In this document: positions 1-40,494 of the stretch, piece after piece | How the letters are laid out: each line of letters starts with the position of its first letter | How positions within the stretch are numbered: position 1 is the stretch's first letter | From: a virus | Taxonomy: Duplodnaviria > Caudoviricetes | Reading direction: 5' to 3' (one strand) | Length of the DNA stretch: 40,494 bases | IMG/VR virus record: IMGVR_UViG_3300049924_000315 | Location: 1-40,494 of that record | Position numbers and translations under genes: made by a program | Notes under the pieces: generated by a model | Seen by the model: the letters and a program-made list of their open reading frames with translations, nothing else | Database searches by the model: none | What the model was told of the DNA's origin: nothing

Positions 1-20
1 GGCATCTGTGGAGGGACCCA

Positions 21-677
21 TCACTTTGTTGGCCGGTTGAAACGTTCGGTGTAGAACCTTGCCTCGCGTTCGAACACCTCGGGGAATTTCGCTTTCATCG
101 TCGCGACGACGACTGCGTTGATCCGTTTGGTGTTGAACATCTGGCTTACGTCGATGACTTGCACCGGCGCAATCTGCTCCCCGTGTTTGCCGCCCCACTT
201 GCGGCTGCCCGCCCTGGTGCCGGGCACGCGTTCGAACACCGTGCGCCCCTTGTTCCCGATGAAGGCGCCCTGCCCATACTTACCTTTGACCAGCTTCTTG
301 CCGCTGGTCTTCTTGAACTTCGCAAACAGCGCGCCCAGCGTGCCGTCCTTGCGCCGCTTCCGCGCCTGCGCCAGGCTGACACTGTTCTCGATGAACGCGA
401 TGATGTTTGCCGAGCGCTTGCGGTCAGACCCACCGCGCAGGCTGCCCTCGATCGAGAACAACCCGCCCTTCTTGCTGGCCCGCACTACGCGCAATCGATC
501 GCGCACATATGCGGCCTTGACGTTGAACTCAGCCGTGATGCCCCGGACCATCGCCGTCTTGGCTTGGTCGAGTGTCTTGTTGATCGCACTCGTCAACGCC
601 GCACCGCGCACCCCCTCCTGCAATTCGCTCAGCTTGCGCGCCACATCCGGGAAATTTGTCGTCACGTTGATCTGCAT
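21..677 (-). CDS. Minor tail protein Z-like (tail completion) protein
   Basis: 218 aa basic ORF whose N-terminus (ALTSAINKTLDQAKTAMVRGITAEFNVKAAYVRDRL) resembles the GpZ family; position upstream of terS on the circle. Confidence 0.65.
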   Translation of the reverse strand: MQINVTTNFPDVARKLSELQEGVRGAALTSAINKTLDQAKTAMVRGITAEFNVKAAYVRDRLRVVRASKKGGLFSIEGSLRGGSDRKRSANIIAFIENSVSLAQARKRRKDGTLGALFAKFKKTSGKKLVKGKYGQGAFIGNKGRTVFERVPGTRAGSRKWGGKHGEQIAPVQVIDVSQMFNTKRINAVVVATMKAKFPEVFEREARFYTERFNRPTK

Positions 678-686
678 ATCGAACCC

Positions 687-2048
687 TCAGTCCATGCCCT
701 TGCTGCCACCCGACCCACGCGACGACACCTTGCGAAACGGGGTGTGCCCGTCCCAATCAGCGAACTGCTGATACTCCCCGCTGAACCATAGGTTGATCGA
801 GCCCGGCGCCCCATTGCGCTGCACGATTTCCAGCTGCGCATGGTGGCGCCAGTCTTCCGTGTGCTGGCCCAGCGGGTGAGCGAATTCGCGGTACAGCAGC
901 GCGATGATGTCGGCCGCCGCTTCAATCGCTCCGCTGTCGCGCAGATCCGTCATCACCGGTGGCCCGTGCCGCTTGTCGGCCTCACGACTCATTGCCGAAA
1001 GCAGAATCACCGCCACCTTGAATTCGCCCGCCAAAGCCTTCAGCCCGTTCGCGATGCGATCGAGCTCACTGTTGCGGTTGTCGCCCTCCCCGCTCATCAA
1101 CTGCAGAAAGTCGACGATCACCACATCGATCGTCGCCATGCGCTTGGCTGCCATCAACTTGCGGCGCACATCGCCCAGCGTCAACGCGCGCTGATCGTCG
1201 ATCACCATCGACATTGCCTTCATCCGCTCGATCGCATCGCTCATGCGCGACCAGTCGTCGGGCGTCATCTCCGCCGGCTGGCGCAACCGCGCCAGATTCA
1301 GCGACCCCATCGCCGCGGTGTTGCGCGCCACCAGCTCATTGGCCGGCATTTCCTGGCTGCACATCAGCACGCCGTAGCGCTGCGCCATGTTGCGCGCGAG
1401 GGTCAGAACCAACGCCGTCTTGCCCATCTTCGGACGCCCGCCGATCACCATCAACTCGCCCTCGCGCAGGCCACCGGCGAGGATCTTGTCGAGCGCCGAA
1501 AGCCCGGTCTGAATGCAACGCGTGCGCCCTTCCGCCTCATCCGACAGCCGCGCGACGAATTCGACAATCGCCGTTTGCAGCAGCACCGATTCGCGCGCCG
1601 CCGAACCGTCCGCCACCCGCGCCAGCGAAGTCATCGCGCCATCGATCTTTTGCGCCAGCGTGCGCTTCGGGTCCGGTGCCGCCACGCTCAGCGCCTGGCC
1701 AATCTGCATCAGCGCACGTTCGTTCGCCCGCTCGCGCACGATCTGTGCGTAAGTGCGAATGCCCGCCGAACTGGGCACTGAAGTGCAGAACGAGTTCAGC
1801 ACTGCCATGCCGTGGCCGCTGGCCTCGGCCACCGTGATCACGTCGGCCGTCTTGTGCGCCAGCACCAGGCCGCGGATCGCACCGTAGATCGACCGATGCA
1901 TGGGGTCGAAGAAGTCCTCCACGCGAAGCACTTCGGCAATGCGGTCGAGCGCCGAGTTGTCCAGCATCACCGCGCCCAACACCGCCTGTTCCGCCTCCAC
2001 GCTGTGGGGCGGCTCGGCCATGCGCTCCATCTCGTCTCGAGCACTCAC
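687..2048 (-). CDS. dnaB: Replicative DNA helicase, DnaB family
   Basis: PPHSVEAEQAVLGAVML N-terminus, Walker A GGRPKMGKT, VIVDFLQL, DLRDSGAIEAAAD. Start taken as GTG 2048, which overlaps the upstream stop (GTGA). Confidence 0.95.
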   Translation of the reverse strand: MSARDEMERMAEPPHSVEAEQAVLGAVMLDNSALDRIAEVLRVEDFFDPMHRSIYGAIRGLVLAHKTADVITVAEASGHGMAVLNSFCTSVPSSAGIRTYAQIVRERANERALMQIGQALSVAAPDPKRTLAQKIDGAMTSLARVADGSAARESVLLQTAIVEFVARLSDEAEGRTRCIQTGLSALDKILAGGLREGELMVIGGRPKMGKTALVLTLARNMAQRYGVLMCSQEMPANELVARNTAAMGSLNLARLRQPAEMTPDDWSRMSDAIERMKAMSMVIDDQRALTLGDVRRKLMAAKRMATIDVVIVDFLQLMSGEGDNRNSELDRIANGLKALAGEFKVAVILLSAMSREADKRHGPPVMTDLRDSGAIEAAADIIALLYREFAHPLGQHTEDWRHHAQLEIVQRNGAPGSINLWFSGEYQQFADWDGHTPFRKVSSRGSGGSKGMD

Positions 2049-2932
2049 GCCGCGCGCTCCATCCGATGCTGCGCCGGCTCGTTCGCCGCCGTGCACACCA
2101 TCTCGGCGACCCCAGCCTGCGCCATCCGCTCCTCAGCCGCGCGCGCCGCCTGCGCCTGCAGCCCCTGCGTCGACAGTTCCGCCGCCTGCCCCGGCTTGAT
2201 GAACCACAGCCGGTACCAGTTGCCCTCCACCGAGTTGCGCAGCGTCATCGGCCAGTCGCGCTGCATCTTCCCGGCCTCGCTGCGGCGCCGCTTGAAAAGC
2301 CACCAGTGCAGCGCCAGGATGTCCTCGCTGATGCCAACCTCAGCGCAGTACGCGAACAACGGGTCACCCTCGGGCACCGGCTTAACGCCCTGTTCGCGGC
2401 ATTGCGCCAACCACGCTTTCAGGGACACCAACGGCTTGCGAACACGTCCGACCGGAGATCGCTTGACGTCCGGTTCAGACGCTTCGTTGTTTGCATGAGA
2501 CACCCCATCCTCATCACCCCCTTCAGGGGGTAAGGGGGTATTAATGGACTCCTCCATGGAATACTCGTCTGACACAGCTGTGTCAGGGTACTTTGGCGAA
2601 TTTGTCAGGGTAGGGTGCCCTGACAATTTGTCGTGGTACCACTCCAGGTTGAGCACGTACTCGGTTGCCATGCCCTCGATTCGGCTGCCCCGTTTGCAGC
2701 TGCCGCCCAGGCCTTTGCTCACCGGGATGAGAAAACCAATCTGCCGCAGTTTGGCCATCTGCCGCGTGACGGTTCGTGGGCTGGCGCCGACATCGCTGGC
2801 CAGCCGCGCGATGCTGGGGCGGATCGAGCGGCCCTCGGGGTCGGCGTAGTCAGCCACGCACATTGCCAGCAGCTTCAGCGCCGCCGGTCCCTTGAATTCC
2901 TTCTTCACCACCGCGGTGGCTTGCCAGCTCAT
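2045..2932 (-). CDS. Phage replication initiator with N-terminal HTH
   Basis: LKLLAMCVADYADPEGRSIRPSIARLASDVGASPRTVTRQMAKL winged-HTH pattern; directly upstream of dnaB; internal repeat cluster. Confidence 0.8.
   Translation of the reverse strand: MSWQATAVVKKEFKGPAALKLLAMCVADYADPEGRSIRPSIARLASDVGASPRTVTRQMAKLRQIGFLIPVSKGLGGSCKRGSRIEGMATEYVLNLEWYHDKLSGHPTLTNSPKYPDTAVSDEYSMEESINTPLPPEGGDEDGVSHANNEASEPDVKRSPVGRVRKPLVSLKAWLAQCREQGVKPVPEGDPLFAYCAEVGISEDILALHWWLFKRRRSEAGKMQRDWPMTLRNSVEGNWYRLWFIKPGQAAELSTQGLQAQAARAAEERMAQAGVAEMVCTAANEPAQHRMERAA
2569..2633. repeat. Iteron-like cluster, putative replication origin
   Basis: Palindrome CTGACACAGCTGTGTCAG (2569-2586), TGTCAGGGTA at 2581 and 2603, inverted CCCTGACA at 2618, all inside the initiator gene as for lambda ori in O. 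Confidence 0.55.
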
Positions 2933-2941
2933 CGCAGCGCC

Positions 2942-3163
2942 TCAGTTTCGTGCATCGCTTTGCATCGCATTGTTTTCGGGGCAGGCCGGGCAGGCCACGC
3001 CTATGCTTTGCGCATGGCCGAAGCAATGCCGCTCCAGCACCAGGCGCACGTAGTCGCTCAGCGCCCGGTCATCACGCGCCGCCAGGCGCATCAACGCCTG
3101 TTCCAGCCGATCACTCACTCGCAACGCCGGCAGCGTGGCGGTGCATTTGTCGTTGTTGGCCAT
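2942..3163 (-). CDS. Small DNA-binding protein (ribbon-helix-helix-like) at the cII position
   Basis: 73 aa; LRVSDRLEQALMRLAARDDRALSDYVRLVLERH fits a strand-helix-helix pattern; lies between cro and the initiator. Confidence 0.6.
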   Translation of the reverse strand: MANNDKCTATLPALRVSDRLEQALMRLAARDDRALSDYVRLVLERHCFGHAQSIGVACPACPENNAMQSDARN

Positions 3164-3479
3164 CGTCGGGCCCTCCCGTCAAAACCAGAACCGCAAAAAA
3201 AATCGCGCCTCTGGCCGCGGGGCCGAAGGCGCGGCAACTCACCCGCAGGGGCGAGAGGAGAACAGGGTTTTCACTTGTCGCGCGTGTGGGGAAGCGCACA
3301 GACCCACAGTCGCACTGCGGCGCAGAATGAGGCGCCGCGAATCTGCGCCGGTTGCAGTCACACCGCGCAAAAAAAAGACGCCCTGTCCGGGCCGCAGGCG
3401 CGCGCGCAAGCAGGGTGGCAGCCCCACGCCGTGGCACGATTCGCGTAGCACCACTTCACGCTTCACAGCGGGGGCCACC

Positions 3480-3755
3480 ATGGAAACCAAACTGCCACCA
3501 CACCTTGTGGTGATCGAGCACGAACTGAGCGGCGTCACGATTCAGAGCCCTGTGGGTCTGATTCGCGGCTACCAGCTTCGCTATCTGACACAAGGTCCGC
3601 CGGACCCGCAGAATGCGCCGACTCCGCCGCAATGGTCTGTTCGATACTTTCTGACCGAGCGAGCCCTGGAGGATCTGGTTCGCACCACAGAACAGCACAT
3701 GCGCGAAGAAGGTCATCTGGCCGTCCGAGCACCGCCCGGAACGTCGGTCCAGTAA
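3480..3755 (+). CDS. Hypothetical protein, antisense moron-like gene between cro and the cII-position gene
   Basis: 91 aa from ATG 3480 (METKLPPH...); protein-like composition; opposite strand to its neighbours. Confidence 0.55.
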   Translation: METKLPPHLVVIEHELSGVTIQSPVGLIRGYQLRYLTQGPPDPQNAPTPPQWSVRYFLTERALEDLVRTTEQHMREEGHLAVRAPPGTSVQ

Positions 3756-3787
3756 AGCAGACGAAGGGCGAACACTCCACCGGCCCG

Positions 3788-4081
3788 TCACGCCGCATCG
3801 CGCACCTCATCCAACGCCCCGGGTTGGGTGACGGTTTCGGGCACCTCGGGCGCGCCATCGACGCCGATCAGCTCGGGCCAGATGCGGTGCCAGTCGTTTG
3901 GGAACAGATCCCAACGCCGGTACTGCGTCTTGGCCTCAATGGGCACCACCAACAGCACCAGCTTGTCTCGCGGTATGCGGTGGCCCCGCCACTCGTGCAC
4001 CGAAGGCGGTTTCACGCCCGTCAGCCGTGCCACCGAGGTGGTGCCCCCCAACGCGTCGATGAGTTCCGAAGCTAAGTCCAT
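3788..4081 (-). CDS. Cro/YdaS-like HTH transcriptional regulator
   Basis: LIDALGGTTSVARLTGVKPPSVHEWR HTH and DLFPNDWHRIWPEL C-terminal motif; first gene after the PR-like promoter. Confidence 0.85.
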   Translation of the reverse strand: MDLASELIDALGGTTSVARLTGVKPPSVHEWRGHRIPRDKLVLLVVPIEAKTQYRRWDLFPNDWHRIWPELIGVDGAPEVPETVTQPGALDEVRDAA

Positions 4082-4087
4082 AACCGG

Positions 4088-4116
4088 ATGTTAGGGATGC
4101 CTTTTTGTTTTGTCAA
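4088..4116 (-). promoter_or_regulatory. PR-like sigma70 promoter
   Basis: Minus strand reads TTGACA-17 bp-TAACAT; the -10 box ends 6 bp before the cro ATG. Confidence 0.8.
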
Positions 4117-4196
4117 GGGATGCCTAAACGGGTAAGAAAACACAGATCACAAAATACTTAGGATTCCCTATTGACAATCGCAGCAAGGATCGCCTA
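4092..4196. promoter_or_regulatory. Four operator palindromes WAGG-N4-CCTW
   Basis: TAGGGATGCCTT 4092-4103, AAGGGATGCCTA 4115-4126, TAGGATTCCCTA 4159-4170 and AAGGATCGCCTA 4185-4196, overlapping or abutting both promoters. Confidence 0.8.
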
Positions 4197-4200
4197 AGAT
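4171..4200 (+). promoter_or_regulatory. PL-like sigma70 promoter for the early accessory operon
   Basis: TTGACA-18 bp-TAAGAT upstream of a long run of plus-strand genes. Confidence 0.8.
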
Positions 4201-4237
4201 TATTTCATTGCATCCCCCGGATGCGCACGGAGCGAAG

Positions 4238-4636
4238 ATGCAACCCACCGCACCCAGTTTCCCCGCCGGCCCCGCGCCGATCGACAGCGAATTCGCGCTT
4301 GCCGCGTCCGCCGCGCGCAGCAGCCTCTACTGGCGCGGGCTGGCCCGCAGCATTCGCGCCGGCATGACGGTGTACAACACCACCGCCCGGCGCTGCGACG
4401 ACATCGCCCGCAGCCATGAACGCGAGGTAACGCTCGCCGCGCGGCGCGCTGAACTCTCGGGCGCCGATGCGCTCGACGTCCAGACGTCCGAAACCGCGCC
4501 GCACTTCACCCCGCCCGGCGCCTACCCGTTCGCCAGCACCGCCGCGCAGGCCAGCGCCCGCGCCGCGATGGAACACGCCGCGCGGCACGGCCGCCTGGCC
4601 GCCCTGCCCGCGTGCTTTGCCGCAGGTGCCGCATGA
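4238..4636 (+). CDS. Hypothetical early protein
   Basis: GGAG RBS before ATG 4238; stop overlaps the next ATG (ATGA). Confidence 0.6.
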   Translation: MQPTAPSFPAGPAPIDSEFALAASAARSSLYWRGLARSIRAGMTVYNTTARRCDDIARSHEREVTLAARRAELSGADALDVQTSETAPHFTPPGAYPFASTAAQASARAAMEHAARHGRLAALPACFAAGAA

Positions 4637-5004
4637 GCGCCAGCTACAGCACCGACACCGCCCGCACCGCCGTGTGGGTGTCGCCCAAGCCGCCTTTGCC
4701 CGCGCCGCCCAAGGCCGACAACCGCCGCGCCCGCCGCCCGGGCCGGCCGCGCAAGCTGCCCATGGTGGCCATGCGCGTCGTCGGCATGCGCGGCGAGCAC
4801 TACTCACCGTGGCAGGGCATCTACAGCAGCGCCACCACCGACCTGGGGCAACTGGGCGAAGCGCTCTGGTACCGCATGCGCGACACCACGCGCTGGAGCC
4901 ACGCCGCTTGCTGGCGCGTCACCACCGACGTGTGCGGCCAGCACATCCACCTGTACGCCGTCGTCGACGACTTCGGCACCCTCATCGCCGTTTCAGGAGC
5001 CTGA
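4633..5004 (+). CDS. Hypothetical early protein
   Basis: Translationally coupled ORF with GC3-rich codons. Confidence 0.65.
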   Translation: MSASYSTDTARTAVWVSPKPPLPAPPKADNRRARRPGRPRKLPMVAMRVVGMRGEHYSPWQGIYSSATTDLGQLGEALWYRMRDTTRWSHAACWRVTTDVCGQHIHLYAVVDDFGTLIAVSGA

Positions 5005-5007
5005 GCC

Positions 5008-5283
5008 ATGCGCAATAACCCCGCAACGCTTTACCCCGTCACCAGCCTGATCGCCCAGCGCATCAGCGACTCGTTGATGATCCCGCCACTGCACGCCGCC
5101 ATTGCCGGCCTTGAGGTGACCGAATTGGCGCCCGAAGACGGGGCGATGCAGTGGCACCTGTGCATCCAGTTGCGCGAAGCCGGCTTCGGCGAAACCAGCC
5201 CGGCCGAATTGACGGATGCCGACGACCCCTTCACCGTCACCGCCCCCGCGCCGCTGCTTGACCTGGCGATGCGGGGCATCTGA
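5008..5283 (+). CDS. Hypothetical early protein
   Basis: AGGAG RBS; 91 aa; tightly packed in the operon. Confidence 0.65.
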   Translation: MRNNPATLYPVTSLIAQRISDSLMIPPLHAAIAGLEVTELAPEDGAMQWHLCIQLREAGFGETSPAELTDADDPFTVTAPAPLLDLAMRGI

Positions 5284-5285
5284 GC

Positions 5286-5885
5286 ATGGCCCGCATGAAC
5301 GGCCACGGCTTTCCGCCGCTCACCGGCAAAGCCACCAGCGACACCAGCGCCAGCGCCGACGGGTGTGGCACGAGCAGCAGCACGGTCAGCAGCCCAGGCA
5401 GCACCGTGCACTACCTGCGCCGCGCCCGGCCAGCCCCCGTGCAGTTCCCAGCCCTGCCCCCAGGCTGGCCCGACGCACCTGCCTACATGGCCGACCAGGC
5501 GGCCGAGGAAGCTGCAGAGCGCGCCGCAAACCTCGCCATCGATGGACTGGTCGCACGCGCCCAGCACATCAACGGCCTGGCCCAGCAGGCAGAGCAAGAC
5601 GATCACGACGCCTGCCTGCGCCGCACCCGCGAGGTGTACACCCGCGCCGCCGAAGACGCCGCCGCCGCTCAGGCCGTCGCCTCGCGCTGCCCACCGTGCA
5701 GCGGCGACTGTCGCCAGGGCCGCGAATGCCCGGTCACCTGGGCCGCGCGCCGCCGCGCGTGGCTCGCTGCCGGCGAACCCATCGAGCGCCGCCACCCGTG
5801 GCTGTGGCTCGTCTACGTCGCCGTCGCCGTCGCGCTCGGCGCGATCGCAATCAGCCTGCGCTGGCCGCTGGGGTGGGCGTCATGA
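5286..5885 (+). CDS. Hypothetical protein with a Cys motif and C-terminal TM helix
   Basis: CPPCSGDCRQGRECP motif; hydrophobic WLWLVYVAVAVALGAIAISL segment. Confidence 0.65.
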   Translation: MARMNGHGFPPLTGKATSDTSASADGCGTSSSTVSSPGSTVHYLRRARPAPVQFPALPPGWPDAPAYMADQAAEEAAERAANLAIDGLVARAQHINGLAQQAEQDDHDACLRRTREVYTRAAEDAAAAQAVASRCPPCSGDCRQGRECPVTWAARRRAWLAAGEPIERRHPWLWLVYVAVAVALGAIAISLRWPLGWAS

Positions 5886-6016
5886 TCATCGCCTGGCGCC
5901 TCTACCGCTTCCACCGCCGCAGCGGCATGCCGGCCGCCGCCGCCATGCGCCGCGCCGCCACCACTGTGTGGCGCGACTTCCGCCGCGCGCCCTACCACTG
6001 GACGCCTCTGGCATGA
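5882..6016 (+). CDS. Small basic hypothetical protein
   Basis: 44 aa (MIIAWRLYRFHRRSGM...) coupled by ATGA overlap. Confidence 0.5.
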   Translation: MIIAWRLYRFHRRSGMPAAAAMRRAATTVWRDFRRAPYHWTPLA

Positions 6017-6040
6017 CGGGCGCAGCATGACTGGCACACC

Positions 6041-6439
6041 ATGAGCGCCGTGCGCATCAGCGGCCCGCTCGCCCGCGACGCCGTATGCCGCAAGAGCGCC
6101 GCCGACCGGCCCGAGAACGTGCTGTCGTGGCTGTGCGTCGAAGTGGCGCAGCCCGATGACGGCCTGCATTGCCACGCCGCGTGGCTGCTCGGCGCCGGCC
6201 CAGCCGCTGCGATTGCTGGCGACGTCAATGCCCGGCAACTGCGCCGCGGCGCGCGCGTCGTGGTGCACGCCGCCGGCTGGCACATCAGCTATACGCCCAG
6301 CCCGCACCTGGTGCTGCGCGAAGTCGACTTCATCGAGCACCCGGCGGCGCCGGCCTACCACGAGCCGCGCGCGCCGCAGCACCACGCCCCGCACGGGCCC
6401 GCCGCCGTTTTCCCCAACCCTATGGAGCCCAGGCCATGA
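6041..6439 (+). CDS. Possible divergent OB-fold ssDNA-binding-like protein
   Basis: VRISGPLARDAVCR...QLRRGARVVV echoes SSB motifs (V-x-L-x-G-x-L-x-x-D and L-x-K-G-x-x-V-x-V); weak similarity. Confidence 0.4.
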   Translation: MSAVRISGPLARDAVCRKSAADRPENVLSWLCVEVAQPDDGLHCHAAWLLGAGPAAAIAGDVNARQLRRGARVVVHAAGWHISYTPSPHLVLREVDFIEHPAAPAYHEPRAPQHHAPHGPAAVFPNPMEPRP

Positions 6440-6798
6440 ACCTCACCCATGACACCAGCCCCGCACCCACGCAGCCGCCCGCCATCACACCCCACATGGC
6501 CATGCGCCAGGGCTGCGACGCCGAACTCGCCGCCATCAGCCAGCGCATCGCCGACGAGCAGGTGATCGCCGAAATAGAGAGCGTGTGCCCGGCCTACATC
6601 CAGGGCGGCGACAAGTGGCTCGACACCCGCTTCATGACCGACCCGCGCGAACACAGCGGCGAAGTCATCGACATGAACACCGAAGTACTGGGCTACGCCG
6701 CACAGCGCGGCATCACCGCCGCCCACCCGTTGCAGCCCTATCTCGTGCGCATCTGCGTGCAAATGCGGCCAAAACGGCGCAACCAGCCCACGGTTTAA
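6436..6798 (+). CDS. Hypothetical protein
   Basis: GGAG RBS, ATGA coupling, 120 aa. Confidence 0.65.
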   Translation: MNLTHDTSPAPTQPPAITPHMAMRQGCDAELAAISQRIADEQVIAEIESVCPAYIQGGDKWLDTRFMTDPREHSGEVIDMNTEVLGYAAQRGITAAHPLQPYLVRICVQMRPKRRNQPTV

Positions 6799-6829
6799 CC
6801 AGCACCCACGTGCACCACCTCGCCACCCC

Positions 6830-7273
6830 ATGACCCGCAAGCGCTGCCACCGTCAACCCATCGCGCCCCGGTTGCCCCCAGGCCTGCGCCCAGGGCTGCG
6901 GCCCGACCAGGTGCGCGACCTGGCGCTCGTGCACGTCATCAACCTCGACATGATCGCCAAGGGCGAGGCCACCGAAAGCACCCTGTGGCAATGGGTGGGC
7001 GGCGTGCTCACCTGGAGCCGCGTGGCCGGGATGATGCACCTGGGCGAGGCAGAAATGGCACAACAGCTCGAGCTGTGCGGGCTGGTGCTTGAGCGCTACA
7101 ACAAGTCGGGCCGCGTTGGCTTCAGCGGCCCGGAATACCAACTCGCCAAGATCGGCGTCGCCGTCATGGACCAACTGGCCGAAACGGTCGACCGCGACAC
7201 CGCGCTCGCCGCAGCCGACTGGTCCGAACGCCGCGTCAACGCCCGCAGCCTGCCGGAGCGCGCCCATGCGTAG
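6830..7273 (+). CDS. Phage hypothetical protein
   Basis: 147 aa with a basic N-terminus and helical body; GC3-rich codons. Confidence 0.7.
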   Translation: MTRKRCHRQPIAPRLPPGLRPGLRPDQVRDLALVHVINLDMIAKGEATESTLWQWVGGVLTWSRVAGMMHLGEAEMAQQLELCGLVLERYNKSGRVGFSGPEYQLAKIGVAVMDQLAETVDRDTALAAADWSERRVNARSLPERAHA

Positions 7274-7511
7274 CGCCGTGATCCAACGCGCCGCGCTGGT
7301 CATCCTGTGCTGCGCCATCGCCGCATGCGGAGGCGGCAGCATCGACCCCTGCGCACGCTTACACGCCCGCGAGCAGATTCCCGAACAGCACTGCCCCGCG
7401 CCCACCGACCCTAGCGCGACAGCCGCCACGCACACAGCCGCGCCCAACACAGCGCACACGACAGCGCAAACGACAGCAAACCTGACCGAAACCGAAAGAC
7501 CCAACCCATGA
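7266..7511 (+). CDS. Putative lipoprotein
   Basis: Signal MRSAVIQRAALVILCCAIAA-C-GGGS with lipobox IAAC; Thr/Ala-rich tail. Confidence 0.6.
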   Translation: MRSAVIQRAALVILCCAIAACGGGSIDPCARLHAREQIPEQHCPAPTDPSATAATHTAAPNTAHTTAQTTANLTETERPNP

Positions 7512-7939
7512 TGGACATTGCAGATGAACTAGACCGCATTGGCAAGAGTGCGCCAACGGAAGTTTGGGACGACGTTCCGCCAAGTGACGCCACTCCTAAG
7601 AGTTTGTGGGCTGAGGTGCGACGGCTGCGCGCCGCCGTGGCCGCTGTTGGGGCTCGGCTCGAACTGGGGGTTGGGCGGCTGGACCCGGAGCGTGCCAGTG
7701 CGCGCGGGCTGACAGAGTGCCACGGCAATCCCCAGTGCGCGCGGTGCCGGCGCATGGCCGACATGGATGCACTTTGCGCACTGCTGCCGGAGGGCGTGCA
7801 CTGGGGCGACCCGCTGACACCGGAACTGCTGCGCGAACTGCTGGCAGGCACTGCGGCGAAGCTGCTGCCGCCACAGATACCGAACGAGTTTGGGCACTTG
7901 CTGACGCCAGGTGCGCTCTGGAAGATGTACGTTGAATGA
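7508..7939 (+). CDS. Hypothetical protein, apparent fusion reading through a half attC site
   Basis: 143 aa; the segment AVGARLELGVGRL is encoded by attC-derived DNA at ~7645-7680. Confidence 0.55.
   Translation: MMDIADELDRIGKSAPTEVWDDVPPSDATPKSLWAEVRRLRAAVAAVGARLELGVGRLDPERASARGLTECHGNPQCARCRRMADMDALCALLPEGVHWGDPLTPELLRELLAGTAAKLLPPQIPNEFGHLLTPGALWKMYVE
7640..7676 (-). other. Half attC site (R''-L'' arm only)
   Basis: Minus strand GCCCAAC-CCCCA-GTTCGAGC. Plus GTTGGGCGGCT (7670-7680) is the exact reverse complement of AGCCGCCCAAC (7952-7962). Confidence 0.6.
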
Positions 7940-7955
7940 TGTCCCGCCACGAGCC

Positions 7956-8058
7956 GCCCAACGCCAGGGTAACCGGACCCCAGCAGGCCGCGTAGGATTA
8001 GCCGAAGCGAGCCAAACTAGCCGACCTGTTGTGGGTCCGGTTGACCCGACAGTTGTGC
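7956..8058 (-). other. attC site (103 bp)
   Basis: Minus strand GCACAAC-TGTCG-GGTCAACC...GGTTACC-CTGGC-GTTGGGC, with one extra base in L''. Confidence 0.85.
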
Positions 8059-8082
8059 GGCACGGCAACGAAAGGAATGCAG

Positions 8083-8199
8083 ATGGCAACTTTGATTCAG
8101 CGACTGACGATCATGAACGACCAAGACGGCGCCAAGCACGCCGCTGAGAAGCATGCGCGGAATTTGCTGGCGGTTGTTTCGCCACCATGGGCGCGGTGA
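8083..8199 (+). CDS. 38 aa cassette ORF (not in the supplied track)
   Basis: AAGGA RBS; MATLIQRLTIMNDQDGAKHAAEKHARNLLAVVSPPWAR fills the space between two attC sites. Confidence 0.5.
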   Translation: MATLIQRLTIMNDQDGAKHAAEKHARNLLAVVSPPWAR

Positions 8200-8200
8200 G

Positions 8201-8259
8201 GCACAACTCCACTGTTCAGCCGCCCGCCGCTGGATGTCCACTTGACCGCCCAGTTGGGC
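8201..8259 (-). other. Hybrid or degenerate attC site (59 bp)
   Basis: R'' GCCCAAC and R' GTTGTGC are present, but L'' GGTCAAGT and L' GGCTGAAC do not pair well. Confidence 0.6.
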
Positions 8260-8277
8260 CTGTAGCCGGAGCGTGAC

Positions 8278-8559
8278 ATGCAAGTTGAAACAGACTGGAT
8301 TCCAATGGACCAGCAGCCTGCCTATGTTGGATGGTACGAAGTACTACACCATGCAGGTGGCGTGATGCAGCGCTATTGGCGCGGCCCTTTGTGGTGGGGA
8401 ATGTGCTCCGAGGAGTTTGAAATCGACACCAGGCTTGCCGTTGACCCCGGCACGCATTGGCGCGGTCTGAGCGCGCCAACCGAAGGTGTGCGGTACGAAC
8501 CTATTGCAAGTCAACAGATGCACGCTGTTTCTCGGCGGATTCTGTTTACTGGCAAGTGA
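8278..8559 (+). CDS. Cassette hypothetical protein, phage-type
   Basis: TDWIPMDQQPAYVGWYEV...WRGL resembles small Trp-rich phage early proteins; GGAG RBS. Confidence 0.7.
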   Translation: MQVETDWIPMDQQPAYVGWYEVLHHAGGVMQRYWRGPLWWGMCSEEFEIDTRLAVDPGTHWRGLSAPTEGVRYEPIASQQMHAVSRRILFTGK

Positions 8560-8560
8560 G

Positions 8561-8630
8561 GCCCAACGTTTGAGTTAAGGCGCGACCGGAGGCGGAGCCG
8601 TAGGGCGTCTCCTTGAACGAATGGTTAGGA
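8561..8630 (-). other. attC site (70 bp)
   Basis: Minus strand TCCTAAC-CATTC-GTTCAAGG...CCTTAAC-TCAAAC-GTTGGGC; canonical layout. Confidence 0.9.
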
Positions 8631-8637
8631 GGCTTCT

Positions 8638-9012
8638 ATGCAGACGAAAGAAGTGTTGATGTTCGGACAGCCGGTAGTGCTGGTGTGCGACGCGAACTGC
8701 GCGAAGGCTTGGGGGGTGAATGGCCGCCCAAAGCAACAGTTTGGCGAAGACCCTGACGACTACGCATTCTTGGCCGATGACGAACTCGGCGAGGCGCCCT
8801 ACCAGCCCGGGACATACGAAGGCGGCTTCACCAAGCCAAAGACGCCGGACCAGATGAACCGCTGGTGCAGCCGAGAGTGTGAACGCTGCGACGTGGTGAG
8901 GCCATGGGAAGAACCAAAGGCCCGCAGCTTTGCGGTGCGGCTGTTCAATCAACCGTGGAAGCACGAGCCTTCTAACGTCGCCGATGAACGACAGGCACCG
9001 GTACTCCGGTGA
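8638..9012 (+). CDS. Cassette hypothetical protein, Cys-rich (possible metal binding)
   Basis: CDANC...WCSRECERC; RBS AGGAGG overlaps the attC end. Confidence 0.75.
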   Translation: MQTKEVLMFGQPVVLVCDANCAKAWGVNGRPKQQFGEDPDDYAFLADDELGEAPYQPGTYEGGFTKPKTPDQMNRWCSRECERCDVVRPWEEPKARSFAVRLFNQPWKHEPSNVADERQAPVLR

Positions 9013-9022
9013 CTGTCCGCCG
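8970..9022 (-). other. Partial attC site (L'-R' arm only)
   Basis: Minus strand ...CTGTCGTTCATCGGCGAC-GTTAGAA. AGCCTTCTAAC (8966-8976) complements GTTAGGAGGCT (8624-8634) with one mismatch. Confidence 0.55.
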
Positions 9023-9066
9023 CGAAGATTGCTCGAAGGCGGGCGAGGGTGGCGAAAAAGACTGCG

Positions 9067-9170
9067 CTCTAACGTTCGAGCTAACCGGCCCAGCGGGGCC
9101 GAGAAGGACTGTGATGAAAGCTGACCAAGTAGCCGGCCCCGATGGGTCCGCGTTGAGCGAGGGGTTAGGC
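9067..9170 (-). other. attC site (104 bp)
   Basis: Minus strand GCCTAAC-CCCTC-GCTCAAC...GGTTAGC-TCGAAC-GTTAGAG. Confidence 0.88.
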
Positions 9171-9515
9171 CCCAACGCGGAGGACGACGAGTGCAGCGCA
9201 CCGCCGCGCGTGACCGACCCGCCCGCCGACCTGTGGCTGGTGTACGGCGAGCTTGAGCATGACGACACGCACTGGAACTGCTGCCGCGATGGCGAGGTGT
9301 CTTGGTGCGAGGACAAGCAGTACGACAGCGACGTGCATTACGTGCGCGGCGACAGGTACGACGACGTGCACACCGCGTTGACTGAGCTGCGCGACCGAAT
9401 CAAGGCGCACCCGGCCTACGCGAACCTCACGGAAGACGAGGAAATCGACTGCGGCGGAGACACGGCAGAGTTTTCCTATCTGGCCCGCGTGGCAGATGCC
9501 GCCCTTGGGGCCTAA
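9114..9515 (+). CDS. Cassette hypothetical protein (acidic), starting inside an attC loop
   Basis: AAGGA RBS and ATG 9114 lie within the attC; the TAA stop is part of the next GCCTAAC box. Confidence 0.75.
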   Translation: MKADQVAGPDGSALSEGLGPNAEDDECSAPPRVTDPPADLWLVYGELEHDDTHWNCCRDGEVSWCEDKQYDSDVHYVRGDRYDDVHTALTELRDRIKAHPAYANLTEDEEIDCGGDTAEFSYLARVADAALGA

Positions 9516-9567
9516 CGGTTGAATTCAGGCGCACCCGAAGGGTGTCGCCTGGAATGAAGGGTTATGC
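9510..9567 (-). other. attC site (58 bp)
   Basis: Minus strand GCATAACCCTTCATTCCAGGCGACACCCTTCGGGTGCGCCTGAATTCAACCGTTAGGC. Confidence 0.92.
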
Positions 9568-9591
9568 GTCTGGGGTCGAACGGAGTAGAAG

Positions 9592-9795
9592 ATGGAACTT
9601 GAACGAATGTGCAAACTCATTGCTGCGGTGTGCAGCGCCCTACTCGCACTCTCGTGTTCGAACCCCGAACGCGACGAGATGCGTGAACTGCTCAAGGATG
9701 GCCAAGCGCTGGTCCTGACCGATGCCGACGGGAATCGGTACGTGGTGAAGCACCACTTCGCCAACTCGTACACCATTGCCCCGGTGAAGAAATGA
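9592..9795 (+). CDS. Cassette protein, possible lipoprotein
   Basis: KLIAAVCSALLALS-C signal-like segment; GGAG RBS. Confidence 0.6.
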   Translation: MELERMCKLIAAVCSALLALSCSNPERDEMRELLKDGQALVLTDADGNRYVVKHHFANSYTIAPVKK

Positions 9796-9799
9796 AGAC

Positions 9800-9859
9800 G
9801 CATAACGTTGCCGGTAACCGGCTTGTTCGGCGGCCGGTTCCGAAGCGTGACTTTGTGGC
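9800..9859 (-). other. attC site with degenerate R''
   Basis: Minus strand ...GGAACCGGC...GCCGGTTACC-GGCAAC-GTTATGC; R'' is eroded. Confidence 0.65.
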
Positions 9860-9872
9860 GCACAAAAACCGC

Positions 9873-9901
9873 TTGCGCGCCGCCTATTGATGGCGTACAT
9901 T
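9873..9901 (+). promoter_or_regulatory. Cassette-internal sigma70-like promoter
   Basis: TTGCGC-17 bp-TACATT, with inverted repeat CGCC-N7-GGCG in the spacer. Confidence 0.5.
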
Positions 9902-9947
9902 ATTGGACATGGGCAGCGAACCGCAGCCCGCAACCGGAGCAAAGACC

Positions 9948-10166
9948 ATGACCACCGCCACCAACACCGCCGCCAGCCAATGGACCGAGATCGGCCACTA
10001 CTACGAGCCGATTGCCTACTACGGCGGCCGGGTGCTGAAGTACGCCGGGATTACCTGCCCGATGAACGAGGCGCACATGATGGCCAAGCCCGGCATGTTG
10101 ATGCTCGACGCCTACAAGGGCGACCGCATCACCGCCTACAAGCACGAACTGTTTACCGCACTGTGA
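9948..10166 (+). CDS. Cassette hypothetical protein
   Basis: GGAG RBS; 72 aa (MTTATNTAASQW...). Confidence 0.7.
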   Translation: MTTATNTAASQWTEIGHYYEPIAYYGGRVLKYAGITCPMNEAHMMAKPGMLMLDAYKGDRITAYKHELFTAL

Positions 10167-10336
10167 GCAAGACGCCCGAGCCGAAAAAGCCCGGGCGGCC
10201 TGCGCTGCCGCCCGATCTGCGCCGCACCGCACGCCTGAGCATGCGAACCTATCAAGACGTGGCGGACAAGGCTGCCCGCGTTGGCACGGAGGCCTTAGAA
10301 GCCGCCATCCGGCGCATCGAGGAACCGGCGAAGTGA
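10163..10336 (+). CDS. Small DNA-binding protein, RHH-like
   Basis: GTG start overlaps the upstream TGA; KKPGRPALPPDLRRTARLSMRT followed by helices. Confidence 0.65.
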   Translation: MSKTPEPKKPGRPALPPDLRRTARLSMRTYQDVADKAARVGTEALEAAIRRIEEPAK

Positions 10337-10343
10337 GCAAGAC

Positions 10344-10399
10344 GCCTAACGTTTGAATTCAGCCGCGCCGAAGGCGTCGGCTGGAATGAAGGGTTAGGG
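10344..10399 (-). other. attC site (56 bp)
   Basis: Minus strand CCCTAACCCTTCATTCCAGCCGACGCCTTCGGCGCGGCTGAATTCAAACGTTAGGC. Confidence 0.92.
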
Positions 10400-10415
10400 C
10401 TGGTTGGGAGACAAG

Positions 10416-10559
10416 ATGAGCGACGAGCAGAAAGCGGTGATGGTTGCCACGGTGCTGGAATACTGCCGCACCCACGGCGTTGACTTGAAGGAAGCGCTAC
10501 ATCTGCTGCGCCCTGAGGTGATTCGGTGGTGGTATGCGCAAAAGAAGGATGACAAATGA
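10416..10559 (+). CDS. 47 aa cassette ORF (not in the supplied track)
   Basis: GGGAG RBS; MSDEQKAVMVATVLEYCRTHGVDLKEALHLLRPEVIRWWYAQKKDDK. Confidence 0.6.
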   Translation: MSDEQKAVMVATVLEYCRTHGVDLKEALHLLRPEVIRWWYAQKKDDK

Positions 10560-10654
10560 ATCTGCTTTGGTTTTTGCTTGGCATTGGTCTATGTGTCGTT
10601 GCCATTTTGGTTTGGGTGGCAGCGATTTGCGACCCAGGAGATACTCGTCTATGA
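10556..10654 (+). CDS. 32 aa single-TM peptide (not in the supplied track)
   Basis: MNLLWFLLGIGLCVVAILVWVAAICDPGDTRL; ATGA overlaps at both ends. Confidence 0.6.
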   Translation: MNLLWFLLGIGLCVVAILVWVAAICDPGDTRL

Positions 10655-10938
10655 CGACCCAGAGTGTCGATCGACAGTTTGCGCAGCGGCGCATCGGCGA
10701 GGTTGAATTGGAGAAAGCTCGCACGCTACTCAAGCGAGCGAGTGCTCAGTTATTGGCGTGGAATGAGCTGTACGGACGCGTGAGTACGACCGTACTTCCG
10801 CCCGCTGGCGACGTGCGGCTCGCGGAAGACATCGACGAGTTCTTGCGCCCTAACGTTCGAGCTAACCGGCGGCACGTCCGGTTGAGCGACCGTTATGGCG
10901 CTCTTTGCCTGCGCGGTTGCCCACCGAAAGAATGTTGA
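10651..10938 (+). CDS. Cassette hypothetical protein reading through attC
   Basis: AGGAG RBS and ATG 10651; C-terminal PNVRANR... is attC-encoded. Confidence 0.65.
   Translation: MTTQSVDRQFAQRRIGEVELEKARTLLKRASAQLLAWNELYGRVSTTVLPPAGDVRLAEDIDEFLRPNVRANRRHVRLSDRYGALCLRGCPPKEC
10848..10898 (-). other. attC site (51 bp, short)
   Basis: Minus strand CCATAAC-GGTC-GCTCAACCGG...CCGGTTAGC-TCGAAC-GTTAGGG. Confidence 0.82.
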
Positions 10939-10948
10939 AAAATACCGC

Positions 10949-10976
10949 TTGCGTTTCCGGAAACGTGAACTAGAAT
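10949..10976 (+). promoter_or_regulatory. Cassette-internal promoter with palindromic operator
   Basis: TTGCGT-16 bp-TAGAAT; perfect palindrome CGTTTCCGGAAACG at 10952-10965. Confidence 0.65.
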
Positions 10977-11008
10977 AAACACATCGACAACGCAAACGGA
11001 CTTACCAA

Positions 11009-11215
11009 ATGAACTCCTCATGCCAAGCCACCCCCAGCGATGTTTACGAGTGCATGCTTCAAATCAAGAGCGGCAAGCGCGGTTGCATGACGCTCACCAA
11101 GAAAGAAGCAAAGGCCGCAAATCTGGACTGGTCGTTTGTGGAGAACGCGGCGTCGATCCTGGGCCTAAAGGTGCAAAAAAACGGCCGGTGGGGTTTCTTG
11201 GTGAGCCGCAAATGA
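11009..11215 (+). CDS. Cassette hypothetical protein
   Basis: 68 aa downstream of its own promoter; coupled to the next gene by ATGA. Confidence 0.65.
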   Translation: MNSSCQATPSDVYECMLQIKSGKRGCMTLTKKEAKAANLDWSFVENAASILGLKVQKNGRWGFLVSRK

Positions 11216-11409
11216 GCGAGGCCCGAAAGGGCCTTGCGCCCAAGACCGCAAGCGAGCGCGTCGAAAAGCTCCGCAACGAGCGCGAGGCGCTTGGGCTCAA
11301 ACGACGCGAACTTTATGTGCATGACGACGAATGGCCCAAGTTGCAGGAACTCGCAGCCAAGATCAACCGTCGCCGTGCACGCCTGGTGGCGAAGCGAGAT
11401 GCGCCATAA
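11212..11409 (+). CDS. Small basic DNA-binding protein, RHH-like
   Basis: KTASERVEKLRNEREALGLKRRELYVHDDEW pattern; the TAA stop lies within the attC box CCATAAC. Confidence 0.65.
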   Translation: MSEARKGLAPKTASERVEKLRNEREALGLKRRELYVHDDEWPKLQELAAKINRRRARLVAKRDAP

Positions 11410-11459
11410 CGTTGGAATTGAGCGGCTGCGAAGCAGTCCGCTCGAATGACTGGTTCGGC
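11404..11459 (-). other. attC site (56 bp)
   Basis: Minus strand GCCGAACCAGTCATTCGAGCGGACTGCTTCGCAGCCGCTCAATTCCAACGTTATGG. Confidence 0.88.
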
Positions 11460-11477
11460 GTCTGGTGGAGGAACAAG

Positions 11478-11870
11478 ATGATTGTGCAACCGAAGCTACC
11501 GCGCGTGACGTTCTACCCAGCGCCGCCCGGCGAGCCCTACCGGCCGTGCAATGGCTCGGAGGGCGAATACTTCCACGCTATGTGGTGCGAGGAATGCGAA
11601 CGCGACAAGGTGATGAACGGCGACGCCACGGTAGAGGACGCTGACAAAGACCCGGACCTGTACTGCGAGATTCTGAACCGCTCATTCCGCGACGACGAGC
11701 CGCTGCCCGAGTGGACGCGCGGTGACGATGGGCAACCGACGTGCACGCAGTTCGTGGCGAAGGGGCATCCGCTGCCGCAACGATGCGAGCACACGGCCGA
11801 TCTGTTTGATGAGAGCAAGACGCCGAACGTTCGAGCTAACCGCGCCAATGACGGCGCCACAGGAGCATGA
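11478..11870 (+). CDS. Cassette hypothetical protein, Cys-rich phage-type
   Basis: GGAGG RBS; YRPCNGSEGEYFHAMWCEECERD...CEIL...CTQF; ends inside the next attC. Confidence 0.75.
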   Translation: MIVQPKLPRVTFYPAPPGEPYRPCNGSEGEYFHAMWCEECERDKVMNGDATVEDADKDPDLYCEILNRSFRDDEPLPEWTRGDDGQPTCTQFVAKGHPLPQRCEHTADLFDESKTPNVRANRANDGATGA

Positions 11871-11923
11871 AGATGGAACAAAGCAACCCGCCGGCATTGG
11901 TCCGGTTGAGCGAGGGGTTAGGC
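11822..11923 (-). other. attC site (102 bp)
   Basis: Minus strand GCCTAAC-CCCTC-GCTCAACC...CGGTTAGC-TCGAAC-GTTCGGC. Confidence 0.88.
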
Positions 11924-12139
11924 GCGTGGTCGCCAATCGAGACGGCCCCCGACATGCCGGCCTTCAGCGCGATTGTTGCCTCTCCGATGGCGGATGGCGG
12001 CTACTTCGTCGAAGAGGCGTGGTGGGACTACGAGCGCCGCGAGTGGTGGCCGGCGAATGTGGACTGGACCGACGCGCACGGCGAGCAGCTTTATCCGACG
12101 CACTGGATGAACCTGCCAGCCCCGCCTGAAAGCGCCTAA
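11867..12139 (+). CDS. DUF551-like phage protein in the first cassette
   Basis: WSPIETAP...PTHWMNLPAPP signature; AGGAG RBS and start codon inside the attC loop. Confidence 0.8.
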   Translation: MKMEQSNPPALVRLSEGLGAWSPIETAPDMPAFSAIVASPMADGGYFVEEAWWDYERREWWPANVDWTDAHGEQLYPTHWMNLPAPPESA

Positions 12140-12152
12140 CGTAGAGTAGACC
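12134..12152 (-). other. attI-like site heading the array
   Basis: Minus strand GGTCTAC-TCTAC-GTTAGGC: L box, 5 bp spacer, R box, with no matching attC arm upstream. Same pattern as 36937-36955. Confidence 0.6.
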
Positions 12153-12252
12153 AACCGCTCAGACCGGATCGCGTTGGCCTAAACAGGTGACGTACCGAGG
12201 TTTTTATGCAATGGGCGGACTAAATTTCGGCGGTCGGTAACCATCATGCTCA

Positions 12253-12552
12253 CCCCTGCCGATCGGTTTCGATGGCGTCAAGAGCGGATTCCGGCGGGCC
12301 CGCGAAGCCGCAGGCATGCCTGATGTGCACTTTCACGACCTGCGCCACAGCTGCGCCACCATCCTGCTCGGCCTGCGCGTGCCGCTGTACGTGGTGCGCG
12401 AGATCCTCGGGCACACCAGCATCAAGACGACCGAGCGCTATGCGCACGTGATGGTCGGGCCCCGGCGCGAGGCATTGCAGAAGCTGGGCCGTTTACACCG
12501 CGATTTACACCAGCCGCCGAAGCGGCCCCGAAGGGCCGCTGTGAGTCGTTGA
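12253..12552 (+). pseudogene. 5'-truncated phage tyrosine integrase (C-terminal catalytic fragment)
   Basis: FHDLRHS...ILGHTSIKTTERYAH motifs; in-frame TAA at 12238-12240 upstream; only ~100 codons remain and the first catalytic Arg box is missing. Confidence 0.85.
12521..12540 (-). terminator. Hairpin downstream of the tRNA 3' fragment
   Basis: 8 bp perfect stem AGCGGCCC/GGGCCGCT with a TTCG loop on the minus strand; no clear U tract. Confidence 0.4.
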
Positions 12553-12558
12553 TTTTGC

Positions 12559-12603
12559 TGGTGGGCGATGCAGGGTTCGAACCTGCGACCCCTGCCGTGT
12601 GAA
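12559..12603 (-). other. attP core: 3' half of tRNA-Val(CAC)
   Basis: Minus strand TTCACACGGCAGGGGTCGCAGGTTCGAACCCTGCATCGCCCACCA contains the anticodon loop, T arm and CCA; the 5' half is absent. Confidence 0.88.
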
Positions 12604-12688
12604 CGCAAGTGGCAGACACCCGACCCCAGTGTGAGACGCAGGCAGACCACCCCCAAAGGGGGCATTGTCTGACCGGAATTTACACCGG

Positions 12689-13147
12689 CTACACCCCCAG
12701 CAGCGCCACCTCAGCCGCCCGCCGCAACACCAGCCCCGGCAGCACCCGCCCACCGCCGCGCACCCATTTGCCCAGCTCGACGGCCGCGCCATCCCAGTCC
12801 TGCGCCAGAACTCGCTTGCGCAGCGTGCTGGCCTTCAGGCGCCCGAGGCCGAGGTTGAATGCAAAGTCCGCCAGCGCCGCTTGGCGCCCCGGTGTGTCTG
12901 CAGTCGGGCACAGCCGCATCGCGCCGGGCAGGTAAACGCCGGTGATCTGCCGTTCGAGCAGCCGCTCGGCCACCTCATGGTTGATGGGCGCATCGCCGGG
13001 ATGCACGGCGCGGCCGTCCAGGTAGGTGGTGGCGCCGTAGCCGATCGTCCACACATTGGCGGGGCACAGGTAGGGCCGACTGCGGAAACCTTCGAAGCGC
13101 TTGCACAGATCCTCGACGATCCACAGTGCGGGCGGCCCTGCGCTCAC
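12689..13147 (-). CDS. Endolysin, GH24 lysozyme
   Basis: FEGFRSRPYLCPANVWTIGYG, ALADFAFNLG and LPGLVLRRAAE motifs. Confidence 0.93.
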   Translation of the reverse strand: MSAGPPALWIVEDLCKRFEGFRSRPYLCPANVWTIGYGATTYLDGRAVHPGDAPINHEVAERLLERQITGVYLPGAMRLCPTADTPGRQAALADFAFNLGLGRLKASTLRKRVLAQDWDGAAVELGKWVRGGGRVLPGLVLRRAAEVALLGV

Positions 13148-13623
13148 ACCTTGCCGCCCTTGCGCAAGCTGCGGTCAACAAACCAGAACGCCAGAATACT
13201 GCCGATCACGGTGCGGTCGAATTCGCTCACCAGCAGCGGCGCGATTGCCTCGAGCGTGGCGCCGGCCTGCAGCGCAACGATGATACCGATCACCTTCGCG
13301 CCGCTGTACAGGCCGATCACCCACCAGTAGGTGAGCACCGGCCGCACGCTGCTGCTCAACGCATCGGCCCACTTGTTGCCGGTGGGCGTGGCCTGCGCGC
13401 GAATCGCATCGCCCCACGCCTGCATTTCGCCCGCACTCGCCGCCACTTCGGCCTGGCCGTGCACCAGGTCGAGCGCCTGGGTGGCGCGGGCCTGGTCGAT
13501 CTTGAGCTGCAGTTCGCTCATGCGGTATTCGTGGTCCGCGTCGCGTTTGGCCGTGAAAATCTTGAACACCTCGGGCAGCAGGCGGAACAGCCCGCCACCG
13601 AGCAAACCCAGCAGTTCGATCAT
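13144..13623 (-). CDS. Putative holin-like membrane protein
   Basis: SVRPVLTYWW and FWFVDRSLRK resemble the 3TM holin family; adjacent to the endolysin. Confidence 0.6.
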   Translation of the reverse strand: MIELLGLLGGGLFRLLPEVFKIFTAKRDADHEYRMSELQLKIDQARATQALDLVHGQAEVAASAGEMQAWGDAIRAQATPTGNKWADALSSSVRPVLTYWWVIGLYSGAKVIGIIVALQAGATLEAIAPLLVSEFDRTVIGSILAFWFVDRSLRKGGKV

Positions 13624-13871
13624 GGCGTCACCTGCGGATGGCACTGTTCCAGGAAACGGTTTGCGGCGGCCACCTCGTCGGCCTCCATGTCGCGCATGGG
13701 GCCGGTGCGCGTGCGCATCTGCGCGCAGCGCACCTCAGGCGCGAAGTCGATGTATTCGGCCTGCTCAAATTCTGGCGGTACTGCAGTGAACAGGTGCTGC
13801 CGGCCACGCAACATCGCCAGCCCGCGCCGGCCGTCCCACCACAGGCGAGTCTGATACAGCAAGTGGCTCAC
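13620..13871 (-). CDS. Hypothetical protein
   Basis: GTG start (VSHLLYQTRLWWDG...); stop overlaps the next ATG. Confidence 0.55.
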   Translation of the reverse strand: MSHLLYQTRLWWDGRRGLAMLRGRQHLFTAVPPEFEQAEYIDFAPEVRCAQMRTRTGPMRDMEADEVAAANRFLEQCHPQVTP

Positions 13872-13878
13872 CTTGCGT

Positions 13879-14052
13879 TCACCCTTCGAGCTTGGCGGCA
13901 GCGTTGTCGCGCGCCGCCTTGATGGCTGCCGCCCATGCCTCCAGCTTCGCGGGGTTGCGCTTGAGCAGGTAGCGGTAGCCGGCGGCGCCCAGGCCGATGC
14001 AGGCCAGCGCACCAATGATGATGACAAGTAGCGACAAAGTGATGGATGTCAT
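13879..14052 (-). CDS. Small membrane protein
   Basis: N-terminal TM segment and basic helical tail; GAAGGGA RBS. Confidence 0.65.
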   Translation of the reverse strand: MTSITLSLLVIIIGALACIGLGAAGYRYLLKRNPAKLEAWAAAIKAARDNAAAKLEG

Positions 14053-14115
14053 GGCGTGGTTCCCTTCTTGATGCCGCAACTCGCGGCGGGTTGAAAAATA
14101 GTCTGCCTCATCTGC

Positions 14116-14370
14116 CTACGACGCAGGCGCCTCATGCGGGCCACGCTCGCGCCATGCCTGAATGCCCCCCACAGTGCCAAGCGTGGCAGTGCCGGCCCCC
14201 AGTTGTTCCCAGGGAATAACGACGGGCGCCGGAATTTGCAGGCCGGTCAGCGCCGACAGCAGCGTCGCCAAGTTGAACCACAGCGGCCAGATCACCAACT
14301 GGTACCCATAGGCCCACAGGATGACCATCGCAATGCCGCGCTTCCAATCTTCGGGATTCAGTAGGGTCAT
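14116..14370 (-). CDS. Holin-like membrane protein
   Basis: WKRGIAMVILWAYGYQLVIWPLWF hydrophobic segments; 84 aa. Confidence 0.55.
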   Translation of the reverse strand: MTLLNPEDWKRGIAMVILWAYGYQLVIWPLWFNLATLLSALTGLQIPAPVVIPWEQLGAGTATLGTVGGIQAWRERGPHEAPAS

Positions 14371-14373
14371 GGC

Positions 14374-14664
14374 TCAATGCGGCGGCAGTTTCCCGCCCGT
14401 GATGAACTGATGCCAGGCGGCAGCCATGGCGCTGCCCGCCAATGCCACCGCGCCGACCCATTTCACGGCGCGCGTGAACACGCGCCCGGCGGTCACGACG
14501 TCTCGAATCTCACGCGTGACGGCGGTGTTTTCGGTCAGCAGGGTTTCCATGCCCGCCATGCGCTGCTCGATGTCGCCCACGCGCCGCTCGGTGCCGCCCA
14601 GGCGCTGGCGGATGCCGTCCAGCGCGCCTGGAATCGTTTCTTCCTCGTTCGGTTCATGCCTCAT
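14374..14664 (-). CDS. Coiled-coil protein with C-terminal TM, lysis-associated
   Basis: Heptad-like region followed by WVGAVALAGSAMAAAW. Confidence 0.65.
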   Translation of the reverse strand: MRHEPNEEETIPGALDGIRQRLGGTERRVGDIEQRMAGMETLLTENTAVTREIRDVVTAGRVFTRAVKWVGAVALAGSAMAAAWHQFITGGKLPPH

Positions 14665-14837
14665 TGCCGCCCCTTGTCTTGCTCGCGCTCAGCCCCGCCG
14701 CGCTCGTTCGGCGCGGTACTCGGGAAATCAGTGTCGAATCTCGGCAGCGGCTGGTCACGCACCATCACCCAGCGGCGCCACACCAACAGCACCAGCAGCG
14801 CCAGCCAAGCCAGTGCGCCGAAGCACAGCCAGCTCAT
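14661..14837 (-). CDS. Small membrane protein
   Basis: MSWLCFGALAWLALLVLLVWRR; ATGA overlaps at both ends. Confidence 0.55.
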   Translation of the reverse strand: MSWLCFGALAWLALLVLLVWRRWVMVRDQPLPRFDTDFPSTAPNERGGAEREQDKGRQ

Positions 14838-15157
14838 GGCGCTGCCCACCGCAACAGCATGCGCAGCAGCCACACCGGTGCGCAGAACATCAACCCACCG
14901 ATGACTGTGGCTGCCGCGTCGGCGAACTCCACGCGCTCGGTGGGGCTCAGGCCCGCGGCCTCAGCGCGCGAGATTCGCGCTGCGTCGTAGGCCTCTTTGA
15001 GCATACCCACGCACAGCGCGCCCACCAGCGCAGCAGCCATCAATTGCGCGGGTTCCCGCAAGCCCCACCACCAGGCAGCCAGGCACGCGAACGCAGCGGC
15101 TGCGTAGCCGTACAGCAGGTGGCTGGCCTTGTCGGCCGGAATTTGCGGCAATGCCAT
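14834..15157 (-). CDS. Membrane protein with a DKxxH motif
   Basis: IPADKASHLLYG...KEAYD...DAAATVIGG; three hydrophobic segments. Confidence 0.65.
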   Translation of the reverse strand: MALPQIPADKASHLLYGYAAAAFACLAAWWWGLREPAQLMAAALVGALCVGMLKEAYDAARISRAEAAGLSPTERVEFADAAATVIGGLMFCAPVWLLRMLLRWAAP

Positions 15158-15163
15158 GATGCG

Positions 15164-15592
15164 TTACCCCTGCTGCCGCAGCAGCCACAGCAGCACCCGA
15201 TCGGCGCGCAGCGCGCGGCGTTTCATATCCTGAATTTGCACAAACGCCTGCGCCGCAGTGGTGGGCGCCGCGGTGATGCCGTCGGCAATGTCCACCTGCA
15301 GCACGCTAATGGCCTGTTTGAGCAGCGCCAGCTCGTCGGCTTGCGCGGTCGCATCGATCTCTGCCTGCGTCTTGGCGCGCAGCGCCCAAGTGCGGCGCAC
15401 TTGGGTCGGTTCGATTACATAGCCGCCATCGCTCACCACCTCGGTGGCTGATGGCACCGGCGGCCCATCCACCACCAGCGGGCGCAGAAACTGCCGCTTC
15501 GGGTTGCCGGCCAGCGCGTCGAATTGCGCCTGCGTAATTTCCACCAGAGCAATGGCGCTGGTCTGCGGGTCGATGCGTGCAAACGTGGGCAT
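15164..15592 (-). CDS. Possible tail fibre assembly or chaperone protein
   Basis: Follows the fibre genes; VRRTWALRAKTQAEID motif. Confidence 0.5.
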   Translation of the reverse strand: MPTFARIDPQTSAIALVEITQAQFDALAGNPKRQFLRPLVVDGPPVPSATEVVSDGGYVIEPTQVRRTWALRAKTQAEIDATAQADELALLKQAISVLQVDIADGITAAPTTAAQAFVQIQDMKRRALRADRVLLWLLRQQG

Positions 15593-15601
15593 ACGGGTCT
15601 T

Positions 15602-16309
15602 TCAGCGCTGCGGCCAGCGGCCGCTTGATGGGGGAGTGAACGCGGCGCCGTTGGTTCGGTCCACGCCCACCGTGATGCGCACGCCGCTCAGGTAGCCGTT
15701 CATCTCGTCGCCGCCGGCCGGGTAGCGGCCGAGCGAAATGCTGGTCGGGTCAATGCTGGGCGCACTGCCCGGGTCGTAGGTGCCGTTGGTGGCCCCGCCC
15801 ACCCACAGCTGGTGCGTGTTGCCGTTGCGCGTCCAGGCAAAGTGCGTCCAGGTGTCAGACACCAGCACCACACTGCCCACAATACGGGTGGCCGTGCCGT
15901 CCCACAAGTTCAGCCGGTTGGCCGGTGTGCCGCCGCTCGATCGGCGGTATAGGTACCAGTTCACACCGCCCAAGCCAATCAGCGCCTGGTCAGCCGCGCG
16001 CCCTGCGATGCGCACAAAGCCCTCGATGGTGAAGTCGCCCGCCAGCACGATGTCGGGCGTGTCCGTCGCGGTGATGTAGTCCCCCGTGCCGTCGAAACTC
16101 AGCGACACCGAGTTGCCCGGAAACGCCTGCACTGAGCTGACCTGCGCGTTTCCGGTGGCGGTGAGCGACCTGTTTTTCAGCGACGCGTCGGTGATCGTCG
16201 TGTCACCGTTTGCCCCGCTGGGATGCAGCAACAGGGCCACGTTGTTGAAGTACGGGTCGCGCACTCCACCCCCGCGACCGAACTGCCCGAGCTGCAGCGT
16301 CGGGATCAT
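15602..16309 (-). CDS. LamG/concanavalin-like virion protein, putative receptor binding
   Basis: DPYFNNVALLLH, SLSFDGTGDY, DFTIEGFV, WTHFAWTR and NGYLSGVRIT motifs. Confidence 0.85.
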   Translation of the reverse strand: MIPTLQLGQFGRGGGVRDPYFNNVALLLHPSGANGDTTITDASLKNRSLTATGNAQVSSVQAFPGNSVSLSFDGTGDYITATDTPDIVLAGDFTIEGFVRIAGRAADQALIGLGGVNWYLYRRSSGGTPANRLNLWDGTATRIVGSVVLVSDTWTHFAWTRNGNTHQLWVGGATNGTYDPGSAPSIDPTSISLGRYPAGGDEMNGYLSGVRITVGVDRTNGAAFTPPSSGRWPQR

Positions 16310-17964
16310 GCGTCGGTGTCCGCGTTGGTGGTGATGTACAGCACCAGGCCCATCAGGCGCGCGTCGATTGCCAGGGTGTCGCTGCCGTTCGCAGGCACTC
16401 GGCCCAGACGGAAAAACACCGTGTCTTCAGCTGCCGGCGTGCCCGCAATGGTGATGGCCGACGACTCGGGCCCCATGTAGATGTCGTTGGTCGTACCGCC
16501 CGTGTCGGTGCTGAATTGGGCCGAGCCGTAGTTGGTGGCGATCGCGTCGTCGTTGCTCGCCGCGTAGCCCTGCAACTGCCACACCACGCCAAAATTGGTG
16601 GCGGTCGCCCCGTGGCTCCACAGTGGCGCAAAGGTCACCGTTCCTTCGTCCCAGCTCTTGGGCATGGTGAGTGAGAACTGCGCAAACTCTTGCGAGGTGG
16701 TGTCGAAGTCCAGCGACCAAATGTCCGCTTGGTCTGCCGTAGTGGCAATGCCGGCCAAGGCTGCGCAGCCGTTGGCCACGCTTGGCACCATGGCTGCGGC
16801 GCTGATGTACACCGCGTGGCGCCCCTGCGTCGAGCCGCCACCCGCTGGCGCCTTGCCTCGGAACGTGAAATAGTTGGCGCCATCAGACGCCAGCAAACAC
16901 CCCGAGTCGGTGGCCAGTACCAATGTGGCGGCCCCGTCTATCGTGCTGGTGGTGGGCGTGATGGTCAATGTGCCCGCACCCCGGTTCTGCACCCACATAT
17001 ACCAGCCGGCGCCAAAGCTGCCGGTGGCCTGCGGCAGCGTGCCGGCGATTGCTGCGGCGTTGCTGTGCGTCACCAGCTTGCCCCGGTCGCCGCTGACGTA
17101 GGTGTAGCTCGTGCCGGTCTGCGCATTCACTGCCATCGCGCCGCGCACCGTGCCGGTGGCGGTGATGGGCGAACCGCTCGCTGTTTCCACCCCGCCGGTG
17201 GCGTCCACGCTCGTCACGCCACCGCTGGCCGACGCGCCGCTGAAGTCCATGTCCACCAGCTTGTTGTTGCCAATGCTGCCGCTGCTGGCCTGCAGCGCCA
17301 CGGTGAACTTGCGGTAGCCCGTGCCGTCCACCGGCGTGGCGGTCCACTTCCACAGTTGCCACTTGGTGGCGTCGTCTTGCTGCTGCAGGTACATGAACCC
17401 GGCGCTGCCCAGCGATGCCCAGAACGTGGTCAGGCTGACCGCGTCGGCCGTCTGGTCGTCGAGGTACAGCACCGTGGCGCTGGCCTGGGTGGCGTTGTTC
17501 CACTTGAACTTGCCGGCGCCGGGGTCGCTGTCCGCTGTGCTGCTGGTGTCGCTCGTGAACGTCAGGCCCTTCAGTTCAGTGCCGCCGGTACCGCCGCCTC
17601 CATTGAGCACGCCACCGGTGTCCATGCGGCCGTCCACCACGGCCGTCACAGCGCTGGCGCTGGTGGTCAGCTGGTACAGCCGCGCATGGGTCGCGGTGTC
17701 GTTGTAGTTGGTGTTGCTGGTGCTCACGCTCACCACGCCAGTGGTGCGGTGCACCACAACGTAGTTGGTGCTGCTGGCGGTCAGCGTCACCGTGCCGTCG
17801 GCCACCGTGTTGCCGTTGTAGCGCCCGCCGTAGTAGCCCCACACCAGAGCGGTGGTGACGGGCTGGCGCTTGCCGAAAATGCCCGCCGCGCTGAGCGTTT
17901 CGAAGTTCTCATTGCTCTGCACTTCGGGCGAAGCGCTGGCGTTGATGGTCTGCAGGGTCGTCAT
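16306..17964 (-). CDS. Tail fibre-like protein
   Basis: 552 aa, Thr/Gly/Ala/Ser-rich modular sequence with Gly linkers; directly after the tail tip gene. Confidence 0.75.
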   Translation of the reverse strand: MTTLQTINASASPEVQSNENFETLSAAGIFGKRQPVTTALVWGYYGGRYNGNTVADGTVTLTASSTNYVVVHRTTGVVSVSTSNTNYNDTATHARLYQLTTSASAVTAVVDGRMDTGGVLNGGGGTGGTELKGLTFTSDTSSTADSDPGAGKFKWNNATQASATVLYLDDQTADAVSLTTFWASLGSAGFMYLQQQDDATKWQLWKWTATPVDGTGYRKFTVALQASSGSIGNNKLVDMDFSGASASGGVTSVDATGGVETASGSPITATGTVRGAMAVNAQTGTSYTYVSGDRGKLVTHSNAAAIAGTLPQATGSFGAGWYMWVQNRGAGTLTITPTTSTIDGAATLVLATDSGCLLASDGANYFTFRGKAPAGGGSTQGRHAVYISAAAMVPSVANGCAALAGIATTADQADIWSLDFDTTSQEFAQFSLTMPKSWDEGTVTFAPLWSHGATATNFGVVWQLQGYAASNDDAIATNYGSAQFSTDTGGTTNDIYMGPESSAITIAGTPAAEDTVFFRLGRVPANGSDTLAIDARLMGLVLYITTNADTDA

Positions 17965-20855
17965 GCGGTGGCCTCAAGGGCGTAGCCCCGGCCGATGACG
18001 GCCGAAACCTGGGTGATGTGCAGGAACAGCGGCGCGCCTGGCGTCAGGCCGTCCGTCGTTTGTTCGGCCGCGGTGTAGGTGGCGCTGGGCGTGCTGGCAT
18101 TGATGGTGCGCAGCACGCTGGCGTAGGCGCCGCTGGCGTAGATGTCGACCAGGTAGGCCTCGGTTTCTTCGCCGAGCGGGATGCTGATACCCGCCGGGCC
18201 CGTGGTGCGCACCGCCAGCCGGCTGCGGCGCTGCCAGGTGATGGTGCAGTTGTTGCTGCCGTTGCGTGCGACGCGCGCATCGAACGGCGAGAAGGGTTTG
18301 CGGTCGACGCCGGTGTCGGCAAAGTTCTGCGCGGGCGCGGCGCCCAGCGCGCGACCGAAGGTCACGCCTTTGTAATACCGGCTCAGGCCGATGCGGCTGG
18401 TGTCGATGGGCACGCGGCGCAGGCCGGCGGGCTGCAGCTTCACGCAGCGCTCATTGGCCACGTGCCCGCCAACAGCCCACTCGGTACCGCGCCCGCCGCG
18501 CAGCAGTCCGCTCAGGTCATACACCCCGGCGCTCACCAGCGCGGCGTCGCGGGCCTGCACAATTTCGCTGCCGATCAGCCAGGCGTTCACCGCCTGGTCA
18601 TTGAGGATGGCGTCACGCGTCACGCTCGCCGCGGTGCCCAGCGCCAGGCTCACGCGCACGGTGTTGACCTCATCAAACACCCGCCCGCCACTCCACGCGC
18701 CCAGCGTGGTGAGGCACACGCCGGCTACCGCGCTTTCCAGCACGCGCACCAGCTCGGTGTATTCCACCGCGTCGCCACTGTCCAGCACCGAAGCACCCGG
18801 CCAGGGCGCAGACACGCCGCGCGCTGCAGCGTAGATGCCGCTCGAATCGTCGGCGTCGCGCAAAATCGGAATATCCAGCAGGTGCAGCACAGTGTCCACC
18901 GGCGCCACAATCGTGGTGCTCGACTCATAGCCACCCGACGTGGTGCCTCCGCTGGTCAGCACGCTCGCGTCGTCAATCACCGCGTCGAAACTGCGCACGC
19001 CGCCGCTGTCGGTCAGTTTCGTGATGCGCGCGCGGTAGGTGCTGCCGTCCACATCGGTGAGCGTCACCACGTCGGTGGGCTCGAGTGCCGCATGGTCGCG
19101 ATTCACCGCCACGGGCCCGAGCGCCAGGTCAGACACCGAAATGTCGTGGATATACACATCCGCCAGGCGCTTCGCGGCGGTGGGCGTCAGCGCCAGCGGC
19201 ACCTCAATCGAGCGAATGCCCGTGCCCGCGCCGATGAGCCGGTCGCTCGTCTCGCTGCCGTCCTGGTAGTCGTTGTCTGCGTTGGAGTAGCGCACCACCA
19301 TCAGGGCAGGCGTCTCATCGTCGTTGCGGCGCGAAAGCGGCAGCGGCTCGGTGGGGTCGCTGGTGCTCGCCCCCATCTCGTCATAGGCGATCGTCACAAC
19401 CGACGCCACGCCGCGCGGCACGAACTTGATGACGGCGCCCGACTCCACCGACTCAAACAGGTACGCCGCCGCCAGAATTTCCAGCGCCTGGCGCGTGGTG
19501 CTCACCTGCCCGACCGGGAAGCCGAGCACCACCTCAAGCGGCAGCAGCGACACGTCGAACTGCGGCGCGCTCAACCCTGCGCGCAGGCACAGGCGCTCCA
19601 CCACGTCGGGCAGGAACTCGTCGACGACCACGGCAGCCACCGCGCCGAAACTGAAATCGGTGTAGCTGGTGAATGGGTTGGTGTAGGTGGCCGACGACTC
19701 GCGGTAGAAGCTGAGCTTCGTCATGTTGACTGGTGGAAACCCGCCGCCAACATTGGTGACCCCGGCGACAACGTTGTCGGTCAATCGAGTGATGGTCAAG
19801 GTCGAAGGCGATGCGCCGTTGAACAGCATCTCACCCGAATACCACGTCGACGCATCCAGCTTCGCCGTGTTGGTTGGGCTGCTCGCTCCACCGAAACCAT
19901 AAAACGGACGCTGTAGCGCATCGACTGATGCTTCACGGCGCGCGCCGAAGTAGAAAACAGTGCTTGCACCATTCAGCAAAACAAACTCGCCGCTGTCGTC
20001 TTGGTTGCCCACCGGATCGGGCCCGACCCAGAATTTCCACCGCAGCACACTCACCACTTTCGGCCCGATGTCGCGAGTGATCGAATGCGGTGCTTCACCG
20101 GTGCGCGAAGCGATGTCTAGCTGCGGCCCGTAGTCACCCGCACCAATTGAGTAGGGCGACAGGCTTCCGGTGTACGGCGTCAGCCCTTCCGCAAATTCTT
20201 CGCGCAAGCCCAGAATTCCAGGCGTGCCGCTCGTGAACACCTCAAAAGTGAGGTTCGGCACCTGCCCGCTGCCGCCTAAGTTCAGGTTGCGCAACATCAC
20301 CGTGCCGCGCCCGCGATAGGCCGGCGCGCTGCCAACACCTACAGCAGCCTCATACGTCGGGTCGGGCAGTTGCGCCGCGTCGCCTGTGTAGACCAGCATT
20401 TCCTCCCACACCTCTGCCAAGGCGCTGTTCGTGGCCGCCTCTTCGGTGAGCACGCTCCACACCAGTTTGGAGTTGCTCCACACGCGCGAGATACCTGCGA
20501 TCTGATTCGACGACAGCAGAATCAGCGTATCCATCACGTAGGTGTAGGTCGTCTGCTCGGCCTCGGGCTGGCCCTTGCCGCCCACCTCGGTGGTGGTGGC
20601 CACCTCGCGCTTGTCGCTCGCCCAGATGATGGTGCCCGCCACGCGCGGGTGGCCCTCGATGTAGGCAATGGGCGTGCCGTAGCTGCTGCCCATGATCTTG
20701 AGGTCATCCAGGCGCGGGCCCTGCACCTGCTGCGGGCCCTCGATGGCCAGGCCGATCTGGCTGCCGATCAGTCCACCGATGGCCGCACCAACTGGCCCGC
20801 CGATGGCCGCGCCGGCGACCTGGCCGACGACGGTGAGCGCGCCGCGTACCGTCAT
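17961..20855 (-). CDS. Tail tip / host specificity protein (GTA-like central fibre)
   Basis: 964 aa; GPRLDDL...SSYGTPI...RVAGTIIW, PAYRG and LLRGGRGTEWA motifs. Confidence 0.88.
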   Translation of the reverse strand: MTVRGALTVVGQVAGAAIGGPVGAAIGGLIGSQIGLAIEGPQQVQGPRLDDLKIMGSSYGTPIAYIEGHPRVAGTIIWASDKREVATTTEVGGKGQPEAEQTTYTYVMDTLILLSSNQIAGISRVWSNSKLVWSVLTEEAATNSALAEVWEEMLVYTGDAAQLPDPTYEAAVGVGSAPAYRGRGTVMLRNLNLGGSGQVPNLTFEVFTSGTPGILGLREEFAEGLTPYTGSLSPYSIGAGDYGPQLDIASRTGEAPHSITRDIGPKVVSVLRWKFWVGPDPVGNQDDSGEFVLLNGASTVFYFGARREASVDALQRPFYGFGGASSPTNTAKLDASTWYSGEMLFNGASPSTLTITRLTDNVVAGVTNVGGGFPPVNMTKLSFYRESSATYTNPFTSYTDFSFGAVAAVVVDEFLPDVVERLCLRAGLSAPQFDVSLLPLEVVLGFPVGQVSTTRQALEILAAAYLFESVESGAVIKFVPRGVASVVTIAYDEMGASTSDPTEPLPLSRRNDDETPALMVVRYSNADNDYQDGSETSDRLIGAGTGIRSIEVPLALTPTAAKRLADVYIHDISVSDLALGPVAVNRDHAALEPTDVVTLTDVDGSTYRARITKLTDSGGVRSFDAVIDDASVLTSGGTTSGGYESSTTIVAPVDTVLHLLDIPILRDADDSSGIYAAARGVSAPWPGASVLDSGDAVEYTELVRVLESAVAGVCLTTLGAWSGGRVFDEVNTVRVSLALGTAASVTRDAILNDQAVNAWLIGSEIVQARDAALVSAGVYDLSGLLRGGRGTEWAVGGHVANERCVKLQPAGLRRVPIDTSRIGLSRYYKGVTFGRALGAAPAQNFADTGVDRKPFSPFDARVARNGSNNCTITWQRRSRLAVRTTGPAGISIPLGEETEAYLVDIYASGAYASVLRTINASTPSATYTAAEQTTDGLTPGAPLFLHITQVSAVIGRGYALEATA

Positions 20856-21367
20856 GCCGGCACCCCTGCGCCCATCGTTTCAGCGATGCGAAACACGCCC
20901 ACGATGCGAGCGCGCCAGGCGGCGTCGAGCCGGTGCTCCACCACCTTGCCGCGCGCCACACCTTGCTGGTCGAGCGCGTGAATGATGCTCAAGCCGCCGT
21001 GCAGGTAGTCGGCCGCGATGCCCAGGTGCTGAGGATGCGCGGTGTAGCGGAACGCCAGCACGTCGCCGGGCTGCGCGTCAGCGGCAGGCACCTCGCACAG
21101 GTGCTCACGGCACAGGCGCAGCAGCGTCACGCCGTCGGGCGTGCGGGCGTAGCTCATGCGCAGCAGTTCGGGCGGCAGCTCGCGGAATGCGCCGACCACG
21201 CCGCGGACGAGGCCGGTGCAGTCGCAGCCGACGCCGCGCAGGGCGGCTTGGTGTTGCCATGGCGTTCCAATCCATGCGCGCGCTTCGGCCACCACCTGGG
21301 CTGCTGTGGGCAGTGGGCCCCGGCCTGCGCCGGGGTGACGGAGTGCGTTTTGCACAGTCTCTGTCAT
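20852..21367 (-). CDS. NlpC/P60 tail-associated peptidase
   Basis: ARAWIGTPWQHQ...GCDCTGLVRGV...HLGI...IIHA. Confidence 0.92.
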   Translation of the reverse strand: MTETVQNALRHPGAGRGPLPTAAQVVAEARAWIGTPWQHQAALRGVGCDCTGLVRGVVGAFRELPPELLRMSYARTPDGVTLLRLCREHLCEVPAADAQPGDVLAFRYTAHPQHLGIAADYLHGGLSIIHALDQQGVARGKVVEHRLDAAWRARIVGVFRIAETMGAGVPA

Positions 21368-22230
21368 ACGCTCGTCACCGGTGCGCGCAGCATGGCGTCG
21401 ACGCCCGGCAGATGCGGCTCGCCGCCGAAGTTCAGTTCGTTCGCAAACTTCGCGATGCAGTCTTCCGCCAGGCGCTTGCGGCAGCCGGCGATTGCGGTGT
21501 ACGTGTCGCCGGCCACCACCGCAAACGGTGCGGGGCGCACGAGCGTGAACGTGTCGGCGGCATAGGTCTTGATCTTTTCCGAGTAGCCCGAATTCGCGCC
21601 GCCGGTCCAGGTGAACAACCCGTCGCCGAAATAGTCGTCCGCTTCAGTGCGCGCGGTGTCGGTGAACACCTGGCGGCTGGCGGCGCTGGTGAGCGTGCCG
21701 GTTTTGGTGAAGGGCCCGAGTGCCAGGTTGCACAGGCCCTGCGGCAGCGCCACGCTGCCCAGCCGGTAGCGGCACGTCTTGCTGGTGCTGGCCCCCACTG
21801 GGTTTTGCAGCACCTGCGCCAGGCTGCGCAGCTCGACGGTGTAGATGCCGCGCGCGGGCCGCACCTCGCCCAGCGCGCCGACCATCAGGGTGTTGATGCC
21901 GTCGGTGGGCGTCTTCCAGTTCGTTTCGAACAGCGTGAAGCTCGCATGGTCCCACTTGCCGGTGATCAGGTCCGCGCGCACGATACCCAGCGCTGCGTCG
22001 GGCAGGATCTGCAATTCCGCGTTGTTCACCGACAGGCCGGATGACGTGGCCAGGCCGCTCACGTTCAAGCCTGCGGCCTGGTAGGTGTTGCCCGCCACCA
22101 CCAGCGGCACGTCAAGGCTGGTGTAGCGCAGCACCACCGCATCGGTGCGGGTGATGGTGATGCACTGCGCCAGCGTCTGCGCTGCCGCGCCGTAGTGCGT
22201 GAGCATCAGGGCCGGGATGGTTTTGCTCAT
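21364..22230 (-). CDS. Tail hub protein (DUF2163/BR0599-like)
   Basis: C-terminal AGCRKRLAEDCIAKFANELNFGGEPHLPG. Confidence 0.88.
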   Translation of the reverse strand: MSKTIPALMLTHYGAAAQTLAQCITITRTDAVVLRYTSLDVPLVVAGNTYQAAGLNVSGLATSSGLSVNNAELQILPDAALGIVRADLITGKWDHASFTLFETNWKTPTDGINTLMVGALGEVRPARGIYTVELRSLAQVLQNPVGASTSKTCRYRLGSVALPQGLCNLALGPFTKTGTLTSAASRQVFTDTARTEADDYFGDGLFTWTGGANSGYSEKIKTYAADTFTLVRPAPFAVVAGDTYTAIAGCRKRLAEDCIAKFANELNFGGEPHLPGVDAMLRAPVTSV

Positions 22231-22240
22231 GGGGCCGGGC

Positions 22241-22855
22241 TCACAATCGGATTTCCTCGAGCTTGATGCTCGGCAGGTTCTGCAGCACGCGGTTCCAATT
22301 GCCGTCGAGCTCGATCTGGTCCATAGTGTCGTCTTGAAACGTCACCGGCACGTCGAATTCACCCAGCCACGTGTAGGTGTCGCCGCCCACATGCCCGCTG
22401 ATGGTGGCCACCCCGGTGTTGTTGTCCACCGACGCTGACGCCACCGTGACCACCGCGCTGCGCGTGCGGTAGATGACGGGCGTGCCGCTGATCTTGAACA
22501 CCGGGCGCAGGTAGCTGATGGCGATGTGGGTGTACTTGCGGCACATCTGCCACTGCGTACCGCTGATGAAGGTCAGCGAGCTGTTCGCCTGCGTGCACTG
22601 GTAGTCGTTCCAGTCGCGTGCGCGAAAGCCATCGTAGGGCGTGAACATCACCAGGTAGAACAGCGAGCGCACCTCTTCGAAGTTCGCCTGCGACTTGATG
22701 CCGTAGCTGATGTCGTACAGGTGCAGCGGGCGCGTCCACTGAAAGTCTTGCTTCATGCGGCCCGAATTGACGATGCTTTTTTCGCGCCGCTGGCGCGGCC
22801 CGCCGCGCGACCCGCGCAGGATGTCGGTGCTGATGCGTTGTTCGAGGAATGCCAT
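22241..22855 (-). CDS. Distal tail protein (DUF2460-like)
   Basis: GSRGGP, GFRARDWNDY and GEFDVPVTF motifs; follows the tape measure gene. Confidence 0.85.
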   Translation of the reverse strand: MAFLEQRISTDILRGSRGGPRQRREKSIVNSGRMKQDFQWTRPLHLYDISYGIKSQANFEEVRSLFYLVMFTPYDGFRARDWNDYQCTQANSSLTFISGTQWQMCRKYTHIAISYLRPVFKISGTPVIYRTRSAVVTVASASVDNNTGVATISGHVGGDTYTWLGEFDVPVTFQDDTMDQIELDGNWNRVLQNLPSIKLEEIRL

Positions 22856-22875
22856 GGGCGCGCGCTCTCAGGACT

Positions 22876-25542
22876 TCAGAGGTTGCGCCGCGCGCGGCCG
22901 AGCGACAGCTGCGCATCGGCCGCCATCTGAAGGCGCGTGCGCGTGTCGACAGCGCCCTGCGTGTTGAATGTCTGGTTCACCACCACCGGCCCACCGCTGC
23001 TGCTGTTGTCGCGGTGGCGCGGGTCGTTCTGGCGCAGCACCTCTTCGCCGCGCCGCAGAATGGCCGGCACCTCGTCGGCCTTCAGCCCCGCAATGCCACC
23101 GCCGTGATAGCGCGGCGCGTTGATCCATGCGGCCGAGTCGACCAGTTTGTAGGTGCCGCCCGCACCCACCAGGCCGCCGTTGTGGAAAAAAGCGCCGAGG
23201 TCTTGATTGCCGAAGCTCGAGCCGGAACCAAACCCACCACCCCCGCCGAACAGGCTGGCGAAGAAGCCGCCCACCTTGTCGAAGATGGCGCCGAAGGCAC
23301 CGCCGCCGGCAGCACCCGCACCGCGCCCACCGCCCACACTGGCGCCGATGCCGGAAAACAGCCGATCGGCACCGCCACCGGTGCCGCCCGCACCCAGGCT
23401 TTTCACGAAGCCGCTGATCGAGTCGGCCAGCGGCTTGGTCACCAGGTCTTGTGTCACCAGGCGAATGAGTTGCTTTTCAACATCCTTCAGCACGTCGTTG
23501 AACTTCTTGCCCTCGACGATCGCATCTTCAAACCCGCCGGCAATCGCCTCACCGCTGCGCTGCGCCAGCTCGTTGAAGCGCTGCAGGCCCGGGTCTTTGG
23601 CGTCGAAGGCGCGCTCGCGCGCGAGCTTGAGGTTCGCGTAGAAACTCAGCCGTTCGGGGTCGGCACTGGTCTTCGTCAGCTCGGCCGTCTTGGCAATCCG
23701 CTCGTCCAGGCTGGCGAGCGACTTTTCGCGCAGTGCGAGCAACTGCTGTTCGGTCTCGTTGCGGCTCAGGCCCTGGCGCTGCGCCGTGATCAGGAAGGTT
23801 TCTTCCGCGATCTGCGCCGCCTCGTTGATGCGCGTGCTGCGCTCTTGCAGGCGGTTGAATTCGGCCTGCGTGGCCAGCAGGGTCTGCAGGTTGTTCAGAC
23901 GCCCACCATCTTCGCCGCCCTTGGTGAGCAGCCGCTGCGCCGCTTCGAACCGCTCGGCATTGCGCAGCAGCTCGGCGCCGTACTTGTCGCCGCTCAGCTC
24001 GGCGAGTTGCGCGTCAACATCCTTCAGGCTGCGCTGAAACTCTTCCGTCGCGCGCACGCGCTGCTGCTCAGCCACTTGCGCCGACTGGCCCGATTCGCGA
24101 TACGCCTTGCTCTGCTTGGCCAGCGTGTCGACGATGCGGTTTTCAAGGTCCGCGCGGTCCTGCGGCTTGGTCAGCTTCGCTTGAAACTCGCGGAACAGCG
24201 CCACCTCTTTTTCCGCCGCTGCGCTTTGGGAGGCCAGCGCGTCGACGGCGATGGCGTTCTTCGCATCGTAGAACTGCGCGATGCTGATTTCGCTGTGCTG
24301 GTACTGTTCGGCAAGTTGCTGCTCGGAGAACTTGAACAGGTCTTGCTCGTTTTCCAGCGCCTGCTGAATGACCTTCAGCCGCCCCTCGAGCTGCTTGCGC
24401 AGCAGGGCTTCGGCGTTGTCCCCGGCGCCGGTCTTGGCAAGGGCCGGCGCGTCGCGCTTGGCGACTGGCGCTGCGCTGAAATCGGCGCCACGCCGCTCGG
24501 CCGCACGGAAGTCGGTGAACGCCTTCGCTTGCGAAGCCGCCAGGCTGCGGTTCGCATCGGCTGCAGTGGCCTGCACAAGCTGCAACTGCTTCAGCAGCCC
24601 GGTGTCGCCCGGGTTCGCTGCCAATTTGGCCTGCAGGTTCGCAATGCGCTCGGCCAGCGCGTCGACTTCCTTTTGCGCCGTGCCCAGCTTGTCGGGGTCA
24701 AGCGCCTTGCCGAAGGCAAACTCGCGCGTCAGTTTGCCGGTGAACAGATCGCCGATTTTCGTGAACGCGAATTCGAGCAGCCCGGTGCTCTTCGCCGCTT
24801 CTACAGCCTGGTCTGAATACTCCACCAGCCGATCAATCAGGCCACCTGCAATCGACACCTTCAGGGCGTTTGACGCCACGCTCAGGCGCGTCAAGTTGTC
24901 ATTGAATTTTTCGCTCTTCGCGGCCAGGTCACTGCCGATCACGCCGCCGAATTTTTCGAGCTCTTTGCGTGAATCTTCAAGGCCCTTCTTGCCGCCGTTG
25001 AGCAGTGGAATCAGTTGTTCAAAGCTCTTGCCCCCAACGGCGTTCGCCAGCGCGACCTTGTTGGCCCCGTCGTTGTAGCCAGAGAATCGCTCGGCAATGT
25101 CGGCGAACACCTGGTCTGCGGTGCGCACCTTGCCCGACGCGTCGACTACCGAAACGCCGATCGCTTTGAACGCCGCCGCCTGTTCCGTCTCACCTCGCGC
25201 CGCGGCGGCAATATTCAGGTTCAGCTTTTTCAGGCTGGTGGTCAGGTCTTCGTTGCTGACATCGGCCAGCCGCGCGGCGAATTGGTAGGCGCTGAGCGTC
25301 TCGACAGCAATGCCGGTGCGCTGGTTCAGCTTGTTGAGCTGGTCGGCCGCATCGATCACGCTCTTCGGGTTGATGCGGTCGAACGCCGCGCCCAGAATGC
25401 CCACGCCCGCAGCAATGCCGGCGAAGCGCGCAGCGATGCCAATGGCCGAAGCCTGCAGCTCGCTCAGGTTGCGCTTGGCACTGTCGAATGCGGCCGACGT
25501 CTTGTCGACCGCACTGAGCGTGATCTGCGCTTTCTCAGCCAC
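22876..25542 (-). CDS. Tape measure protein
   Basis: 888 aa, Ala-rich helical; C-terminal RYHGGGIAGLKADEVPAILRRGEEVL. Confidence 0.92.
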   Translation of the reverse strand: MAEKAQITLSAVDKTSAAFDSAKRNLSELQASAIGIAARFAGIAAGVGILGAAFDRINPKSVIDAADQLNKLNQRTGIAVETLSAYQFAARLADVSNEDLTTSLKKLNLNIAAAARGETEQAAAFKAIGVSVVDASGKVRTADQVFADIAERFSGYNDGANKVALANAVGGKSFEQLIPLLNGGKKGLEDSRKELEKFGGVIGSDLAAKSEKFNDNLTRLSVASNALKVSIAGGLIDRLVEYSDQAVEAAKSTGLLEFAFTKIGDLFTGKLTREFAFGKALDPDKLGTAQKEVDALAERIANLQAKLAANPGDTGLLKQLQLVQATAADANRSLAASQAKAFTDFRAAERRGADFSAAPVAKRDAPALAKTGAGDNAEALLRKQLEGRLKVIQQALENEQDLFKFSEQQLAEQYQHSEISIAQFYDAKNAIAVDALASQSAAAEKEVALFREFQAKLTKPQDRADLENRIVDTLAKQSKAYRESGQSAQVAEQQRVRATEEFQRSLKDVDAQLAELSGDKYGAELLRNAERFEAAQRLLTKGGEDGGRLNNLQTLLATQAEFNRLQERSTRINEAAQIAEETFLITAQRQGLSRNETEQQLLALREKSLASLDERIAKTAELTKTSADPERLSFYANLKLARERAFDAKDPGLQRFNELAQRSGEAIAGGFEDAIVEGKKFNDVLKDVEKQLIRLVTQDLVTKPLADSISGFVKSLGAGGTGGGADRLFSGIGASVGGGRGAGAAGGGAFGAIFDKVGGFFASLFGGGGGFGSGSSFGNQDLGAFFHNGGLVGAGGTYKLVDSAAWINAPRYHGGGIAGLKADEVPAILRRGEEVLRQNDPRHRDNSSSGGPVVVNQTFNTQGAVDTRTRLQMAADAQLSLGRARRNL

Positions 25543-25569
25543 GCGTCACCTCTGCGTTGCTAGCGCCCA

Positions 25570-25905
25570 TCACTTCGGCGAAAACAGCGCCTCGATCTGC
25601 TCCGCACTCGGCTCTACCGGGCCGGTGGGCGGCGCGTCCCAGCGCGCCAGGTCGATGAAATCTTGCGCCAGGAACTTCTTCTTGCCATTGGGCGGCTGCA
25701 GCGGGCCGTTGGCCAGCGCGGCAAGCACGGCCGCCAGCATGGGGGGCAGGCTGGCCGGGCCAACGGGTTCGACGTCCAGAAACTCCAGCCACAGCCCAAA
25801 CTCCTCTGCTGACATGCGCTCGCCCAGCTCCTCCAGCGTGCAGTGCGTTTGAGCGGCCAGCCGCAGTGCGGCGCGCAGCTCGGGCTGGGCGATCAATCGT
25901 TTTTT
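25570..25905 (-). CDS. Tail assembly chaperone GT extension (-1 frameshift product)
   Basis: LRLAAQTHCTLEELGERMSAEEFGLW resembles gpT; entered via slippery A AAA AAC at 25899-25905. Confidence 0.75.
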   Translation of the reverse strand, partial: KKRLIAQPELRAALRLAAQTHCTLEELGERMSAEEFGLWLEFLDVEPVGPASLPPMLAAVLAALANGPLQPPNGKKKFLAQDFIDLARWDAPPTGPVEPSAEQIEALFSPK

Positions 25906-26222
25906 GTTTCCGCCCTCGCAAAGCCGCCCAGGCGCATGGCCACGTCGACCAGTGCGTTGGTGTCTGGGGTGTGCTCTGCGCCGAAGATGTCCCACTGCTC
26001 TTCGGTGTAGAGCGCCTTGCCCGCCTTGTCGGTCACGGTGGCGGCAAGCAAGCGCGCGCAGAACAGGTCTGCCGCGGCTTGCGAGTTACCGTCGCCCGTG
26101 GCCCGGCTCAGCGCCAGACGCTGGCTGAGCTTGAGGGCGCACACCACCACTTCGCCGAGTGCTTCGGTGTTGACGACCTCTTTGCGCAGCGTGGGCGGCG
26201 GAAGTGGAACAGCGTCGCTCAT
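25893..26222 (-). CDS. Tail assembly chaperone (gpG-like)
   Basis: Between the tube and tape measure genes; ends ACA AAA AAC GAT TGA. Confidence 0.8.
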   Translation of the reverse strand: MSDAVPLPPPTLRKEVVNTEALGEVVVCALKLSQRLALSRATGDGNSQAAADLFCARLLAATVTDKAGKALYTEEQWDIFGAEHTPDTNALVDVAMRLGGFARAETKND

Positions 26223-26238
26223 GGATCGGCGCTTTCGT

Positions 26239-26892
26239 TCAGGTCGCGTAGAACGTGGGCTTGCCCTGACCTTCGAAGCTGACATTGGTTTTCACCACCT
26301 CCTGCGCGCTGCCGGTCGGGATGCCGCTGGCGCCCACGTAGGCACGGAACAGCGCCTTGCGGCCACTCGGCCAGCGCACCTTGATGCTGCGCACGGTCTT
26401 GGTGTCGTTCGCCTTGCCCAGCTCGATGGCCGCCGCGTCTTCGGGTTTGAACAGGCACCCCAAGGTCAGCGCAAAGGGGCTCGACACGGTGGGCGCGCGG
26501 CGCCGCGCGTCGTCGTGAATGGTGGTCAGGTCGGCGAATTCGTACTCGCCGCCCGAAGAGCCCACGTCTTGCACCGTGGTCATGCTCACGCCCATGGTCT
26601 TCACCTGGAACGTGCCCGAGGTGAAGGTGTTGTAGGCGGTGGAATCGACGCCCTCGAGTTCGAACGTGTTGCCCGCGCCGTTCACGTTGGCCACGCGGAA
26701 GTCACGGCCGTTGAGTTCGATCATGCCCGCGGTGTCCAGGCTCACGGTGTCGCCGTTCGCCGGGTCGGTGCCCGAGGCATACGACACCACGGCCGGGTTG
26801 GCCTTGGTGATGGTGGTGATGGTCACCGCGGTGGCGGCGGCGGTTTCAACGTCGATCTGGGTCTTGACCCAGAAGTCATAACTGGTGGCCAT
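26239..26892 (-). CDS. Major tail tube protein
   Basis: ITTITKANPAVV, FELEGVDST and VGSSGGEYEFADLTTI motifs. Confidence 0.85.
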   Translation of the reverse strand: MATSYDFWVKTQIDVETAAATAVTITTITKANPAVVSYASGTDPANGDTVSLDTAGMIELNGRDFRVANVNGAGNTFELEGVDSTAYNTFTSGTFQVKTMGVSMTTVQDVGSSGGEYEFADLTTIHDDARRRAPTVSSPFALTLGCLFKPEDAAAIELGKANDTKTVRSIKVRWPSGRKALFRAYVGASGIPTGSAQEVVKTNVSFEGQGKPTFYAT

Positions 26893-26945
26893 GGTGCGCT
26901 TGCCTTTCTTGAAGGGGGTTCAGGTCGTGTGGGGCTTTTCGAGTC

Positions 26946-27404
26946 TCAAACGATCGTGTCGGGCTCGTCTTCGTAGGTGTTGAACTCGGCTCGCAGCGTC
27001 ACGGTCACCAGGCCGAGCACGGCCTCGCCGTCTTTCTGCATGGCGCGCTCGATGCGCCGGGTGCTGATGGCGGTGCTGGTCAGTGCGGTCAGTGCATCGG
27101 GCGCGCCCGGGGCGTTGAAAATCACCGTCAACGCCTCGGAAGCCAGGGCGTGCAGCGCATCGTCCAGATTCGCTGCCGCCTTGGCGTAGCCCTGCAACTC
27201 CACCTGCAGCGCGTGGCGCTGCAAGGTCGGCGAATGCACGGTCTGCGGCTCGATGTCTTCATCCACCGCCACCACTTTCCAGGCCGGCAGGCCGTCTTCG
27301 GAAAGCGGCCACGCGCGGCTGGTATAAACGCGCGTGCCGGCCAGCGGCTGGCCACTCAACCGAGCGGCCAGCGCGTCAACCACCTGGGCGGCTGCGAGCG
27401 GCAA
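26946..27404 (-). CDS. Tail terminator-like protein
   Basis: RVYTSRAWPL...LPA motif; precedes the tube gene. Confidence 0.7.
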   Translation of the reverse strand: MPLAAAQVVDALAARLSGQPLAGTRVYTSRAWPLSEDGLPAWKVVAVDEDIEPQTVHSPTLQRHALQVELQGYAKAAANLDDALHALASEALTVIFNAPGAPDALTALTSTAISTRRIERAMQKDGEAVLGLVTVTLRAEFNTYEDEPDTIV

Positions 27405-27407
27405 GGG

Positions 27408-27632
27408 TCAGCCCTCGGCGCTGCGCGAGCGGCGGCGCGCCGGCTCAGGCGCAGCCTGAGGCGCTGGCGCCTCGGCCGCACCGCCAGCCTGCGCCGCAGC
27501 GCTTGACGTGGCTGCACCGCAGGCCAGCAGCGCCGCTGCAGCCTCGTCCGGCACGTCGAAGCTCTCGCCCGGGGCGATGAGCTTGCCGTCGTGCTGGATC
27601 GGGTCAACCGCGACGAGCCGCGCCACGATCAC
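27408..27632 (-). CDS. Small head-associated protein
   Basis: PIQHDGKLIAPGESFDVPDEAAAALLACGAA, immediately after the capsid gene (GTGA overlap). Confidence 0.6.
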   Translation of the reverse strand: MIVARLVAVDPIQHDGKLIAPGESFDVPDEAAAALLACGAATSSAAAQAGGAAEAPAPQAAPEPARRRSRSAEG

Positions 27633-28570
27633 GCCACCGCGTTGGTGATGAGGTAGCCGGCCGATGCCGAGGCCAGCACCGGCGCTTCGGCCCGCGTGAC
27701 CGGGAACAGCCAGCTTTTGGCGTTGCGGTCGTAGTAGGCCTCTTCGGCCAGCGGGTAGCCCTGCAGGGTGTAGGTGTAGCCGTAGGTCGGCGCACCCATG
27801 TCGCCCACGCTGGCGGTTTCGGTGTAGGCAATCACCACGTCTTTGCCCCACACGTCGCTGAACACACCGGCGTCGCTGGCGAAAATGGCGTCACCCACCA
27901 GCACCCGGTCAACGCCGAACAGCGCCGCCAGAATCTCGGCGGTGGCCACGTCGCGGCCGGTGTACTTCATGCGGTCCACCACGATCGGGTGTTGGCGCAG
28001 CTTGCTCATCACCGCAGCGCCCATCACCACCGTGTTCGGGCGCTTGCCGGTGGCAGCACGCACCGCCTCTTTCGCGGTTTCGATGTTCTGAATCGGCTGG
28101 CTGGTGCCCGTGAAGTCACTCCACTGGCCGGTGCCCGACAGCGTGACCTTGTTGCCAGCGCCGTAGCTGGCGGCGGTGCGCGCAATGTCGGCCGCCTGCT
28201 TCTCCAAGCGCAGCGCCATGATGGAGCTCACCTTGCGAATGGCCATCGCGGCATGGTCGATGCTGGCGCTGTTTGCACCCTCTTGCATCACCTCGATGGG
28301 CACTTGCCCCTCCAGGCCGTAGTCGACCAGCGCGTAGGTGCTGCCGCTGTAGCCGAACTGCACGCGCTTGGTGTTTTCACCCGGGGCGCGCTGGCTGCCG
28401 TACAGCATGAAGTCTTCTTTGCCGAACGTGATGATGTTGCCGCCGCGCAGGGCGACCGGCACGCTGGGAAACAGGGCTTGCGCGACCATCTCGCTGTTCA
28501 TGTAGCCCTGGGCAATGGTGGTCAGGATCGGGTCGACGATCCGTGCACCGGAGGGGGTCATTTGGGGCAT
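27629..28570 (-). CDS. Major capsid protein
   Basis: 313 aa; VDPILTTIAQGYMN, WSDFTGTSQPI and RPNTVVMG motifs; synteny. Confidence 0.88.
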   Translation of the reverse strand: MPQMTPSGARIVDPILTTIAQGYMNSEMVAQALFPSVPVALRGGNIITFGKEDFMLYGSQRAPGENTKRVQFGYSGSTYALVDYGLEGQVPIEVMQEGANSASIDHAAMAIRKVSSIMALRLEKQAADIARTAASYGAGNKVTLSGTGQWSDFTGTSQPIQNIETAKEAVRAATGKRPNTVVMGAAVMSKLRQHPIVVDRMKYTGRDVATAEILAALFGVDRVLVGDAIFASDAGVFSDVWGKDVVIAYTETASVGDMGAPTYGYTYTLQGYPLAEEAYYDRNAKSWLFPVTRAEAPVLASASAGYLITNAVA

Positions 28571-28607
28571 GTTGCTTTACTCCGAGTTGGGGTGTGGGGT
28601 GGGCGGG

Positions 28608-28946
28608 TCAGTTCGGGATCAGCAAGATCTCGATCTGGTCACCCGCGCTGGCGGCGGCGGTGAGAGCCACGCCGATCGACACACCGGCCGACTTGGTGAC
28701 CACTTGGGTGGCAGACGCCACCTCGACCAGCGCGCCCACGGCGATGGCCGCAGACGCAATGGCAATGGTGGTGCCCAGCGCCGTGACGGGCACGCGCTGG
28801 CCCGACACACCGGCGGTCTGGGCGATGCCCACCGCACGGCCCGCGGCGGTTGCGGCCACGCCGGCCGCAGTGACGGGCGCGTACTGCGCCACGGTGCCGG
28901 TGAGCGCCACACCGATCTGAAGAACGCTGATTGCTGCGACGGCCAT
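28608..28946 (-). CDS. Capsid cement/decoration protein (DUF2190-like)
   Basis: 112 aa Ala/Gly/Val-rich, ending GVALTAAASAGDQIEILL. Confidence 0.8.
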   Translation of the reverse strand: MAVAAISVLQIGVALTGTVAQYAPVTAAGVAATAAGRAVGIAQTAGVSGQRVPVTALGTTIAIASAAIAVGALVEVASATQVVTKSAGVSIGVALTAAASAGDQIEILLIPN

Positions 28947-28949
28947 GGC

Positions 28950-30236
28950 TTACGCTCCTTGCTGCTGAATTGCTTTGACGGCCGCCACGTAGTCCGTGCC
29001 GGGGTGGGCTGCCATGTAGGCTTTCGCCTTGGCATCGATCTGGGCCTTGCTGTCCGCCGCCTGGGGCAGCGGGTCAGCCACGGCCACCGGCGCCGGTTGC
29101 GGCGCTTCGCTGGCCAGTGCTGATGCGTTCGCGCTGCGCAGGCCACGCTCGGCGGCGTTCACGGCCATGGCGGCGTCGCCCGGCGTGCTTTTGCCGTCGA
29201 ACTTGAGCTTGGCAATGAGGGCCTCGTGGCCGGGGATGAGTTGGGCCTCGATGGCCTGAATGCGCTCGCGCTCGGCGGTCGCGCCTTCGGCGAGCAGGTT
29301 CGCCACGATGTCGGGCGAGTCTTGCTCGATCTGTGCTCGGGTCAGCGGCATGTCTGTCGCTCCTTGGGAGGTTGGTTTCATGGGGCGCGCGGCACCGGCG
29401 CTGCGTTGATCGTTGAGCTGCGCAATGAGGGCGTCGAGCGTGGAAACACCGTCCACGAGCCCGGCCTGCACGGCTTGCTCACCGATGAAAACACGGCCGT
29501 CGGCCATGTCTTTGAGAACCTGCGCTTCGCCCACGCCGCGCTGCGCAGCCACGGCCTTGACGAAGAGCGAATAGGTGTAGTCGACCTGGTCTTGAATGGT
29601 GGCGCGGCCCGATTCGGTGAGCGGCGCGTATTGGCTGGCGGCGCGCTTGAACTTGCCGGCAAACACCTCGGTGGTCTTGATGCCACGCTGCGCCTCGGCG
29701 CCCGACACGTCCACATGTGTGGCCACCACGCCGATGGAACCCACGGTGGTGGTGCCGTCGGCGATGAACACTTGCTGCGCCGCAGAGCCGATCCAGTAGG
29801 CGGCCGAAGCCATGGTGCCGCTGGCCAGCGTGACGATGGCTTTGCTGTTGCGTGCCGAGAGCACCACATCAGCCAGGGCCTGCGTGCCGTCCACCGTGCC
29901 GCCAGGGCTGTCGACGGCGAGGATGATGGAGTGCACCTGCGGGTCGGCCAGCGCGGCGCGCAGGTCACGCGCGGCGAGCTCGGTGCTGGTGCCGCCGGAC
30001 ACCTGCATCAGCAGGTTGGCGCGCTTGGCAATCACGCCTTCGATGGGCAGCACGGCCACGCCGTCTTGAATGGTGTATCCCTTCGGCTCGTTCGCCAGCG
30101 GGCGGCCGATGCGCTGCTCAACGCCTGCAATGTCGATTTTCTCGCCGCGCAGGTGCGTGGCGTAGATGGCCTGGATTTCCAGCAACTTCGCGGGCTCAAT
30201 GGCCCAGGGCGATGTGAGTACGTCGAGGAGTTTCAT
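28950..30236 (-). CDS. S49-family head maturation protease with C-terminal scaffold
   Basis: VDSPGGTVDG, MASAAYWIGS and VGSIGV motifs; ATG 30236 follows the late promoter repeat. Confidence 0.92.
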   Translation of the reverse strand: MKLLDVLTSPWAIEPAKLLEIQAIYATHLRGEKIDIAGVEQRIGRPLANEPKGYTIQDGVAVLPIEGVIAKRANLLMQVSGGTSTELAARDLRAALADPQVHSIILAVDSPGGTVDGTQALADVVLSARNSKAIVTLASGTMASAAYWIGSAAQQVFIADGTTTVGSIGVVATHVDVSGAEAQRGIKTTEVFAGKFKRAASQYAPLTESGRATIQDQVDYTYSLFVKAVAAQRGVGEAQVLKDMADGRVFIGEQAVQAGLVDGVSTLDALIAQLNDQRSAGAARPMKPTSQGATDMPLTRAQIEQDSPDIVANLLAEGATAERERIQAIEAQLIPGHEALIAKLKFDGKSTPGDAAMAVNAAERGLRSANASALASEAPQPAPVAVADPLPQAADSKAQIDAKAKAYMAAHPGTDYVAAVKAIQQQGA

Positions 30237-30257
30237 GCGCGCTGGGTCAGTTGCTGC

Positions 30258-30305
30258 GCACTCTAGGCACCGCAGCGTCTCAAAATAAGGGAGGTTTTGA
30301 GACGA
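30258..30305 (-). promoter_or_regulatory. Putative activator-dependent late promoter, copy 1
   Basis: Inverted repeat CGTCTCAAAA-N9-TTTTGAGACG plus -10 TAGAGT on the minus strand; 46 of 48 bp identical to 36768-36815. Confidence 0.72.
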
Positions 30306-30366
30306 GGCTGCCCACCCGCCTGTCACCCCAGCGAACGCCGGGGCCCACTGCCGCAACCGCGCGCGC

Positions 30367-30663
30367 CTACACCCGCACCAACCGCAACAACTTCAACGCC
30401 CCGTCGTTGATCGGCAACACCGCCCGCACCTGAAAACTGCGCGAGCCGGTGGCGAACGCGATGGCCAGCGTGTCGCCCTCAGTCAGCGCGGGCCACTGAA
30501 CCACCGGGCACAGTGCCGCCGGGCCGCTGACCTCAACGCCAAATTCTTCAGCCACCGCACCGTTTTCATCGTAGATCACCGTACCGGGCGCGGCCCCGAA
30601 GGTTGCGGTTTCGGCAAAGTCGCTGGTGTTGAAAAACGCGGTGAAGTCTTCGGTCATGCTCAT
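30367..30663 (-). CDS. Head closure / head-tail joining protein (FII-like)
   Basis: MTEDFTAFFNTSDFAETAT...DGALKLLRL pattern; 98 aa. Confidence 0.7.
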   Translation of the reverse strand: MSMTEDFTAFFNTSDFAETATFGAAPGTVIYDENGAVAEEFGVEVSGPAALCPVVQWPALTEGDTLAIAFATGSRSFQVRAVLPINDGALKLLRLVRV

Positions 30664-30698
30664 GTTGTGGCCCTGCTTGGTTCGCTGGTTTGCGCCGC

Positions 30699-31805
30699 TC
30701 AGCCGTGCGGCCGGCGGCTGGCGATAAATCGGTATTCGGCCAGCGCCTTCATGGCGGCGAGTTGCTGGTCGGCCTGCGCCCAGCCGGTGCGCAGGGTTTG
30801 CGCGCTCAGCGACGGCGCAGCCAGGCTGGCATGCGCCTGCGCAGTGGCTGCGCGGTGGCTGATGGCGCTGCTGCGCAGCCGAGCGCCGGCCGACGCTGAG
30901 GTGACGACATGCCGCGCCGGCTCGCGCAGCGCGCGTTGCTTGCGGGTCGGCTGGCGGAATGCGAAGCCGCCGCCGATGGGTTCTGGCTGCACGGTCACCG
31001 CCGCAGAACTCGCCGCCGATGCGCGCACTCCCGCCTGCGCCGAAGCGCTTGTGTTCACCCCACTCGGGGTGCTGGGCGTAGTAGCAGCATCGGCACGCAG
31101 GCCTGCACTGCTTGTTGCGATGGCGCTGGCGTTCTTGGTGGCGGCATCATCGGCGCGCAGCGCACCGCGACCCGCCGCGACCGCTGGCGAAGCCTTCGCC
31201 GCGACAGCCGCGACTCGCAAGCCGCCCAGCGCAACCTCGACAGCGACGACGGCCTTTGCCGCCACCGCGTCCGCGCGAAGGCCACTGCTCGACGCCTCAC
31301 CGAGGGTGAGCGCCTTCGCGGCCGTTGCATTGGTTCGCGCACCAGCGCGCGCCGCGGCCGATGTGGTGATCGCAATCGCCGGCGTTCCAATTGCCGAAGC
31401 GCCTACCCCGCCGCGCGCATGCGACGCATAGGTCACGGACTTACTGGCTACATCGGCCGCCCGCAAGCCTGCACTGCCATGTTCGGCAAATGTCAGCGCC
31501 TTTGCCGCTGTGCCCGTTGCCAGCGCACCCAGTCGCGCGTCGGCGCCCCAGGTTAGTGCCTTGGCCGCGCTGCCTTGCGCGCGTGCGCCTGCGCGGGCGC
31601 TGGTGGGCTCGGTGAGGGCTTTGGTGCTGCTCGCTCGCCCGGCTGCCCCCGCCCGCGTCTGAGTTTGCTGGATCAGCGTTTTGACGGCCCGCGCTACCGC
31701 AGTGAGGCCAGCGAGGCTCGTTCCCTTACTGGTTGGACCCCCGCCGCCGGCCGCTGGTTCCAGTTCATCAGCGAACCACTTTTCGACGATCAGGAACCCG
31801 CTCAC
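30699..31805 (-). CDS. Ala-rich repetitive virion protein
   Basis: 368 aa with recurring A(T/A)KALT...GLRA units; ends EPIGGGF plus a basic tail. Confidence 0.55.
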   Translation of the reverse strand: MSGFLIVEKWFADELEPAAGGGGPTSKGTSLAGLTAVARAVKTLIQQTQTRAGAAGRASSTKALTEPTSARAGARAQGSAAKALTWGADARLGALATGTAAKALTFAEHGSAGLRAADVASKSVTYASHARGGVGASAIGTPAIAITTSAAARAGARTNATAAKALTLGEASSSGLRADAVAAKAVVAVEVALGGLRVAAVAAKASPAVAAGRGALRADDAATKNASAIATSSAGLRADAATTPSTPSGVNTSASAQAGVRASAASSAAVTVQPEPIGGGFAFRQPTRKQRALREPARHVVTSASAGARLRSSAISHRAATAQAHASLAAPSLSAQTLRTGWAQADQQLAAMKALAEYRFIASRRPHG

Positions 31806-32521
31806 ACCCAGTTCCTCACGTCGAGTAGCGTTCTCGTGTCGATTGGCGGATCATAAAGCGCAGGATGCGATCTGGGCTTGAGCCGAGCCGCGATTGGCGC
31901 CAACTCAAATGCGGCAATTAACATGCCGTATCTTGTCGACGAGGCAGTGGTCATTGATAAGGCATATGATCCTGCCTGCACTCCATCTCTTCCGCCTAAT
32001 CCAAAATCACCGCCGACAACTTGAGTCAATAATGCAGTATTAACACCGTGAGATAGCGTGAATGCAATATCCCATGCCGTAAACAGACCGACAACATCCG
32101 TAGGCGCAGATGTGCTTACCTCCGAGGATGTGTGCGTGGTTCCACTGGCCGCAGTGATTGTGCCTGTGCTGCTCGCGTGATATGCGCCTGCGGTTTTCCA
32201 TCCTGAAAACTGCGCAACTCCGATTGCCCGAAAGTCTGCGGCCGCATCAAATGTTACAGTAACGACATTTGCTGCATTCCCTTGTATATTAAAAGCGGCC
32301 CAAATTTCGAGCGTGTTACTGCTATCTAAATGTACGACTGACCCGCATGCATTATATATATTGCCGGCCGTGTCCGTGATGTTAGTTATTATTCGCTGAG
32401 GGGACGTGTAGTTATTTGTGAGGACAACAATCGCATTGCCGCCTATATGGTTTTGTGCCGCGGCCGCAATGGTCGTTGATGAAACGGAATCATTGTTCGA
32501 AGTAGAATTTACATAGGGCAT
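31802..32521 (-). CDS. Beta-rich hypothetical virion protein, low GC
   Basis: ITDTAGNIY...LEIWAAFNI...NVVTVTF; visibly AT-richer than the flanks. Confidence 0.7.
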   Translation of the reverse strand: MPYVNSTSNNDSVSSTTIAAAAQNHIGGNAIVVLTNNYTSPQRIITNITDTAGNIYNACGSVVHLDSSNTLEIWAAFNIQGNAANVVTVTFDAAADFRAIGVAQFSGWKTAGAYHASSTGTITAASGTTHTSSEVSTSAPTDVVGLFTAWDIAFTLSHGVNTALLTQVVGGDFGLGGRDGVQAGSYALSMTTASSTRYGMLIAAFELAPIAARLKPRSHPALYDPPIDTRTLLDVRNWV

Positions 32522-32636
32522 ATAGTTACGGCCCTTCGTGAAAGATCACCGCACAGCTTATGGTTGGATTCGCAGCACTGGTGAAGTGGCAAGGCCTGCG
32601 GACAGTGACAAGGCGAGCGCAGACGCGTGATGGGAT

Positions 32637-33992
32637 TTACCAGGTGTAGACCCGGACCTCCCCGCGCCCGCCAGCGCCACCGTTCCCGCCGACGCCAGTA
32701 TTCGCACCGACGCCGCCGCCGCCGCCACCGCCGCCAACCGCGCCGCCTGCCCCGCCCGCAGCGCCGGCGGTGTTGGCAGAGATCGTGCCTCCTCCTCCGC
32801 CACCGCCCGCACCACTCTGCAATGAATTGCCGTCTGCGCCGGCCGTCCCCGCCGTTGGCGAGGCGCCGCCTGTCCCAGCCGCGCCACCGCCGCCACCAGC
32901 TGCTGTGCAGACGTTAGACGCACCCCCCGCGGTTGAAGCTATCAGAGCTGGCGTAACCGTAGCGCCACCACCGCAGCCACCGCCGCCTCCACCCTTGAGC
33001 GATGTCCCGCCCGGGCCATTGGCCGGGACGTTCGTATGTCCGCCACCGCCGCCACCGCCGGATTCTGCATACCCGCCTGCCGACCCGTTGGCGCCGCCGA
33101 TCGCGCCGGTTCCGCCGACATTGGTCAGCGCCCCGGTGCCAGGCAAACCCCCAGCGCCCCCAGCCGTCGTCCCGGTCGATCCAGCGCCACCAGTGCCCCC
33201 ACCACCGCCACCACCGCCAGCCGTGGATGCGTTGTCGCCGAGCTGCCCACCGCCGCCACCATAGGCGACAACAGTCGTTCCGAAGCTGGAATTCCCGCCG
33301 ATGCCGCCAGCGGTTCCATCAGCGCCAGATGCGCCACCAGCACCAGCAGTGCCGCCAGCGCCGACCGTCACCGATACTGTAGCGCCGAGCTGCGACGCCA
33401 TCATGTACTCGCGAACGAAAGCCCCACCGCCGCCGCCACATCCGCCAGTGCGCACAACTGCACCCGTTTGGCTCGCGCCGCCGCCACCTCCACCGCCGCC
33501 GCCAACGCAGACGGCCATGACAATCGATGGAGTGAAACTGGTGGGCTTCGTCCAGGTTGCTGCGCCTGGCGTGCTGAAGACCTGAATGTCAACCGGACCC
33601 GATGGCAATTTCGGCACACCGTCCGTCGAGTAGTGAATCCACGTGCCAGCTGCGTTGTAAGCTAATACCTCACCGGCGAGCAGCGTTGCCTTGATCACCG
33701 TATTCGTGTTCGTGCCATCCTCGCGCGTAAGCGTCACGTCGCACGATGTCGAGGCGTGATTGTTTCTCAGAGTGAGTTCAATCACCCGCTTGATCAGGGA
33801 TGCAGCCCCGGTCAACAATGTCTGCGTTGTGGCCGTGGTAATGCTCGCAACGATCGTCGGCGCCGTCACTGTTCCGTCGACAACCGGTGGCGACGCAGTG
33901 CTGACGGCAACAAGCGAGCCGGTAACTTCGATGTCAGCCGCTGCGCTCGTGATGACGCGCAGCAGGTGATTTGTGCCTGAACCGATCAGCAT
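32637..33992 (-). CDS. Glycine-rich fibre-like protein
   Basis: QVFSTPGAATWTKP...VGGGGGGG...GGAGGRGEVRVYTW glycine-rich domain. Confidence 0.8.
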   Translation of the reverse strand: MLIGSGTNHLLRVITSAAADIEVTGSLVAVSTASPPVVDGTVTAPTIVASITTATTQTLLTGAASLIKRVIELTLRNNHASTSCDVTLTREDGTNTNTVIKATLLAGEVLAYNAAGTWIHYSTDGVPKLPSGPVDIQVFSTPGAATWTKPTSFTPSIVMAVCVGGGGGGGGGASQTGAVVRTGGCGGGGGAFVREYMMASQLGATVSVTVGAGGTAGAGGASGADGTAGGIGGNSSFGTTVVAYGGGGGQLGDNASTAGGGGGGGGTGGAGSTGTTAGGAGGLPGTGALTNVGGTGAIGGANGSAGGYAESGGGGGGGHTNVPANGPGGTSLKGGGGGGCGGGATVTPALIASTAGGASNVCTAAGGGGGAAGTGGASPTAGTAGADGNSLQSGAGGGGGGGTISANTAGAAGGAGGAVGGGGGGGGVGANTGVGGNGGAGGRGEVRVYTW

Positions 33993-33998
33993 GATTTC

Positions 33999-34592
33999 CT
34001 AGGCATCGAGACGAATCGAATGCGGACTCACGGCAAGCGTTCCCTGCGCGCCGAACGTCTCTTCCACGATCACCGCCATCACGCACTTGCGCCCCGGTTC
34101 GGTGGTGAGGTCGATGGCCGCGCCGCCGGCCGTGGCGCCGACTTGGAACGTGTCGGTCGTGATGGTCGGGCGAACGAAGTAGACCGTGCCTTCGGTCAAA
34201 CCGCCGGGCACGGTGTCGCCATAAAACGCAATCTTCTGGTCCGCCACCAGGCCGTGCGCCGGTATCTTGACGGTGTTGGCCGTCAGGTCGACACTGAATT
34301 CCTGCTCGGTGCCGCCATTGGCGATCATGCCCAGGAAGTTGCCGGCGGTCACCGCGTCCCACATGCCGATCCAGCGCACCGTGGTGGCGGCCGGAATGTC
34401 GAACGTGGGCGTGTTGCTGGCGGTGCGAATTTCACTCGCCGCCGCGCCGTAGGTGACGCTCTTTCTTGCATAGGCGGGCGTGCCGCCGGTCACCTCATTC
34501 GTGCCGGTGGTGGAATAGGCGGTGTGCGCCGACAGGTGGGTGCCGGTGAAGCCGCCGAGCATGGCGTTGCGGGCTGCAGTGGTGAATGACAT
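33999..34592 (-). CDS. Virion structural protein, fibre-attachment-like
   Basis: NEVTGGTPAYARKSVTY, IGMWDAVTAGNFL and LTEGTVYFV...DTFQV...AIDLT motifs; AAGGA RBS. Confidence 0.7.
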   Translation of the reverse strand: MSFTTAARNAMLGGFTGTHLSAHTAYSTTGTNEVTGGTPAYARKSVTYGAAASEIRTASNTPTFDIPAATTVRWIGMWDAVTAGNFLGMIANGGTEQEFSVDLTANTVKIPAHGLVADQKIAFYGDTVPGGLTEGTVYFVRPTITTDTFQVGATAGGAAIDLTTEPGRKCVMAVIVEETFGAQGTLAVSPHSIRLDA

Positions 34593-34626
34593 GGCGGGGG
34601 CTTCCTTGAGTTCGGTTCAGTGCTGA

Positions 34627-36474
34627 TCAGTTGACGGGCACGACGCGCTTGATGCTTTGGATGTGGCCGCGCTCGTCGTGCTCGATGATTTCGTCGTACA
34701 CCTCTGTCTTGGGCATGCTGAGGTTGATTTCGGGCGCCTCGACCTGCACGCTGATGGCGGGCGGCTGCACCGTCACGTTCACGTCGGGCGGCTTGGCCGG
34801 GTTGTTGAAGTGCCAGGCCATCGCGTTCTTGAGCGCGGCGTCGGCCTGGTCGTTCGCGGTTTCCTCGGGCGTGGCTTCCGGCGGTGGTGGCGGCACCATC
34901 ACCACCGGTTCCGGCGGCGCCAGGCCGGGGTGCTCAAGGCCTGCCTCTTTGCGCGCCTCGGTTTCCTTCAGGGTCTGGCGGTGTTTGGTTTCCCAGTCGA
35001 CGCCATCGTGCAGAATGCTTTCGGCCTGAAGGGTGCTGATGCCCAGCTCCACCCGCGCCCGCGCGGCGTCAACCTCTTTGCCGGGGTCGATGGACCCAGG
35101 CCCGTCGCCCACCCATTGGCAGCCAGACCAGGCGTGGCGCGAAACATCGTCCGCAAAGAAGCCTGGCGCAGCAATGCGCCCGGCTGCCACCTCTTCGCTG
35201 AGCCACAGCTCATACACCGGCTGGCACATGTGGGTGGCCAGCCAGTCCCGCCAGCCGTGGAAGAAGCGCCACGCCATCAGCAGCGCGCCGCGCGCCGCGC
35301 TGTAGCTGCTTTGGTAGTGCATCACCAGCACTTCGTAGGGGATGCCCAGGGCCATGCCGATCTGGCGCACGCACGACGTCACGAACGGGTCAAACTGCGC
35401 GTTCGGGCGGCCGGGGTTGCTGGTCTCGATGCTTTCACCGGGCAGCAGGTTGACGGCCTTGCCGGATTCGAGAGCGCCGCTCCAATTTTTGGAGCCTTCC
35501 ACAATCGACTCCTGCGCGTCTTGCGCGAACAGGTCTTGAAACGCGTTCGGGTCCATCTTCACGAACACGCTGAACAGGCCCGAGGTGACTGCCGCTTGCA
35601 GCTCGGCGTCGGTGTAGCGGGCCAGTTGTTTGAGCGGTTCGATCACCGGCGCCAGAATGGGCACGCCGCGCCGCAGGCCTGGGCGCAGCTGGCGGAACAG
35701 GTGCAGAACATTGCGCCGCCCGGTGCTGCTGCCGCGTGCGGCCACGCGCGTCCAGGTGATGCTGGCGGTGTTGCGCGCATCCCCCGGGTGTTGGCTGGCC
35801 ACATGGTAGGCGATGGCCTCGCCGGTCACGGGGCTGTGCTCAATGCCGGCGGTGAGCGTGGCGGTGTCTTGCTTGCGGTCCGGGTTGCAGACCAGATCGG
35901 CCTCGATCACCTGCAGCGCCAGGCGCGGCTCGCCACCTCCAGAGCGCGCAACGCGCGGGGTCAGCACGAAGGTGTCGCCGCTCACCAGCGCACCGCGCAG
36001 CCCGAGGTCTTGCAGGCCGTAGAAGTTCTGGAAGCGCGCCAGGTCGCAGTCTGCGCATTCGGCCCAGGCCTTGAAGCGGCGCCGCACGTCAAGCTGCCAC
36101 TGCGCGGCCTCGTCTTCATCCAGCCCGAGGTATTCGGCGTCCACCTGCGGGTTGCACGACAGCCCGGTGCCCACCGCGTGCGCGGCGGTGGTGTTGATCA
36201 CCCCCGCCGCGATGGGCGCATTGCGCTCGAGGTCGCGCGAGCGCTGGCGCAGCATGGGCAGGTCGACGATGACATCGCGATCGGGCGAGCCGGCTTGCGT
36301 GGTCCACGCGGCGAGCGCAGCGCGGTCGATGCGCGCGCCGGTGTAGCCGCCGGCAATGGCCAGCATGCCGCGCGCCTGCAGCCGGCGCATGGCGAGCTGG
36401 GGCGCAACGTAGGCCAGCGCCTTGTCGAGCAGGTTCTGCGGCGCGAGCTGCGGCGGCTTGGCAGGCTTGGCCAT
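34627..36474 (-). CDS. Portal protein, lambda type
   Basis: LRQRSRDLERN, VLHLFRQLRPGLRRGVPILAP, SYSAARGAL and IDPGKE motifs. Confidence 0.95.
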   Translation of the reverse strand: MAKPAKPPQLAPQNLLDKALAYVAPQLAMRRLQARGMLAIAGGYTGARIDRAALAAWTTQAGSPDRDVIVDLPMLRQRSRDLERNAPIAAGVINTTAAHAVGTGLSCNPQVDAEYLGLDEDEAAQWQLDVRRRFKAWAECADCDLARFQNFYGLQDLGLRGALVSGDTFVLTPRVARSGGGEPRLALQVIEADLVCNPDRKQDTATLTAGIEHSPVTGEAIAYHVASQHPGDARNTASITWTRVAARGSSTGRRNVLHLFRQLRPGLRRGVPILAPVIEPLKQLARYTDAELQAAVTSGLFSVFVKMDPNAFQDLFAQDAQESIVEGSKNWSGALESGKAVNLLPGESIETSNPGRPNAQFDPFVTSCVRQIGMALGIPYEVLVMHYQSSYSAARGALLMAWRFFHGWRDWLATHMCQPVYELWLSEEVAAGRIAAPGFFADDVSRHAWSGCQWVGDGPGSIDPGKEVDAARARVELGISTLQAESILHDGVDWETKHRQTLKETEARKEAGLEHPGLAPPEPVVMVPPPPPEATPEETANDQADAALKNAMAWHFNNPAKPPDVNVTVQPPAISVQVEAPEINLSMPKTEVYDEIIEHDERGHIQSIKRVVPVN

Positions 36475-36517
36475 GGGTCAGGTGCGGGCGGGCATGGTGC
36501 GGTCGGCGCCGGGCGCG

Positions 36518-36745
36518 TCAGCCGGCGGGAACGATGGTGCGGGCACGGCTGGCGCCCGTGGCAGCAGCGGCCAAAGTGGTGGCGCGATCATCCCAGATTT
36601 CAATGCCCTTCTGAATTTCGGCCAGGTTCGCGCGCGTGAGCTTGCGCCCGGCAATCTCGTAGGATTGCCCCGACAAAACCGCATATTCGGCAGCAAGATA
36701 GGCAGCAAGCTGAACCTCAGCCTGCGCAAGTGAAATTCCGGCCAT
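36518..36745 (-). CDS. Head-tail adaptor, gpW-like
   Basis: YLAAEYAVLSGQSYEIAGRKLTRANLAEIQKGIEIW; AGGAG RBS; precedes portal. Confidence 0.85.
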   Translation of the reverse strand: MAGISLAQAEVQLAAYLAAEYAVLSGQSYEIAGRKLTRANLAEIQKGIEIWDDRATTLAAAATGASRARTIVPAG

Positions 36746-36767
36746 GAAGGTGCGCTCCTGTGCGGAG

Positions 36768-36815
36768 GCACTCTAGGCAGCGCGGCGTCTCAAAATAAGG
36801 GAGGTTTTGAGACGA
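36768..36815 (-). promoter_or_regulatory. Putative activator-dependent late promoter, copy 2
   Basis: Near-identical to 30258-30305; upstream of gpW and portal. Confidence 0.72.
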
Positions 36816-36936
36816 CCAAGCGCATGGCGGCTGGTCTGCGGCGTATCAATGGGCGACCTGCGGGCGTATCGCGCGACCATTGAGGCCAGGCTTGGCTTTG
36901 CGGATCGTCGTGCTGACGTTACGCCGCAGAATGTGC

Positions 36937-36955
36937 GGTCGAATTCAAGTTAGCC
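36937..36955 (+). other. attI-like site heading the second mini-array
   Basis: GGTCGAA-TTCAA-GTTAGCC; same GGTCKAM-N5-GTTAGSC pattern as 12134-12152. Confidence 0.55.
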
Positions 36956-36963
36956 TCACCCAT

Positions 36964-37203
36964 TCAGACCGTAATGCCGCGCAGAGTTCCCAAGCTGCGG
37001 ATCATCCGCACTACATCGCCCTCCATCACAGCCTCTTCTGCGGCACGCAAGTCACGCTCGATAAGCATCGCGGCAAGCGTGCCGGCCGGGCCTATCTCAC
37101 GATACTGGCCCAGCACCTCGCGCACGCGGTTAATCTCTTTTGGCAGTGCAAGCCCTAGTGTTTCCATCTGTTCGCTAATAGTCGTTCCTTGCTTGTTGTC
37201 CAC
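36964..37203 (-). CDS. Cassette hypothetical protein
   Basis: TLGLALPKEINRVREVLGQYREIGPAGTLAAMLIE...GDVVRMIRS; bounded by the attI-like site and an attC. Confidence 0.7.
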   Translation of the reverse strand: MDNKQGTTISEQMETLGLALPKEINRVREVLGQYREIGPAGTLAAMLIERDLRAAEEAVMEGDVVRMIRSLGTLRGITV

Positions 37204-37216
37204 CTTGACAGGGTGC

Positions 37217-37274
37217 GCCTAAACCCGCCACTGAAGCGCACCCGGGTACGGGCCGCGTGCCGGCAACGTTATGC
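37217..37274 (+). other. Degenerate attC site
   Basis: GCCTAAAC...CCGGCAAC-GTTATGC; CCGGCAACGTTATGCG (37260-37275) is identical to the reverse complement of 9799-9814. Confidence 0.6.
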
Positions 37275-37508
37275 GCCGAAAATCATCACGGCATTGCTGT
37301 CGCATCGCCTCCACGGCGCGCGCAGGTCTTTTGACAATCGCTGCGTGATGCCGATATTGAGGAACCCGGCGCCAAGACTTTCGTAAGCAACCTCCACGGT
37401 GCCGGTTTTTTGCAATATTTCTGCAGCCGCCACGTAAAGTGCCCGGTAGGCCTCGGGGCTGGCCGCATCCGTAGAGTCGAGCCCTATTGGCGTTGTTTCA
37501 TTGGTCAT
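37269..37508 (-). CDS. Cassette hypothetical protein
   Basis: AAAGG RBS and ATG 37508; the TAA stop lies inside the attC GTTATGC box. Confidence 0.6.
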   Translation of the reverse strand: MTNETTPIGLDSTDAASPEAYRALYVAAAEILQKTGTVEVAYESLGAGFLNIGITQRLSKDLRAPWRRCDSNAVMIFGA

Positions 37509-37545
37509 CGTCGCACCTTTCCGCAACTCAGTCTCGCGTTGATCA

Positions 37546-37860
37546 TTATGGAGGCGGCCCCTTCTTCATCAGCCGGTACAGCGTGGCCCGGCTGATGCCG
37601 TGCTCACGCGTCACCTCGGCGGTGGCGGTGTTGCTCAGGCCTTGCTGGTAGGCGCGGCGCGCCACTTCCGGGGCGATGCTGGGTCGCCCGGGCTGGCCGG
37701 CTTCGGTCTTGGGCATGCGGTACTTCTCTCCGCCGAACATCGCCCGAAACGCCGGCATCAGTGCGTCAGCCTTCGCCTCAAGCACCTGGCGCGGGCACTC
37801 TTTCAGCTCGCTGGCCAGCGTCTGGACCACGATGTAGCGGAACACGTCTTCGTGGTTCAT
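37546..37860 (-). CDS. Mor/C-like HTH late transcription activator
   Basis: FGGEKYRMPK followed by C-terminal HTH EVTREHGISRATLYRLMK. Confidence 0.7.
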   Translation of the reverse strand: MNHEDVFRYIVVQTLASELKECPRQVLEAKADALMPAFRAMFGGEKYRMPKTEAGQPGRPSIAPEVARRAYQQGLSNTATAEVTREHGISRATLYRLMKKGPPP

Positions 37861-39938
37861 CCGCGCCGCTCCCCGGCCCGGCGCATGCCGGACAGCGTGA
37901 TGCGCCCGCCCAGCAGCGTGGGCGGTGGCGGTGGCGCATCGTCCGGCTGGTTTGCCGGCCGCGCTTGCAATTCAGCGGGCGCCTCGCCTTCGGGCGTGTC
38001 GAACAGGTCGCCTTCGAACGACACTTCAAGCCGCTGCCACATGCGGTCGGTGTAGCGGTGCAGGTCCATCGCGTGCGCGGCAAAGATGGCGTAAACGGTG
38101 CAGTCGAGCTTTTCGTTGCGCACGCCGCTGGGCTTGACCCACCGATACCGCTCGCCGCTGTGCGTGCGCACGGGCACGCGGCTTTCGGCGGTGATCTGCC
38201 GGAAGAAGTCTGCCGACAATTCCTTGCTGAGGTGCACGTAGCCGGGCCCGGGCTTTTGCACCTTGAACCGGCCGTGCAGCAGGTCTTTGGCGGTGTCGGT
38301 GCCCACGTGCCACAGCCGCACGCCACGCGGCACGATCTTTCCGCGCACGTTCACATCCTGCAGGCTGCTCTTGCCCTTGACGGGCTTGCCGTCGATGCTG
38401 TCACCCTTGACGGCGAAGAAGTTGTTCCGCGCATGGCTGCGCACGAAGTTGTAGGCCTGGTGGGTGTAGTGCCCGCCGGTGTCGATGGCTGCGGCCTTGA
38501 TCTTCATCGGAATGCCGCAGGCGTGCTTCACTGGGCTTTCGAGGTAGGGCAGCAGCTTTTCATCCCACTCGCGTTCGTCGGCGGGGTTGCCGTGGATCAC
38601 CATGTCGTCGACGCACCACGACTCTTCGCCGCGGCCCCAGGCCCAGATGACGACTTCCCAGCGATCGCCCTGCACGTCGACCCCAGCGGTGAGCACTACA
38701 CCGCCGCGCGGAACGACGCGCAACTTGTAGTTGCCCTCAAGCTCCGCGCGCTTTTCGAGGGCGGTGGCATCGGTGCGTTCGAGCTCGACCTCGTAAGTTT
38801 CGCCGCGCGTGGTGTTGATGAAGGTCTTGAGGTCGGAGTCGTCGCCCTGCTTCGCCTTGCGCGCCGCCGCAAGGAACTCGCCGACGATCGAGGTCCACGC
38901 GGCTTGCGGGCTGTACGCCGTCCAGGTGAAAAACGCGATGTGCCGGGGCGGCGGCACTTCCTGGCCGTCTGGGGTTCGAAATTTCAGCGTGTTGGTGTCG
39001 CTCTCATCGATCCACAGGCCGGCATCGCTTTTCCAGCGGCCTTGCCAGTTGGCCAGGTATTCGGCCTGGGTGATGAGCGCGCCGCAGTGCAGGCACAGGT
39101 GGGCGGCTGTCGACGGGTCATTGTCGCGCCACTTCATGCCGTGCGCTGCACCCTTGCCGCCCCACTCTAGCGTGTGCTCTTCGGTGCAGTGCGGGCAGCG
39201 GATGAAGTAGCGCATGCGCGCGTCGGCTTCGGCTTCGCGCGACTCGATGAGGCTGAAGCCTTTCAGCTTGGGCGTGCTGCCGGCCACGGATTTCGGGAAC
39301 GTCGCGCCCTCGATGCGCTTGTCACCCAGCTTGAACGGGCTGCCTTCGTTTTCAATGTCGGTGTCGAAGCCGTCGGCCTCGTCGTAGTACACCGTGTCGA
39401 CGGTGATTCGCCGGTAGTTCTTTGCCGCCTTGCCGCCGCGCAGGTGCAGCAGGCAGCCGATGAAGCGCTTCTTCTTCATCGTGTTGTCTTTGCTCTTGCG
39501 GTTGACCTTCGGGAACACGCGGCGCATGGCTTTTATGTCGCGCAGCGCGGGCTCTAGCTCGGTGGTGGTGAAGTCGTCGCGGTCTTCATCGGTCGGCTGA
39601 TACACGACCTGGTTGCGCCGCTTGTGCTCGGCCATGTAGCACACGGCGCCGAGAAAAATCTTGGTGTACCCGGTGCGGGCGGACTTGCGCCAGGTCACGG
39701 CCTCGATGCCGTCGTGCCCGATGCAATCGGCAATCGCCACCTGGAACGGGTAGAAGGTCCACGCACCCTTTTCGTAGCTGCTTTCCTCGCTGAGGTAGAA
39801 ATGCTGCTCCATCCAGGTGGACAGCCGCATCGGTGCGGGCACTTCGAGCGGCGCCAGGCCGCGCCGCGCGCATCGGTTGATCTCGGCGCGCACGTCATCT
39901 TCGACGTGCAGCATGCGGGCCAGCTCGGCGTGGTCCAT
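37857..39938 (-). CDS. Terminase large subunit, lambda GpA family
   Basis: KSARTGYTK, YYDEADGF, GSTPK, CPHC, LTAGVDVQ, IDTGG and RNEKLDCTVYA motifs. Confidence 0.96.
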   Translation of the reverse strand: MDHAELARMLHVEDDVRAEINRCARRGLAPLEVPAPMRLSTWMEQHFYLSEESSYEKGAWTFYPFQVAIADCIGHDGIEAVTWRKSARTGYTKIFLGAVCYMAEHKRRNQVVYQPTDEDRDDFTTTELEPALRDIKAMRRVFPKVNRKSKDNTMKKKRFIGCLLHLRGGKAAKNYRRITVDTVYYDEADGFDTDIENEGSPFKLGDKRIEGATFPKSVAGSTPKLKGFSLIESREAEADARMRYFIRCPHCTEEHTLEWGGKGAAHGMKWRDNDPSTAAHLCLHCGALITQAEYLANWQGRWKSDAGLWIDESDTNTLKFRTPDGQEVPPPRHIAFFTWTAYSPQAAWTSIVGEFLAAARKAKQGDDSDLKTFINTTRGETYEVELERTDATALEKRAELEGNYKLRVVPRGGVVLTAGVDVQGDRWEVVIWAWGRGEESWCVDDMVIHGNPADEREWDEKLLPYLESPVKHACGIPMKIKAAAIDTGGHYTHQAYNFVRSHARNNFFAVKGDSIDGKPVKGKSSLQDVNVRGKIVPRGVRLWHVGTDTAKDLLHGRFKVQKPGPGYVHLSKELSADFFRQITAESRVPVRTHSGERYRWVKPSGVRNEKLDCTVYAIFAAHAMDLHRYTDRMWQRLEVSFEGDLFDTPEGEAPAELQARPANQPDDAPPPPPTLLGGRITLSGMRRAGERRG

Positions 39939-39940
39939 GC

Positions 39941-40462
39941 TCAGGCCGCAGCCGCCTCAATTTCGTCTTCGTCGCCTTCGTCGTGCTCGGCGTCTTCAAG
40001 CGACACTTTCGCAGCCAAGGCGCGACACTTAACCACCTCTTCGTCAATGATGGCCAGGGCACTGGGTGGAACGTCAGGCAAGCGGCGCTTGATGCGCGGG
40101 ATCAGCCCATTCAGTACCCCGGAGACTCCACCAGCGAACTTACCAAGCACGACCTCAAGCAGGGCAATCGACGCCACCTCGCGCCGACTCTGCGCGTTTT
40201 CCATCGCCACGCGGTCGGCCTGTTCACGCGCCAGGCGGGCACGTTCGCGCGCCAGTTCGCCGTCAGCACTGCGCCCGGCGGCTTGTTCGCGCAGGTGCTG
40301 GCAGTACGCCAGCAGCCAATCGCCCAGCGTGGCGCCTTCGGGCAACACGCCGGCGCGGATCTGCTCACTGACAGCCTGCTGGCTGATGCCCACCAGCACG
40401 CCGAAGCGTTCCTGGCTCACAGCCTCAGCCAACCACCCCGCCACCACCTCATCCGCCATCAC
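39941..40462 (-). CDS. Terminase small subunit, Nu1-like
   Basis: SQERFGVLVGISQQAVSE HTH; YCQHLREQAAGR...ERARLAREQADRVAMEN. Confidence 0.9.
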   Translation of the reverse strand: MMADEVVAGWLAEAVSQERFGVLVGISQQAVSEQIRAGVLPEGATLGDWLLAYCQHLREQAAGRSADGELARERARLAREQADRVAMENAQSRREVASIALLEVVLGKFAGGVSGVLNGLIPRIKRRLPDVPPSALAIIDEEVVKCRALAAKVSLEDAEHDEGDEDEIEAAAA

Positions 40463-40494
40463 AACCCCCTAAGGAACTGCACAAAACTAGAGAC

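Follow-up and report, generated by a model that had tools for sequence, protein, structure and literature searches.

Can a temperate phage carry an integron-type cassette array of its own, and which enzyme would then recombine it? The question is raised by a viral sequence of 40,494 nucleotides (the window, that is, the whole stretch analysed), in which about 12 small early genes lie in one row as attC-bounded units within a lambda-like phage. A preliminary description had read this row as the phage's own integron-type array. The array is indeed the phage's own; the enzyme is not, intI being absent.

The phage and its distal early operon

The phage was assigned to the lambda-like temperate phages by its lambda-type head and tail genes, O/DnaB replication, divergent early promoters, int and attP, with the caveats that int is deleted and that cI is absent between the divergent early promoters. 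The record is 88% complete and has a putative origin in the O-like gene, with repeats at 2577-2638. We infer that the array genes are likely driven by the promoter at the pL position (Table 1). GC content and skew of the array are unlike those of the upstream operon.

A search with the left flank gene retrieved six relatives, with attC present there in two and absent in four. In one relative (L198), xis-int directly follows the flank gene, representing an empty allele; in another (L195), a different array follows it, at the same slot as in the window. Assembled contigs bridge the 7500 and 12250 regions, thus excluding the assembly chimera that had been named as a danger: the likely source run and a second study both supplied contigs across 7500 (6747-10377; 6801-8047), and 12029-12438 is covered by one contig from the latter. 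The xis-int deletion is also spanned by a second-study contig; truncation of the integrase by the array was rejected, the deletion being a separate microhomology event. No tRNA gene was found in the window, blastn of the array against GenBank phages returned no similar phage, none of the 17 window ORFs tested matched Pfam, and an Rfam search of the window gave no relevant match.

Table 1. Features of the array and its flanks, in window coordinates
Feature	Position	Strand	Evidence and remarks
Sigma70-like promoter, pL position	4171-4200	+	10/12 consensus match; heads plus-strand early operon
Conserved phage gene, left flank marker	6830-7273	+	
Half attC, R''L'' only	7657-7676	-	Half-site score 17.1; ORF 7508-7939 reads through; 11-nt terminal repeat shared with 7952-7962
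Complete attC	7956-8058	-	Grammar, fold, covariance
ORF, 39 codons, antisense to attC	8080-8199	+	
Hybrid attC	8201-8259	-	R boxes intact, L halves unpaired; E 0.013
Cargo ORF, 93 aa	8278-8559	+	phrog_26541 (unknown function), E 1e-9
Complete attC by sequence	8561-8630	-	Weak predicted fold; E 8.5e-12
Cargo ORF, 124 aa	8638-9012	+	Homologs are cassettes in 2/7 metagenome loci, attC-free in 5/7
Remnant	8970-9022	-	R' box and unrelated hairpin, without L''/R''
Complete long attC	9067-9170	-	Loop holds ribosome-binding site and ATG (9114) of next gene; sites 85-88% identical in other phages
Cargo ORF, 133 aa	9114-9515	+	Starts inside attC, stops in R' complement; 3' half common to phage L014 as far as the crossover
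Complete attC	9510-9567	-	Grammar, fold, covariance
Cargo ORF, 67 aa	9592-9795	+	Lipoprotein-like N-terminus (by eye)
Degenerate attC	9800-9859	-	L'R' half kept; half-site matrices, covariance
Two-gene module	9867-10336	+	ORF to 10166 and 57-aa basic ORF 10163-10336; promoter-like sequence at ~9867-9895 by eye, not found by promoter scan
Complete attC	10344-10399	-	88% identical to aacA34 cassette attC of class 1 integron
Cassette, 2-3 short ORFs	10416-10854	+	10416-10559; 32-codon ORF from 10556; third ends in R' complement
attC	10848-10898	-	R''-L'' spacer 4 nt; E 2.3e-8
Two-gene cassette	10949-11409	+	ORF 11009-11215 and 65-aa ORF 11212-11409 (member of a viral small-protein family); promoter-like sequence and palindrome by eye
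Complete attC	11404-11459	-	Fold, covariance
Cargo ORF, 130 aa	11478-11870	+	Continues into next attC; homolog in phage L402 77% identical, without attC
Complete long attC	11822-11923	-	Start codon in loop; 98% identical to phage L031 site heading a different gene
Cargo ORF, 90 aa	11867-12139	+	DUF551-like (lead); first cassette beside attI
attI-like simple site, array start	12134-12152	-	Predicted crossover between 12139 and 12140
xis start fused to C-terminal third of lambda-type integrase	12246-12552	+	5-nt microhomology; xis-int deletion
attP-like piece of tRNA gene	12557-12607	-	Common to L198; tRNA-bearing contigs have loose ends here

attC sites and reversed genes

The attC-type repeats of the preliminary description were recovered where it had placed them, reading on the minus strand R'', a 5-nt spacer, L'' with an extra base, a hairpin, L', a spacer and GTT R'. 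The sites have R''/R' with conserved AAC/GTT, L''/L', an unpaired central spacer and a variable terminal hairpin; the extra L'' base is present in all eight strong sites, and two single extrahelical bulges appear in the predicted folds of 9510 and 10344. The covariance-model check on both strands that had been proposed, run with a model built solely from 24 attC sites found in bacterial genomes and on plasmids, yielded eight strong matches (10344, 8561, 9510, 11403, 11822, 9066, 10848 and 7956; E 3e-13 to 1.3e-4) and two weak ones (8201, E 0.013; 9800, E 0.79) within 7956-11923; the 40.5 kb window has no other match with E<=1, and all 10 are minus-strand matches within the array. With filters off, a single weak plus-strand match was obtained (12149-12179, E 0.26). 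A strict attC grammar found four minus-strand matches in 7500-12300, against a mean of 0.09 and a maximum of 2 in 300 dinucleotide shuffles. The plus (bottom) strand fold beat shuffles at 7/8 strong sites (z -2.1 to -5.3), the exception being 8561 (z -0.2).

The earlier list of about 12 repeats was right in its positions, and 7640-7676 is the half site it was said to be, R''L''. Several elements had been placed in the wrong class: 8201-8259 and 9800-9859, listed as complete, retain intact R boxes and an L'R' half, respectively, the former being a hybrid and the latter otherwise degenerate, whereas 8970-9022, called a half attC, gave nothing with half-site matrices. The spacer of about 5 bp holds generally, except at 10848. 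The attC reading itself stands, although the antisense genes and a 13th element, the distal attI-like site, had been missed. Five of the 13 elements are broken, the four attC sites nearest attI are near-complete, and 7657-7676 is probably the far, oldest end of the array. As an attC cluster lacking a neighbouring intI, the array is a CALIN.

All nine cassettes detected in the window are antisense to the attC top strand. Among 228 viral cassettes, sampled by means of three attC patterns plus a matrix that had been trained on sites from viruses, 180 were antisense, one sense, 44 without ORF and three unclear, as compared with 11, 328, 80 and 17 of 436 bacterial cassettes; both cassettes of an annotated class 1 integron, used as control to exclude an error in strand assignment, were sense. 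These calls include a coding-score cut-off, added because most of the bacterial antisense calls obtained otherwise (68/461) were non-coding. Pfam confirms real antisense-strand genes in 19 of the 60 longest viral cassettes tested, 14 of the 19 being DNA-modifying enzymes. The inverted layout is therefore a class that extends beyond a single phage to dozens of other viral contigs. Exceptions occur on both sides: the array of phage TJE1 is canonical and bears cargo of phage type, and next to bacterial intI three of 26 cassette calls came out antisense.

The R'' box of each site fits the start of its own cassette better than the adjoining R' in 7/7 cases in the window; by hand, own fit equalled or exceeded array fit in 9/9, with two ties, and 10 cassettes have terminal repeats of 5-12 nt. 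Own fit was better in 183 of 217 viral cases (11 worse, 23 ties) and in 358 of 459 from bacterial arrays. Cassette ends complementary to their own starts are the mark of G/TT insertion.

Probable cassette exchange and its candidate enzymes

The site at 12134-12152 is attI-like by resemblance and by its position at the array head. On a matrix of 19 bacterial attI sites, a few attC-like entries included, it reaches the 98th percentile of control GTT sites, and it matches the chromosomal attI of a bacterial locus (L299) at 16/17 positions. On the same matrix, 33 phage array starts outscored 790 control sites (p 1e-11), with only 42% of them above the 95th control percentile. A consensus scan of the minus strand near 12150-12700, which is weak evidence, gave no promoter match that could represent a Pc beside attI.

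No intI occurs in the 88% complete record of this phage, whose sole integrase match is a 56-residue lambda-type fragment (34.9 bits against a cut-off of 265), and no intI remnant was found in 12140-12246. The adjacent integrase was rejected as the cassette enzyme, being lambda-type, deleted and without an IntI score. Many arrays may be dormant, because intI is absent both from this phage and from 12/13 near-complete records examined. Of 49 further array-bearing viral records, four (L225, L249, L254, L260) encode IntI above the TIGR02249 cut-off, with intI beside attI. In all, a true IntI adjoins attI in seven related phages, and the seven proteins, which retain the IntI insertion, form their own clade (SH-aLRT 98-99) in trees from quick searches with a bacterial sample limited to the host order. 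Other IntI-like matches (L318, L324, L326-L328, L330) had no array detectable by attC matrices.

The comparison of cassette content and order in relatives, which had been suggested as a check, supports at the sequence level that modules are exchanged at G/TT. Both neighbours differ in 12/15 homologous cassette pairs, identity between shared cassettes steps up at G/TT, and six contigs with one shared attI-intI have four different first genes, the break falling at AAC. One cassette is identical, attC included, in two phages (L022 and L023), and one is duplicated in L195. The alternative of top-strand units, in which a gene would move with the attC on its other side, found no support, that attC being unlike in 12/12 reshuffled pairs. 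Site decay rises away from attI (rho -0.22, a trend that contig-end cuts may inflate). No excision or circle joint was found in contigs from three runs, although assembled contigs drop rare forms.

The attached gene differs in 34/35 near-identical long attC pairs, and diverged copies of one gene mostly carry unlike attC; simple G/TT shuffling does not explain these two observations. A ribosome-binding site and ATG occur in the loop of 86/179 long viral attC as against 23/486 bacterial ones, and 61/180 viral cassette genes start inside attC. Homologs of two cargo genes are ordinary genes elsewhere, without attC. Together with the attC-loop start codons, this hints at how cassettes originate.

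We consider it highly probable that the region is an integron-type platform, with an attI-like site and about 12 reversed-gene cassettes, whose insertion and excision at G/TT are likely due to an external IntI; recombination activity in this phage we infer from its sequence. Insertion by IntI would bring in circular cassettes at attI, immediately upstream of xis-int; the most recent arrival would then have the greatest distance to the early promoter, toward which earlier cassettes would be pushed as they decay. Since the genes are reversed, they would be read within the phage early operon, often starting at the ribosome-binding site and ATG of an attC loop. The relatives that carry intI have it as the last gene of this operon, and the origin of the inverted geometry would be explained by that position. 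If replication starts in the O-like gene, the bottom strand, which recombines, would serve as lagging-strand template, an orientation described as excision-prone in the available part of Loot 2017 (PMC5371416). Cassettes probably arise when ordinary phage genes are joined to stock attC. The enzyme serving this phage is most likely a host chromosomal IntI, because the attI core of the window is of the chromosomal type.

The same mechanism could instead depend on a phage-clade IntI, from a co-infecting or resident phage or since lost by the lineage. In two phages (L249, L316) intI sits between array and phage integrase, in a slot that is empty in the window, and in L316 a gene homologous to that at 8638 has its end at the attI; the window attI core, however, is nearer to the chromosomal attI than to those of the seven intI phages, no intI trace is left downstream of the array, and intI is far commoner in hosts (84/201 genomes of the likely host order), which makes this enzyme source rather unlikely. 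More clearly disfavoured is a role of attC copies mainly as conserved linkers, at which recombinases of phage or host would act through homology or microhomology, IntI having only seeded the copies. The hybrid site with its unpaired halves, the reuse of one attC for different genes, partial cassette sharing with L195 and L014 and the lack of intI in most array phages would fit such linkers, which do not account for own-core complementarity (183:11), the identity step at G/TT, first-cassette exchange at a non-repeated attI or intact IntI beside attI in relatives; linker recombination probably plays only a secondary part.

Less probable again is a frozen relic, a block that came from a host integron in a single capture, has since filled up or been decaying, and no longer recombines. 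The resemblance of attC and attI to host integron sites, the compositional difference from the upstream operon, the xis-int deletion and the several broken sites agree with it. Against it stand the phage-type, antisense cargo, unlike host cassettes, the different arrays at the same slot in relatives and the near-complete sites next to attI; moreover, no cargo was shared between phage and host arrays in the sample, viral cassette proteins matching no host ones save those of a prophage-like locus (L036). Dormancy of this one genome is possible. That the hairpins were kept as RNA signals (processing, translation starts, weak terminators), with recombination incidental, is very improbable: the frequent loop start signals and gene starts inside attC speak for it, while asymmetric extrahelical bases, own-core complementarity, attI and IntI would be left unexplained. 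An RNA-level function is best seen as an added role of the integron-type platform.

Beyond this genome, we tentatively propose, at somewhat less than even confidence, that phages of Betaproteobacteria run their own gene-capture system, with a phage IntI clade, attI at the end of the early operon, and reversed cassettes made de novo from stock attC, donating the translation start, and ordinary phage genes or gene pieces. The reversal would separate phage and host pools, and phages lacking IntI, this one among them, would be served in trans. If so, host cassettes, including defence genes, would be silent on arrival in the phage, as would phage cassettes in a host integron.

Relation to phage mosaicism and to known integrons

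Lambdoid phages have mosaic early regions that are exchanged at boundary sequences, and as in the window, swappable small genes lie in their distal early operon upstream of xis-int. The boundaries here differ: each is a structured site for site-specific recombination, and the array has a polarity and a point of insertion. Phage mosaicism would gain in this way a site-specific mechanism, allowing fast exchange of genes that counter defence, DNA methyltransferases among them. The way in which cassettes first come into being has long been an open question. It is raised also in the available part of PMC8946536, and the arrays offer matched pairs for its study on a small replicon: one gene that occurs with attC and also lacks it elsewhere (77% identical), and one attC that accompanies different genes.

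The preliminary description had known of no account of such a diversification system in lambdoid phages; phage attC clusters are in fact in print. Qi, Rajabal, Ghaly, Tetu and Gillings (2023, PMC9892861), in the portion available, list 17 CALINs in 10,705 phage genomes, with 2-4 attC each (Table S1), and demonstrate IntI1 recombination with attI1 for 5/6 tested phage attC. Those CALINs are likewise attC clusters without intI, with DNA methyltransferase cargo, and that of ctTUS972 (MW202573) combines minus-strand attC with plus-strand genes, the same inversion, unremarked in the accessible text, which likewise has no remark on gene inversion in general, attI-like array starts or a phage IntI clade. 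The complete integrons given there are captured ones of Vibrio, Shewanella and class 1. The array of phage TJE1 is canonical, and the available part of PMC13366799 deals with four prophages without integrons. Neither antisense cassette arrays in phages nor an inverted class were described in the literature searched, which lay mostly outside subscription journals.

With Betaproteobacteria sedentary and class 1 integrons the array shares the attC family, the own-core rule, terminal repeats of 7-13 nt, a similar attI core and the reuse of stock attC for many genes. Bacterial integrons have sense genes and Pc beside attI; here the genes are antisense, often start inside attC, are phage cargo and would be expressed from a phage promoter at the array's opposite end. 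The bottom strand is predicted to lie on the lagging template, whereas most sedentary arrays have it on the leading template (PMC5371416, as far as available). In the reverse top-strand insertion of Nivina 2016 (PMC5027507, available part), gene and attC are both reversed relative to attI, and in inverted-integrase integrons (PMC13323075, available part) intI is reversed. Integrons are regarded as devices of bacteria, with cassettes that have to face away from attI. The phage class draws on integron sites and the integron enzyme family, and in it attC, attI and intI keep their normal geometry and the gene alone is reversed.

Structure and probable exchange of the phage cassettes

The array of the window very probably works like an integron cassette array. 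It classes as a CALIN, headed by an attI-like site, and falls short of a complete integron; its cassettes depart from the rule of sense orientation. A strict attC grammar returned four minus-strand sites in 7500-12300, where 0.09 were expected. A covariance model trained on 24 attC sites from bacterial genomes and one plasmid gave eight strong and two weak sites, all on the minus strand and within the array, and no match elsewhere in the window. Both methods thus support the attC-type inverted repeats that a preliminary description had placed in the distal early operon. The site at 10344-10399 shares 88% identity with the attC of the class 1 aacA34 cassette. In total 13 elements were recognized, eight of them complete or nearly so, the five others being listed in the table. 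Both array ends are bridged by contigs from two studies, which removes the earlier doubt about an assembly chimera.

Features of the window, named by start coordinate or range
Feature	Position	Strand	Basis
Hybrid attC	8201
Half sites	9800 and 7657
Remnant	8970
Not an attC	12134
cro-like gene		minus	PHROG match
Divergent promoters	4088-4116 and 4171-4200

For cassettes that integrate as circles, the R'' box is complementary to the core at the start of its own cassette and not to the neighbouring R' in the array. Such pairing was found in all seven automatically scored window cassettes. Among viral cassettes 183 of 217 show it, with 11 reversed and 23 ties, and among bacterial cassettes 358 of 459 do; ten window cassettes have perfect terminal repeats, 5-12 nt long. 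Of 15 pairs of homologous cassettes from viral loci, 12 differ in their neighbours on both flanks, and identity climbs from roughly 0.3 to roughly 0.8 at G/TT. Loci L022 and L023 share one cassette and its attC at 100% identity, and another cassette is present twice within the viral contig L195. Six viral contigs of another attC type have one attI-intI in common; four distinct first genes occur among them, with the switch at AAC. On these comparisons the window units appear to behave as cassettes, and the proposal that modules are exchanged as integron cassettes, at G/TT, is supported.

Comparison with related phages, six of which were retrieved through the conserved flank gene 6830-7273, gave a varied cassette content. 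In L198, an empty allele, the flank gene is followed directly by xis and an intact integrase. The array of L195 is another one, with 11 model matches; L196 has two attC sites, and the model found none in the three others. The L195 array also holds, as separate cassettes, two diverged copies of one large uncharacterised gene family (12500-13350 and 14640-15570), and no integrase lies ahead of its tRNA-like attP.

Homologs of ORF 8638 (8638-9012) occur in seven metagenome loci, as cassettes in two and as plain operon genes in five, and a homolog 77% identical to ORF 11478 (11478-11870) has no attC. Of 35 pairs of long attC sites with 88% identity or more, 34 have unlike genes attached, the sequences diverging at the R'' box. 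These attC-free homologs, and the finding of the same attC on different genes, suggest that stock attC sites have been joined to phage genes time and again, which would take a route beyond what G/TT shuffling alone provides.

The head of the array appears attI-like: ahead of the first cassette core (12134-12140), a short top-strand box matches chromosomal attI (16/17 with the bacterial locus L299). On an attI matrix built from 19 bacterial first-cassette sites, a few of them attC-like, 33 non-redundant phage array starts scored above 790 control GTT sites (mean 2.6 vs -6.3, p 1e-11); 42% of the phage starts exceeded the 95th control percentile, and the window start lay at the 98th. Broken attC sites were commoner far from attI (rho -0.22, 34 arrays; contig ends may contribute), as expected if insertion takes place at attI.

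Orientation of the cassette genes

In the window array, every ORF with a ribosome-binding site and every PHROG match lies on the plus strand, which is the attC bottom strand, and several stop codons fall within or just before the complement of R'. The genes of a class 1 control integron lie on the attC top strand. Non-redundant cassettes with terminal repeats of at least 7 nt were then counted. The viral sample (100 loci from three pattern scans of viral contigs, plus the six flank-gene relatives) gave 228 cassettes, window included, with 180 antisense, one sense, 44 without ORF and three unclear. The bacterial sample (164 stretches covered by one scan of bacterial genomes, the prophage-like L036 excluded from the counts) gave 436, with 11 antisense, 328 sense, 80 without ORF and 17 unclear. 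At least three antisense cassettes are carried by 33 of the 66 viral loci with cassettes, L229 being the single sense locus. Pfam searches with the 60 longest of 110 listed antisense ORFs gave matches for 19, of which 14 are DNA methyltransferases or Mom. Inversion is not universal, since the cultured phage TJE1 (L403, 1-1520) is a counter-example, with a canonical array and phage-type cargo including a methyltransferase, and 3 of 26 calls beside bacterial intI are antisense.

L036, from a Sulfuritalea MAG whose genome also has a chromosomal intI, holds a prophage-like reversed array (3870-7595), one of whose cassette proteins is 95% identical to one in the intI phage L260. At L038-L083 (CAWBFC010000005.1) and at Rubrivivax loci, a chromosomal array extends over more than 130 kb; cassettes of 300 and 386 bp without a clear ORF are repeated in it many times.

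The reversed layout could have arisen by capture of an intI-attI at the end of an early operon; the array would grow back towards the promoter, so that only reversed genes would be read. Gene starts lie inside the attC in 61 of 180 viral cassettes vs 9 of 328 bacterial ones, and long attC loops with a ribosome-binding site and ATG on the bottom strand were found in 86 of 179 viral vs 23 of 486 bacterial cases, sites 9067 and 11822 being window examples of a start codon in the loop. Iteron-like repeats at 2577-2638 may mark a replication origin left of the array, which would make the plus strand the lagging template; a bottom strand so placed is reported to help attC sites fold and to promote excision (PMC5371416). 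Cassettes arriving from a host would come to lie antisense to phage transcription, and chromosomal arrays are reportedly rich in anti-phage genes (10.1101/2024.07.02.601686). Viral and host cassette proteins gave no match in the sample, apart from those of L036.

The phage, its probable host and the possible source of the integrase

The window spans an entire IMG/VR record, which is linear and comes from freshwater sediment runs. It appears to be a lambda-like phage, with PHROG matches to terminase, portal, protease, capsid, tail genes, endolysin, an O-like initiator and DnaB. Its plus-strand operon starts at about 4240; at its end lie a fragment of an integrase and an attP piece that is tRNA-like. 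The capsid belongs to the lambda E family, with Methylibium (81% identical) the sole named relative among the best 120 matches, and a bacterial genome scan found the window's attC family mostly in Betaproteobacteria; the host is therefore likely a member of the Burkholderiales. The divergent early promoters are separated by only about 160 bp (4081-4240), with operator-like repeats and no cI repressor gene. Given this gap and the xis-int deletion, the phage, in a record 88% complete, seems to be a temperate phage turned lytic.

A Neck1/tail-completion family gene (21-677) lies directly after DnaB, apart from the tail genes, and a similar gene is found near primase in L371. At the left edge of the array GC drops from about 0.68-0.74 (4200-7500) to 0.56-0.64 (7500-12200), and coding-strand GC skew switches from negative to positive. 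Cassettes 9867-10336 and 10949-11409 each combine a palindrome and a promoter-like sequence of their own with a small gene and a short, basic, probably DNA-binding ORF; one of these basic ORFs recurs in the array of phage L220.

No intI was found in the window genome (record 88% complete), and the nearby integrase is a lambda-type remnant. By comparison with L198, the start of xis is fused at a 5-nt microhomology (12246-12262) to what remains of int, its last third; this junction is also spanned by a contig of a second study. The integron-integrase cut-off was passed by none of 31 viral records (L013 partial) and by 4 of 49 further ones; among near-complete records 1 of 13 passed. In the intI-bearing viral records, intI begins no more than about 300 nt from attI and has the direction of the reversed genes. 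Next to it in L249 and L316 comes a phage integrase, in the slot that xis-int occupies in the window. Seven phage IntI keep the IntI-specific insertion and cluster together in quick trees (SH-aLRT 99 with 36 bacterial rows, 98 with 29 rows including the nearest matches). One of them has a best match of 59% among 401 genomes of the likely host order. Of 201 genomes of that order, 84 carry intI; GenBank phages gave IntI-like matches in nine records, none above 55%. A helper phage supplying IntI is the rival to the host as source of the enzyme. Because the attI core of the window is of chromosomal type, the host IntI is favoured.

Phages with other IntI lineages (L319-L323, L333, L331-L332) have one attI-intI and varied upstream genes ending at AAC, their attC sites mostly going undetected by the covariance model. 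The low-GC phages L335, L336, L338 and L340 encode a short tyrosine recombinase without the IntI insertion, and an AAC box ends the upstream gene in three.

Relation to known integron systems

The literature search returned no account of the reversed cassette class or of a phage IntI clade. Seventeen phage CALINs were described by Qi et al. 2023 (PMC9892861), with IntI1 active on five of six phage attC sites; one of these phages, MW202573, has the reversed layout, which is not remarked in the available text of that paper. Top-strand reverse insertion, as reported (PMC5027507), is different from the layout of the window, in that it inverts gene and attC together.

Follow-up and report, generated by a model that had tools for sequence, protein, structure and literature searches.

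An integron-type cassette array in a lambdoid phage, with cargo genes antisense to their predicted attC sites

The window (IMGVR_UViG_3300049924_000315, the whole 40,494-nt stretch analyzed here) belongs to a lambdoid-type phage from freshwater sediment, on a contig of 88% estimated completeness. Its main array is a row of about 10 integron-type gene cassettes with cargo on the plus strand. The array, its surroundings, and a second, smaller locus comprise these features:

4171..4200, plus: predicted sigma70-like promoter, TTGACA-18-TAAGAT (consensus scan)
7956..8058, minus: promoter-proximal attC with a 5-nt L'-R' spacer (41.5 bits on minus, 12.5 on plus)
8083..8199, plus: putative cargo ORF, 39 aa (ORF list)
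8201..8259, minus: decayed attC (18.7 bits; fold no better than shuffles)
8278..8559, plus: cargo gene, 93 aa (phrog_26541, E 1.4e-9)
8561..8630, minus: attC (53 bits)
8638..9012, plus: cargo gene, 124 aa (codon score +12.5)
9067..9170, minus: long attC (45.1 bits)
9114..9515, plus: cargo gene starting within its own attC (homologues in L022 and L045)
9510..9567, minus: short attC (46.9 bits; fold z -3.6)
9592..9795, plus: cargo gene, 67 aa (codon score +13.6)
9800..9831, minus: decayed attC, right arm lost (11.8 bits)
9873..9901, plus: promoter-like site in a cassette, TTGCGC-17-TACATT (seen in the sequence)
10344..10399, minus: short attC (46.3 bits; fold z -5.3 on plus)
10416..10938, plus: two cargo ORFs (codon score +15.9; weak phrog_4609, E 0.024)
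10848..10898, minus: attC, 51 nt (44.8 bits)
10949..10976, plus: promoter-like site in a cassette, TTGCGT-16-TAGAAT (seen in the sequence)
11404..11459, minus: short attC (44.4 bits)
11478..11870, plus: Cys-rich cargo gene, 130 aa (78 homologues; phrog_13210, phrog_6074)
11822..11923, minus: long attC nearest attI (58.8 bits)
11867..12139, plus: last cargo gene, 90 aa (codon score +17.3; weak phrog_924, phrog_7704)
12134..12156, minus: attI-like site, predicted crossover between 12139 and 12140 (attI motif match)
12259..12552, plus: 3' remnant of a lambda-type phage integrase, HDLRH (PF00589, phrog_1)
12555..12607, minus: attP-like tRNA 3' half with a terminal CCA (common to the window and L251)
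36937..36955, plus: second attI, phage-IntI type (near-identical to the attI before intI in L318, L320, and L298)
36964..37203, minus: mini-array cargo ORF, 79 aa (codon score +13.0 vs -22.7)
37217..37274, plus: decayed attC-like site (arms resemble attC by eye)
37269..37526, minus: ORF whose stop is the TAA of the 37268-37274 core (codon score +6.0)

The promoter at 4171..4200 is the rightward half of a divergent pair whose partner (4116-4088, minus) reads into a Cro-like gene, an O-like initiator, and DnaB; it is likely an early promoter reading toward the array. The consensus scan found no promoter near 12140 on minus, the Pc position, and a Pc near this attI would read the cargo antisense. 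Beyond the array, the integrase remnant shares 71% DNA identity with the Int of L251, and its identification as IntI was ruled out (37.5 bits on TIGR02249, cut-off 265). ARAGORN found no whole tRNA at the adjoining half, which is presumably tRNA-Val. The window contains no intI, so that the locus is an attC cluster lacking integron-integrase (CALIN) with its attI kept; with intI lost, IntI would have to come in trans. The attI-Int junction is spanned by a contig of a second sequencing run. No GenBank phage matched the array, an Rfam search gave no family, and 10 phages with the lysis-side gene in common had no attC site in the flanks fetched.

A strict scan for L boxes with their extrahelical base, covering both strands of all 40,494 bases, gave five sites, all within 8561-11923 and all canonical on minus (mean 0.1 and maximum 2 in 40 Markov-shuffled 4.3-kb sequences). 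A covariance model built from 22 bacterial attC sites found nine in 7956-11923 on minus and none on plus; eight score 41.5-58.8 bits, the one at 8201-8259 scores 18.7, and the best plus-strand score anywhere in the window is 12.5 bits. Eight strong sites have the attC hairpin, R''-5 nt-L''(extra base)...L'-6 nt-R', on minus, two more are decayed, and the extra base and spacer asymmetry stay on one strand throughout arrays. Polarity is independently anchored by sites of the same family that adjoin IntI in L126, L098, and L089 and point away from intI; the aadA7 control site, as listed in the supplement of Qi et al. (PMC9892861), has a 5-nt spacer and an extra C in the top-strand left arm. An ungapped repeat finder picked up only four arms of the array.

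Both cores of 8201..8259 pair perfectly with their neighbors, the core of 9800..9831 pairs 7/7 with 9561-9567, and a decayed half-site near 8969 is read through by the 8638..9012 gene. The 9067..9170 site is 84-88% identical to sites in L004, L019, L047, L052, and L060, and on the plus strand its loop includes an ATG (9114) preceded by a Shine-Dalgarno-like motif. The last gene begins in the loop of 11822..11923, a site that between AAC and the R'' box is 98% identical to L060:9565-9663, behind which lies a different gene.

Cargo was assigned to a strand with a codon model trained on this phage's own genes (58/59 correct in cross-validation). Plus exceeds minus in 10/10 array intervals, and the score is positive in six of them; 8278-8559, 9114-9515, 10163-10336, 11212-11409, 11478-11870, and 11867-12139 have plus-strand homologues. 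Instead of lying upstream of its own attC and co-oriented with it, each gene is antisense, with its attC on the 5' side. The claim of the sequence-only reading that the main-array sites are canonical on minus and the cargo on plus was upheld, for the sites by strict scan and covariance model and for the cargo by codon model and homologues, and with that polarity the plus strand is, as had also been proposed, the bottom strand of the sites. Pfam named no cargo gene of the array, and the searches made with the 39-aa ORF gave no homologue or family match.

The stop of 9114..9515 falls on the TAA of the next core, and likeness to the L022 and L045 homologues ends at the core AAC; the last gene stops on a TAA in the attI core. 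The core of the 11478..11870 cassette reads GAAC, so the frame continues into the next hairpin. That protein occurs in 1 of 401 host-family genomes, broken there; a hairpin-like leader precedes only 1 of its 78 homologues, and scanning viral sequences for the protein, and for one degenerate pattern, gave no match. The 10416..10938 interval holds an ORF at 10416-10559 and a second running through the 10848 site. The promoter-like site at 9873..9901, both hexamers of which are conserved in L045 with a different spacer, is followed by ORFs 9903-10166 and 10163-10336, and that at 10949..10976 by 11009-11215 and 11212-11409 (the latter with weak phrog_29876); the consensus scan picked up neither site. 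The expectation that inverted cassettes would be silent under Pc would fail for the 9800-10344 and 10898-11404 cassettes, since these carry such sites of their own. Gene starts inside hairpins were considered as a phage-specific motif and rejected, being present in bacterial hairpins too: of 157 long phage hairpins, 52 and 42 (two frames) have a bottom-strand Shine-Dalgarno plus ATG, as do 53 and 28 of 314 bacterial ones.

The site at 12134..12156 can be aligned both to the host attI of L126 and to the attI that precedes intI in L299. The attI motif, which was written after examples were seen, occurs 20 times (the window's matches included) in the 2 kb that follow the last hairpin (148 kb) and not once ahead of the first (183 kb); an earlier pattern matched nothing in 208 loci. 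This distribution and the alignment with attI sites beside IntI bear out the placement of attI at the promoter-distal end, and the proposed gradient of age, with older sites nearer the promoter, agrees with the attI-proximal site outscoring the distal one in 14/16 arrays.

The window's two motif matches, 12134 and 36937, are both predicted sites at an array head. The second lies in the late operon, between a terminase-side HTH gene and a head-joining gene, where a mirror image of the main array had been proposed. Plus-polarity attI and minus-strand ORFs fit that description, but the sole attC-like site, 37217..37274, is decayed, with no covariance-model match at E<5 and a fold no better than shuffles; this second "array" is a genuine phage attI with one decayed attC. 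Its make-up, the IntI that follows attI in relatives, and the finding that hairpins are not permanently tied to genes lay outside the sequence-only reading.

Inversion extends well beyond the window. When attC strand was set against CDS strand, the codon model called 94 of 107 cassettes in other phages reversed, none canonical, and 13 uncalled, and best PHROG matches placed 21/70 sampled phage cassettes as reversed and 0/70 as canonical. In a bacterial control of 70 cassettes with the same attC family, Pfam gave 21 canonical and two reversed, the latter a ParE toxin (in L075) and an IS1595 piece. These counts sustain the proposal of a distinct inverted class in phages. A cruder, noisier longest-ORF measure gave 77 reversed vs 37 canonical of 114, and 19 vs 10 for the cassette beside phage intI. 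The codon model fails on AT-rich host cassettes (157/235 uncalled; 22/25 in IntI-anchored arrays), and most other "reversed" bacterial calls look like noise. L066 and L154 do not count as exceptions among bacteria, since each is a phage contig within a genome bin. In L062, and probably in L381, one reversed phage-type cassette is embedded in an array with sites of the host type; storage in host integrons, as had been suggested, is partly supported, by only 2/235 bacterial intervals. Phage cargo types include DNA methyltransferases, Mom-like and Lar-like proteins, HNH, and RNA ligase.

Related phages retain the enzyme that the window lacks. L014, L026, L225, and L251 have an intact IntI (427-435 bits on TIGR02249, cut-off 265) next to attI, in the gene order early genes, cargo, attI, intI, phage Int, lysis, with all cargo and intI on one strand. 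IntI relatives were found at 67 viral loci. Of 58 examined, 32 have upstream attC in the ordinary platform polarity, opposite intI, and four have any same-strand attC, unlike an inverted-integrase integron; the best upstream gene is on the intI strand in 31/33. In a FastTree tree, 46 viral IntIs form one branch (support 97) apart from 35 IntIs of bacterial genomes, the host rows being the top scorers of one family and the viral rows those found with a phage query. IntI occurs in 80/201 genomes of the likely host family, and the L275 array DNA, compared with 401 host-family genomes, matched only intI, in two. Most arrays examined had no intI within the flank fetched.

Taken together, the cassettes and attI of the window are probably those of an integron carried by the phage, with cargo antisense to attC; IntI, likely supplied in trans, would recombine hairpins of the plus (bottom) strand and insert new cassettes at the promoter-distal attI, and the genes are likely read from the early promoter. 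The layout of the cassettes and the distinct IntI branch in related phages make it likely that these phages run their own gene-swapping system. That the relatives encode IntI right after attI suggests a reason for the inversion. The platform, its intI pointing away from the array and its intI-attI-attC geometry ordinary, may have settled in the early operon of a phage, intI lying on the strand that is transcribed; with the array upstream of intI and attC polarity against transcription, only reversed-gene cassettes would be expressed, and a phage-specific pool could then have evolved. A cassette would comprise a hairpin and the gene that follows it; ribosome-binding site and start codon would often come from the hairpin where this is long, and the stop would often lie on the core TAA.

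Complementary ends of the gene body, as expected of a circular integron cassette, occur at 8/9 window junctions and in 117/134 phage cassettes (50.5, maximum 60, when shuffled; 41 for in-array pairs) and 163/176 bacterial ones. Linkage between gene and hairpin is nevertheless looser than bottom-strand-only recombination predicts. Of the site pairs with the same gene start, 36 differ in the hairpin ahead of it and five agree; across 277 sites, pairs comprise 36 gene-only, 84 hairpin-only, and 23 gene-end-only, and among 14 near-identical whole gene bodies the upstream hairpin differs in seven pairs. A bacterial control gave 130 linked and 48 not, but its linkage is overstated because hairpins of any one genome are uniform. 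L250, L252, and L269 share one unit of hairpin plus gene at 100% identity, and in each a different hairpin comes next. Exchange breakpoints occur at both R boxes, R'' included. Hairpins may also be replaced by a second process acting at R'', either recombination of the top strand by IntI or short-homology recombination between conserved arms.

Several further readings were weighed. Tentatively, and at well below even odds, a phage-specific IntI lineage could run its own integron with both boxes in use, the bottom strand moving hairpin-plus-gene cassettes, the top strand at R'' joining new gene bodies to hairpins or flipping a gene between two fixed hairpins, and the loop serving as ribosome-binding site and start codon. 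It is unlikely that the arms now serve mainly as short shared boundary sequences at which phages recombine by homology (annealing of the Red/Erf type), with an inherited attC shape and a minor part for IntI. Such a role would suit the independent assortment of gene bodies and hairpins, some switch points inside arms and off the core, the Erf-like protein upstream of the array in L066, and the lack of intI in the fetched flank of most arrays examined; yet other switch points fall exactly at the core, the asymmetry of extra base and spacer is kept on one strand, gene-body ends are complementary, many phages retain attI and intact intI, and none of the 18 window proteins tested was recognisable as an annealing protein. 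That the window is a frozen relic of a once-working system, its sites decaying since intI loss and only its genes still mattering, seems improbable: intI and most of Int are indeed gone, sites 8201, 9800, and 37217 and the half-site near 8969 are decayed, and contigs of two DNA runs held no cassette-skipping (excision) joint, but eight sites still score 41-59 bits, attI is intact, the 11822-11923 site nearly matches that of another phage with a different gene, and likely hosts often carry IntI. (One long joint, 10370-11436, depth 2.2, side 24, was discarded as an excision; it looks like another organism's hairpin.)

We give very little credence to the view that nothing is inverted, the phage integrase preferring the other strand and the gene moving with its downstream hairpin as in ordinary cassettes. 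Breakpoints at the R'' box do exist, L246 and L269 have a gene plus downstream hairpin in common, and low-rate recombination of the top strand is documented for some natural attC sites (Nivina et al. 2016, PMC5027507). Against this, that is the only such pair and gene plus upstream hairpin is kept in four with a changed neighbor; the attI GTT is on the R'-box strand, at the end that ordinary polarity predicts; and 32 loci have the ordinary geometry. Top-strand insertion of whole cassettes was likewise rejected as the origin of the inversion. It also yields a gene facing against the array, but, reasoning from the legend of Figure 1D in Nivina et al., it flips gene and hairpin together and leaves gene-to-attC polarity ordinary; alone it cannot give arrays with agreeing hairpins and every gene reversed.

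Known systems differ in informative ways. Sedentary chromosomal integrons of Burkholderiales/Sphaerotilaceae (Pseudaquabacterium pictum L126, Roseateles aquae L098) resemble the phage arrays in attC arm family, intI-attI-attC geometry, a similar attI core, and complementary cassette ends. Their cargo is co-oriented with attC and opposite intI, whereas phage cargo is reversed, on the intI strand; phage arrays also have phage-like cargo, mixed hairpin types, and IntIs that group apart. Single cassettes that are inverted and bring a promoter of their own, toxin-antitoxin ones for example, have genes antisense to attC but are exceptions in host arrays, while in phages the whole array and pool are inverted and mostly promoterless. 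In inverted-integrase ("reverse") integrons the integrase gene is flipped and thereby lies on the attC strand (PMC13323075); intI and cargo are then on the same strand, as in the phage relatives, in which intI and attC remain on opposite strands as usual and it is the cargo that is flipped. Qi et al. (2023, PMC9892861) described attC arrays with methyltransferase cargo in phage genomes, with integron pieces in 21/10,705 genomes and complete integrons that are captured chromosomal or class 1 pieces; IntI1 recombined 5/6 phage attC sites, bottom strand better than top. The portions of that text available report no systematic gene-attC inversion, phage IntI lineage, or in-hairpin start codons. 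Our wider literature search, in which subscription journals were thinly covered, found no description of the inversion or of a phage IntI lineage.

Phage-borne integron pieces were previously thought to be rare captures. Complete integrons, with an integrase branch, attI family, and backwards cassette pool of their own, are present in dozens of uncultured phages; the pool carries methyltransferases and other likely anti-restriction genes. Integrons are generally regarded as belonging to bacteria, and were recently shown to store anti-phage genes. How genes first acquire attC is a long-standing question, to which the independent exchange of hairpins and gene bodies is relevant, and named sites and enzymes are now available for the standard conjugation assay. 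If both R boxes are indeed in use, these phages would be a visible workshop of cassette genesis, mirroring the anti-phage cassette banks of their hosts, and the phage and host pools would trade via shared attC arms.

The cargo genes of the main array (7956-12156) lie antisense to their attC sites, as the sequence-only reading had proposed. A covariance model trained on 22 bacterial attC sites gives nine minus-strand matches in the window at E<0.01 and none on the plus strand, and a strict geometry scan of the whole window finds five sites, all within the array and all canonical on the minus strand (shuffled control, mean 0.1 sites). This polarity does not depend solely on our own rule for reading it: the attC arm family of the window adjoins IntI in three Burkholderiales loci, oriented away from IntI, and the aadA7 control in the supplement of Qi et al. 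(PMC9892861) has its extra base on the top strand, in the left arm. For the cargo, the codon score favours the plus strand in 10 of 10 intervals (it is positive in six), and homology backs plus-strand coding for six ORFs. The main array thus has minus-strand sites with plus-strand cargo, and the strand outcome that would have refuted the sequence-only reading, sites on the plus strand, did not appear. A decayed extra hairpin lies at 8969-9030, within the 3' end of ORF 8638-9012, and because of it one core pair is imperfect.

The arrangement extends well beyond this phage. A single arm pattern retrieved 61 viral loci and at least 147 bacterial-genome loci (numbered with an L below, as are loci found through IntI), across which attC strand was scored against coding strand. 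Codon calls on viral cassettes (n=107) were 94 reversed (gene antisense to attC), 0 canonical (co-oriented) and 13 uncalled or ambiguous; among the bacterial matches listed (n=235), 56 were canonical, 17 reversed and 162 uncalled or ambiguous, calls that carry the caveat of a codon model trained on phage genes. For that reason homology was checked in 70 random cassettes per set, each with an ORF on both strands, by scanning the longest ORF per strand. The best PHROG match was reversed in 21 viral cassettes and canonical in none, two weak canonical matches both lying beneath methyltransferases; Pfam matches in the bacterial sample (among the matches listed, L062 and L066 excluded) were canonical in 21 and reversed in two. 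The longest-ORF count agrees but is noisy, with reversed-to-canonical ratios of 77:37 in viral cassettes and 62:184 among the bacterial matches listed. Two apparent exceptions in bacterial genomes were rejected as phage contigs inside genome bins. They lie in a Sulfuritalea bin (L066) and a Pseudomonadota bin (L154/L384), and the early region of each carries reversed attC sites.

Among named viral cargo in the PHROG sample, genes that look like counter-defence are plentiful: five DNA methyltransferases, two Mom-like DNA modification proteins, one Lar-like protein, one HNH nuclease and one RNA ligase. In an Acidovorax lacteus array (L069:7755-11941), the same cassette ends are repeated several times (82-100% identity), a pattern that suggests tandem cassette duplication.

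The platform is that of an ordinary integron. A recurring half-site closes arrays after the last hairpin in the direction of the genes. The attI motif, composed after examples had been seen, has 20 matches in the 2 kb that follow arrays (148 kb, with the window counted), none before arrays (183 kb) and one on the other strand; the window contains exactly two matches, each closing one array. Searching viral loci with a host IntI revealed full-length integron integrases directly behind this half-site, and those of L014, L026, L225 and L251 clear the TIGR02249 cut-off with 427-435 bits. Their alignment, used in turn as the query, recovered 67 viral loci, 58 of which were examined (nine partial, edge or duplicate rows being left out). 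attC sites lie upstream in ordinary platform polarity in 32 of the 58, and cassette calls are 29 reversed, 15 uncertain and four canonical, three of the last in the host-array-like L330. The best gene upstream of phage intI shares its strand in 31 of the 33 loci chosen for having room upstream (19 versus 10 opposite by longest ORF); in hosts, the gene beside intI is opposite to it in 14 of 18. A FastTree phylogeny of 94 proteins, with narrow host sampling, groups 46 viral IntIs in a single branch (support 97) separate from the 35 IntIs of bacterial genomes. The 46 intact viral IntIs (L275-L324) share an attI family 40-200 bases upstream, and the branch occurs in lambdoid-type and Mu-like (L014) phages.

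The viral record is linear (40,494 bases, completeness estimated at 88%) and is present in two freshwater-sediment DNA runs, one of them possibly its source. Two sigma70-like promoters diverge at 4088-4200; leftward come Cro-like, O-like initiator and DnaB genes, then terminase, structural and lysis genes. To the right, small genes of unknown function precede the array, which is followed by the remnant of an integrase and an attP-like tRNA end. This gene order suggests that the rightward stretch forms the accessory part of an early operon of lambdoid type. The viral locus L251, ordered array, attI, intI, Int and lysis, shares with the window an early gene (49%) and the 3' end of Int with attP (71% DNA). 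In the window, intI was not found, and of Int the 3' end alone is present. At 12140-12607 a likely deletion has brought attI up against the final third of the phage integrase, with the attP-like tRNA end retained. Since only this end of Int remains and a contig of the second sediment run spans the attI-Int junction, the window phage is likely a deletion derivative dependent on IntI in trans; within the likely host family, 80 of 201 genomes have an IntI. None of the proteins tested next to the divergent promoter was recognised as a cI-like repressor, so the phage may have lost the ability to lysogenise.

Geometry and conservation are observed, and from them a mode of operation can be proposed. 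With intI closing the early operon on its transcribed strand, ordinary geometry would set the array upstream of intI and attC against transcription; because attC polarity opposes transcription, reversed cassettes alone would be expressed. Insertion of new cassettes would take place at the end far from the promoter. The higher scores of attI-proximal sites fit this, as they outscore the distal ones in 14 of 16 hand-ordered arrays, possibly cut by locus ends (Wilcoxon p 0.001; rank correlation -0.33 over 100 sites). Gene-body ends are complementary at eight of nine window junctions and in 117 of 134 phage cassettes, a mark of cassettes that were once circular. Two window genes begin inside their own hairpin (9114 and 11867). 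Replication starting in the O-like gene would make the plus strand the lagging-strand template across the array, and PMC8946536 describes that template as favouring attC folding. We regard as probable the joint mechanism of a phage integron with reversed cargo, served by IntI in trans and likely read from an early promoter.

Hairpins and gene bodies (the DNA between two hairpins) are exchanged separately. Across 277 phage sites, with pairs drawn from different loci, the hairpin alone is common to 84 pairs, the gene start with a different hairpin to 36 and the gene end alone to 23; hairpin and gene start are common to three, gene end and hairpin to one, and all three to two. Switch points are located at AA/C, at G/TT of R'' or within the arms. 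In 14 near-identical pairs of whole gene bodies, the upstream hairpin only is kept in four, the downstream only in one, both in three and neither in six; three of the four that keep the upstream hairpin, the bottom-strand unit, represent one cassette in three phages. The window hairpin at 11822 matches an L060 hairpin at 98% identity, and the L060 copy is followed by a different gene. Bottom-strand recombination alone does not account for this assortment, which would call for either frequent top-strand recombination at R'' or short-homology recombination on the arms. If the bottom strand of one hairpin recombined with the top strand of its neighbour, the gene body between them would also be inverted where it lies; speculatively, the reversed class could have originated in this way. 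A phage array contains a 110-nt host-type hairpin (85% identity; L013, L231 and L062:1139-1249), suggesting that hairpins cross between the pools of hosts and phages.

The second array, previously described as mirroring the main one, lies in the late operon and consists of a phage-type attI, nearly identical to the attI before intI in L318 and L320, a single decayed attC and two ORFs on the minus strand; it would be a mirror image in miniature. Host storage of such cassettes, also proposed earlier, does occur in two short bin contigs and looks rare. In a Rhodanobacteraceae bin, a reversed cassette (L062:1244-1872; 73% identity to phage cassettes) sits among host-type sites of 110 nt and an AT-rich gene in canonical orientation, and another contig of the bin has a host IntI; in L381:1583-2482 a reversed cytosine methylase sits beside a canonical ORF in a mixed array. 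Silence in storage was proposed as well; two window cassettes bear promoter-like sites and would not be silent. The cassettes at 9860-10340 and 10930-11409 share one design, a promoter-like site, a variable small gene and a small basic gene whose product looks DNA-binding. L045 retains the promoter-like site and second gene of a window cassette with a different first gene.

Phage integrons and CALINs, with IntI1 active on phage attC sites, are described by Qi et al. 2023 (PMC9892861); inversion is not mentioned in the main text and did not come up in a term search of one supplement. The literature searched yielded no description of inverted phage cassettes or of a phage IntI lineage; related integron literature includes Nivina 2016 (PMC5027507), PMC13323075 and a Xanthomonas preprint (10.1101/2025.06.18.660453). 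The arrays presented here are an integron variant in which sites and platform are ordinary, the cargo is reversed and IntI belongs to a phage branch, and this variant is real, non-random and widespread.
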